Source of the DNA: a virus
Lineage: Duplodnaviria; Caudoviricetes
Direction: 5' to 3' (one strand)
DNA length: 39,548 nt
IMG/VR virus record: IMGVR_UViG_3300025288_000045
Location: 1-39,548 of that record
Shown here: positions 1 through 39,548 of the stretch, in pieces
Layout: each line of letters begins with the position of its first letter
Numbering within the stretch: position 1 is the stretch's first letter
Translations under genes and position numbers: made by a program
Notes under the pieces: model-generated
The model's input: only the letters and a program-made list of their open reading frames with translations
Told to the model about the DNA's origin: nothing
The model's database searches: none

Positions 1-188
1 TATAGTTCATACTCAGCCTCTGAGTAATAGGGCCAAAGCCTACGCCTAAACACTATATCCATATCATAGAAGCGATTAGAGTCCTCATCTATAAACCCTA
101 TGTGGTATGCTGGACACCCGGTAAAGAAGGTAGTTAGTTTACCTAAAGTGTTATCTTTACTAAGTATAATAACTATCTTTACCGACAT
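1..188 (-). CDS. Partial hypothetical protein running off the window edge; possibly permuted papain-like (NlpC/P60-type)
   Basis: ATG at 188 opens a frame to the edge: MSVKIVIILSKDNTLGKLTTFFTGCPAYHIGF...; the family call rests only on the His-containing N-terminal motif and is weak. Confidence 0.5.
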   Translation of the reverse strand, partial: MSVKIVIILSKDNTLGKLTTFFTGCPAYHIGFIDEDSNRFYDMDIVFRRRLWPYYSEAEYEL

Positions 189-195
189 GGCTATA

Positions 196-540
196 TCATT
201 CCTTAGGTGAGGTGGGGTACTTGGATTTTAACCAGATGCTAGCAAATTCTGCTAATCCCAGCATACCCCCATACGCTATAGCATCCTCTACTCCAGCAGT
301 TCCCCTAGCAGCCTCATCTACGAACCACCAAGTTAGAGTCAGGATAGCTAATACTACTCCTATACGTTTAGTATCTGCCTCTTTAGTAATAGGGTCGACT
401 AAGCAGTCGTATATGTTAAAAGAAACATCTGGATCTTTATGGGCGTTGTACATAAGTACCCACATGACTCCTAGTATAAATAGGAAAGGTATATAACTAG
501 CTATGTTAATGTAGTTAAACAGTGCTGTTAATAACTCCAC
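196..540 (-). CDS. Putative holin / small membrane protein
   Basis: 114 aa with 2-3 hydrophobic segments and a basic C-tail (KSKYPTSPKE), directly downstream of the endolysin. Confidence 0.55.
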   Translation of the reverse strand: MELLTALFNYINIASYIPFLFILGVMWVLMYNAHKDPDVSFNIYDCLVDPITKEADTKRIGVVLAILTLTWWFVDEAARGTAGVEDAIAYGGMLGLAEFASIWLKSKYPTSPKE

Positions 541-542
541 GG

Positions 543-1088
543 TTAGGCCTCTTTAAGTAGAGTTCCTGCTTCTGCAAATACTATACCACTAGGGATATTA
601 TGTTCTCTCAGCTTAGCTATAGTCCAACCCATGCGATCCTGGAAGTGAGGTTTATCAGAGATACTGGTGAAGTTGCCTCCCCACTCTAATCCACATTCAT
701 CAGCTAAAGAACCTACCTGGTCCCAGTCTGTAATACTGTCTTCATTAGTATCTGCACCGTTATCCCATACCCAAGTTTTACCGTCAGAGTCTATGATGAC
801 TATATCAAAAGCCATACCATAACCGTGGAAAGAGGTAGCTACACTCTTCGCTTTAGTTACTATACGATTCTCTTTTTCTGTAATGTAATAGAGTCCAGCA
901 GCCTTCATAGCTGCATTTACTTCTGCCAGTTCAAACCTACCTTTGCACCAGTATGCATACTGGACTGCTTCGGTACGTAAGGCTTGGGTCATACCTATAC
1001 GAATACCAAACCTCTCCATAGCTAGAAACTTTAGTTTTAGATATTTGGATTTAAGGAGGGGGTGCAGGGTATCTATTTTCTTGGTCAC
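543..1088 (-). CDS. Endolysin, M15 family L-Ala-D-Glu-type peptidase
   Basis: Motifs R-T-x3-Q, SFHGYGMAFD (SxHxxGxAxD), LEWGG and DKPHFQ. Confidence 0.9.
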   Translation of the reverse strand: MTKKIDTLHPLLKSKYLKLKFLAMERFGIRIGMTQALRTEAVQYAYWCKGRFELAEVNAAMKAAGLYYITEKENRIVTKAKSVATSFHGYGMAFDIVIIDSDGKTWVWDNGADTNEDSITDWDQVGSLADECGLEWGGNFTSISDKPHFQDRMGWTIAKLREHNIPSGIVFAEAGTLLKEA

Positions 1089-2137
1089 AGTCTTGCCTCC
1101 AGCAATCCAGTAAACCTAACGTTATTAGAAACGGTCCAGTTGTCATCCGGGTTATATATCCCCGTTCCGTCAGCGGTGCTGTAAATTACAGCAGGTGTGC
1201 CATTCACCCCCGATGTACCTGCGAAAGTAGAACCGCCCGCTAATGTCGGCGCAGCACGCATTTGGAATTCAAGATTGGACGATGAGGTGAACCCTGAGGT
1301 AATTGCTTGTCCAATACTATGTAGCGTGTATTGGCGTGCGTATCGCTTACACCTACGTAAATCCTCCTCAAAAGTAGCATCATCAACTGCAACTACGGTG
1401 CCTGGGTTAAGAGTCACGTCTTCAAGAGCGAACACGTTACCTATATTAGCGAAATCGTTGACCTGGTTTGCAGTACACATATTTGGAAAAGCGTTCCAGG
1501 TATTATCTACACCACTATTTTTATCGCTACCCATAGCATTAATAAAGAATAGCGTTAATCCGATACCATTTGTGGAACTAGATACTTGAGATGTACCCCC
1601 CGTAACAGTAATAGACTTATACTCCCAAGTATCCATTAAATTAATGGTGTACTCTTTTATGAAGTAAGTAGAGCCATTATATATCGCCAAGCAGTGTATA
1701 CCGGGTACAGAGGACTTAACATTAAACCCTACAGTGAAAGTATTATCTATATACTTCACGCACTCATATCCTTCAATATGGGTCGCTTGGATAACATAGT
1801 CAGCAGCAGCTGGGGAAGCTAAGGCTGCTGTTACTGTAACAGTTCTACATAACTTACCGGTATAACTACCGACAGACTGAGCTATAGTAGCAGTAGAACC
1901 CGCTGCGATATACTGGAATATCCAACCATCCAAATCATATGAGCTATCTACTGGGGATACAAAACTAGTCCCCGTTTGTGCTACCCTGAACTGACCATTG
2001 AGAATGTCGTTCTTTATTCCAGGGGTAGTTATGACTTGTACTGAGGGGTTACCGCTTTCATCCACAGTAACCTGATTACCACTATTGGATACTTTAAATA
2101 ATCGTGAAAGCTTGGCTATTGAATAACTATTACTCAT
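1085..2137 (-). CDS. Tail fibre / receptor-binding-like virion protein
   Basis: KNDILNGQFRVAQ...DLRRCKRY...LEARL architecture, paralogous to 7163..8512. Confidence 0.65.
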   Translation of the reverse strand: MSNSYSIAKLSRLFKVSNSGNQVTVDESGNPSVQVITTPGIKNDILNGQFRVAQTGTSFVSPVDSSYDLDGWIFQYIAAGSTATIAQSVGSYTGKLCRTVTVTAALASPAAADYVIQATHIEGYECVKYIDNTFTVGFNVKSSVPGIHCLAIYNGSTYFIKEYTINLMDTWEYKSITVTGGTSQVSSSTNGIGLTLFFINAMGSDKNSGVDNTWNAFPNMCTANQVNDFANIGNVFALEDVTLNPGTVVAVDDATFEEDLRRCKRYARQYTLHSIGQAITSGFTSSSNLEFQMRAAPTLAGGSTFAGTSGVNGTPAVIYSTADGTGIYNPDDNWTVSNNVRFTGLLEARL

Positions 2138-2281
2138 TGTGTTACTCCTGTGTTAGTAGTATTGCATATGCAAAACTAACGTGTTATTGATTATGACTAA
2201 TAAGTAGGGCATCTCACTTAAGTCGATAATTAAGGTTTACAGTAGTAGTTTAACTCTATGTTGAAACCCCATGATAGTTCC

Positions 2282-2797
2282 TTATTTATAGAAATGTTGA
2301 AATCTAAAAGGGGTGAATACAAACTGCCCGAGGGTGTCGTGATGGTATCCTTTGGCAATAGAAACCAGTCGCCATCCAAAGCCCCCTGTGATGCAGAACT
2401 CACCGAACCATGTCAGGGGCATAAGGTACGCAAAATGAAAGTATTTATCAGTGGTTATCAGATACCAGCCGCCCACGCCCTTTGCGCCATCTCTGATATA
2501 GAGATTGCCTCGCACCTTTACAGGAGTCGTCTCTGACACATTAGCTTGTAGGAGCTGGTCAAAGCCCTGTGCAGGGTTGCGGTTCATGTAAGTCAGGGCG
2601 AGCATATAGTCGCTGTAGTCTGGATGCTCCGCTTTCCACGGCGCGTCTCCGATAGCAAGGTTATCGGAGGGTTGAAACCACTTGAGCCAACGCGGGAGAT
2701 TGCCATCAGGTCGGACGAACAAAGCAAACAGCCAGTTGAGCAGATAGGCTGTCAGCGTGATTAGGACAGAGGCTAGGGCTTTGAGGGGATAGGTCAT
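2282..2797 (-). CDS. Hypothetical phage protein with N-terminal hydrophobic segment
   Basis: 171-aa ORF coupled by an ATGA overlap to the upstream chaperone-like gene; RNPAQGF motif. Confidence 0.6.
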   Translation of the reverse strand: MTYPLKALASVLITLTAYLLNWLFALFVRPDGNLPRWLKWFQPSDNLAIGDAPWKAEHPDYSDYMLALTYMNRNPAQGFDQLLQANVSETTPVKVRGNLYIRDGAKGVGGWYLITTDKYFHFAYLMPLTWFGEFCITGGFGWRLVSIAKGYHHDTLGQFVFTPFRFQHFYK

Positions 2798-3096
2798 GCA
2801 AGCGCCTTCACCAGCTCTGCACGTTCTGTCGCAATCTGCGCCTCTAATGCTGCCAGCCTATCGGTCGGGCCGCCCAGTAAGACTTCCCGCACCGCTCTGG
2901 ACTGTGATTGCTCAAGTGCATTTATGCGCCCTTTGATAGCTGCGATGGCGGCTTCTTTCACCTGCTCCGGCGTAGGCGCGCGCAATGCGTCCTCCTCGGC
3001 TTGCGTTATCAAAACGCAACCTACGGGGAGTAGATGCAAAGCCGCCCCATCCATGTCGTCGTGGATTTGACCGTTGCTGTCTTTATGTAGTGCCAT
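2794..3096 (-). CDS. Putative tail fibre assembly protein / chaperone
   Basis: Small ORF directly after a fibre gene; C-terminal amphipathic helix (RAVRE...LEAQIATERAEL). Confidence 0.6.
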   Translation of the reverse strand: MALHKDSNGQIHDDMDGAALHLLPVGCVLITQAEEDALRAPTPEQVKEAAIAAIKGRINALEQSQSRAVREVLLGGPTDRLAALEAQIATERAELVKALA

Positions 3097-3107
3097 TATT
3101 TTTTCCT

Positions 3108-3746
3108 TTAACGAAGTTCGGTTGAAACACCACTTGCTACTGAAGTTTCTGTAAGCAAATAAGATGCATTATTTGGTATTAGACAGTTTCCAACAATCTG
3201 CGGGGTTGCGGCATTCCCGGAACTATGTCTAGCAAAATCGAAAGGTGTTCCTCTGTTGATGGAAATAGTAACCCGAATGGTAGCTCCTGAACCATCGAAT
3301 GACTTTCGCAAAATGATAGGCTTACCCGTTGTGTTGTAATAAGTTGTTCCAGCAACCCTTGTAACGGCCTGCCAAGTTTGCCCGTAATGTCCGCCTGCCA
3401 ATGCATTGTTTGCTGTAGTATTAGCAGTCTCTGCTGTCTTCGGGTCAATCGCTCTTTGATAGTTCCTCACCTCGCAAGTGGTAGAGGTGAGCATGTACGC
3501 CTCGAAGGTGTCCCCTGCCGCTGTGGGGATAGTAGCTCCACCTTGCAGGATAGTCAGCCCTGCACTGTGTGCCAAGGGACCAGCACCATCAGTGGTTATT
3601 TCATAAGTTACTCCTACAATCCCAGTAAATGAATCTATCTGAGCCGTACCAGTAAGCAAGATCTTAGTAGCTTCACCAAGAGCGACTGTTGAAGCTCTAG
3701 CAATAGATACTTGTGTTGCTTGTACTGCTGCATTAACTATTCCCAT
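3108..3746 (-). CDS. Short tail fibre / receptor-binding protein
   Basis: GQTWQ...TTYYNTTGKPI tip motif ending ELR; shares a ~200-bp repeat with 8966..9760. Confidence 0.75.
   Translation of the reverse strand: MGIVNAAVQATQVSIARASTVALGEATKILLTGTAQIDSFTGIVGVTYEITTDGAGPLAHSAGLTILQGGATIPTAAGDTFEAYMLTSTTCEVRNYQRAIDPKTAETANTTANNALAGGHYGQTWQAVTRVAGTTYYNTTGKPIILRKSFDGSGATIRVTISINRGTPFDFARHSSGNAATPQIVGNCLIPNNASYLLTETSVASGVSTELR
3368..3563. repeat. Direct repeat copy 1 (partner 9223..9439)
   Basis: Near-identical DNA including a 64-bp perfect match (3500-3563 = 9376-9439); copy 2 has a 21-bp insertion. Confidence 0.95.
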
Positions 3747-3774
3747 TTTATGTCCTTATTTATATTGGTATATA

Positions 3775-4278
3775 TTACCATGTGATAGCATGAACTTCAT
3801 CAATAGTTGTAGCAGCTATAACTTGTGCTGTTAATTTTTGACGTTTACCAACTGCTGCTCCTGATAGATTATTATAAGCAGCAGCCTTTAACAAAACAGA
3901 TTCAGCAAGTGCAGCAACAGTAAGTCCGGATGTTAATGAGATTGCAGTTAGCATCGGTGTGGGAGTAGAGTTATTTGTAGTAAATGCTTGTGCTTCATTA
4001 TACTGATTAGGCCATGTCAAAGTCTCTTGTGTTGGATAGGGGTTAACTATCATAGCTAGGTCATGTTGACAACTATTATTAATCTCAATAATTTTATCAG
4101 CTTTTGTTTCTTCTAATGACTTTCCTGACTGTACTACTACTACCCAAGCTCCATTCTGGAAGAAGCATCCTTCCGTAGAAGCATTAAACATAGGAGGTGC
4201 GATAGGCGTAGTCTGCATCCAGCTTGCAGGGTTATCAGTGTTAATTAATTCTCCGGTGTGTGGACTATATGCGTACAT
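3775..4278 (-). CDS. Putative tail fibre assembly protein
   Basis: Follows the Mtd-like gene; ETLTWPNQYNEA...PTPML...VHAITW resembles tail fibre chaperones. Confidence 0.7.
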   Translation of the reverse strand: MYAYSPHTGELINTDNPASWMQTTPIAPPMFNASTEGCFFQNGAWVVVVQSGKSLEETKADKIIEINNSCQHDLAMIVNPYPTQETLTWPNQYNEAQAFTTNNSTPTPMLTAISLTSGLTVAALAESVLLKAAAYNNLSGAAVGKRQKLTAQVIAATTIDEVHAITW

Positions 4279-4287
4279 GTTATCTCC

Positions 4288-5499
4288 TTAAATAGCCTGT
4301 AAGTGGTCACAGGCGGCACGCAACCCAGTGCTCCAGACCGAGGACCACGGGGAGTAGAACCAAAGGGAAGCCCGCGAACCGGAGTGCGCGCCGCACGCGC
4401 GCGAGCCGCCCAGGATGACGCGCACAAGGCCATATGTGCCTAAGGTATAGATAGAGCCTCGCTGACTACCCGCAGCACCTGTATTGCCGGTCACTGTCTT
4501 GTAGCTACCCGCGCCAGATGCGTCCTGGTGTGCACTAGAATCCTGCCCCCACGTCCATTGATGGCCTGACGCCTGCTCAATGCCGTACTTGCTGGTGTAG
4601 CCTGCATTGCGTTGCGTGGTCGGGTAGGTTGAAGCGGTGGCATCGATGGACTGGTTCTCGGTCACGCCAAAGAACGCTGTGGCAGCTTCTTCTTCAAACA
4701 TCAGGCGCTTCTGCTTCGCGCGCGCCAGCTCGTTCGCCACCCACCAGTTCAGCGATGGGTAGGTGGTTGTGCCATTCCCCCCGAATGCGGTTGGAATCTT
4801 TGGCAGTACCGTTCCGCTGGCGATGTTCGTGTTGTACTTGCTGGTGCCGTTGGTGTCGGTATCGGTGCTGGCAAGGTAGATGTCCACCCACACCTCTCCA
4901 TCCACCAACACCATTCCGCGCGGGTCGGATGCCGCTGGGCGGAACTTCAAGTCCCAGATGCTCCATGCGTTGATACCAGCAATCTTATCTACATCAGCTT
5001 GAGTCCAGATCATGCCATTGCCTGTTGTGGCAAAACCACCACTAGCAACCGTTGTACCTGCAGCTACAAGACCGTGATGGAAGCCTCCGATCTTGCGCCA
5101 ATTGCCTGCGGCGGGTGCGCTTATAAAGTCCGTTGTAGCCTGAATCGTTGCATCGTCCTTCACCCAGATTGCGTAGTCCGTTCCACCAACAAGGGCAGGC
5201 ATAGTGATAGCTGTATCAGATGAGAATGTAACCATAGTTTCAGCCACACTAATCCTAGTACCTGCCTTTATTGAAAGTGCTCCCGCAGATACCTTAGTGA
5301 AGATAGGGGTTAATGAGTCAACTTTTAAAATTGAATTGTAACTAGAATTGTTTAACTGGCCCAGATTAACAATATGTCCAGACGATGTTGCATCTGGAAC
5401 CAATACCCCAGTTGAATCAGCTATTAGTTTATCAACTCCGCCAAATTGGATAGAGCCTGATAAACCATCTGCTGCTGTTTTTAATGATATGTTTGACAC
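4288..5499 (-). CDS. Mtd-like (major tropism determinant) receptor-binding protein with C-type lectin/FGE-type C-terminal domain
   Basis: GGFHHG, WSIWDLKFRP, DPRGM, WVDIYL, and a C-terminal GG-x7-SGSRA-x2-W...GLRAACDHL closely resembling the Bordetella phage BPP-1 Mtd C-terminus. Confidence 0.85.
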   Translation of the reverse strand: MSNISLKTAADGLSGSIQFGGVDKLIADSTGVLVPDATSSGHIVNLGQLNNSSYNSILKVDSLTPIFTKVSAGALSIKAGTRISVAETMVTFSSDTAITMPALVGGTDYAIWVKDDATIQATTDFISAPAAGNWRKIGGFHHGLVAAGTTVASGGFATTGNGMIWTQADVDKIAGINAWSIWDLKFRPAASDPRGMVLVDGEVWVDIYLASTDTDTNGTSKYNTNIASGTVLPKIPTAFGGNGTTTYPSLNWWVANELARAKQKRLMFEEEAATAFFGVTENQSIDATASTYPTTQRNAGYTSKYGIEQASGHQWTWGQDSSAHQDASGAGSYKTVTGNTGAAGSQRGSIYTLGTYGLVRVILGGSRACGAHSGSRASLWFYSPWSSVWSTGLRAACDHLQAI

Positions 5500-5515
5500 A
5501 TTAATTCCTTATTAG

Positions 5516-5878
5516 TTATACACTGTTACTATCAACAGCTAGTATCCCCGCTATGAGCCCATACCAAATAGGTGCAATAAGGGATAAGGTTATAGCAATA
5601 CTATATCCCGCCAGAAGGTGTGTCTTCTTGTCTCTTGGAATACTCACCACACAACCCCCTCTACTTCCGCTACTAACAAGTTTACCAGCTCCAGTAGCTG
5701 TCACTTTACATACTAATCCAGGTTCTCCAGTGAAGGTACTGACATCAACACTTGTATCAGTAAGAGTTACACGAGAGTTATTCCCTAGCCCTGTAGTGGC
5801 AGCTCTGGTAATACTAACAGTTGGACTAAATATACCTGGGGTATCTAATCCTTTAGTTCTATTTATTTTTACACTCAT
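5516..5878 (-). pseudogene. Probable decayed/truncated tail fibre paralog
   Basis: Residues ~21-70 align by eye with 3108..3746 and 8966..9760 (VSI-RA-T...FTG--G...GAG); similarity is then lost and the tip domain is missing. Confidence 0.5.
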
Positions 5879-5887
5879 ATCATTTCC

Positions 5888-6634
5888 TTAAACAATTGTC
5901 CAGACAGAGCCAGCAGACACTGTGACTATAGCACCAGCAGCAACCTCTATCGGTCCCGCACTCATAGCATTCTTGCCAGTAGTAATTGTATAGTTATCTG
6001 TAACAATTTTATCGTTCTCATAGAACACCCTATCGTTACCACCTCCAGTAGCTCCTCCACTAGAGCCTGCTGAAACTACGTCTATACCATTACAGTACAA
6101 ACTATTACTAGTGCCCTGGGGTATCGTTACACCTAGCCCGGCCGAGGTTTTAATAGTAAGACTATAAGACCCTGTAGTAAGATTCCTTACCGGCATGGTT
6201 CTAATTACTGAAGGTACTATGACGTTAATGTTAGCCGATAGGACCCCAACGAATTCATACGCAGAGTTAGCAGCCTCATTAGCCGTTAAGGTTACATTGG
6301 CTCCACCTGTTACAGACTTAGTCAGTAGAGTCTCTACCATTTTAACAGGGGTTACAGAAGCATCAGGAATAGATACGCTAGAACCAGACACTCCTAAGTA
6401 TTTAACAAATACCGTCAAGCCGTCTGGTAGCTCAGGGCTAAACACTAAAGTCTGACCTACTAGGGTGAAATCCAAATTAGGACGTTGTACTGCCCCACCT
6501 ACAGATACGTCTATGGCCTGAGCCAGTCCCGGATTATAACTGAGTGGGTATCCGGCAGCATACGTAACCGCATCTGAAGTAAAACTATCAGTCAGGTATT
6601 GTTCAAATTGTGGTGACTTACCGTAATACATCAA
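5888..6634 (-). CDS. Tail fibre proximal/adaptor protein
   Basis: N-terminal VGGAVQRP-DFT...LVFS repeat; C-terminal FYENDK-VT-NYTI...NAMSAGPI...GSVWTIV module typical of phage tail proteins. Confidence 0.7.
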   Translation of the reverse strand: MMYYGKSPQFEQYLTDSFTSDAVTYAAGYPLSYNPGLAQAIDVSVGGAVQRPNLDFTLVGQTLVFSPELPDGLTVFVKYLGVSGSSVSIPDASVTPVKMVETLLTKSVTGGANVTLTANEAANSAYEFVGVLSANINVIVPSVIRTMPVRNLTTGSYSLTIKTSAGLGVTIPQGTSNSLYCNGIDVVSAGSSGGATGGGNDRVFYENDKIVTDNYTITTGKNAMSAGPIEVAAGAIVTVSAGSVWTIV

Positions 6635-6646
6635 TGCTCCTTAGTC

Positions 6647-7138
6647 TTAATAGCTGATGGCGTTTACTTTAGCTATCGTGCTTGTAGTGGATTTATCTAT
6701 TTTAACCATCGCAGCTTGTTTACGAGCTAGTGCCGTTTGAAATGCTGCAGCTACTGATAGTATAACAAGTTGTGCATCAGCAAGCAAGAGCACTTGAGGG
6801 CTATTGGTAGAGTCGAAGAATGTAACTTTGGTCAACCCAGCTGCCTCAGCCAAACGCTTAGCTGAATCAAGCTTGATTGCTGAATCGAAGCCACCTTGAT
6901 ATGTTACCGTACCCACTAGTACATCTGCACCTGCGTCTAGTTCATATGCTGTGCGGACTTCGGTGCGCTTAGCCTCTTTAGCGTTAGCCAGGAGTTTAGC
7001 AGCTGTGAATTCAGGCTCTGGAGTGTTACCGGCAGCTACCCAGTCCAGGTATTCGCGGTAGTCACGGTTACCCTCTGCGAAGGGGATTGAAGCTCCGTCT
7101 GAGAGGCGGGTTACTGAGTTTTGTAAAAGTTTATACAT
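6647..7138 (-). CDS. Tail fibre assembly-like protein
   Basis: IP--EGNRDY-EYL-W---GNTP N-terminal motif plus a DUF4376-like C-terminus; follows a fibre gene. Confidence 0.65.
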   Translation of the reverse strand: MYKLLQNSVTRLSDGASIPFAEGNRDYREYLDWVAAGNTPEPEFTAAKLLANAKEAKRTEVRTAYELDAGADVLVGTVTYQGGFDSAIKLDSAKRLAEAAGLTKVTFFDSTNSPQVLLLADAQLVILSVAAAFQTALARKQAAMVKIDKSTTSTIAKVNAISY

Positions 7139-7162
7139 GTTTAATTAGTCCTTGTTTTTGTA

Positions 7163-8512
7163 TTAGAGTTCTGCATCGGCAAACCAGTAGAACCTGTATC
7201 CATATAGTCCAGTAGCAATATGGCTTGTAGTAAATCCTTCAGTGGTTGCAAACATGGATATGGCGGTAGGGGTTATATTATCAGTACTAGAAGTGTTTCT
7301 CATCTCTGTTATCTTATTTACGTTTCCAGCTGCGTCTGTAAATGATATAGTAGATATAACCCTTTTAGCTACAGAATAGTTACTAATACTCCTAATATAG
7401 TTGTTAGTAGCTGTACCAAATTCATAGTATGTGTGCCCTGTTTCGTAATACCTCTGGCACAACTCCAGCTCAGTCCCAATAGGGCGTTGTTCAAACGGGG
7501 TTGCCAACGAACCCTCTTCCAGTTGAACCTGAGCAATGGAAATAACTTTAGAAGACTGCCCTATAGCTCCTGACCTACTATCATAAGTAGACCCCGCATC
7601 TAACCAGATGGTCAGACCGGTATAGCTAGAAGTGCCTATAGTTTTACCGGATATATCAGGCACTGTTATAGTTTTTGTGTATTTAGTCCAGGTGGTAGAT
7701 AGTACTTGGGCTTGTCCTACTCCTAAAGTAGAAGCAGATCCCCCACTACCAAAATTCTGGGAAATCTCTATACCTATAGAAGGGGAACCTACGGCAGCTT
7801 TAGCCCAGAAAGATAGTGTTACTGCCTTACCTGCTAATGAACTAACTCCTTCAAGTCTCTGACCGAAATTACATAGATTCCCTGCTCCAGCTACGGAGTT
7901 TACTGTTATCTCAGTGTAGTACTGAGCCCCCCCAGAGCTAAATAAAGCATCACTTGATGTGAGGGTACCTTGTGCGGCGGAGAAAGTAGTTCCCTCCACA
8001 CCTACTAACCATCTATCTGCAGGTCCGTACACTCCACTAGTAGTAACCGGGGTAGTACCCCTCTGCCAGATATCGAAGTTACCATTTATAATCTTATTTC
8101 TAAACCCGAACAACTGAGAGCCGTTCACGGCTTGGGTCTGGCTAGTAGCAGCTGCAACAATAGTCTTCCCGGTAGTAACATCTACAGAGTGAGTCTTAAC
8201 CCAAGTAGGTACTACCCCGGCCGTAGCAGGAGCTGCATACCAGTATTCCTTAAGTGCTCCTGTATCGGTCCACTTTTCCAACCAGCATTCACCGGTTGTA
8301 TCACGTCCAGCCCAAATTCCCGTAGTAGTATTAACTGCTACGTTAAAGGATTTACCAATTTCAATAGTTCCAACGGTAGCTGCATTAGTAACATCAGCGT
8401 ATTCCCTGACCTGGGCACAGCCAGCAGGAGTTAAGGTACGTAGTAAACCTGGACTCTCTTGGTTTATTGGAGTCCCATTATCCTTAAGCATTGCGTATGG
8501 TAATTTGTTCAT
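7163..8512 (-). CDS. Tail fibre / receptor-binding protein with carbohydrate-binding-like module
   Basis: FRNKIINGNFDIWQRG...ADRW...VQLEEGSLATPFEQRP--ELELCQRYY...ADAEL. Confidence 0.8.
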   Translation of the reverse strand: MNKLPYAMLKDNGTPINQESPGLLRTLTPAGCAQVREYADVTNAATVGTIEIGKSFNVAVNTTTGIWAGRDTTGECWLEKWTDTGALKEYWYAAPATAGVVPTWVKTHSVDVTTGKTIVAAATSQTQAVNGSQLFGFRNKIINGNFDIWQRGTTPVTTSGVYGPADRWLVGVEGTTFSAAQGTLTSSDALFSSGGAQYYTEITVNSVAGAGNLCNFGQRLEGVSSLAGKAVTLSFWAKAAVGSPSIGIEISQNFGSGGSASTLGVGQAQVLSTTWTKYTKTITVPDISGKTIGTSSYTGLTIWLDAGSTYDSRSGAIGQSSKVISIAQVQLEEGSLATPFEQRPIGTELELCQRYYETGHTYYEFGTATNNYIRSISNYSVAKRVISTISFTDAAGNVNKITEMRNTSSTDNITPTAISMFATTEGFTTSHIATGLYGYRFYWFADAEL

Positions 8513-8661
8513 GGCTTTATTTTAGTTGAAGTTGAACTTCATTTGGTTATATGTTCAGGTAAAGCGGTTGTTATTTAGTGTACCATTTATATCCGCTCAC
8601 ACCTCAGGTTCTTTGTCCTTTATCAACTTGAAATGCATCACCGAGGGGTGGGGTAGGTAGG

Positions 8662-8955
8662 TCATGGCTTCGGATACTTCGCCTTGACAGCGAGACAAGC
8701 ATCTATATAAGCCTGCTGCGCTGCTGTATCTCCTTTAACAACTGCATCTAGGTAGTCAGCCATCGGCGGGTATTCTGCGAGACGTTTGTCGGTATATGAC
8801 AGCCTAGCTGCTGCCTCGGCGGCCTTAAGCTCTCTGTGCGATGAAAGCTCCGCATCTGAAATAGGGATGAGTTCGGGTTTGATATAAGCGTCCTGCGAGC
8901 CGTCAGCGGCGTAGGCGTAGATTTCGTTTGTTAGTGTATTTTTATAATGTTTCAT
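8662..8955 (-). CDS. Putative tail fibre chaperone
   Basis: Small ORF after a fibre gene; Y---R--EYP...DA...VKAKYPK motif. Confidence 0.65.
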   Translation of the reverse strand: MKHYKNTLTNEIYAYAADGSQDAYIKPELIPISDAELSSHRELKAAEAAARLSYTDKRLAEYPPMADYLDAVVKGDTAAQQAYIDACLAVKAKYPKP

Positions 8956-8965
8956 GATTTTACCT

Positions 8966-9760
8966 TTATCTTAATTCAAACCAGCTTCCTTTTGTAGGCG
9001 AACCAGCAGCAATGTTTATTGAGTATGTATCACCTACTCCTACCAAAAAGCTCAACCCATTAGCGTATGTTGTCGAACCTCCGCACGACAGTTGACCATA
9101 GGTAGAATTTACAATAGCTACTACGGCATTTGGAGCAGAGCCAGTACCTCTAAAATGCACAACGATTGGCCTCCCCGTCGTGTTCGTGTACGTCGTGCTG
9201 ATGGCTCTGCTCGCAGTCACATCCTGCCAAGTTTGCCCATAATGTCCGCCTGCCAGTGCATTGTTTGCTGTAGTATTAGCTGTATTCGCCGTAGTGTTAG
9301 CAATTTCTGCTGTCTTCGGGTCAATCGCTCTCTGGTAGTTCCTCACCTCGCAAGTGGTCGCGGTGAGCAGGTACACCTCGAAGGTGTCCCCTGCCGCTGT
9401 GGGGATAGTAGCTCCACCTTGCAGGATAGTCAGCCCTGCCCCTGCGGTAATATCTCCAGCGCCGAGGCATTTGCGTTTGTAGGTTATCCCTGCGACACCG
9501 TGAAATGCGGTAATGGCTACGCCTGTGTCGGAGAGAGTGCCTTCGAGTGATTCCCCCGTTAGGTCGGTAGTCGCGGCACGGACTGTGGCAGCTACGGCAT
9601 TCACGCTTAAAGCACCATCAGTGAATGTCTTCACTCCAGCAATACCCTCATTCCCAGTAGTACTTACCTTAGTAGCTAAGCCATTGCTTAAATCAACTGG
9701 ACTCACAGCCCCAACCACGGGAGTAACCTTGCGGGATACGATCTGTACTTCGTCATCCAA
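8966..9760 (-). CDS. Tail fibre protein, C-terminal part (in frame with 9785..9973; true gene probably 8966..9973)
   Basis: GQTWQDVT...YTNTTGRPI...WFELR tip; separated from the upstream ORF only by one in-frame TAG plus 8 sense codons. Confidence 0.75.
   Translation of the reverse strand: MDDEVQIVSRKVTPVVGAVSPVDLSNGLATKVSTTGNEGIAGVKTFTDGALSVNAVAATVRAATTDLTGESLEGTLSDTGVAITAFHGVAGITYKRKCLGAGDITAGAGLTILQGGATIPTAAGDTFEVYLLTATTCEVRNYQRAIDPKTAEIANTTANTANTTANNALAGGHYGQTWQDVTASRAISTTYTNTTGRPIVVHFRGTGSAPNAVVAIVNSTYGQLSCGGSTTYANGLSFLVGVGDTYSINIAAGSPTKGSWFELR
9223..9439. repeat. Direct repeat copy 2 (partner 3368..3563)
   Basis: See copy 1. Confidence 0.95.
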
Positions 9761-9768
9761 AACTGCAG

Positions 9769-9794
9769 CGGTACCTCTGTAGTACTAGGTACCG
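9769..9794. repeat. 8-bp inverted repeat flanking a 10-bp apparently inverted spacer
   Basis: CGGTACCT-ctgtagtact-AGGTACCG. Confidence 0.9.
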
Positions 9795-9973
9795 TCGGTA
9801 GCTGTGAATTCAGATGGTAATATTTTAGAGCCATTCAGGAATACATCTACACTTCCAGGCGTATAGGAAGCACTAAAAGTCGTTTGACCGGAAGTAGCAA
9901 TGTACGCATACCTGTACTCTGCATCAACGATGTCGTTAGGAGCTACTCCGTAGTAAGCGTTAGATTGTGCCAT
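9785..9973 (-). CDS. Tail fibre protein, N-terminal part
   Basis: ATSGQTTF...YTPGSVDVFLNG...FTATDGT domain cut short by TAG. Confidence 0.7.
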   Translation of the reverse strand: MAQSNAYYGVAPNDIVDAEYRYAYIATSGQTTFSASYTPGSVDVFLNGSKILPSEFTATDGT

Positions 9974-9979
9974 AGTTTA

Positions 9980-10309
9980 TTAACCTGCTATTTCCAAAAG
10001 TTCAATAGATAAGTCTATCATCAAAGTAGTATCAGTAACTGCGTGTACTATGTCACCAGCCTTAAGTACCATCTTAGGCAGTTTAGCTGCACCACCATAA
10101 GGGATGGAGATTGCATTCAAACGATTCACTACACTAGCTCCGTTATGAATCTCTAGCGTTAAAGTATGACTGGATTTATTCACATTGTCTATGTTAGACG
10201 CCGTACCATGGAAAGCGATGACAGTAGTACCAGATGCTACCGGTCCATACACTTGGGCTAGTACATTAGTTACTTGAAAGTCTGCCCTGTTAAAAGTTGT
10301 TGTTGACAT
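9980..10309 (-). CDS. Small virion structural protein (tail/baseplate associated)
   Basis: 109-aa beta-rich ORF tightly packed in the tail cluster; KMVL-AGD...SIELLEI. Confidence 0.55.
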   Translation of the reverse strand: MSTTTFNRADFQVTNVLAQVYGPVASGTTVIAFHGTASNIDNVNKSSHTLTLEIHNGASVVNRLNAISIPYGGAAKLPKMVLKAGDIVHAVTDTTLMIDLSIELLEIAG

Positions 10310-10311
10310 TT

Positions 10312-11091
10312 TTATTCACCTAAAAGAATGGAATATATAATTGCATTAGAAGAACCTGCTTCTAAATCTGTAATAGTCGAAGTAGTACTTTGATATACCT
10401 CGAACTGTTCGCCTGCCGCCGGTAGGCTTGGTAAATCTGTAGCCCAAGTAAAACTACTATCAGTCTTAGATAGTAGGGGGCGAACGGTGCCAGCTAAGGC
10501 TCCACTAGTAAATTGTACTAGATACTTACCAGTAATAACTGTAGATACTCCACTAGAGGTTAGCGTAGAAGATAACGAAGCTAATGTAGGCGACGGACTT
10601 GCTGCAATAGTTCCCGTAAATACTCTCTTGGAGTAGTTAGAGAATCTCCACGTATCGACCGTATTCTTCAGTGCTACCGTTGGGTTGCCGTCATCATCAA
10701 GGCTGGCACAGACATACGATGTCCCATTTGAGTCAGAGGGTTTAGTTAATAGCTCCACAGAAGACAGCTCTGACATCCTGGTGTCAGTCTTAGCAAAAGA
10801 AGCTAAGGTAGCGGAAGTTACCCTAACCTCCACTGAGGTACCTGAAGGGAAACTGGCGGTCGAAGTATTCTCACGGCCTCGGATTACCGTCAGTACATTT
10901 CCAGTCTTAAGGAAACACTCTACTATCTCCACAGTAGTACCAGTATCTAACGTAGCTAAAAAGTATTGACCAGTAGTTGGGCTGGGAAATTTACTAGCGT
11001 CTACTAAGGTAATAGATATATCCGCACCTGTAATAGGTAAGGATAGTGTAGTCTTAGCGTTGTTTGCAAAAAGTTGTTGTCTCAAAGTCAT
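10312..11091 (-). CDS. Tail fibre proximal / baseplate-attachment protein
   Basis: FANNA-TTL...EIV...LTVIRG-ENT...VEVRVT N-terminal domain common in tail fibres. Confidence 0.65.
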   Translation of the reverse strand: MTLRQQLFANNAKTTLSLPITGADISITLVDASKFPSPTTGQYFLATLDTGTTVEIVECFLKTGNVLTVIRGRENTSTASFPSGTSVEVRVTSATLASFAKTDTRMSELSSVELLTKPSDSNGTSYVCASLDDDGNPTVALKNTVDTWRFSNYSKRVFTGTIAASPSPTLASLSSTLTSSGVSTVITGKYLVQFTSGALAGTVRPLLSKTDSSFTWATDLPSLPAAGEQFEVYQSTTSTITDLEAGSSNAIIYSILLGE

Positions 11092-11093
11092 AG

Positions 11094-11507
11094 TTAAACC
11101 TTAGGTATGTATACTATGGAGCTAGCCGTAGTTTTTAGTTTCATTTCAGTGCCCAGGGAGTTTATAGAAGCAGTAGCCCTAGTAACATACGGTGTGTGAT
11201 CCTCCGTTAAACTTAGTAGTATTTTAGCAGTATTATGCCTTAGGTACTTATTAGCGAACTTAGGTATTGCAGTAGAAGAGTTATAAACCTGTAGTCTGCT
11301 CAGTTCGTCTAGATTACAAATACCTATATACTCACCTAATGTAGTAGTACCTGTATTTTCATATATAAATATTTCTCCGGGTAAATTAGGATATACTCCC
11401 TCTACCTGAAGTAAGCTTAGCAGTAATACCTTATTCTTATTTGAGTCTAAAGATACCTCTATGTTAAGGTAGTCTCCTGGTCCTTGGTAGAAGGGGGGGT
11501 TTGCCAT
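11094..11507 (-). CDS. Hypothetical virion protein
   Basis: Translationally coupled ORF in the baseplate cluster. Confidence 0.55.
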   Translation of the reverse strand: MANPPFYQGPGDYLNIEVSLDSNKNKVLLLSLLQVEGVYPNLPGEIFIYENTGTTTLGEYIGICNLDELSRLQVYNSSTAIPKFANKYLRHNTAKILLSLTEDHTPYVTRATASINSLGTEMKLKTTASSIVYIPKV

Positions 11508-12052
11508 TAAGCCACCTTAATAGTCCACTCGAAGTGGATGCTAAAATCTGCCGTCTTAGGAATACCGGGAAAAGTCTTTATGTTAAACAATGAGTTGTTG
11601 GAGAATAATAGTCCAGCCTCGGTGATAAGACTACCATTGGCGGTTGACTGATCAATGTCAGCGATAAACGTAACTGAAGGTATGGCCATATCCGTAGTAT
11701 TATAGGTAGTCACACTTAATAATGGGGTGAATAATGTGAAAATAGACCCACTTACTGATTTAGGGTATAGGCCCTCAGGGTCTACTGTTCCACCGGTACC
11801 TATCTGTAATCTATCTATTACATTAACAACAAACCCGCTATTATAGATAGAGGACAGCATATACTGTTTCGAAGTTAACACAATTAGGTTCTGTTTAGTA
11901 AGGACCGGCTCAACGGTCCCATCCGTGAATACTTTACTAATAGAAAGAATGCCATCTAAGGTGTGTATTTTAAATACAGCCTTAACCCCGGTTACTATAC
12001 TTGAGTAGAGACATCTTACCTTTTGGAGTATATGTGCTGGAATATTTTTCAT
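11507..12052 (-). CDS. Baseplate / tail-collar type protein
   Basis: NLIV...IGTGG...ANG--ITEAGL...F-IKTF--I-KT...EWTI signature. Confidence 0.7.
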   Translation of the reverse strand: MKNIPAHILQKVRCLYSSIVTGVKAVFKIHTLDGILSISKVFTDGTVEPVLTKQNLIVLTSKQYMLSSIYNSGFVVNVIDRLQIGTGGTVDPEGLYPKSVSGSIFTLFTPLLSVTTYNTTDMAIPSVTFIADIDQSTANGSLITEAGLLFSNNSLFNIKTFPGIPKTADFSIHFEWTIKVA

Positions 12053-12063
12053 GTTATTTAGTG

Positions 12064-14313
12064 TTATCTGACTACCTTGTGTACGAGGGCTGAGCCGTCT
12101 CTAAGTATTTGTCTAGGCGTATTATTCGCATCTAGGTATTCTGTATCTACGGTAGTCGTTTGACCATCTTCATTGATAGCATTACTAAGTGTATTATAGC
12201 TTAAAACCCCCCTCCCCCTCATGGAGTAAACGGGAGAAAGCATAGGTCCTAACCCCCTAGCCATGGGTGCATTAGCCTGCTGGATCACAGGATCAGTATC
12301 TTCTATTACCTTGTAGGGTGAAATCTCCAAGTCAAAATTAGAGGTTACTAAGTATACACCCACTAACCCCGAAACTATTCTGACTCCTATAACCAAATCT
12401 CCATCCCTTAAATCAGTAGGGTACGATGGTAACCATAGAAAATCTGCTCCCCTCGGCAAGAATGGGCTACTTGGTATTTGGCTGGTAGTTCTAGAAAAAA
12501 TAATATTAAAGTAGGCAACTAATAGTGGTTTATAGTTAAATAAATCTATAGCAGAGTTAATGGCAACGCTATTAATAGACTGATCTAGATCCCTAGCTAA
12601 TAGATTAAAACTCCAGCGGCTAGAACTTGGAGGTGCAACACTCATTGCGCTACACTTAGCGGCTATAGTCTCATCTGTAACTATGTACATGGGCACCACC
12701 CTCTTATCTGCCGTGATCAGCCCAGTAGACATAAACCCCGTTAATGCTGGTTCTCCAAAAGAGTTGTCTATCCCTCTAACATGAGCTACTACCGACCTCT
12801 TAGCCCGTAAGGTGTTTTCCCCCCTAGTGAACAAGGTATTTAACCACCCAGCATCACTACTGAGCGTATTAGAATACTGACCAGGAAGATTTACAATACC
12901 TGTCACCGTTTGATCTCCAGTTCTCATAGATAATCCGGACTTGAATAGTCTATCTATAGTAGAGGATGCGTTCATTCTCATGAAACTTGGTGTCCCTCTT
13001 AGAATACAGTCAACTGGCACCTCATCACTTATAGGGAGACCTGCAGTATCAAAGTTAACCGAGTCTCCCATCATGTCACCTGGAGCCAACCATAGAATCC
13101 TGGTGTTATCCCTAACCATACGAGAGATGGAGAATGAAAAGTCCTCAGTAAGTAATTTATCTCTTCGTTGAGTAAGAGTATCGTCACTAGAAGTTATAGT
13201 TTCCTCAAGGTAAGGGATACTCCATATGTAGATAGCCTGAGAATACAGAGGTTTAACTCTATTGATAATATCCTCTATCTGTTGGAAGTTTTGGTTATTT
13301 TTGAATGTACTAACTTTTACATTAACGAGGAATGTATGATTTTTTATGTAAGTACGCATTAGATAGTCGAAGTTACTACCTAACGTGGCATACCTTTCAG
13401 TCTGGGTTTCAGGTAGTGAGGGAATTATGGACGGGGGTATAGATAGATTTATCCACCAATCACCATCTTCAACCCAATCTTTAATCTCTACCCACTGAGA
13501 GAGCTCATCAGATACACTCAGGATATCACCCGGTAGCACTGAAGGTAATAGCCCATATGGTAATACATACTTATTCTTATCCGTAATAACTATATACTGA
13601 TCAGTGTCTAAGTACTGACGAACATCTATAACCTCTTCACTCTCCCTGGCCAAAGGGATGCCTAGGCATAGGTTTAACCCTTTACGTAGGATAGACAAAG
13701 TAGGGCCTTGGTAGTACATATAGTACAACCCGTACACAAAGCTTTTATAGACTTCTGTAGAGGTAGCAGGATCAACTCCTATAAGCTTAGCGTAGTGTTT
13801 ATATATAAGTTGCTCATCAACTTCGGCATCCACAAACCACATAGCGTACTCTGTAGTGCCATCTGCTAACTTTCTAGCGGGAAATCCAAGCTCAGATAAG
13901 GGCTTGTATAAGGTTATCTCGCCATCACTCACATGATAATTAACATTATCTTCTAGCGAAGTAGTAGGGAGTAATGGTCTATTGGCTATAAACTTAGAGC
14001 CCACAATTTCTATAGGTAATGTGAAAGTATTTACTTTCCCCTCAACCTCATCACTATTTTTAATAACTACCAGCTTAATGGTTGACCCAATAGAATCCTC
14101 TATATCCTTAAGGCTTATGGAAGAGGTCATCTGTAGGAACTTACTATATATAGATGCTGCTGACTCTGAGGTAGCCTCTAACATCAGGTTAACCATGCCA
14201 GTATCCTCAAACATGACTGAGAAGAAGTCTGAGATACCATATAGGTAAGTTAGATTAGTAGTGTCAGTACCAACTGGTAGTCCCTCTGCTCCGAATCCAG
14301 AATATGTCGTCAT
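12064..14313 (-). CDS. Baseplate wedge protein (putative)
   Basis: 749 aa directly after the baseplate J-like gene; GPT----GL and RVKP motifs. Confidence 0.55.
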   Translation of the reverse strand: MTTYSGFGAEGLPVGTDTTNLTYLYGISDFFSVMFEDTGMVNLMLEATSESAASIYSKFLQMTSSISLKDIEDSIGSTIKLVVIKNSDEVEGKVNTFTLPIEIVGSKFIANRPLLPTTSLEDNVNYHVSDGEITLYKPLSELGFPARKLADGTTEYAMWFVDAEVDEQLIYKHYAKLIGVDPATSTEVYKSFVYGLYYMYYQGPTLSILRKGLNLCLGIPLARESEEVIDVRQYLDTDQYIVITDKNKYVLPYGLLPSVLPGDILSVSDELSQWVEIKDWVEDGDWWINLSIPPSIIPSLPETQTERYATLGSNFDYLMRTYIKNHTFLVNVKVSTFKNNQNFQQIEDIINRVKPLYSQAIYIWSIPYLEETITSSDDTLTQRRDKLLTEDFSFSISRMVRDNTRILWLAPGDMMGDSVNFDTAGLPISDEVPVDCILRGTPSFMRMNASSTIDRLFKSGLSMRTGDQTVTGIVNLPGQYSNTLSSDAGWLNTLFTRGENTLRAKRSVVAHVRGIDNSFGEPALTGFMSTGLITADKRVVPMYIVTDETIAAKCSAMSVAPPSSSRWSFNLLARDLDQSINSVAINSAIDLFNYKPLLVAYFNIIFSRTTSQIPSSPFLPRGADFLWLPSYPTDLRDGDLVIGVRIVSGLVGVYLVTSNFDLEISPYKVIEDTDPVIQQANAPMARGLGPMLSPVYSMRGRGVLSYNTLSNAINEDGQTTTVDTEYLDANNTPRQILRDGSALVHKVVR

Positions 14314-14316
14314 AGG

Positions 14317-16767
14317 TTATCTCTGTACTGGGGCGTTAGTTGCTGGTAAATTCTCTACAGTAGTTGTTATAGTGTCTAATACGAATAGGCTGGTAGGATC
14401 ATTGGGATCCAATACGTCTTCTATTACACCAGTATCTGGAGTTATTAACTCTGTTAAGTCTCTGGTGTACCTAGAGTATGATACGAACAATGGTAACTTG
14501 ATATCCAACATACCGGCATTCTTCAAGCTGGCGACTAGTTCTGCTACTACGAAAGGTTGGCCTGGAGCCAAACTATCTATATATGCAGTAGCTGCACTCT
14601 CCACTAGCGTATTACTGGATGTAGTGTACTGAGTAACTCCTATAGTCAGGATATATAGATTAAACCCTCTGGCTAAATAGTCGGCACAGAGAACTTTCCT
14701 CTCCTTATCCTCTAAGTAGTTCTGGACAACATCTACCTTATCAAACCTACGGACCTCAAATGTTGCCGTCTTATTAACGTAAGCTGGTCCAAAGTCTATA
14801 TGGATTTCTTGTTTAGTACTAAATCCGAAGTCGGCTGGGGGATATGTAGAGACGCATATTGGGCTAGTTGTAGTTATAGTAGTAACATCATCTACCATAG
14901 TAGTGACACTGATGATGAAGTTATCCTGGTCTGTAACTGAGCTAATGACCCAACTTCCATTAAAGCCGGAAGGTGTTAATCCTGATAAAGTAACTTTCCT
15001 GCTTACCTGTAAACCATGTCTGGGCATAAATACAGAAACTACCCCATTACCTAAATTAGTGACCGACAGTACCTCTCTGGACTCCACATTTGGATTCCTC
15101 AGCGTGTACCTGACTGGGCTAGTTATGGTAGCAGTGTCAGTAGTAACGGCATTAGTGTTGTTAGAGGTAAACGAAAAAGTACTAAGGGTTATTGCAGATA
15201 TGGTTCTACTACCATTAAGTACGTTAACTTCACATAGCATTGTACCAGTACCTGAAACCGGTATATTGGCTAGAACTATATATGAGAACGTATCTGCCGT
15301 AGTAGAGGTAATAGTATAAGTACCATTATAATCAGAAGGGGTTACCCCAGATATAGTTACGGTATCTCCTGGTAAGAATCCGTGCCCAACACTAGTAGCG
15401 GTTACAGTTACACCGGTGCAAGTAATACTAGATACCGATAAGGTTTGTGAGAACCCTTGTACGTCTATAAGCTCGCCTTGAATAAATGGGTGAGCGTTTG
15501 AAGTCAGAGTATATGTAGAAATACCTGATGTAGGTGTATCCACTAGCACGGACACGTCAGTATATGGGACAGTAACTGAGTTTAGGACTGGAATAGTATC
15601 TTCTGCACCTGCGGAGATGCTACTACGGAAGACTCTGTAGTTAGGGCCAGTAAGCATGGCCACCCCTAAAGAATCTGTACTCAGTTGAACTAGCTCAGAT
15701 ACAGGGGATTTAGAGCAGTAGACATCCACAGCCCCACCTAAGTGAACCCTAGTCTGGATAGAGTGCTCTAATATGCTCGGCATGGTCACAGGCACTACAG
15801 TACCAGTAGGTACTGTTACTTCAATAGTATTGGTAGTAGTATTGTTTATCTTAAATTCCCCATTTAGGTTAACTGAGGATGAACCACTAGAAGTCACATA
15901 CTGACCAGTATAAAAGCCGTGGTCTGTTATAGTTAGGGTAGCTACGGTATCCACTATATCAATGGACTCCACAAGTTTAGTTGCACGCTGGGGAAGCATA
16001 CCTATAATAAGGTCCCTCATCATGCTTGAGTCCCCCATACCTATAGTAAGTATATGGTTTAGGTCTGTAAACATGCCGCGTAGGTTGAAATCTACAGACG
16101 GTTGATTAATCAGGTTACGGGTGGAAACCGAGGATTTAGACCTAGCAATAAACTGGGTGTTAGTTTCTGTTGGTACTGATCCACTTACTAGATAGTTAAT
16201 CTCTCCCCTTAAAAAATATGGGTCAAAGTTAGAGAAATACAGCAAGCTACCTGAGCTCAGGTTATATTCTACCCCTTCACTTTCAGCTGCTAGGTCTACA
16301 TCTATGTAGTACTCGTTGCTATAGCTATCATACTGTACGTATGATGACGATAAGTTATACGCTTGTGCCGGGAAAAACTTTATTTTATTATCTACTGAAA
16401 AGTAGGTGCTTGATGGGATGCCTATGTTTTTAGACCTGGCGAAGAATAGGCGTACATTAATAGTACTTTTAGTACCTTGATTACGCTCAACAAACAGGTT
16501 GGACATAATTTTATCTACCATTTCTGTAGAGGTAGTATCATCAGCTCCGCTTATCGTGTTCTGTTCAAAGTGGTAGTCTAGACCCTTCTTAATCATGGCT
16601 AAAAGGGTAGCGGTAGGACGTATAACGGTATCACGTAGGGCCGTACCCTCTCTAAGGTCCAAGGTTGGAAACTTGGCTTCGAGTATTTGTTTAGCCAAAT
16701 ACTCGGCTTCAAGAATGTCTCCTTGAGAGGGTTGTATACCCGGAAGTACGGAATAGAAGTCTGTCAT
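14317..16767 (-). CDS. Baseplate J/gp6-like wedge protein with inserted beta-barrel repeats
   Basis: LDLREGTALRD, A---G--YN, ETNTQFIAR motifs; four HG/HP-x3-G-x2-V-x2-SG...NG repeats. Confidence 0.75.
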   Translation of the reverse strand: MTDFYSVLPGIQPSQGDILEAEYLAKQILEAKFPTLDLREGTALRDTVIRPTATLLAMIKKGLDYHFEQNTISGADDTTSTEMVDKIMSNLFVERNQGTKSTINVRLFFARSKNIGIPSSTYFSVDNKIKFFPAQAYNLSSSYVQYDSYSNEYYIDVDLAAESEGVEYNLSSGSLLYFSNFDPYFLRGEINYLVSGSVPTETNTQFIARSKSSVSTRNLINQPSVDFNLRGMFTDLNHILTIGMGDSSMMRDLIIGMLPQRATKLVESIDIVDTVATLTITDHGFYTGQYVTSSGSSSVNLNGEFKINNTTTNTIEVTVPTGTVVPVTMPSILEHSIQTRVHLGGAVDVYCSKSPVSELVQLSTDSLGVAMLTGPNYRVFRSSISAGAEDTIPVLNSVTVPYTDVSVLVDTPTSGISTYTLTSNAHPFIQGELIDVQGFSQTLSVSSITCTGVTVTATSVGHGFLPGDTVTISGVTPSDYNGTYTITSTTADTFSYIVLANIPVSGTGTMLCEVNVLNGSRTISAITLSTFSFTSNNTNAVTTDTATITSPVRYTLRNPNVESREVLSVTNLGNGVVSVFMPRHGLQVSRKVTLSGLTPSGFNGSWVISSVTDQDNFIISVTTMVDDVTTITTTSPICVSTYPPADFGFSTKQEIHIDFGPAYVNKTATFEVRRFDKVDVVQNYLEDKERKVLCADYLARGFNLYILTIGVTQYTTSSNTLVESAATAYIDSLAPGQPFVVAELVASLKNAGMLDIKLPLFVSYSRYTRDLTELITPDTGVIEDVLDPNDPTSLFVLDTITTTVENLPATNAPVQR

Positions 16768-16821
16768 ATGTTAAGCAATGTCCTTGGTTACGATTAGTTT
16801 AACATTTTAAATGACGGGGGT

Positions 16822-17337
16822 CTACACAGTTGGAGTAGTTTTTAGGTCCGTAACAGGGAATGGTAAGGCTACTTGGGCGGTTTCCCCTTCCATAGTAACC
16901 ATTTTCAAATACATGGTAGCAGACTCTGAGCTAGTGTCTATATTTAAAATAGAAACCTCTCTTAACTTAGAACTAGGATCAACTTCATCATACAAAGCCG
17001 CCTTAGTTTGAGATTCAGCTGATTTAATCTGGTCCCTTAAGTCGGAGATAAGCAGCCTATCAGTAGAAGACACATTAGACCGCATAACTATGTTAGTAAA
17101 AGTAGTTCCTATATTGGGGCGTATAACGTCACTTCCCCTAGTTGTTAATAATATCTTGAGAAAGTACTGAGCCACCTTCTGTATGCCTGTAATACTTCTA
17201 GGTGTGTAATCTATATTAAAAGTAAGTTTACCCTCGGGAAAGCCGTCGGGGAATGTTATAAGTAATAAGTCATAGGTAGCTCCGCTTGGGAGGTTTTCAT
17301 TAGTACCTAATCTAGTATTTATACCTACTATGTTCAT
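16822..17337 (-). CDS. gp25/GpW-like baseplate wedge subunit
   Basis: K-LLTTRGSD--RP--GT motif; position next to the J-like gene. Confidence 0.7.
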   Translation of the reverse strand: MNIVGINTRLGTNENLPSGATYDLLLITFPDGFPEGKLTFNIDYTPRSITGIQKVAQYFLKILLTTRGSDVIRPNIGTTFTNIVMRSNVSSTDRLLISDLRDQIKSAESQTKAALYDEVDPSSKLREVSILNIDTSSESATMYLKMVTMEGETAQVALPFPVTDLKTTPTV

Positions 17338-17339
17338 GC

Positions 17340-17705
17340 TTATCCATTCATCCTATTAATAGTTAGTGCACCTTCATTAGAGTAAAATTTAGACTCTTTA
17401 TCTGCCTGATAAGTACGTAGTATCATATAATCTAACTTAGTCCTATTACACATAGCATGCTCTCGTAGCATCGCTGCAGAATGGCTGACCGTCTCTATTA
17501 TCCTGCCATTACCATAACTGGGGGAATCCCCCTTAAAAGTGGTACAAATTCTTAGTAGTTCTGAATAGTCCAGTCCATCCGAGTAATCTCGGAACTCCTC
17601 AGGTAACACATCTCCGGTAGTATCAGCAGAGGATACTGCCTCCGACCTAAAAAAGTTAGAGAGACTGGTATATATGGATGCTACTTGTTCCTTGTAGGAA
17701 GCCAT
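17340..17705 (-). CDS. Hypothetical protein
   Basis: Tightly packed ORF in the operon. Confidence 0.55.
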   Translation of the reverse strand: MASYKEQVASIYTSLSNFFRSEAVSSADTTGDVLPEEFRDYSDGLDYSELLRICTTFKGDSPSYGNGRIIETVSHSAAMLREHAMCNRTKLDYMILRTYQADKESKFYSNEGALTINRMNG

Positions 17706-17707
17706 GA

Positions 17708-18499
17708 TTAATACATCTTAATATCTGTTTTAATACCCTTAATCTTATCCACCAGCTTAGACTTCAGGTAGTTAAGGCGGTTAATATTCACCTCTAGCTT
17801 ACCAGCTAACTCAGTAGAAGTCATACCTTTAGCGTGATTAAGAATAAATTTCTCTTCACTAGAAAGCTGGTCCATTAGGTGAGCTAATAGAATGGCATTT
17901 TCATTAAACGAAGTAAACTCGTTAGGGCGCTCAGTGTTAGACTCTATTAGATCTGAGTACAATGAGTTTTTAAACTTGATAGTGTGGCCCTTACTCCACC
18001 CTAAATGTTTGGCTAACTCATCATCAGATGGGTCTCTGTTTAGTTGTTCAGTTAACTGGGTAAGACCATGATTATACTCATGGAATTTAAGCTGCATATT
18101 CTCGGGGAGCCTAACAGCATTCTGAAACTTGTAGTTCATGCGCCTAACCTTAGGTAGGTAGTTCATGACGTGGGTAGATATGGTCGTACCTTTACTAGGG
18201 TCATAAGTCCGTATGGCCTTAATAGTCCACTTCTTAGCCTCCGCTGACAATGCTGCAGGTGGGAGACTACCTGAAAGCCTATTAACTTCCGACTTAATAA
18301 CTGGGCTTAGGCTTTCTACTAGATTCCCCAAATCACGTTTGCTACCAGTCTTTTTCCATGACTCAAACATTTCCTGGTCACGTTTACGAGCCTCCCCATA
18401 ATTAAAGGGCACCCGTTCAGGGGTTGTGACTGCGGGCCTGGGTACTAACGACGCAGTAGCTGGGTTGATAGGTAGTGGGGCAAATGATACTTTAATCAT
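17708..18499 (-). CDS. Sigma-70 family RNA polymerase sigma factor (FliA/WhiG-like, phage-encoded)
   Basis: Region 2 KAIRTYDPSKG--STH; AVRLPE; region 3 QLNRDPSDDELAKHLGW; region 4 LSSEEK...TELAGKLEV HTH. Confidence 0.85.
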   Translation of the reverse strand: MIKVSFAPLPINPATASLVPRPAVTTPERVPFNYGEARKRDQEMFESWKKTGSKRDLGNLVESLSPVIKSEVNRLSGSLPPAALSAEAKKWTIKAIRTYDPSKGTTISTHVMNYLPKVRRMNYKFQNAVRLPENMQLKFHEYNHGLTQLTEQLNRDPSDDELAKHLGWSKGHTIKFKNSLYSDLIESNTERPNEFTSFNENAILLAHLMDQLSSEEKFILNHAKGMTSTELAGKLEVNINRLNYLKSKLVDKIKGIKTDIKMY

Positions 18500-18711
18500 A
18501 GGTATACGCTGTATTCTGAGTAGATACTGTTATTATATCCGATAAGGAATGCCTGTAGTCTACTACTAAATCTTTGATTAACAAAGCACTCATCTGCCAT
18601 AGACGTATCAGATATTTTTTTAGCTAGGCCAGCCGGTATCAGTGAAGTTCTAACACCCGTCTCCCCCGGCCTGGGATATCCTATATTAGTAGTTAAAGTG
18701 GTGTCGGCCAT
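18496..18711 (-). CDS. Hypothetical protein
   Basis: 71 aa with an AGGA RBS; ATGA overlap with the sigma gene. Confidence 0.55.
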   Translation of the reverse strand: MADTTLTTNIGYPRPGETGVRTSLIPAGLAKKISDTSMADECFVNQRFSSRLQAFLIGYNNSIYSEYSVYL

Positions 18712-18727
18712 AATCCTATATCTTAAA

Positions 18728-21202
18728 TTAAATGACTTGTATGTTGTTAGATTTCAAGAAGTCTATAGTTTCAGGGTAATCTAGGAATAGGCTAGCGCCC
18801 GGCTCTAATGGAACACCCTCATCCACGTCTGGATTTAATCTAGGATCCAGGTAGTTAAGTGATTCATTAGTATAGTTTTCTTCAACCAAATCTATGAACT
18901 TATAGTTAAAAGTTTTTTCTATAGATTCCCTAGTTTCAACAGCTCTATGGATTAGTTTTAAGTTCCCTATACCCGTTGTGTCATCACTATCGCTACCACC
19001 ATTATCACTATAAGTAGCACTTTTAGTACCCGGTGCTAGAACTCCGTTTACCCTCTTCTGAGTATAAACCTCCATAGTCTGGAAGTTTATTAAGTCAGAT
19101 GGAGCAGCTGAGCCTACCCCTAGTACTGACCTGTAGAACTCGTCGGCCTTAGCTTTAGCCTTAGGATTATTAAGTATGGTAGACATAACACTAGTCACTG
19201 ATCCACTAGAGTCCCTATTAACATTATACAGCTGGAGAGAGGTTTGTAGCCACGGATGAGAGGGCATCAACTCATAGTTAGATAATTCAGAGTATGTAGC
19301 TGCGCTAACAAAAGCCACAGACGTATTTATAGAGTCAGCAGTTATAGAATGAGTGACAGACGCACACAATGCGTGGAAGCTGGGCAGGTTAGGGGATTTA
19401 GCCACAATATCCATTGGATAGCCGGGAATGATGTATGGGTTGAATATACCTGAGATAGACCCAGTCTTAGAAGATAAGACTTCTTTAGTATAGTCATAGT
19501 CTGCGGCGGCAAATAAAATCCTCTGGAATGCCGCCACACCCGAACCTTTGAAGTTAGGATCTAGCAATTCCTTAGCGGGGTCAGACTTACCATTTTTACG
19601 GCCATGCATAAACATCCATCCGTCGTGTAGATCTTTGGTTATCTTACCCCAGTCACTATCTTCATCTGGGTGTTCCTCAGTTTTCACTGTACCAGAAGCG
19701 ATAGACTCATTACAACGTTTAACTAGGTATGCTAACCATGACGGTGCTATAACCTGTTTAGGTTTAAATCCCCCACCCAACTCATACTTACCCGGGATAT
19801 TATATGACGCCCCTGTAGACTCATGTAATGAGGGTAGTATACCATTAGACGGAGTATCGACCACTGTGGCGTTAGCCTCAGCTGGTGTAGCTGGTGCAAA
19901 TTTAACTCCGTTAATGACTTTGGGGTCAGGAGTCTCTGTGGGCTTATACAACCCTTTAATCATTAGTCCAGTTAATACAGACTCTCGTATGGAGTGGGGA
20001 CCACGATAGTGTAGTCCTACTTGAGCTTCCTGACCAGGAACAGCGCTATGCACCAGGGATACCCTCGAAGGTATATTGGCCTCGTTCTGAGAAACCTGGA
20101 CAGAGGAGTACATATTAGGTAGTACTATATTACATACTGGGCTATAGTAGAATGGCAGCTGTGGCTTAATAACTGTTTCAATAGCCATTAAGTCATCGTC
20201 GTTCTGTACTGAAGTTTTTTTAGGATCCTTAGGTACTGAGGCTGGACTGGCTAGAGTTACTACCTCGTACTCAGAGGACATGAAGAACTCGTGGAATAGT
20301 CTAAAAAAGCCCGTCTTGTTACCTGTAAACTCCAGCATGCCTTGAATAGCCTCTACTGATAGAGAGGCCTGGGTAGCAGTCATAGAGTGTAGTCTATACG
20401 CAGGGGGTATCATTACCGGCTTAGATGCATCAGTCTTATTACCAGTATCATCACAGATGGACTGCTTACCGGCATTTACGGCATCCTCTATCAGGTTATG
20501 TCCGGACACCCTATCGAAGAACTTAAGCCCATCCTCGATCAGAGGAATATACATGGCCACTAGTATAGTGTTATATTGGCTTAAATGGTAAGCAGAGGAC
20601 TTCAACTGATTCCACATGTTCATCATGGCTGATGGCATACCAACCCAACGCTCTTTTACTGAAGAGAACTTAGGGTCTAATAGGGCATGATCTACGTTCA
20701 GTACGTTAGGATTACTAATTGATATTGCGTTTTCTGTGTTGGCCTCAGTACGTACTCCATCAATACCTCGAAGGGCTAGTACCAGAGAGTGAGTAGAACC
20801 AAAACTATTTGGCTTAAACATAGAGTCATTGGGGCTCCAGTTTGTATAGGATCCTGATGGATAGCCTGAGAAATCTAAAGTAACGTGATTGAGAAGATCG
20901 CTTTTATGTACGCATTGGAAGTTAATACTTGCTGACTGTACAGATGCGCTATAGCTATTACCAATTATATGTCCCCAAAACAACAGACGATCCTTACCCA
21001 GTACGGGGTCTTCGTAGAAGATGTGTACCTTAGGTTGGTAGTACCTAACTATATCCATCAGACCTGGGCTAGGCGGTAGTTCTAAGGACGCAGATGGTAC
21101 ATTACCTATCGCCTGGGAAATAGATATGGCGGAATAAGGTACTTCTACCCCTTCAATAAACAGGGTCACCTTCTGAAATAGTACGTCTGTGTTAGATGAC
21201 AT
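18728..21202 (-). CDS. Baseplate hub-like protein (gp27/late control D-like, putative)
   Basis: LFIEGVEVP start; FNPYIIPGYP...VTHSI hub-like C-terminal motif; position. Confidence 0.55.
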   Translation of the reverse strand: MSSNTDVLFQKVTLFIEGVEVPYSAISISQAIGNVPSASLELPPSPGLMDIVRYYQPKVHIFYEDPVLGKDRLLFWGHIIGNSYSASVQSASINFQCVHKSDLLNHVTLDFSGYPSGSYTNWSPNDSMFKPNSFGSTHSLVLALRGIDGVRTEANTENAISISNPNVLNVDHALLDPKFSSVKERWVGMPSAMMNMWNQLKSSAYHLSQYNTILVAMYIPLIEDGLKFFDRVSGHNLIEDAVNAGKQSICDDTGNKTDASKPVMIPPAYRLHSMTATQASLSVEAIQGMLEFTGNKTGFFRLFHEFFMSSEYEVVTLASPASVPKDPKKTSVQNDDDLMAIETVIKPQLPFYYSPVCNIVLPNMYSSVQVSQNEANIPSRVSLVHSAVPGQEAQVGLHYRGPHSIRESVLTGLMIKGLYKPTETPDPKVINGVKFAPATPAEANATVVDTPSNGILPSLHESTGASYNIPGKYELGGGFKPKQVIAPSWLAYLVKRCNESIASGTVKTEEHPDEDSDWGKITKDLHDGWMFMHGRKNGKSDPAKELLDPNFKGSGVAAFQRILFAAADYDYTKEVLSSKTGSISGIFNPYIIPGYPMDIVAKSPNLPSFHALCASVTHSITADSINTSVAFVSAATYSELSNYELMPSHPWLQTSLQLYNVNRDSSGSVTSVMSTILNNPKAKAKADEFYRSVLGVGSAAPSDLINFQTMEVYTQKRVNGVLAPGTKSATYSDNGGSDSDDTTGIGNLKLIHRAVETRESIEKTFNYKFIDLVEENYTNESLNYLDPRLNPDVDEGVPLEPGASLFLDYPETIDFLKSNNIQVI

Positions 21203-22040
21203 TTATGTAAATTATGTACAATGATACTACGTATAAAAGTTTTTCTAGCGGATCTATTATCTTATCTAAGTACTCAGATTGGTCCGTAGGTATCTGCAGT
21301 GTCTTAATACGCTCAGTAATCAACTCTAATCTGCCGCTGGGTATTAACTCCTTTAGCAGAGAGATCCTAACACTTGGCAATAATTCAGGTATATATTTCA
21401 TACCTAGTAAGGAACCTGAGTATGTATTCGATAAGTACCCCATTAAAGGCGTAGTAGTATTATCTAAGTACTTGACTACTAAGTGCTCCTCGTCCTCTAC
21501 TGGGAATGACAGAGTTAATGACTGGCCTGATGCAGAGTATGTAGTGTGGTCTTTTAGTATCCCGTTATGGTACACCCGTATTCTTTTGAACAGAGATACA
21601 TCCATTGCTAACTGGTAATTATATTGACCAAATGAGCAATCTAAGACTTCTATATGAAGTATTTTTTCAGAAGGTATATTTACATATCCACCGACTTGTG
21701 GATAGGCTTCTTCTTGAAATTCAGACGAGAAGCACCTGGCACATATCCCACCTACTGAAGTACAGGTATTAACATGGACACTGGCAGCCTCATAGATACC
21801 TTGTGATAATAAATAATTAAGTCTAGTTTTGGTAAATGGGCTGTTAGTAGCTAACTCTATCTCCCCCTCCATCCTATAACTTATATTTTCTATTTCCCCT
21901 ACCGTTGTGCCACAGTTATTCTCCACTATCTTAACTCTAGGAGTAATAATTAGCTGGGCAAGGTTATACACATCCTTATCTGTATCAGGGACGTTGTCTA
22001 AAAGTTTTTCAAATATAAGTGAAGTTAAATAGCTTCTCAT
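21192..22040 (-). CDS. Hypothetical protein with an RNAP beta'-like Cys4 zinc module and a tail-type beta domain
   Basis: VKIVENNCGT...NTCTSVGGICARCFS; then VYHNG...Y---GQSLTL-FP...VVKY. Confidence 0.6.
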   Translation of the reverse strand: MRSYLTSLIFEKLLDNVPDTDKDVYNLAQLIITPRVKIVENNCGTTVGEIENISYRMEGEIELATNSPFTKTRLNYLLSQGIYEAASVHVNTCTSVGGICARCFSSEFQEEAYPQVGGYVNIPSEKILHIEVLDCSFGQYNYQLAMDVSLFKRIRVYHNGILKDHTTYSASGQSLTLSFPVEDEEHLVVKYLDNTTTPLMGYLSNTYSGSLLGMKYIPELLPSVRISLLKELIPSGRLELITERIKTLQIPTDQSEYLDKIIDPLEKLLYVVSLYIIYINVI

Positions 22041-22049
22041 CGTTTTATT

Positions 22050-23606
22050 TTATAAAGTAGGCCCACGTTCTCTAGTACGTGGTGTTCCAGAGCTTAACGC
22101 CATCATTATACTCATCCTGTTACCTCCTGACAAGGGTAGTGATGCCCCCGATGCAGTCCTGGCCTTAGCTATGTTAAAAAGAAGCGGACCTGAAGAGGGA
22201 TGACCCACTGATCCTGATAGAAATAAGGACCCACTCTTTACCTTACCAGAGGATACTAGGGAATGTAATGAGTTATGTATGGTGGAGGGAGCGTTGGTAA
22301 TTACACCCTTAGTTTTTTTAAGTGTAGCCAGAGTATTGTTGTAGTTAGTCCTGATACCGGCCACTTGCATAGCCGCACCCTGAATTGTGGTGTTGACCAT
22401 ATTAACTAGGTTAGTAGCCCCATAGGCTATACTATTAATATCCCTTAACACCCCGTTGACACCACCGCTGAATACCCCAACCACTCCACTTACGTTACCT
22501 GTGGCAACCTTAACCAGTTTAGTTAAGCTGGATAGTACTCCGAATGTAGGGGAGAATAGTTGAGTCCTTACCCCTGAAAAGGTGCTAGACCACTCCTTAA
22601 ACTTATCCTTATCTACTACCCCTAAGTCTGACTTAGTGGAAAATGTTGCTACTCCATTTAACCCTAAGGTTGGAACTGCAGAAGTAGAGGCGGCAGCGGT
22701 TATTCTTGCTAAGTCAGCAGAGGTAGTGTTAGGATCCTGTATAGCTTTTTCCACGGTGGAAGACCTACGCTTAATCTCTTCTATCTGTGATATAGATAGG
22801 GAGGGTAGAGCATCCTTACTAAATTTTAGTGAGCTAATTCCTTTGGGATTGAAGGCCCCATTAGGGAGATCTGCTGCAACCGGGTCCATCCTCTTGGCTA
22901 GGAACTGGAATGAAAAAGGTATGGATACGTCATTAGCCGACTCTTGCTGCCAAGAGAAGTTATTAATAGTCCCCACTAAGGTCATATTAGGTAATACTAT
23001 CTTCAGCAGCTCATAGTTTTTAGCTAATTGACTACCACGCATTACCCCGTTATATAGATTTAACCAATGTACAAACCAATTATTATCTACAGAGTCTACT
23101 AGTAGACCCGAGAAGTTAAAGATAATTGGACGACGGCCAAAGTAGTATATAACCTCGGCATCCCCAAACACTTGGGTTACTTGTATTTTTTCTTCTAAGT
23201 TACAGGATATACCGGTCAGCAAGAAATCTGCATATCCTCCGTAAGGACCATCCGAAGTAAGTGATGCTGCATCCCTAGCATAAGTAGAATCAGAATCTAC
23301 TAGGCGGGAATCAACACCTGCCTGGTTCTGAGTAAGAAGTTTTATGTATGCACGAGTGCCTCTATCCCCACCGTTACTAGTAATATACTTATTTGGGTCG
23401 CTGGAAATACTCCTTGGCCTAGAGACTAGCATTCTCTCAGTCTGTGGTATAGGAGAATCCCACCTTATAGTGGAGTTAGCATCTTTAACTTTTTCTATAG
23501 AATCCTTGGTAGCCGTAGAATTAACATTCTCTGACACTCGGTTAGGGAATGGGGTGTAGTCCTTCCCCATAACTTTTTTATATTCTATTTCAGCTTGAGT
23601 AGGCAT
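22050..23606 (-). CDS. Tail tube initiator / baseplate hub-associated protein (putative)
   Basis: EKIQV---FG----YYFG-RP--F-FSG-L tube-like fold pattern; just downstream of the tape measure. Confidence 0.5.
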   Translation of the reverse strand: MPTQAEIEYKKVMGKDYTPFPNRVSENVNSTATKDSIEKVKDANSTIRWDSPIPQTERMLVSRPRSISSDPNKYITSNGGDRGTRAYIKLLTQNQAGVDSRLVDSDSTYARDAASLTSDGPYGGYADFLLTGISCNLEEKIQVTQVFGDAEVIYYFGRRPIIFNFSGLLVDSVDNNWFVHWLNLYNGVMRGSQLAKNYELLKIVLPNMTLVGTINNFSWQQESANDVSIPFSFQFLAKRMDPVAADLPNGAFNPKGISSLKFSKDALPSLSISQIEEIKRRSSTVEKAIQDPNTTSADLARITAAASTSAVPTLGLNGVATFSTKSDLGVVDKDKFKEWSSTFSGVRTQLFSPTFGVLSSLTKLVKVATGNVSGVVGVFSGGVNGVLRDINSIAYGATNLVNMVNTTIQGAAMQVAGIRTNYNNTLATLKKTKGVITNAPSTIHNSLHSLVSSGKVKSGSLFLSGSVGHPSSGPLLFNIAKARTASGASLPLSGGNRMSIMMALSSGTPRTRERGPTL

Positions 23607-23610
23607 GCTA

Positions 23611-23829
23611 TTAATCCATGTTAAAATCTACGGTCTGTAGTACTACCTTCTCACGAAGAGTTTCTCGTTGTCCAAATAGACCACCGTATTGATTAGGTAT
23701 AAAAGCCTGCCCGTTAGAGGCGGCCCTAACACCATCCATAATATTTTTTACTTGATCCAAGTACAGCTTAACCGGGGTTATAGCATGTACCGTAGGGATG
23801 ATAGTGCTCGATTTATTTTTTAGTGTCAT
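23611..23829 (-). CDS. Hypothetical protein (start moved to ATG 23829)
   Basis: GAGGAG RBS at 23839-23844 upstream of ATG 23829 (MTLKNK...). Confidence 0.55.
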   Translation of the reverse strand: MTLKNKSSTIIPTVHAITPVKLYLDQVKNIMDGVRAASNGQAFIPNQYGGLFGQRETLREKVVLQTVDFNMD

Positions 23830-23860
23830 TTTGTTATACTCCTCTCGGCCCACCATTCTT

Positions 23861-23888
23861 ACCCCACTCTTCTAACCCCACTCTTCTA
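23861..23888. repeat. 14-bp perfect tandem duplication at the tape measure 3' end
   Basis: accccactcttcta x2. Confidence 0.9.
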
Positions 23889-26748
23889 ACCCGCTACTAT
23901 TCTGATTAGTAGTGGATGGTGGGATTGATACTGGAGCATCCGCTTTAGCACCTACACTCTTAGCAAAGGTATTAACGGCAGCAGCAAAGGTATTAGACGC
24001 TCCATCTAGCCTCTTAACAGACTCTTCATATGATCCCATGCTAAGACCCCGATTAGCATCTGATACGTGGTTTTTCAAATCCTTCAATGAATCCACGTTA
24101 ATTTTAGCAGCTTTAACAGCCTCTGCGTCACTCATGGCCGCTGATGATTCTGACAGAACTACTCCTCCACTAAACTCCAGGGCGGCTTTTCTATTCTTAG
24201 TCTTACTCATCCCATCGATGAATGCTTTACCTAAGGTAGAGCCTTGAACTTTAGTATTTATACCTAAGATGCCTCCTATGGCGTCCCTACCGGTTTTTCC
24301 CAAAGCAGCAGATAGTCTCTTAAACTCCTCAGTACCGGAAATTTTAGAGAACTCTTCTTCAGACATAGCAGCGCTTATTCCTGCTGCTGCCAACGTCTGA
24401 GCATCCCCTGCCAACTGAAGATTATCATCTATAGTTCTATCATTTTTCCCGAATATACCTTTTACAGTATCCTCTAGTTTCTCTACCTTATCAGAGGATA
24501 TCCTAGTTTCAGCAGTGTGCCTCATGGCCTCGTTAGAGGCAGCTAGAAGCTGTTTCTCAGTCATAAAGTCCCCTTCTAAAGTGGTGCCCCTTACAACCTT
24601 CCTTAATCCATCCTTAAACTTAGGTATAAATTTATCAATATCTTTTTGAGTAGGATTTTTTATTTTTTTAAATTCCCATAAGGCATCTAATGCGGCCCGG
24701 GCTTCCTTATCCCCAGCTTTAGAAGCTTCATTAAGTTTTTTAAAGGCTTTATTCTGGGATTGACCAGTCCCACCACCTACTAGATCATCTATAATACCGT
24801 CATTTACACTAATGAGCGTGGTTCTACCCTTGCTTAAGTCAGTTATCTCTCCTAAAGCAACCTGACCCCCCATAGAGTCGGCCATAACCGTCTCGCCTTT
24901 CAAAGTACTCCCATATTGTGAATCATCTAACACACCTACTAAAGAGTCCTTCAATCCTGCTGCTGTTTCAGTAACCGGATCAACAAAGTGTCGTGCCGTG
25001 AAATCTGTTGCTGCTCTACCTCCGCGTAGGGTAGCTCCATATGCACTACCCATAACTCCACCATATGATGCGTTCTGGTCTACCAAGGTTCTCATCTGGT
25101 CCTTGATAAATGTCTCTCTGCCCTTAACACTAGCAGTCCGCACATCCTTGCTGTATGCAGCTATAGTATTGACCATAAAGGATTGTATCTGGTCGTCCCC
25201 CAAGCCCATCATGTTCTTCATGATTACTGCCGCTGTTTCTGCGGACACTTTACCATCAGATCCAATGCCATTAGGCATGTCCTTAGCAATCATCATGATC
25301 TGTTTTTCGATAGCGTTACGGCCACCCTCTTCATTCATCATCTTAGCTGATGCTTGATTACCATATAAGATCATCTGACCCATGGTTTTAGTTGGGTCCT
25401 TAGCCATACTCCTACCGAAGCCAGCTACCGATCCAATTACCCCTTTACCCTCTCCACTACCAATATATTTATTGAAGGACATAAACTTACCTAAGGTAGT
25501 TTGGCCGGCCATAACTTGAGCGCCTACCATAGATTGTGTCGCCCCCTCTATACCCCCCATGCGGGCCAGTTGTTCAGAGCTTATCAGCCCCATACGGTTA
25601 GCGGATGCAAATGAGGAGTGGGCGCTAGCAGCAGCCATTTGTCCCAGGTATGGAGTCATACCATTCTGGGCATACATCATGCTACCTTGAGCACCCACCG
25701 TATCCATCAGCCTTTGTACACTGGTACCAGCTATGGATGCGTGTAGTCCCAGTTGGGTATAAGAACTGGTGGCCTTAGACCCCATAGCCCCTCCCATTTG
25801 TAACTTAGCCAAGCTCTCTATAGCCCCCTGTACACTTGGATCTTTCGATATAGCCATAACGAGCTTAACTTGCTCAGATATTTCTTTTATACGTTTTGTT
25901 ATATCCCTAGCTTTAGCATTATCCAACATGCCAGAGCGCATACTCATATCGGATAAGTCTTTAAACTCACTAGTGGATAGTGACATATCTCTGATACCCA
26001 TCTTGGTAATATCTTGAGACATGTTCATGGCTTCTTTATAACTGAACCCCCTACCGGTGGGGGTACTACCTTTAGCGTCAGCAAAAGTTACTCCGCTAAA
26101 GTTCTGATGTATTGACTCAGCCTGCTTCATATTATTTATATAAGGGTTAAAGAGGCCTCTCTCTGCTCCAGCTAGGCCACCCATGGCTGCTGCGAAAGGT
26201 AGAGCTACAGCCCCCACTGCACTACCGGCCACCCCTGCAGCCACACCTACCCTAGCGGCGGTAGTTGCACTGGCTCCAGCTCCACGTAAAAACCCGTTAG
26301 CTCCCCGCCTGAATATACTCTTACCTAATGCTGGACCAGCACCCCGTCCACTAAAGGCTCCACTAAAAGACTTAGATCCCAGGAAGTGGTTAGCTGCCTT
26401 AAAGGCTAAAATAGGAGCTGCTATCCTCTGGACTACGAATGCAGCTACATCAAAGGGCGATTCAACTGCAGAACTAACGTTAGAATGCCAAGTATCCTGG
26501 GGGGAGGTATGGCCGAAGTCTTGCCAAGGCATGAGCTTATTCATGGAACTAATCATGCCGCGTTTAGTATAGTCGTATTGACCCCCCTGACCAGCCCATT
26601 GAGGACGATAGGGTGCAGTATAACTAGGCGTCATCATGCTGCTGTCCATACCCCACCCAGGGCCACCTATATTCATATTCTGGGGGCCGGTGAATGAGTT
26701 GGCTGCTAGGTCAGCTTGACTTCTGTAAATATCGTTGTTTCCAAACAT
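23872..26748 (-). CDS. Tape measure protein (putative)
   Basis: 958 aa, Ala/Gly/Met-rich and helical with hydrophobic segments; directly after a frameshifting chaperone pair. Confidence 0.8.
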   Translation of the reverse strand: MFGNNDIYRSQADLAANSFTGPQNMNIGGPGWGMDSSMMTPSYTAPYRPQWAGQGGQYDYTKRGMISSMNKLMPWQDFGHTSPQDTWHSNVSSAVESPFDVAAFVVQRIAAPILAFKAANHFLGSKSFSGAFSGRGAGPALGKSIFRRGANGFLRGAGASATTAARVGVAAGVAGSAVGAVALPFAAAMGGLAGAERGLFNPYINNMKQAESIHQNFSGVTFADAKGSTPTGRGFSYKEAMNMSQDITKMGIRDMSLSTSEFKDLSDMSMRSGMLDNAKARDITKRIKEISEQVKLVMAISKDPSVQGAIESLAKLQMGGAMGSKATSSYTQLGLHASIAGTSVQRLMDTVGAQGSMMYAQNGMTPYLGQMAAASAHSSFASANRMGLISSEQLARMGGIEGATQSMVGAQVMAGQTTLGKFMSFNKYIGSGEGKGVIGSVAGFGRSMAKDPTKTMGQMILYGNQASAKMMNEEGGRNAIEKQIMMIAKDMPNGIGSDGKVSAETAAVIMKNMMGLGDDQIQSFMVNTIAAYSKDVRTASVKGRETFIKDQMRTLVDQNASYGGVMGSAYGATLRGGRAATDFTARHFVDPVTETAAGLKDSLVGVLDDSQYGSTLKGETVMADSMGGQVALGEITDLSKGRTTLISVNDGIIDDLVGGGTGQSQNKAFKKLNEASKAGDKEARAALDALWEFKKIKNPTQKDIDKFIPKFKDGLRKVVRGTTLEGDFMTEKQLLAASNEAMRHTAETRISSDKVEKLEDTVKGIFGKNDRTIDDNLQLAGDAQTLAAAGISAAMSEEEFSKISGTEEFKRLSAALGKTGRDAIGGILGINTKVQGSTLGKAFIDGMSKTKNRKAALEFSGGVVLSESSAAMSDAEAVKAAKINVDSLKDLKNHVSDANRGLSMGSYEESVKRLDGASNTFAAAVNTFAKSVGAKADAPVSIPPSTTNQNSSGLEEWG

Positions 26749-26763
26749 GATCGTATTTTAGTT

Positions 26764-26790
26764 AAAAGAAAAGCCCAACGTCAGTCGGGC
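26764..26790 (-). terminator. Intrinsic terminator between the chaperone genes and the tape measure
   Basis: Minus strand GCCCGAC-tgac-GTTGGGC followed by TTTTCTTTT. Confidence 0.7.
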
Positions 26791-27296
26791 CTTAAATTAG
26801 TTCTTAGTTTTTTATTATTAACCTTAACAGGTTCAGGCTTCTTAGCGTCCTGTTTCTGCGTAGACTCTTCTGGTAGTGGCGGTTTTTCTCCGTGAGCCAC
26901 GAATAGTGCACCCAAGCCTTTAACCACCAAACCTCCATGCTTATCATCTTTAGATAGCTTAGGCCTTAATCCTTTAACGAATCTACCGTATGCATCAGCC
27001 ATCTCTAACTCTTGTGAATCTGACTTAGTTAGCTCAATACCCAACTCAGCACTACTATAGTTGGTAAAAGTGGTTTTTATTTTAGTCAGCCACTCTGAAG
27101 CTTTAGATTCTTGTCCCGCCTCGAATGTAGGATTAGTAGACGCCACTAACGCTAGTATATTAGCAAAGTGAACTTCCTTACGCGCCTCCCTTACTGAGAA
27201 TTCCCTAAACACTCTATCCCTCAGAGATCCTAACTTAGGAATTTTCACCCCTCCGGTATAAAGCCTGAGCCTATGTATGGCCCAGGGTTGTTTTAA
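26781..27296 (-). CDS. Tail assembly chaperone, frameshift extension (lambda gpT-like part of a G-T fusion)
   Basis: The -1 frame is open from the slippery site (LKQPWAIHRLRLYTGGVKIPK...) into ORF 26781..27248. Confidence 0.75.
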   Translation of the reverse strand, partial: LKQPWAIHRLRLYTGGVKIPKLGSLRDRVFREFSVREARKEVHFANILALVASTNPTFEAGQESKASEWLTKIKTTFTNYSSAELGIELTKSDSQELEMADAYGRFVKGLRPKLSKDDKHGGLVVKGLGALFVAHGEKPPLPEESTQKQDAKKPEPVKVNNKKLRTNLRPD

Positions 27297-27775
27297 AAAT
27301 TTTCTTCGCCCACCTCACAGGCTTTAAATACTTTCCTATCAAACTTATCCAGGGCTACTAGAAGTGCCCCCACTACTGGGGCCGGTAGAGAATTGATAAA
27401 CTTCTCCCTATCTTCTGGCTTAGCCTGGGAAACATCCTTACCTTGATAGTTAGTAAGGGCGAAGTGTAAGTTAAGCAATGAACGACGTTCGTTAATAGTA
27501 GATATGAAGTTGGCCGGGGTTGAATCCAGTTTACTGGTAATCTTACCAATCTCCTCAGCGGTACGGGTTCGGAATGACACATTCAACTTACCTTTAATCT
27601 TCGAGGACTCTACGTACTCTCCTGAGAAGATAATTTCATCAAAAATAGCTAGTAGCTCCGTTTCATCATATTCCGGAGCCTTACTATCCTTAGCTTCAGG
27701 CTCGGTTTTAGAGGATTCCTTCTCTACTATTACTTCTGCGTCTTTGTCTTTATTTTTTGTTTCAAAATCTGCCAT
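27293..27775 (-). CDS. Tail assembly chaperone (lambda gpG-like)
   Basis: 160 aa, acidic, ends in A AAT TTT TAA; upstream of the tape measure. Confidence 0.75.
   Translation of the reverse strand: MADFETKNKDKDAEVIVEKESSKTEPEAKDSKAPEYDETELLAIFDEIIFSGEYVESSKIKGKLNVSFRTRTAEEIGKITSKLDSTPANFISTINERRSLLNLHFALTNYQGKDVSQAKPEDREKFINSLPAPVVGALLVALDKFDRKVFKACEVGEENF
27296..27302 (-). promoter_or_regulatory. -1 programmed ribosomal frameshift heptamer A_AAU_UUU
   Basis: X XXY YYZ pattern directly before the stop; the -1 frame joins the next ORF. Confidence 0.8.
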
Positions 27776-27817
27776 TTGTTTCTCCGGTTAAGTATGGTAT
27801 AAAAGGGTATATTAACA

Positions 27818-29485
27818 CTATGCTGTGAAATTGTCTATGTCAAATAGTGAATCGGAGTGAGAGGGTGTATCGTCAGTATAGACGAAGTCTCCCTTAAGCA
27901 CCATATATGCTATGTTTGCGAATACTATTGAGTGGAGCCAGTCGTCACATAAATCCTGGTCATGCCTATACAGTCTACGTCCGGACTGAGATTCCTCTTC
28001 GTACACGTTAAGGGCATCCTGCCAGAATGGGTTAGTTAGCTCCCATGCTGGGGTCTCAAACCTACCCTTACCGAGTTTCATCTTTAATATAACGGTATCT
28101 ATATTCATAGTTCTATCAGCTGCGTAAAATAGACCCTGTTTATCCCATCTTAGCTGAGTTTTAGAGGCTACATAGTTAACCATAGCTACTTTCTGATCCC
28201 CTAAGTGCTGCTTAAATAACTGACCCTGTAATACCCCCACCCCTCTGTCTGAGCCGATGAAGGAACACTCAAACTGATGATAAAGTTGTTCAGCACGCTT
28301 TACTTGTAATAGCACGTCAATCCCGTCTAATTTCTGGCTATACAATAGATAACACTTACCGTTATAGTCATAACCTAAAATTGAGATTATAGTATAAGAC
28401 TTAGTACTACCTGACACAGACCAATCTACCCCTAATACAGTACACACTATATTTCTAGAGTCTCTAGGAAATCCAGTATCCCAAGCCGTCTTAGAGGTAT
28501 TACAGCAATCCATACACTCCTTAATAGAGAGAATGCGGCCTCCTTCTCCACTAGGAAGTCCAAAGACTTCATTGGCTACTTTCTGCATCGAGTAACCTTT
28601 GGACCCGTTAAGGCCAAAAATCTTACCTCTCATCTCTTCCCATTTTCCAGGCTTTTCAACTGTACCTGTCCTTGTACGTACTGGGAATATAAGTTGAGGG
28701 AGATGCATCCCTATATAGTTTTTAACCTCAGGTCTGGCAGCCGCCCACCTACCGGTAGACATATTTAATACCTTGCCGCAGTACACACAGCCGGGGCCTA
28801 AAGGATTCTCTGATATTTTTAAGCACGTCTCAAAGTCGATAGGAATTGTATATTTACCACAGTGCTCACATTTGCAAACCCATTCACATTGAGAAGATTT
28901 TTTATATTCAACCTCTAGCGTATTATTGAGTGTCTTACTGGTTCCGGCTAGTCTCTTAAATCCAAATTCAGAAGCTGATAATGTTTCATATAGAACTGGT
29001 AGGGCGTCTTGGGAAATGTCCTGTATCTCGTCCAAAAGGAGCTGATCACAGGAAGCGCCACGCACACGTCCACTATCTGCTTCTGTCTCGGCGTAGCTGA
29101 GATAAATGCGGGATCCATTATTTAGTGACTTCTCAAACACGTTCTTTTTTGAGGACGTATCCATGAAATGTTTTTTTAGAACAGGGCTGGCTAAAAATGG
29201 ATCTAGGTATGCCGAAGAAAATCTACTAGTCTGACCACTCAATGGAGATATAAACATAGTGGTAAAGAATGGTCTAATCACAGACTGAGCGATGATTGTT
29301 GCACCTAGCCCCAGGGACTTCCCAATCTGTCTTGAAGCGCGTAAAACCAGCTGTGGTGGGGCTATATCGTAGATTAGCTCCATAGGGAGATAGTCTTTCA
29401 TATTAAGGGGTTTACCTCGTACCTGTAGTAGGGCGCGGGCTATCTCGGAGGGTTTTAATTTTATAAGGCTAGACAGATTACTCAT
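27818..29485 (-). CDS. terL: Terminase large subunit (GpA-like)
   Basis: Walker A SRQIGKS, Walker B LLLDEIQD, coupling motif GTS, CEHC/CVYC zinc ribbon, nuclease GVDW and C-terminal DDWLHS. Confidence 0.92.
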   Translation of the reverse strand: MSNLSSLIKLKPSEIARALLQVRGKPLNMKDYLPMELIYDIAPPQLVLRASRQIGKSLGLGATIIAQSVIRPFFTTMFISPLSGQTSRFSSAYLDPFLASPVLKKHFMDTSSKKNVFEKSLNNGSRIYLSYAETEADSGRVRGASCDQLLLDEIQDISQDALPVLYETLSASEFGFKRLAGTSKTLNNTLEVEYKKSSQCEWVCKCEHCGKYTIPIDFETCLKISENPLGPGCVYCGKVLNMSTGRWAAARPEVKNYIGMHLPQLIFPVRTRTGTVEKPGKWEEMRGKIFGLNGSKGYSMQKVANEVFGLPSGEGGRILSIKECMDCCNTSKTAWDTGFPRDSRNIVCTVLGVDWSVSGSTKSYTIISILGYDYNGKCYLLYSQKLDGIDVLLQVKRAEQLYHQFECSFIGSDRGVGVLQGQLFKQHLGDQKVAMVNYVASKTQLRWDKQGLFYAADRTMNIDTVILKMKLGKGRFETPAWELTNPFWQDALNVYEEESQSGRRLYRHDQDLCDDWLHSIVFANIAYMVLKGDFVYTDDTPSHSDSLFDIDNFTA

Positions 29486-29556
29486 GGTTGTAATTTATTG
29501 GGCAAAAAGTGGTTATATCTTTCTCAACCTCACACTTAGTACAAACCTTACTCACG

Positions 29557-29691
29557 TCACAACCCCGCTTCATCCAACGCTCTAACCACGGCTCTTCTTA
29601 TGAACTCAGCGAATGGTACGCCGGTCCTCTCCTTGGCTATGCGCAGCCTCTCAATCAACTCAAGGCTAAAAAACATGCTAACCCTCTTCAT
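29557..29691 (-). CDS. Ribbon-helix-helix DNA-binding protein (start moved to ATG 29691)
   Basis: MKRVSMFFS...LIERL...RTGVPFAEFIRRAV; GGAG RBS at 29700-29703. Confidence 0.8.
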   Translation of the reverse strand: MKRVSMFFSLELIERLRIAKERTGVPFAEFIRRAVVRALDEAGL

Positions 29692-29756
29692 CTTTAATAC
29701 TCCATAATATATGTATACACCTATATTAACATAACTTTCAATATTCTCCAACTACT

Positions 29757-29765
29757 TGGTATAAC
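29757..29765 (+). promoter_or_regulatory. Extended -10 promoter candidate for the Ubl operon
   Basis: TGGTATAAC; the same TGGTATAA motif recurs at 32041 before the JAB gene. Confidence 0.5.
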
Positions 29766-29857
29766 AGTATTGAGCGGGAAAAGCATAGTTATTAGCCGGC
29801 TAGTAGCATTTCCCTTTAGCTCATACTTTTTAAATCGTTAACGAAGAAGGAACCAAA

Positions 29858-30073
29858 ATGGCAGAGATCGTCCAAACAAACATCGTAATTACCGCAACTG
29901 ACACTGAGTACCAGGTACCTGGTTCATTGAGTGTCTCCCAAGTTGTGGCTGCATATTCCAGCCAAATCCCCGGTCTGTCTGGCTATCAGGCTTCGGATGA
30001 GATCGTGACACGTGAAGGCATTGGCCAAGTTCGCGTTATCACCTTCCGTCCCAAAACTGGTACTAAGGGTTAA
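29858..30073 (+). CDS. Prokaryotic ubiquitin-like protein (Prok_Ub / PRTRC protein C-like)
   Basis: 71 aa, beta-grasp-like pattern, C-terminus F-x-P-K-T-G-T-K-G; AAGGA RBS; first gene of an E2/JAB/E1 cluster. Confidence 0.85.
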   Translation: MAEIVQTNIVITATDTEYQVPGSLSVSQVVAAYSSQIPGLSGYQASDEIVTREGIGQVRVITFRPKTGTKG

Positions 30074-30100
30074 TCTTTAACCCTGGTGGAGAAACGGGTT

Positions 30101-30126
30101 CGGGTCCAGCTGGACCCGTTTTTTTT
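30101..30126 (+). terminator. Intrinsic terminator after the Ubl gene
   Basis: Palindrome CGGGTCCAGCTGGACCCG followed by T8. Confidence 0.8.
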
Positions 30127-30146
30127 AGTAAGAGGAGGTTTATATT

Positions 30147-30977
30147 ATGGCAGAAGTAAAGGTTTTTCTAAAAAACAGTATACCGTCACTATCTAGGTTA
30201 ATAGTAAATTACCGTAAAGAAAGGATTAATAAGCTCCTGGAGTTCACTACGGCTAAAAGTAAAGAATATGGTATTATTCCAAAATCATCCACTGTGGTGG
30301 CAGATTTAAGGGTTACCTCTTCTACCTCCAGGAAGTTTTTTAAAAAAATTTATACCTCTTTATATAATCAGGTGGCTAAAAAAGTCCCCTATATGGATTT
30401 CATGGAGAAGGATGAAGTGGAGATGGTTAATAGTGGACTGAGTTTAACAGTACCATTAATAACTACCAGGATTCTTGTTAACATGGAGGGGCTGGTGGAC
30501 GTGGACGATGTAGGACTGAAGCCTAATCCTAATAGTAAGAGCCGCTTATATGTTAGTAACGATATTATATGTTCTCATCTGGAATCCTCAGGAGCAGATT
30601 TTGATTCAAAGACAATACGAAGATACTTGGCATATCTTAATTATAAGGCCGCTAGGAATGGGTGTCCTATTAAGCTTTTTTTAAAGGTTAGAGCTGAATC
30701 AATAGCGGGATTACCTAGAGAGGGTTCCCGACTTATGCCTGTACTATTTTTTATGAATATTAAAGTAGAATTAGGTAGTTGGTATGTAGGTGATATGGCA
30801 GACGGCGATATCCCAGTATCATATGGGTTTGGCTCTTTTGGTATTTCTCCAGATACCTATAGTAGGTATCCAGAGTGCTCCTCATTCAACTTATTTACAT
30901 TCTTGGATGATATATCCAAAGTTATTAGAACATTAAGTAGGAAAGGAAATTATAATGCAAGCGCCTATATTATCTAG
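30147..30977 (+). CDS. Hypothetical protein in the Ubl operon
   Basis: 276 aa with a strong GAGGAGG RBS; no motif recognised. Confidence 0.7.
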   Translation: MAEVKVFLKNSIPSLSRLIVNYRKERINKLLEFTTAKSKEYGIIPKSSTVVADLRVTSSTSRKFFKKIYTSLYNQVAKKVPYMDFMEKDEVEMVNSGLSLTVPLITTRILVNMEGLVDVDDVGLKPNPNSKSRLYVSNDIICSHLESSGADFDSKTIRRYLAYLNYKAARNGCPIKLFLKVRAESIAGLPREGSRLMPVLFFMNIKVELGSWYVGDMADGDIPVSYGFGSFGISPDTYSRYPECSSFNLFTFLDDISKVIRTLSRKGNYNASAYII

Positions 30978-31224
30978 TATAGCGTTAAGTTTAAATAGGG
31001 CTACCAGTATAACTGATGATGTAGTTGAAGCAATTAAAGAGTCATACCTGATAAAAGATATATCCACCAGAGAAGATGTAATTTCCTGTGTTAAAAACAT
31101 CACTACCATATTCGGGGTAGAGCACAACGGTGGCTTGCACTTGAGAAATGTAGTAAACAATGTTATTGGCTCAGTGAGGAAAGCTAAGCACTATTCTAAC
31201 CTAACATCAGGAGATTTCGTATGA
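30955..31224 (+). CDS. Hypothetical protein in the Ubl operon
   Basis: 89 aa with an AAGGA RBS; ATGA overlap with the E2 gene. Confidence 0.6.
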   Translation: MQAPILSSIALSLNRATSITDDVVEAIKESYLIKDISTREDVISCVKNITTIFGVEHNGGLHLRNVVNNVIGSVRKAKHYSNLTSGDFV

Positions 31225-32024
31225 GTGAAGGTATAGTTATTGAGGGGTCTCAGGATACCCCAGAAGTAGTAGAGGCCGCGCTTGTAGCTAGTAAGGCTCT
31301 ATCTGACTTAGAAGAAACACTGTTGACCCAGGTGAGGGTGAATGGGCAAGAAGTAACACTGATGGACGATGCAGTCATAATTAAAGGCGTGGGTGGTATT
31401 AATAAAACTATCTCATATGAGGACTTTATTAGTTCAGTCCTTAGGGCTACTAATACCCTTTCCGAAGAAACTAAGTTATCATTGTCTCTACCCGGTAGTG
31501 TATCCTACTTGGCAGTGGGGCCCACTGAGTTAGATATCTCTTGTTATTATAAAGAAGGGGTTAAACCCTTCCAATTCTCTGATGGGAGTAGAATGGAAAG
31601 GTATGACATAGTAGTTCCTAATATTATCGTCAGCCATAAACTTAGAAGAGAAAGAAGTGACTGGGTCCATAATGGAGCATTCTATACTGTAACAAATATG
31701 CCGGTTAATAAGCTACCACAGGACAGACTTATTACAACTATGGACCGTGATAGGGGTATTTTTCTAATGCCATTTACCAACGCATATGACTCTTGTAATA
31801 TGTGTTATGGAGGTAATAAGATGCCCGTTAGATTTATAGATAATAACCTGAGGGGCCTAGACTACTACTACAACTTCCTATGGGAATCTCCATTTAATAA
31901 TGACTTGGGTATTAGTAGCAAAGTAAACCGAAACATGTTCTCCAGCCCCGTACAATGGTACCATCATCTCAGGGATCTAGCTATAGATAATAAGCCATTC
32001 CCCTATGGGGACCTACGACGTTAA
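31221..32024 (+). CDS. Prokaryotic E2-like protein (Prok-E2 family D / PRTRC protein B-like)
   Basis: PFTNAYDSCNMCYG (candidate catalytic Cys) and FLWESPFNNDL motifs. Confidence 0.8.
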   Translation: MSEGIVIEGSQDTPEVVEAALVASKALSDLEETLLTQVRVNGQEVTLMDDAVIIKGVGGINKTISYEDFISSVLRATNTLSEETKLSLSLPGSVSYLAVGPTELDISCYYKEGVKPFQFSDGSRMERYDIVVPNIIVSHKLRRERSDWVHNGAFYTVTNMPVNKLPQDRLITTMDRDRGIFLMPFTNAYDSCNMCYGGNKMPVRFIDNNLRGLDYYYNFLWESPFNNDLGISSKVNRNMFSSPVQWYHHLRDLAIDNKPFPYGDLRR

Positions 32025-32040
32025 ATAACGGCGTAGATAA

Positions 32041-32049
32041 TGGTATAAG
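32041..32049 (+). promoter_or_regulatory. Extended -10 promoter candidate upstream of JAB
   Basis: TGGTATAAG in the intergenic gap before an AAGGAG RBS. Confidence 0.45.
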
Positions 32050-32095
32050 TAACTAGTAGTATGTAATAAACCATCTACTAAAGGAGATAAATTAA

Positions 32096-32563
32096 ATGCA
32101 AATATTGATGCCTAATATCAGTTGCATCTGCCACAGTTTACAGGAAGAGACTGATGCAGTTACACAAGGCTACAAAGAGATCTACACCATTGTAAAAGAC
32201 GAATACTTCAAGAAACATGTATTCCGTGGGGAGAACCGTTTCATTAGACTGAAGGTAGACTCTATTCCGGGATATGTTCGTCCTGCTTCTGAAATCATCC
32301 CGGCTGAAATGACTAGACAAGAGATTGCCTTTCTGCCAGCGGGAAAGATCTCCTATGATATCTGGGAGCAGATCATCGCCTTCTTTAAGAAGGTTATGGA
32401 AGTAAAGAAATCAGAAGTAGAGGCAATGATCCACGTCCTTTATAATGCTGAGCGAGGGTACCACATTGGTGTCCCCCCTCAGACAGTTTCCAAGGGAAGT
32501 GCTAGTTACGACTGGGAATACGTCCCGACGGGAACTAGTGTAATCGTGGATATTCACAGCCAT
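32096..32563 (+). CDS. JAB/MPN metallopeptidase (PRTRC protein A-like), exon 1
   Basis: Catalytic Glu in EVEAM, VPPQTVS, ends ...VDIHSH. Confidence 0.9.
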
Positions 32564-32746
32564 TAACTCCTAAGTATGGTGGCCTAATCAGGTAACTGAT
32601 TTGATAAAATCGGGTGAACTCAGACAACTGAGGTGTAGGATAACTCCTGCTAACGGGGAACGGAAATGCGAATTCCCAATCCCGTGCTAAGCTTGCGAAA
32701 AGACATTGAAGTAGCAAGAAAGTGTAACGACTAATCCTTGAGCAGT

Positions 32747-33619
32747 CTATGCAATAATAGGAACACGAGCGCCCGACTCCGAAGAACTTTCGGATGATGA
32801 TATAGTCTGATCTTGTGGTATTTCGTAGTATTTATCGTATTTACGTTTTAAGTAAAAAGTACAATCTTTATAGACAGTATCCATGAACAGTTGTACATCT
32901 TCCTTAGAGTTTATATCTAAGGAAAATATGGATTTCTTCTTACTTATGAGAAACTGTTTAGGCTTTAAGAAATCAGCCATGCCTAGTAAAAACTCCTTAG
33001 TTCCACAGATAGTTATAACTGGATTTACATAGGTTTTTACATATCCCCTCTTAGAGACATACCTAGTCTTTTTCCAGTACATACAGCCATCACCATCATG
33101 ATATCCTAATGTGAATGATGCGTGGAACTTACTAGGGATTAATGGATACAAATTAGGCATAGTAAGTGATTTGCGATAACCCAACCCATACTGTCGCAAA
33201 TCATCGCAAATTTGTTGATTACAAACGCGGAAGGACACCTGGTCCTTATTTTCAAAATAGTGTATAGCTAACTCAGACCCGAGTTCTCTCTTCAACGTAT
33301 CGAGGACTGTACGATCCTTGCTGAGTATGTTAATTGCCAGAGTATCTCTATGGCCACTATTAGTTTTACTCTCTACTATACATCCATCTGCTGCTATAAA
33401 GCCTAGAAAATATGCTTTAATGTGTGAGTCTATAGTCTGAAAGTAACTCATATTACCTTGGTGTGGTGTTAACTTCCCCGTTATCCCTCTGTGACGTTTA
33501 TATAGCTTAGGTATAGTAGTTCGATGTAACCCAAACATGGCTGCAATTTCAGTCCCTGTTTTTCCGTCATCGTACATTTTACATATTAGTTCTATATCGT
33601 CACTATCAACTGATTTCAT
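32747..33619 (-). CDS. LAGLIDADG homing endonuclease (two motifs, N-terminal HTH), antisense within the intron
   Basis: YFLGFIAADGCI and FTLGYHDGDGCM motifs, LKRK C-terminal motif, N-terminal TGTEIAAMFGLHRTTI HTH; AAGGA RBS. Confidence 0.92.
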   Translation of the reverse strand: MKSVDSDDIELICKMYDDGKTGTEIAAMFGLHRTTIPKLYKRHRGITGKLTPHQGNMSYFQTIDSHIKAYFLGFIAADGCIVESKTNSGHRDTLAINILSKDRTVLDTLKRELGSELAIHYFENKDQVSFRVCNQQICDDLRQYGLGYRKSLTMPNLYPLIPSKFHASFTLGYHDGDGCMYWKKTRYVSKRGYVKTYVNPVITICGTKEFLLGMADFLKPKQFLISKKKSIFSLDINSKEDVQLFMDTVYKDCTFYLKRKYDKYYEIPQDQTISSSESSSESGARVPIIA

Positions 33620-33643
33620 CTTAATCCTTTATTTATTGATAGT

Positions 33644-33672
33644 ATTTTAACGTAACATGCCATATACCGCAA
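33644..33672 (-). promoter_or_regulatory. Sigma70-type promoter candidate for the endonuclease
   Basis: TTGCGG-17 nt-TAAAAT on the minus strand. Confidence 0.6.
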
Positions 33673-33704
33673 GGGCTTAAATTAAAAAAAGCTATAACTT
33701 ATTG

Positions 33705-34538
33705 AATACAATGGGAAGTTTCTTTTCAGCGACGGATGATCGAGATGACCTTAATGCCATTGGTTTTTCAGGCGTTGTAGGAAAACTCAAAGATAAAGAA
33801 CCAGAAGTAAAAATCCGCTTTAACTACTACAAACAGAAGTATGAAGTAAAACTCCAGGATATCTTCCATACGCCAGAAGATCGTGTTGTGGATGTTCCTG
33901 AAGAGTGGTTAGCTAACGTTAATACTCCTAACTACTCAGTGGGACGCGGGGATTACCGGGGGTATCAGGGTGGCCATAAGTGGGATCATTTGAAACAGTA
34001 TCAATTCTCTAAGGCTAACCCGGATAACACAACTGCATCTGGTGAACGTGCTGGACCTAACGTACGGGGTCTACCTTATCACTCGGATCCAACTTCTCTA
34101 GGATCAATATTTGGAGACGACGAAGGGGGGCTCCCACCGGGTTTTCCCTCGGGGGCTCAGGGAAAACTCCCCCTGGGTCCCGCAGGTTCTCGAAACGTGA
34201 GCAGAGAGCTAATAGAAAAGCCCTGCGAGAAGCAGTTAAGGGATGAGAGTAGTGGTGAAGAGATAGATGAGAATGATCCTGTTGGAAACTACCTCAGTAC
34301 ATTAGAAGATGACCAATACGCGTTCTTGGCCATTCAATATGGTGGGGAGGTAGCCAATGCATTTTCATTGATCAGTGATTGTATGACTGCCCTATCCGGT
34401 AAAGATGAACTTATATCAGAAGTTATCTGCGATCTATTCCAGTTAATGGAAGATGAAAAACAGGTGGATATGGTTAGGGAACTGTACAATACACTCCCGT
34501 GGAAGTATCAATCACAAATAGCAGAAAACGGTATGTGA
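33705..34538 (+). CDS. JAB/MPN metallopeptidase, exon 2
   Basis: NTMGSFFSATDDRDD completes HxH-x7-S-x2-D; spliced product 433 aa with a low-complexity linker and helical C-domain. Confidence 0.9.
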   Translation, partial: NTMGSFFSATDDRDDLNAIGFSGVVGKLKDKEPEVKIRFNYYKQKYEVKLQDIFHTPEDRVVDVPEEWLANVNTPNYSVGRGDYRGYQGGHKWDHLKQYQFSKANPDNTTASGERAGPNVRGLPYHSDPTSLGSIFGDDEGGLPPGFPSGAQGKLPLGPAGSRNVSRELIEKPCEKQLRDESSGEEIDENDPVGNYLSTLEDDQYAFLAIQYGGEVANAFSLISDCMTALSGKDELISEVICDLFQLMEDEKQVDMVRELYNTLPWKYQSQIAENGM

Positions 34539-34588
34539 AGGTGGGGGTTAAACACCCCCTCCTATTACTAATTTAAAAGGAGAGGCAC

Positions 34589-35659
34589 TTGTTTAATTTT
34601 ATTCCATCAACCATTCCCCATAATATCATCGTTGTAGGATGTGGGGGGACCGGCTCCAGGTTAGTCCCCCTGTTGGCTCAGTTTATCCGATCTATCACCA
34701 AGGATTATTCACCACGAGGATGGTTAGGCACCCCCAATATTGTGTTATGTGATCCTGATACGATTGAGGAAAAAAACTTGGCACGTCAAAACTTCATCCA
34801 CCAGGATGTTGGTAAGAATAAGGCAGTAGTTCTGGCCGAACGATATAGCAAGGCTTATGGGGTGTCTATTATACCGATGACTTCTCGTATAGAAGGACAT
34901 ATGGATATCCAAACATTCTTTACTACCCAATTAGGTGTGAACCTGGAGAGTGAACCATGTATGATCATCATGTGTGTTGACTCCGTAGTAGCCAGGAGAA
35001 ATATTATCTCTAACGCTATGTCAATCGTAGACCTTAATGATAACTATAGTAATGCGAATGTGTTTATCATTGATTCTGGTAATGAGGATAATTTTGGCCA
35101 AGTAAACTTCTTCAATCCAGAGATAGGTTTGCATCCTGATAATTTCGAAGTGGGAGTAATTGAAAAATTACCCAAGATGATTACTCACGTGGAAAATATA
35201 CACAGTATACCTATGGATATTAAGCATTATCTAGAGTTGGCTGATAATCCGGGCCTAGGTAGTTGTGCTGATCTAGATCAAACTTTGGCCATCAACGCCC
35301 TAGTAGCAACAAATATTATTGCAGTAGTTCAGAATTATTATTACCGTAAACCTATGAACTTCAACAAAGTATTTGTGGATATGTTAGGAGGTTCTTCTAC
35401 CACCTTTAATACTATGTCTTACTTTCTATCCATAGCTGCTGAGAGTTACACTGCTATTAAGAGTCACCCTAACCTTAAAGAATTATCCTGCATGGATGTA
35501 CACCTTGGTAATAACAACGATGTCATATACAGAATGGTTAAAGGTATTATTCATAAAGAGGAGACTGCTCGTATTAAGGAGGAAGAGGCTGCGAAAAGGG
35601 CTATGATAATGGCTGCGGTAAGGGCTAAGCTAAGGCTAGGGGTAATACCCACCAGGTAG
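34589..35659 (+). CDS. ThiF/E1-like ubiquitin-activating enzyme (PRTRC ThiF-like)
   Basis: VVGCGGTGS, DPDTIEEKNLARQNF, CVDS, IDSGN, and SCAD (candidate catalytic Cys). Probably extended to 35908 originally. Confidence 0.93.
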   Translation: MFNFIPSTIPHNIIVVGCGGTGSRLVPLLAQFIRSITKDYSPRGWLGTPNIVLCDPDTIEEKNLARQNFIHQDVGKNKAVVLAERYSKAYGVSIIPMTSRIEGHMDIQTFFTTQLGVNLESEPCMIIMCVDSVVARRNIISNAMSIVDLNDNYSNANVFIIDSGNEDNFGQVNFFNPEIGLHPDNFEVGVIEKLPKMITHVENIHSIPMDIKHYLELADNPGLGSCADLDQTLAINALVATNIIAVVQNYYYRKPMNFNKVFVDMLGGSSTTFNTMSYFLSIAAESYTAIKSHPNLKELSCMDVHLGNNNDVIYRMVKGIIHKEETARIKEEEAAKRAMIMAAVRAKLRLGVIPTR

Positions 35660-35911
35660 ATAATGAACTCAAGGGAGAGGATAATGAAGCCGGGGGAATT
35701 GTAGAAGACCAAGTAGTAGAGGTTAAAAGTAAATCTAGGAAATCTAGTATGGAGGATATTCAGGTCTCCAATTCACCCCCCCCCACAGACTATTATTACA
35801 ACTGCTGAGGTAACTCTGGGTGATATTGTGATACCGAGCGGAAGGTTGCATGGTAACAACTCGGTGGCTGTCAATACTGGCCTATCACCTGAGGATTATC
35901 CCTTCTAGCAT

Positions 35912-35944
35912 AAAAAAGAGCCCATATTTCTAGGGCTCTTTTTT
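35912..35944. terminator. Bidirectional intrinsic terminator between convergent units
   Basis: AAAAAAGAGCCC-9 nt-GGGCTCTTTTTT. Confidence 0.88.
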
Positions 35945-35959
35945 AGATTAATTAAAGAA

Positions 35960-36397
35960 TTATACTCGTTCTCTACTGGAAGTAGAAGTAGTGTCCACCA
36001 CGTTATAAGTAGCCAATGTAGTTGAGTTTTGTTTAATCAAAGTTAAATTACCCGTAAGCTTATTCCAGTACCAACTACCCAGTGCTTCATCTTCTATATT
36101 TTTTAACATACCTATGACATCATATGCATCAACGGTTATATGGGCTATTACTACCCCATTATATACTACGTAGAAATTACCTATAGTAGGTGCAATAAAA
36201 GTAGTGGTATATATCCCAGATCCAGCACTTATTTCAACTGGAGTGGAGAGTCCGGTTAATCCTAGAGAGCTAACTGTGTTAGGGGTCGATATATCATAAT
36301 CAGTTAGTAATTGTAAAGATGGAAACGAAGTAAGTCCTGTAGTATCCATAATAGGGATACCAGATGCTTGTCCTACAAAAGTTGTTATGTTAATCAT
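35960..36397 (-). CDS. Hypothetical protein (probably virion)
   Basis: Thr-rich beta-type ORF overlapping the upstream gene. Confidence 0.6.
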   Translation of the reverse strand: MINITTFVGQASGIPIMDTTGLTSFPSLQLLTDYDISTPNTVSSLGLTGLSTPVEISAGSGIYTTTFIAPTIGNFYVVYNGVVIAHITVDAYDVIGMLKNIEDEALGSWYWNKLTGNLTLIKQNSTTLATYNVVDTTSTSSRERV

Positions 36398-36920
36398 TAG
36401 ACATACCTTTTATATATAATTGTATAGCAGTAGCCTTGTTATCCGTGTCTTCTTTAGTTTGACCTGGAGATAACATCTCCTTAGGCACAAATGAAAAAGG
36501 GGCTACAGGTTCAGAGTATCCTTCATTACGTAAAATATAAGCTACCCCCTCTATAAACCCATCTGAATACCTGGATATTACACCGGAGGTACTTAAGGAC
36601 ATCTGTACTTGGAGTATAGCATATGCCAGCTCTAGCGAAGTAACGTGAGGTACTTGAGTAAAGTCAGCAATATTCCCATTTATCACATCTGTAGCTACCA
36701 TAGTAAACCAGAAGTCTTCATGAAACACCTCCGGTCTCATACCTAACGTTTTTAGTAGGTATATCTTATCCCCTAGGGACTTAGAGTAAAAAGGTAGGTT
36801 TAACTCACTTATAATGGTTTCTACTTCGTAGTCAAACCAAGTATCTTTACCTAAGACAAAATCTATCTTACATTTAAGTGTATAGATACCATGGAATCCT
36901 GGTGTATCGCCATTTGACAT
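36390..36920 (-). CDS. Hypothetical protein
   Basis: 176-aa tightly packed ORF. Confidence 0.6.
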   Translation of the reverse strand: MSNGDTPGFHGIYTLKCKIDFVLGKDTWFDYEVETIISELNLPFYSKSLGDKIYLLKTLGMRPEVFHEDFWFTMVATDVINGNIADFTQVPHVTSLELAYAILQVQMSLSTSGVISRYSDGFIEGVAYILRNEGYSEPVAPFSFVPKEMLSPGQTKEDTDNKATAIQLYIKGMSND

Positions 36921-36926
36921 ACTTAA

Positions 36927-37814
36927 TTATACATTCTTAGTTAGAGACACAAGTACTTTTTGTAGGTCTAGAGGAAGAGTCTCTGCTACCTGTTTGAAAT
37001 TAGCTGGTCCACGGTCGAACTCGGAGGCGACATCTTTACCTATATAAGAGGCAATATTCGCTCTGCCTACCCTGGCGAGTTTCTCGTAAGGTATGTCTTT
37101 TCCAGCCAGCCTAATATTTAAAATACTGATGGCAGCCTCTTTAGTATGGAATGCCTCACGGTAAAAGTTAAAACCCTTGAGTGTTAATCCTGCGGTTTTA
37201 TCTAATCCAGTAACCCTCTCCGCTAACCTAGAAGCCAAGTCTTCACTTACTTCTGATGTGTCGCTTAAAGCTTTAGCTAGCTTAATATATTCAGCCTCCT
37301 TAGTTAAGGAATGCCTAACCGATAAAGATTTAAGGGCAGCCGATTTATTCAGGATAGACTTACCTGCATACAGAGTAATGTCTGGTGAGGGCGTAACCCC
37401 TTTATCAGAAGCCTGTTTGTATAAGTCCTTAGCGGTTGATATTGCTGAGAATATATCAGAAAACCCAGATAACATACCCCTAAAGGCTGCCTCTTTGAGC
37501 ATGTAAGATTCTACGGAGTTCTTCTCAGCACTAATACAAGCTTCACCGGCACGCTTAGTCATTAGCTCACCTAAGGATCCTATCTCTTCTTGGAGACTAT
37601 AAGCTTCTACGGCCCTAGCCACCTTTTCTAATTCTGCATAGTCAGGTGCCCTACGGGCAACCTTAACCATATACTGAATAGCCATAGCGGAGGCTAGTAC
37701 CGAGGATTTATTATCAATAGGATACTCCCTATCCACCGAAGCCTGCTTAATCATTGGAGAAATCTCCGGTACCAGTTCCAACACTGGTTTTATATAATAT
37801 GCTAACATTGTCAT
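36927..37814 (-). CDS. Hypothetical protein rich in K-x-A motifs (possible processed head protein)
   Basis: 12 of 26 lysines occur as K-x-A. Confidence 0.6.
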   Translation of the reverse strand: MTMLAYYIKPVLELVPEISPMIKQASVDREYPIDNKSSVLASAMAIQYMVKVARRAPDYAELEKVARAVEAYSLQEEIGSLGELMTKRAGEACISAEKNSVESYMLKEAAFRGMLSGFSDIFSAISTAKDLYKQASDKGVTPSPDITLYAGKSILNKSAALKSLSVRHSLTKEAEYIKLAKALSDTSEVSEDLASRLAERVTGLDKTAGLTLKGFNFYREAFHTKEAAISILNIRLAGKDIPYEKLARVGRANIASYIGKDVASEFDRGPANFKQVAETLPLDLQKVLVSLTKNV

Positions 37815-38603
37815 TTATAATAATCCATTAAAAGCGTTCTGTATTTTACGTAAGAAGTTATTAGTGCTATCAACGTTGTATTTCTCAGATGCTCCAAACT
37901 CCGCCTCTGCCTTATTTTTTTCAAAGGTTATTTTATCTCTAGTCTCTGCTGAACTATTAAAGAACTCGTCACTAACGCTCTTATCAATAGCATTTATATA
38001 TCTATTACCAGCTACCCCTACCGCCTTAGGGGTGTATACTACATTAGAGTATTCCATAGATAATGGAACTATGTTATCTACCACCGAACCCATAAATTTC
38101 CCGGTTACTCCAGGTTTTCTAGGTTGGCCAATTTGAAGATTACGTAGTGCCAAAAGTTTAATAGCGTCCTTATCCTCCCCGGAATGTGCCAACCCATTGA
38201 ATGCCTTATTCATATCATTCCTCTGGGATATGGAGCTAGACCTATCAAATAAAGCCTTTGTAGCTCCCGCCGCTGCACCTATGCCAGATGCCAGGGCTAG
38301 TCCCTTCATAGATATAGGCATACTTACCCCGTTAGTCTTATTAGCCAATAATCTACGCAATAGGACAGATCCCCCAGCTAGCCCAGCCCCTGCTAAGGAA
38401 TCAATTAGAATACTTTTAACATCCCCCTTATTGAGTACAGTAGATGTAGGTGAAGCAATGTGAGATGCGTATTGCTTAATTAAGTTAACCCTATTATGGA
38501 GGGGTAAATGAATAAACAGTGGGTTATCTAGTAATAGATGTAGATCTACTCCACGTTCTTTGTATAGCTCTATGAGGCTTTGGATAACTAATTCGTCTTT
38601 CAT
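37815..38603 (-). CDS. Hypothetical protein with Gly/Ala-rich hydrophobic segments
   Basis: LAGAGLAGGSVLL and LALASGIGAAAGA segments. Confidence 0.6.
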   Translation of the reverse strand: MKDELVIQSLIELYKERGVDLHLLLDNPLFIHLPLHNRVNLIKQYASHIASPTSTVLNKGDVKSILIDSLAGAGLAGGSVLLRRLLANKTNGVSMPISMKGLALASGIGAAAGATKALFDRSSSISQRNDMNKAFNGLAHSGEDKDAIKLLALRNLQIGQPRKPGVTGKFMGSVVDNIVPLSMEYSNVVYTPKAVGVAGNRYINAIDKSVSDEFFNSSAETRDKITFEKNKAEAEFGASEKYNVDSTNNFLRKIQNAFNGLL

Positions 38604-38607
38604 GCGT

Positions 38608-39174
38608 TTATTTTAACTTATAGTCCCTGGTAGATTTAAGTATCTTCTCTAAATCCATTTCTATACATGGAGTAGTTAGAGGGTTAACTACAAAACTAGT
38701 TTTCATTATATCAAATCTATCATAGGTAGATTGAGGCATATACCTATTTTCTATGTAAACTGCATCCCATAAACCGTCTATCGCATATGTTGAGATAGAC
38801 ATAATATCAAACCCCCCTCTGGTCAAATTTGTGCGCTTAGGGGTATCTAGGTAATCCTTACTATATACAGCGTCTGAATTCTTACACTGTACAGTACCCT
38901 GCCAGGTACCACGTATCGTATCCCACTTAACAGTTGAGGAGATTATGGATTTACACTCTATTGTTATATCAGTACCTAAGTATTTAATCTGTAAGTCTCT
39001 TTTTACTCTGTGTCTATCTGGTATCTTACTAACTTCAGTTACCCCAAATATATTTCTCAGCCTATCTATAAGTTTATATTCTGCTATATAGCCTTGCATA
39101 ATACCTCTTAACTTAGGATTCTCCTCAATTATTAGCTCCAGTTCCCCTAGGGGTATTTCAGATAATATAGACAT
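38608..39174 (-). CDS. PD-(D/E)xK restriction-endonuclease-like protein (start probably ATG 39174)
   Basis: GYIAEYKL helix, then D-x9-IECKS catalytic pattern. Confidence 0.7.
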   Translation of the reverse strand: MSILSEIPLGELELIIEENPKLRGIMQGYIAEYKLIDRLRNIFGVTEVSKIPDRHRVKRDLQIKYLGTDITIECKSIISSTVKWDTIRGTWQGTVQCKNSDAVYSKDYLDTPKRTNLTRGGFDIMSISTYAIDGLWDAVYIENRYMPQSTYDRFDIMKTSFVVNPLTTPCIEMDLEKILKSTRDYKLK

Positions 39175-39360
39175 TATGAGAGTGTAACCTACTATCAATA
39201 TAAACTCAACCTCATTTTAATGGGGTTTAAACGCGTTTTAAGCCTCTAATTAAGTGGAAGCTATATCAGCGTATACTTAGTCTACTTAAAACGGTCTAAG
39301 GCCCCTTAAAACGTCTCAGAGTGCCATTGGTATACACCTAGTGGATCTAAATAATTACCT

Positions 39361-39530
39361 CCGCACTTTTCCGCAATTCTTTTCCGCACTTTATTTTTAG
39401 ACTTATTCTTTATAATCAATCACTTAGTATTTTCTTCCGCACTTTTTTAATTAATTACGCACTTTTTATTTTCACTTAAGCTTATGATTATAAAAAGAAA
39501 AGTGACCTTTTTACGCACTTCCGCAGTTTT
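39361..39530. repeat. Seven iterated (C/A)CGCA(C/A/G)TT motifs with an IHF consensus in an AT-rich non-coding region
   Basis: Copies at 39361, 39371, 39384, 39437, 39457, 39513 and 39521; AATCAATCACTTA at 39414-39426. Confidence 0.75.
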
Positions 39531-39548
39531 TTAGAAAAAAATATATAT

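What the first reader, a model, noticed from the sequence alone, without database searches (positions are those of the whole stretch)
32564..33704. Group I intron splits the JAB peptidase inside its zinc-binding motif
Seen: exon 1 ends ...CAC AGC CAT (HSH) and exon 2 begins AAT ACA ATG (NTM). Joining them gives HSHNTMGSFFSATDDRDD, a perfect JAB HxH-x7-S-x2-D motif. P1 with the U.G wobble, P10, P3, P7, P8, P9 and the terminal G are all traceable. Established: phage group I introns mostly occupy DNA-metabolism, terminase, lysin and structural genes, at conserved codons. Inference: a JAB isopeptidase is an unusual host. An intact intron implies the gene is expressed, selected and common enough among relatives to support homing. 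Automated annotation would report two broken genes.
Basis: partly seen in the sequence, partly recalled or inferred. Interest (0 to 1): 0.85.

Follow-up and report, generated by a model that had tools for sequence, protein, structure and literature searches.

The report
Histidine-codon-hopping intron splits phage JAB protease
A 1,141-base group I intron carrying a backwards-facing homing-endonuclease gene interrupts the zinc-binding codons of a phage JAB peptidase gene and is likely removed by self-splicing; related introns sit at three neighbouring histidine codons of this motif and in an adjacent gene, and a pair of cultured phages with and without one makes its predicted spread testable.

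Summary
Confirmed. 32564-33704 is a group IA intron. Removing it restores a 433-aa PRTRC-A-like JAB protein with the full E..HSH-x7-S-x2-D motif, as in intronless homologues. Core helices covary, both exons are under purifying selection, and the intron is identical between strains whose flanks differ 2.5%. No spliced RNA was seen (thin coverage). Nine distinct related introns all follow a CAT His codon: three sites 6 nt apart in JAB genes, and once in the neighbouring E2-like gene, with guide sequences that mostly fit their own site. Their endonucleases group together and all lie antisense. Cultured Flavobacterium phage Fpv1 carries one, unannotated; FpV4, nearly identical here and with the same recorded host, lacks it. 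The scan had already found JAB-splitting introns on other DNA; its index returned nothing for Fpv1. Known kind of element; new host gene, antisense layout and apparent site-hopping.

The parts
32096..32563 (+). JAB (PRTRC protein A-like) exon 1, 156 codons; holds the conserved Glu (EVEAM) and both His of HSH
32564..33704 (+). Group IA intron, 1141 nt, terminal G at 33704
32574..32583 (+). Internal guide: 32579-32583 pairs with exon 1 end 32559-32563 (P1, U.G at the splice site); 32574-32577 pairs with exon 2 33706-33709 (P10)
32586..32807 (+). Ribozyme core: P2 32586-32601; P3 32610-16/32770-76; two hairpins 32620-31 and 32635-50; P4 32653-57/32681-85; P6 32686-88/32721-23; P7 32729-33/32803-07; P7.1 32735-38/32759-62; P8 32778-94
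32812..33673 (+). P9: 10-bp stem (32812-32821 with 33664-33673) that loops out the endonuclease gene
32747..33619 (-). Antisense two-motif LAGLIDADG endonuclease gene, 290 aa, N-terminal HTH, both motif Asp present; its last ~25 codons overlap the ribozyme core
33620..33672 (-). Candidate promoter (33672-33644, only 8 of 12 consensus matches, not above shuffles) and AAGGA ribosome-binding site for the endonuclease gene
   Evidence: suggestive only
33705..34538 (+). JAB exon 2, 277 codons; holds the Ser and Asp of the motif
29858..30073 (+). 71-aa ORF ending TKG, likely the ubiquitin-like protein of the cassette (no family hit; inferred from size, end and position)
31221..32024 (+). Prok-E2_D protein, upstream neighbour
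   Evidence: E 2.5e-5, 24.5 bits against cut-off 25
34589..35659 (+). ThiF/E1-like protein, downstream neighbour

Best explanation
A group IA intron sits directly after the second zinc-binding His codon of a phage JAB peptidase gene; it likely self-splices to restore the enzyme, and it likely spreads by homing through the LAGLIDADG endonuclease encoded on its opposite strand. Shown: the boundaries, the restored frame, the core helices and their covariation, the endonuclease fold and motifs, intronless alleles, and related introns at other His codons. Inferred: (1) the cassette transcript folds P1-P10, G attacks at U32563, and exon ligation at G33704 gives the JAB mRNA; (2) the endonuclease is made from a separate antisense transcript that starts near the P9 3' strand, so ribosomes do not run through the ribozyme on the spliced RNA; (3) the endonuclease cuts intronless HSH-coding DNA in co-infecting phages and repair copies the intron in; (4) rarely, the family reaches another His codon of the motif or a similar H-S-H string in the neighbouring gene and re-matches its guide sequence. 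The element is most likely selfish: a site at catalytic codons makes imprecise loss costly.
For: Frame, motif and intronless alleles. Covariation; P2, P7.1, P8 and P9 keep their pairing with different letters in 5 introns. Selection on both exons against L002. Homing-like signs: 0 differences in the 1141-nt intron against L001 and L049, inside the longest identical run (32537-33838, 1302 nt) of a 10.5-kb alignment that is 97.5% identical. Fpv1 against intronless FpV4: 2 differences in 1833 nt upstream, and all 11 downstream differences in the first ~35 aligned nt of exon 2. The L002 and L046 cores are 89% identical while their JAB proteins are 47% identical. Split forms are scattered on the JAB tree: 20 changes for 28 split rows among 205. 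Endonuclease: Pfam LAGLIDADG_1 and _3 above cut-off; model pLDDT 93; the listed PDB matches are LAGLIDADG endonucleases or maturases, best E 1e-9; both motif Asp invariant in 71 aligned homologues. L002 has lost the endonuclease gene but kept the ribozyme and a 3' remnant, as the usual intron life cycle predicts.
Against: No spliced junction in the two RNA libraries, whose cover is thin and patchy, with no contig across either splice site. The Rfam score is below the family cut-off here, and Rfam finds nothing for the Fpv1 or L046 introns. A 774-nt identical run also occurs elsewhere between the window and L001, so mosaic recombination could give the identical tract. The window's antisense promoter is no better than shuffles (195 of 500). 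Split forms are more clustered on the tree than shuffled labels (20 against 26.7), so part of the spread is vertical. Guide fit is not perfect: L093's and L046's guides fit another site as well as or better than their own. Cleavage and JAB activity are untested.
Confidence: 0.85

Rival explanations
1. The intron is real but domesticated: splicing rate or the antisense endonuclease transcript times JAB production, or the endonuclease helps the phage against co-infecting intronless competitors.
For: The antisense ORF covers P7.1 to P9, so its transcript could pair with the precursor. An intron endonuclease that interferes with a co-infecting phage is reported (PMC11620839, listing and start of abstract only).
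Against: Most homologues are intronless (137 of 150 representatives do not end at the motif). L002 lost the endonuclease gene. The sites differ between lineages. A benefit in competition would add to homing rather than replace it.
Confidence: 0.1
2. The intron no longer splices here, and the JAB gene is a pseudogene or is made as two separate pieces (exon 2 has in-frame TTG and ATG starts at 33702 and 33711).
For: No spliced RNA was seen. L046's intron has a P7 mismatch, so decay occurs in the family. Split phage genes beside free-standing endonucleases are known (recalled).
Against: Every P3, P4 and P7 pair is intact in the window; low dN/dS in both exons; the ORF-less L002 intron keeps a full core; the break would put the His ligands and the Ser/Asp on different chains.
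Confidence: 0.04
3. Assembly artefact or chance structure.
For: The sequence is an uncultured metagenomic contig, and the Rfam score is under the cut-off.
Against: The same intron lies in L001 and L049 with different flanking alleles. RNA-library contigs match intron parts exactly. A cultured phage has the same layout.
Confidence: 0.01

Closest known systems
Phage subgroup IA group I introns with homing endonucleases (T4 td, nrdB, nrdD; IA2 introns of phage DNA polymerase genes such as Pf-WMP3)
   Same: P1-P10 core, U.G at the 5' site, terminal G, extra helix between P7 and P3', ORF in a peripheral loop that overlaps the core, insertion at critical codons of a conserved gene (PMC3984707, PMC2988022, PMC3428280; passages).
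   Different: Host is a JAB peptidase of a ubiquitin-like cassette. The ORF is antisense and LAGLIDADG, whereas PMC3984707 names GIY-YIG, HNH, PD-(D/E)xK and EDxHD as typical of phage introns. One branched P7.1 instead of P7.1 plus P7.2 linked by GUA.
Nuclear rDNA group I introns with antisense endonuclease genes (Didymium I-DirII, I-DsqI)
   Same: Endonuclease gene in a peripheral loop (P9.2 in Dsq.L2066) on the opposite strand, expressed from its own transcript (PMC9548176, PMC3073962; passages).
   Different: Those are eukaryotic, His-Cys box, group IE (L2066), in rRNA genes. This one is phage, LAGLIDADG, group IA, in a protein gene, and the ORF overlaps the core.
Sense-strand LAGLIDADG endonucleases of phage and bacterial introns (Staphylococcus phage recA I-MsaII type; Bacillus phage 0305phi8-36 ORF036; dnaE introns in L201 and L227)
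   Same: Same fold, 24-31% identity; L201 and L227 carry closely related ribozymes (105-110 bits).
   Different: Where orientation was checked (fetched loci) they are sense, lie in other host genes, and fall outside the antisense group in the tree. Orientation of the Staphylococcus and 0305phi8-36 records was not checked.
PRTRC system protein A (TIGR03735) / Prok-JAB (PF14464); E1-E2-JAB-Ubl operons of Iyer, Burroughs and Aravind 2006 (PMC1779556, passages)
   Same: JAB motif, and Ubl-like, E2 and ThiF/E1 neighbours.
   Different: Phage-borne; below the TIGR03735 cut-off (67 against 101.8 bits for intronless L003); long low-complexity C-terminal extension; interrupted by an intron.

Membership tests
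Group I intron | P1 with U.G at the 5' splice site, P10, terminal G | tested here: met
Group I intron | Core P3, P4, P6, P7, P8 with R and S elements and the G-binding pair | tested here: met
Group I intron | Rfam RF00028 gathering score (50 bits) | tested here: not met
   33 bits, E 2.9e-6; relative L031 passes at 52.9 bits
Group I intron | Discrete insertion relative to intronless alleles that restores the frame | tested here: met
   for Fpv1 against FpV4
Group I intron | G-dependent self-splicing, ligated exons | tested here: inconclusive
Subgroup IA | Extra helix P7.1 between P7 and P3', bulged C in P7 (criterion recalled) | tested here: met
   all 4 P7.1 pairs change on both sides
Subgroup IA2 | P7.1 and P7.2 linked by G-U-A (PMC3428280) | tested here: not met
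   one stem with an internal loop and inner hairpin in 5 introns; filed as IA only
Monomeric LAGLIDADG homing endonuclease | Two LAGLIDADG helices with acidic catalytic residues, LAGLIDADG fold | tested here: met
Monomeric LAGLIDADG homing endonuclease | Cleaves the intronless allele near the insertion site | not testable with these tools
   indirect only: identical tract and exon-2 difference cluster
JAB/JAMM metallopeptidase | E-xn-H-S/T-H-x7-S-x2-D (PMC300881, start of abstract) | tested here: met
   spliced frame; E, H, H, S and D invariant in 32 intronless homologues; PF14464 on L003 above cut-off
JAB/JAMM metallopeptidase | Zinc-dependent (iso)peptidase activity on a Ubl | not testable with these tools
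   needs an assay
PRTRC protein A (TIGR03735) | Curated score cut-off of 101.8 bits | tested here: not met
   intronless homologue L003 67.2 bits, exon 2 32 bits; PRTRC-A-like, not a member

The most novel reading that the evidence does not exclude
One lineage of phage group IA introns with antisense LAGLIDADG genes specialises in His-x-His coding strings. It walks in 6-nt steps between the CAT codons of the JAB zinc motif and has jumped into the H-S-H motif of the neighbouring E2-like gene, re-matching its guide each time. That would be a natural, traceable case of ectopic group I intron transposition in protein genes, a route for which PMC3984707 reports no direct evidence by reverse splicing, and the cultured Fpv1/FpV4 pair opens it to experiment.
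Probability: 0.4. Interest if true: 0.75.

Novelty: new variant of a known kind. Interest (0 to 1): 0.52.

Why it matters
It marks the phage ubiquitin-like conjugation cassette as conserved and expressed enough to sustain several homing elements, which argues that it matters to these phages. It shows a large, apparently undescribed group of phage intron endonucleases encoded antisense and overlapping the ribozyme (59 of 85 homologues end in the antisense reading of the S element). Sister introns at neighbouring His codons and in an adjacent gene bear on how group I introns reach new sites. In practice these introns are missed: 13 of 150 representative JAB proteins are cut at the motif in databases, and a cultured phage is mis-annotated.

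Tried and rejected
RNA evidence: two metatranscriptomes hold small shares (0.16 and 0.10). Their contigs cover the region in short patches at depth 2-7, with no joint, and they cover the structural genes alike, so DNA carry-over is not excluded. A 212-nt contig over the core (32574-32785, depth 6.9) is not taken as an excised intron. Site C (proteins ending HNTMG plus a few residues; 12 rows): a DNA pattern scan gave 5 unrelated matches, and a scan with P0063 gave only contigs already scored as intronless, so this site rests on protein ends alone and is left out of the DNA-level counts. The metagenome pattern scan gave 13 loci: 3 JAB introns (L043, which has the window's length and identical proteins; L049; L046), 1 intron in another gene (L052) and 9 chance matches. 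L110's antisense S-like motif is a false hit. A single-sequence fold failed (pLDDT 39), and a PDB sequence search gave nothing useful. A genome scan with the exon-1 alignment could not run. The long JAB homologues inspected (5 of 725-916 aa) show low-complexity tails and no obvious intein. The alternative 3' site G33713 was rejected. The sigma-70 and terminator scan was no richer than shuffles. The crAss-like cr106_1 JAB is annotated as one intact gene. PMC4853749 was not relevant. The E2 label for the gene split in L166 is not proven: no Pfam E2 or PHROG hit; the Atlas gives Prok-E2_D on 11% of one cluster at score 0.84, a lead only.

Full report
1. Observation. The window is a fragment of a tailed-phage genome: it has a terminase at 27818-29485, a homologous locus lies on a 185-kb record rated complete, and the host is unknown. 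The + strand block 29858-35659 reads small Ubl-like ORF, two unknown ORFs, Prok-E2_D, JAB, ThiF/E1. The JAB ORF stops after HSH at 32563. Removing 32564-33704 gives one 433-aa frame that reads HSH|NTM and carries the whole E..HSH-x7-S-x2-D motif (motif as in PMC300881, start of abstract). Intronless homologues fix both boundaries: 19 of 21 viral loci are intact (many are near-copies), and so are 4 further loci. Rfam RF00028 matches at E 2.9e-6 but below the gathering score. Across four JAB introns, 13 of 39 core pairs change on both sides and 97.4% of cells pair, against 88% in shuffles and 32-44% in slid controls (only four related sequences, structure taken from the window). A bulged C in P7 and a helix between P7 and P3' point to subgroup IA (criteria recalled). 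The IA2 criterion quoted in PMC3428280 is not met.

2. P9 (32812-32821 with 33664-33673) encloses most of a 290-aa ORF on the opposite strand (32747-33619). It has an N-terminal HTH and two LAGLIDADG motifs with both acidic residues. The model has mean pLDDT 93, and the listed PDB matches are LAGLIDADG endonucleases or maturases. The ORF's last ~25 codons are the antisense reading of S, P8, P3' and P7.1. The same tail (xTIS) ends 59 of 85 homologues, so the antisense layout is likely a family trait. In a quick tree built with those tails mostly trimmed, all 8 endonucleases seen antisense in DNA and all 46 tail-bearing proteins fall in one 72-row group (SH-aLRT 80; two halves at 97) that holds none of the 15 sense-located ones (12 near-copies were left out beforehand, L127 was dropped by the tool, and the careful search did not finish). 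Sigma-70-like sites whose -35 box overlaps the P9 3' strand score 10 of 12 in L046, L031 and L168 (14, 31 and 36 of 500 shuffles as good), but only 8 of 12 in the window (195 of 500). A TAnnTTTG motif (Bacteroidetes promoter, recalled) lies 19-26 nt before the end of the scanned upstream stretch in Fpv1, L093 and L164 (about 10% of shuffles each). L166 has neither. A separate antisense promoter is therefore plausible, not shown.

3. Selection and mobility. Against L002 (93% identical over the JAB domain), dN/dS is 0.024 for exon 1 and 0.036 for the first 70 codons of exon 2 (0.21 for all of exon 2), so both halves are kept as protein. Against L001 and L049 the intron has 0 differences in 1141 nt while the E2, E1 and upstream genes differ 3-4%. 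The longest identical run in the 10.5-kb alignment covers the intron (32537-33838), though a 774-nt run lies in the terminase gene. The L002 and L046 cores are 89% identical although their JAB proteins are 47% identical. Among 150 representative homologues, 13 end within 14 residues of the first His, none end 15-49 residues after it, and 4 end 50-149 after it; 11 of the 11 other near-length hits also end at the motif. On the JAB tree 28 split rows among 205 need 20 changes (shuffled mean 26.7; 4 proteins skipped): scattered, but partly inherited.

4. Several sites, always after a His codon. Nine distinct introns were seen in DNA. After the second His: window/L001/L049, L031, L168. After the first His, 6 nt upstream: L002 (342 nt, ORF lost, 3' remnant kept), L046, L093, L164. 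After a His two codons further upstream: Fpv1. And in L166, in the H|SH of the gene upstream of an intact JAB; its halves align to residues 13-176 and 177-415 of the intact homologue in L164. That gene is called E2-like from its position, its H-S-H..C motif and a weak Atlas lead only. The L164 (JAB) and L166 (E2-like) introns are 73% identical over 886 nt, and their endonucleases share a 5-row clade at 100. All nine follow CAT. Five of them were reached through the endonuclease alone, so without bias toward JAB. A model built from four JAB introns scores those five at 77-116 bits on the strand opposite the endonuclease, and finds none in FpV4, L003, L008 or the Arash locus. Among the 123 of 151 endonuclease loci that were given to the model, only L093, L164, L166 and L168 had antisense hits; a motif scan of all 151 agreed. 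Guides mostly fit their own exons best: mean 8.5 against 6.0 pairs, and 58 of 40320 permutations do as well (8 introns, L168 left out; biased, because each guide position was chosen for its own site). L093 and L046 are exceptions. The window's and L046's endonucleases lie in different halves of the group although their cores are 81% alike, so ribozyme and endonuclease have also been reshuffled. A further site after HNTMG is suggested by 12 protein ends, with no DNA seen.

5. A cultured pair. Flavobacterium phage Fpv1 (NC_031914.1) has exon 1 (gp56), an antisense endonuclease (gp55, 39% identical to the window's), exon 2 (gp54) and ThiF, with no intron annotated. 22 records carry the 1021-nt intron and 7 (FpV4, Fpv3 and derivatives) lack it; FpV4 and Fpv3 list the same host strain as Fpv1. 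Fpv1 and FpV4 differ at 2 of 1833 nt upstream and at 11 places, all within the first ~35 aligned nt of exon 2, as co-conversion from another donor allele would leave. P1 is 6 bp and P10 7 bp. Rfam misses this intron. The window's own JAB family has intronless cultured members, for example Salmonella phage Arash and Vibrio phage D69.

6. Mechanism. Most likely (0.85) a selfish mobile intron: it self-splices from the cassette mRNA (inferred), makes its endonuclease from an antisense transcript (inferred), and homes into intronless HSH-coding DNA (inferred from the identical tract, the exon-2 difference cluster and the mismatch between intron and host divergence). How it changes site is open. Reverse splicing is favoured by the repeated CAU ends, which any GUG-starting guide fits; relaxed endonuclease cutting or independent invasions by related introns are the alternatives. 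PMC3984707 says reverse splicing needs 4-6 complementary bases and lacks direct evidence. RNA data did not test splicing.

7. Known and new. Phage introns at critical codons are expected (PMC2988022, passages). PMC12350094 notes their preference for nucleotide-synthesis and DNA-metabolism genes (passages). PMC7886860 names MCP, PolB, primase and an ATPase as hosts in crAss-like phages, with no JAB mention in the main text (passages). Antisense intron endonucleases are described for Didymium rDNA (PMC9548176, PMC3073962; passages). Ten searches listed no paper on a group I intron in a JAB gene, on the Fpv1 intron, or on an antisense endonuclease in a phage intron. The library lacks most subscription papers, I saw only listings for most hits, and I did not read supplements; those of PMC7886860 and PMC12350094 may list such introns. 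Of PMC3984707 I read part 1 of 7 and passages; of PMC1779556 passages; of PMC11620839 and PMC300881 the listing only. This scan has reported JAB-splitting introns at least four times on other DNA; its index returned nothing for Fpv1.

8. Verdict. Real, and a known kind of element. The host gene, the antisense overlapping endonuclease group, the His-codon site series with a jump to the neighbouring gene, and a ready-made cultured pair lift it to a new variant. Interest 0.52.

Noticed in passing
L087 (NC_031914.1 67331-66311) and L088 (NC_041872.1): Cultured Flavobacterium phages Fpv1 (intron-plus; 22 records) and FpV4/Fpv3 (intron-minus; 7 records) differ by an unannotated JAB intron with an antisense LAGLIDADG gene.
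   Followed up: yes
L166 3358-2360 (minus strand): Sister intron in the H|SH motif of the E2-like gene upstream of an intact JAB.
   Followed up: yes
window 29858-35659 (+): Phage-borne Ubl-like, two unknown ORFs, E2_D, JAB, E1 cassette, oriented opposite to the surrounding structural genes; a similar six-gene block lies in Salmonella phage Arash (L244).
   Followed up: partly
L046 3150-3260: The intron has a P7 mismatch and a J8/7 change and may be decaying; its last 60 nt are 93% identical to L002's despite distant hosts. A tRNA gene lies at L046 4899-4972.
   Followed up: partly
window 32579-32586; L046 and L093 5' ends: The window's and L046's guides could pair 8 bases with the Fpv1-type exon end, and L093's guide fits the window's site better than its own; perhaps traces of earlier sites, perhaps chance.
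   Followed up: partly
L201 and L227 (about 2400-3600): Closely related ribozymes with sense LAGLIDADG genes interrupt a DnaE-like polymerase gene (named from recalled motifs) just before KSHAAAY in two Bacillota genomes.
   Followed up: partly
L027-L041, L052: Other viral introns with the same core and the same two hairpins before P4, in unrelated genes; L027, L032 and L037 hold two introns each. Clostridium perfringens phages phiCP13O, phiCP34O and CPQ4 have a similar unannotated core.
   Followed up: no
L092; crAss001 and relatives: crAss-like phages carry a similar E2-like plus JAB ('metalloprotease domain') pair; intact in cr106_1.
   Followed up: partly
window minus strand 2290, 3764, 17323, 19331, 24262, 26140: TATAAATA (T4-type late promoter, recalled) occurs 6 times on the structural-gene strand and twice on the other.
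   Followed up: no
window 4288-5499 and 7163-8512 (-): Tail-fibre-like genes with Mtd second domain and CBM_4_9 hits; no diversity-generating retroelement was looked for.
   Followed up: no
P0163, P0192, P0195, P0196, P0199: JAB homologues of 725-916 aa with long low-complexity middles and a conserved acidic C-terminal helical segment ending in xNG[LF].
   Followed up: no

Follow-up and report, generated by a model that had tools for sequence, protein, structure and literature searches.

The window, a phage DNA stretch of 39,548 nucleotides, carries within its JAB protease gene a group I intron whose LAGLIDADG endonuclease gene runs on the opposite strand, and, judged from its sequence, this element is probably a selfish mobile intron from a hitherto undescribed antisense lineage. 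Specifically, we propose that the ribozyme would splice the JAB message whole, that a dedicated promoter at the P9 3′ strand would drive the endonuclease gene, and that the enzyme would cut intron-less alleles in co-infecting phages, upon which the intron would be copied. Ribosomes in the splicing precursor are a known cost of sense-oriented intron genes, and the benefit of the inversion would be that ribosomes translating the endonuclease never enter this precursor.

Pfam and PHROG matches, including a terminase large subunit at 27818-29485, mark the window as a phage contig, and its sequence is present in groundwater and aquifer metagenomes. The interrupted gene belongs to a PRTRC-like operon with the following parts:

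29858-35659, plus strand: PRTRC-like operon, with a putative ubiquitin-like gene, two unknowns, a Prok-E2_D-like gene, JAB and ThiF/E1
29858-32024, plus strand: upstream operon genes, encoding proteins of 71 aa, 276 aa and 89 aa and a Prok-E2_D-like protein of 267 aa
32096-32563, plus strand: JAB/PRTRC-A-like protease exon 1, 156 codons, terminating in ...DIHSH
33705-34538, plus strand: JAB exon 2, 277 codons, beginning with NTMGSFFSATDD
34589-35659, plus strand: ThiF/E1-like gene (PF00899, E 6e-13; TIGR03736, E 2.5e-25, below cut-off)

The 267-aa E2-like protein matches Prok-E2_D (PF14460) at E 2.5e-5, slightly under the cut-off. Since the 71-aa protein has zero Pfam, NCBIfam and PHROG matches and stands without an alignment to its counterpart in Salmonella phage Arash, we infer its putative ubiquitin-like nature from its size, place and C-terminal Gly alone. 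Like the PRTRC-type ubiquitin-like operon (TIGR03735, TIGR03736, Prok-E2_D, Prok-JAB), the window's operon holds E2-like, JAB and ThiF genes in one run; unlike it, the operon is phage-borne, its JAB gene is split by an intron, and all its NCBIfam scores are below cut-off. Phage Arash has a similar operon gene order, with E2-like proteins 26% identical, and this likeness would fit a sigma70-type host for the window phage. JAB matches also occur in Vibrio phages D69/D148/D181, which together with Arash provide systems in culture for a phage ubiquitin-like pathway that has gone unstudied.

JAB exon 1 is 60% identical to the N-terminal part of the uninterrupted JAB genes at loci L003 and L004, and the L003 protein matches Prok-JAB (PF14464, E 6.5e-9, passing the cut-off; below the TIGR03735 cut-off). 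Exon 2 aligns with positions 145-187 of TIGR03735 PRTRC_A (E 8e-8, below cut-off) and has a tblastn match to L003. Both uninterrupted genes read HSHNTMGAFFSGTD across the window's exon junction, and removal of the intron restores HSHNTMGSFF as in L003/L004, so that the HxH-x7-S-x2-D motif is regained on splicing. The label 'deconjugase' for this JAB protein is a prediction by family only. Split JAB genes of this kind are common: among 47 JAB homologs, 22 are uninterrupted and 25 appear as pieces, and many JAB genes of phage ubiquitin-like operons that are filed as hypothetical proteins thus call for corrected annotation.

The anatomy of the intron can be read directly from the window, as follows:

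32564-33704, plus strand: group I intron, 1141 nt, starting with an in-frame TAA, last base G
32559-63 with 32579-83, plus strand: P1, with U.G at the 5′ splice site
32574-77 with 33706-09, plus strand: P10, pairing read from sequence
32610-16/32770-76, plus strand: P3, two-sided changes across 28 cores
32619-50, plus strand: two extra hairpins between P3 and P4, read from sequence
32653-58/32680-85, plus strand: P4, two-sided changes across 28 cores
32692-96/32714-18, plus strand: P6a, two-sided changes across 28 cores
32729-33/32803-07, plus strand: P7, paired in 139/140 cells of 28 aligned cores
32735-62, plus strand: P7.1/7.2 hairpins between P7 and P3′, pairing read from sequence
32778-84/32788-94, plus strand: P8, pairing read from sequence
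32811-21/33664-74, plus strand: P9, closing the endonuclease insert, 11/11 pairs

The intron interrupts the HSH/N motif of JAB (slash, insertion point), within zinc-binding codons. P2 pairs as well, beside P1, P3, P4, P6a, P7, P8, P9 and P10, and the core at 32610-32807 folds with an MFE z of -2.2. The group I features are present: U.G in P1, a terminal G, and a P3-P7 pseudoknot with P4, P6 and P8, accompanied by covariation. The window intron has hairpins between P7 and P3′, a trait of group IA, and its assignment to this subgroup is tentative. In Rfam, RF00028 matches 32554-32828 with 33 bits (E 2.6e-6), below the gathering score of 50, and no Rfam match exceeds the gathering score anywhere in the window. 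In five loci of the family that were scanned, RF00028 passes at L013 and L118 (76 bits each), gives 29 bits at L002 and is unlisted at L173 and L087; the P9 insert and the extra hairpins likely lower the score of the window intron. By eye, the hairpins at 32619-32650 also occur in L002, L007, L014, L087, L088, L089 and L092, and most other members are without them.

The window's splice junction matches the uninterrupted L003/L004 alleles, and splicing by the ribozyme is predicted to leave an intact JAB message. Three metatranscriptome runs contain 5-18% of the window's words, in short contigs without a spliced joint; among these, X20 covers 32574-32785 in the 5′ core of the intron and X21 covers 33346-33539 within the nuclease gene. 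These contigs are uninformative either way, because they report neither strand nor level and may stem from DNA carry-over. In five DNA runs, we found no intron-less joint in the window's own population; variant letters (few, possibly from one site) fall several times in exons and are not listed inside the intron. An assembly artefact was ruled out: in three runs a single contig spans the entire stretch, which is also found again in divergent loci.

The sequence-only reading had placed an inverted LAGLIDADG gene in the loop closed by P9, and we confirmed this arrangement; the P9 pairing that it gave, 32812-21/33664-73, is the inner 10 of the 11 pairs. Three features belong to this gene:

33619→32747, minus strand: antisense two-motif LAGLIDADG endonuclease gene, 290 aa (ORF and Pfam)
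33488-33604, minus strand: N-terminal three-helix HTH-like module, residues 6-44 (AlphaFold three-helix bundle)
32747-32821, minus strand: C-terminal tail, likely antisense core creep, reverse of P9 5′, P7′, J8/7, P8, P3′ and part of P7.1/7.2

LAGLIDADG_1 and LAGLIDADG_3 of Pfam are both above cut-off. Residues D78, D177, K150 and K260 are invariant among 45 aligned homologs, and D78 and D177 are predicted to be catalytic. The AlphaFold model (45-row alignment, pLDDT 90.7) consists of the three-helix N-terminal module and two LAGLIDADG domains, and its best Foldseek matches in the PDB are I-LtrWI, bI3, I-Tsp061I, I-LtrI and I-AniI, along with I-OnuI. The protein thus displays both features of the two-motif LAGLIDADG family, namely two helices with acidic residues and the matching fold. 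It shares fold and two acidic catalytic motifs with PHROG 4645 and with the monomeric two-motif nucleases I-LtrWI, I-AniI, I-OnuI and I-Tsp061I, yet is only 13-17% identical to these nucleases and belongs to a lineage with variable HTH modules (0-2). Across the 35 listed loci (defined below), motif 1 is found in 35/35 and motif 2 in 33/35.

Because bI3 maturase and I-AniI are among the top fold matches, and a LAGLIDADG maturase is known from a Thermotoga intron (PMC3984707), the protein could mostly be a maturase that aids intron folding; alternatively, the window copy could be a decaying relic, as broken copies such as the truncated one in L014 exist. Fold likeness cannot separate maturase from nuclease, though, and in the window the reading frame is complete and neither Asp motif is disrupted. 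Sister introns without the gene retain a near-identical core. We consider these two possibilities together very unlikely.

The sequence-only reading had also given the protein an N-terminal HTH. The predicted three-helix bundle stands behind it, but the HTH families of Pfam stay below cut-off (E 0.002-0.008). By region length, modules number 0, 1 and 2 in 8, 19 and 8 of the 35 listed loci, with start calls possibly wrong at L088 and L118; the endonuclease of Flavobacterium phage Fpv1 is without the HTH region.

The antisense orientation is a trait of the lineage and not a peculiarity of the window, as far as core and protein comparisons tell. Endonuclease-alignment scans listed matches at 167 loci (two scans gave their best 80 each; near-duplicates and two copies of the window's element are included in the counts). 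With a core profile, the 45 best-scoring of these listed loci have an antisense core in 43 cases, no core found in 2 and a sense core in 0; among the remaining 122, the core is sense in 32, not found in 90 and antisense in 0. Adding Fpv1 to the antisense set and removing L009, L014, L096 and L114 (3′ end or core motif not located) and L086 (duplicate) left 39 loci, which clustered at 85% into the 35 listed loci. In a quick tree with midpoint root, these 35 antisense proteins separate from 21 sense proteins on one branch (SH-aLRT 97), although gathering the set by likeness to the query favours such clustering. Since the antisense proteins form one branch, a single inversion fits, and it likely happened once, at the base of the endonuclease lineage.

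Insertion sites in the 35 listed loci, seven of them assigned from exon 2 alone, are H/SH (19), HSH/ (12), GH/IHSH (1, Fpv1) and T/YTEF (1) in JAB, and YMH/SH (2) in an E2-like gene. These targets are conserved His codons, as is usual for homing introns. In L118 and L167 the element occupies the YMH/SH codons of the upstream E2-like gene, which is named by its operon place and has zero Pfam match, and the L118 JAB gene is whole; we read this as a jump between look-alike His motifs. Additionally, 11 of the 47 JAB homologs end just after HSHNxMG (P0088, P0091, P0095, P0101, P0107, P0108, P0110, P0112, P0113, P0124 and P0126), which suggests one further insertion site; a search for the DNA behind these proteins located none. 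The window core at 32610-32777, from an HSH/ intron, is nearly identical to that of L002, an H/SH intron, and P1, P2 and the 3′ end differ between the two; recombination between introns at neighbouring sites is the likely source of this likeness. In L018, a second, sense LAGLIDADG_2 gene (3069-3680, minus strand; PF03161, E 1e-33) lies between P7 and P3′ and converges on the antisense gene, and such doubly invaded introns are also seen in L097, L106 and L107.

Upstream of the endonuclease gene lies a candidate promoter, as the sequence-only reading had noted, with its -35 box in the P9 3′ strand:

33620-33672, minus strand: predicted sigma70-type promoter and RBS, with -35 TTGCGG at 33672-67, -10 TAAAAT at 33649-44 and AAGGA at 33629-25

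The boxes are separated by a 17-nt spacer, and AAGGA precedes the ATG by 5 nt. Taken alone, this promoter is at chance level, because it matches 8/12 consensus positions and is absent from the promoter-scan list, and the TTG of its -35 box is forced by the conserved P9 stem; its support is comparative. In the region from the P9 3′ strand to the ATG, we counted TAnnTTTG, the Bacteroidota -7 element (PMC6847099), and found it in 18/35 listed loci, reading along the nuclease strand and 11-27 nt ahead of the ATG, against a shuffle expectation of 2.6 and 2/35 on the opposite strand. Of the 17 remaining loci, 7 have TAnnnT downstream of the P9-derived hexamer at a distance of exactly 17 nt, where chance would give 1.1 (binomial 6e-5; 17 nt is one of 12 spacings tried); other spacings give 4/17 (12 nt) and, in the TAnnTTTG-type group, 6/18 (13 nt). 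The window is among the seven, and the promoters of L087, L092 and L166 score 10/12. These enrichment counts are non-independent, because the loci share ancestry. Taken together, the motifs suggest that the endonuclease likely has its own promoter, in two host-typical forms. Transcription converging with that of JAB, also put forward in the sequence-only reading, is made likely by this enrichment of sequence motifs.

The coding tail overlaps the ribozyme core. The reading from sequence had put the last ~25 codons opposite P7′, P8 and P3′, and this holds: the codons from 32821 to 32747 (24 residues and a stop, TAG at 32747-49 within the P7.2 hairpin) are the reverse complement of these strands and also of P9 5′, J8/7 and part of P7.1/7.2. 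AlphaFold gives pLDDT <50 at residues 271-286, so the tail is predicted to be disordered. A QTISS-type peptide, the reverse reading of J8/7-P7′, occurs within the last 70 residues in 57/87 homologous proteins and elsewhere in 0/87, and is a simple marker for finding further antisense elements. In the 35 listed loci, the stop position, counted from the P7′ end, ranges from -17 to +64 nt: 10 loci stop no later than the P7′ edge, 14 stop at +25, and only 2 (the window at +61, L092 at +64) read beyond P3′; the window's nearest kin in the tree overlap by +31 and -5. The P9 stem is kept in all 35, with 6-12 pairs (median 7). The reading frame over the core is the same in 33/35, and this, with the recurrent +25 stop, is compatible with descent and also with a degree of selection acting on the tail.

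The core-creep model predicts a variable-length, dispensable extension (PMC3073962), and both the range of -17 to +64 nt and the tail pLDDT under 50 match it. The overlap is therefore likely stop-codon drift that adds a disordered tail. A DNA-pattern survey of related cores gave 123 loci (L176-L298; long flanks for 80), most with a short P9; a loose rule returns 106 of the 109 distinct surveyed cores, an overcount that includes L290 and fossils. Overlaps are ≤37 nt in 25/27 nuclease-bearing introns, versus a next-stop distance ≤37 nt in 29/101 surveyed cores, which argues against selection for deep overlap, the two sets being non-independent and differently composed.

By a crude rule, no terminator-like site was found within 330 nt past the stop in 34/35 listed loci. 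Because only one locus has such a site, the antisense RNA probably extends across the core wherever the stop lies, and its complementarity to the core, claimed in the sequence-only reading, is probable; for interference with the ribozyme, the extent of the transcript weighs more than the reading frame. With the core unshielded in these 34 loci, interference with splicing is possible. That reading went on to propose that the antisense nuclease mRNA is kept as a device that pairs with the core, blocks splicing and gates JAB activity in time, with the HTH repressing its own promoter. The comparatively backed convergent promoter and the missing terminators would suit such a device, as would the position of the intron, since it splits the JAB zinc ligands and unspliced RNA would therefore yield no active JAB; moreover, I-TevI is known to autorepress (PMC2988022), and PMC9548176 considers the danger that antisense interference could pose to nuclear introns. 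Against the device stand the overlaps that end at or before the P7′ edge, the disordered tail, the 22 intron-free JAB homologs, Fpv3/FpV4, which propagate without the intron on the same host strain as intron-plus phages, the residence of the element in an E2-like gene, and the close relatives L002 and L191/L212, which deleted gene and promoter and retained the intron. Such free loss and relocation would not be expected of a conserved timer; its role is doubted for this reason, and we regard it as quite unlikely. Autoregulation by the HTH likewise lacks backing: the region is missing in 8/35 loci, an operator resembling the homing site over the promoter reaches p<0.05 in 1/27 loci (p averages 0.58 and is 1.0 for the window), unlike in I-TevI, and no inverted repeat within 32500-33800 has both arms in the promoter. 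A wider version, in which one ancient inversion was followed by re-tuning of the P9-strand promoter to each host sigma factor and the unterminated antisense RNA became a switch that silences the ribozyme and times the phage ubiquitin-like pathway, strikes us as unlikely, too. For the selfish mobile intron that we favour, damping of splicing by antisense RNA would be a side cost, if any.

The element was observed in three states, namely uninterrupted alleles, full elements and introns with only a nuclease fossil. In L002 (5463-5804), the JAB intron is without the nuclease gene and holds a C-terminus fossil in P9 in the same antisense frame; its exon 1 is 92% identical to that of the window, its insertion site is 6 nt upstream, and the -10 box is deleted as well. 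The JAB introns of L191 and L212 lost the gene and keep a C-terminus fossil in P9, again in the same antisense frame. L002 and L191/L212 likely represent two independent losses, by sequence comparison.

Cultured Flavobacterium phages provide a matching pair. In Fpv1 (NC_031914), gp56 and gp54 flank the inverted 'endonuclease' gp55, and ThiF adjoins; Fpv3/FpV4 lack exactly 1021 nt, which is the predicted length of the Fpv1 intron. The Fpv1 junction matches FpV4, which reads WYVGHIHSHNT across it, as predicted. Intron-plus and intron-less phages are both recorded on strain 950106-1/1. Between Fpv1 and FpV4, 0/360 nt differ upstream, 15/42 in the first exon 2 nucleotides and 0/558 in the next. 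This 42-nt divergent tract is the pattern expected of co-conversion in homing; recombination with a divergent donor that removed the intron is another possible source. With both phages on one host strain, homing, splicing and antisense effects are now testable.

These records also bear on the possibility that the nuclease is kept mainly as an inter-phage weapon, which would cut a rival's JAB gene and lower its yield, with homing as a by-product. The idea reportedly stems from work on jumbo-phage intron endonucleases. In its favour, the catalytic motifs are retained across the lineage, escape mutations in the targeted active-site motif are costly, and Flavobacterium phage records with the insert outnumber those without it, 22 to 7 (Fpv3, FpV4), duplicates included. 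On the other hand, these counts reflect sampling of near-identical isolates, the nuclease gene is repeatedly deleted, and the JAB operons are only putative as essential genes. We therefore hold this alternative to be improbable.

Mobile phage introns, core creep and the antisense genes of nuclear rDNA introns are already known. Core creep occurs in the introns of T4 (td/I-TevI, nrdB, nrdD) and SPO1 (I-HmuI) (PMC3073962, PMC2988022). Like the window element, these introns place a ribozyme in a conserved phage gene, with an in-frame stop after the 5′ splice site and a nuclease gene with its own promoter in a peripheral loop, overlapping the core. Their nuclease genes are reported to be translated from intron RNA and to need hidden ribosome sites, whereas the window's lies on the other strand, encodes a two-motif LAGLIDADG enzyme and overlaps the reverse strand of the core. 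Sense-oriented relatives of PHROG 4645 are found within the genes for recA and DNA polymerase (SA11, 0305phi8-36).

The nearest parallel in orientation comes from the His-Cys genes I-DirII (Dir.S956-2) and I-DsqI (Dsq.L2066), inverted in a peripheral loop (P9.2 for I-DsqI) and expressed from the opposite strand, where antisense interference was raised as a concern too (PMC9548176). These introns reside in eukaryotic rRNA genes, unlike the window intron with its protein-coding host gene, and the separation of Pol I from Pol II and of nucleolus from nucleoplasm, the escape proposed there, is absent for a phage in a bacterium. In the main-text passages of the open-access literature covered (including PMC3984707, PMC6125680, PMC11835236, PMC7886860, PMC12880540, PMC12386605, PMC4528723, PMC5107563, PMC3428280 and PMC10914365), we found no report of an antisense nuclease gene within group I introns of phages or bacteria, nor of an intron in a phage JAB gene; the tables of PMC7886860 and PMC11835236 may list such elements. 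With this lineage one can ask directly whether a ribozyme is hampered by a fully complementary RNA when transcription and translation occur in a common compartment, and whether inversion lets a gene escape the conflict between ribosomes and splicing.

Three further observations concern the surroundings of the lineage. One candidate, cr111_1, is a different element, with a related core but a sense endonuclease, in thyX. The short-P9 phage intron type is very common, with ~380 stored stretches estimated in IMG/VR from one exact pattern, and L214 and L216 each hold 3-4 copies within 5 kb. Elsewhere in the window, the gene at 4288-5499 (minus strand) encodes a product that matches PF21916, the Mtd second domain (E 1e-12), and is presumably of the tail-fibre type of retroelement-diversified phages.
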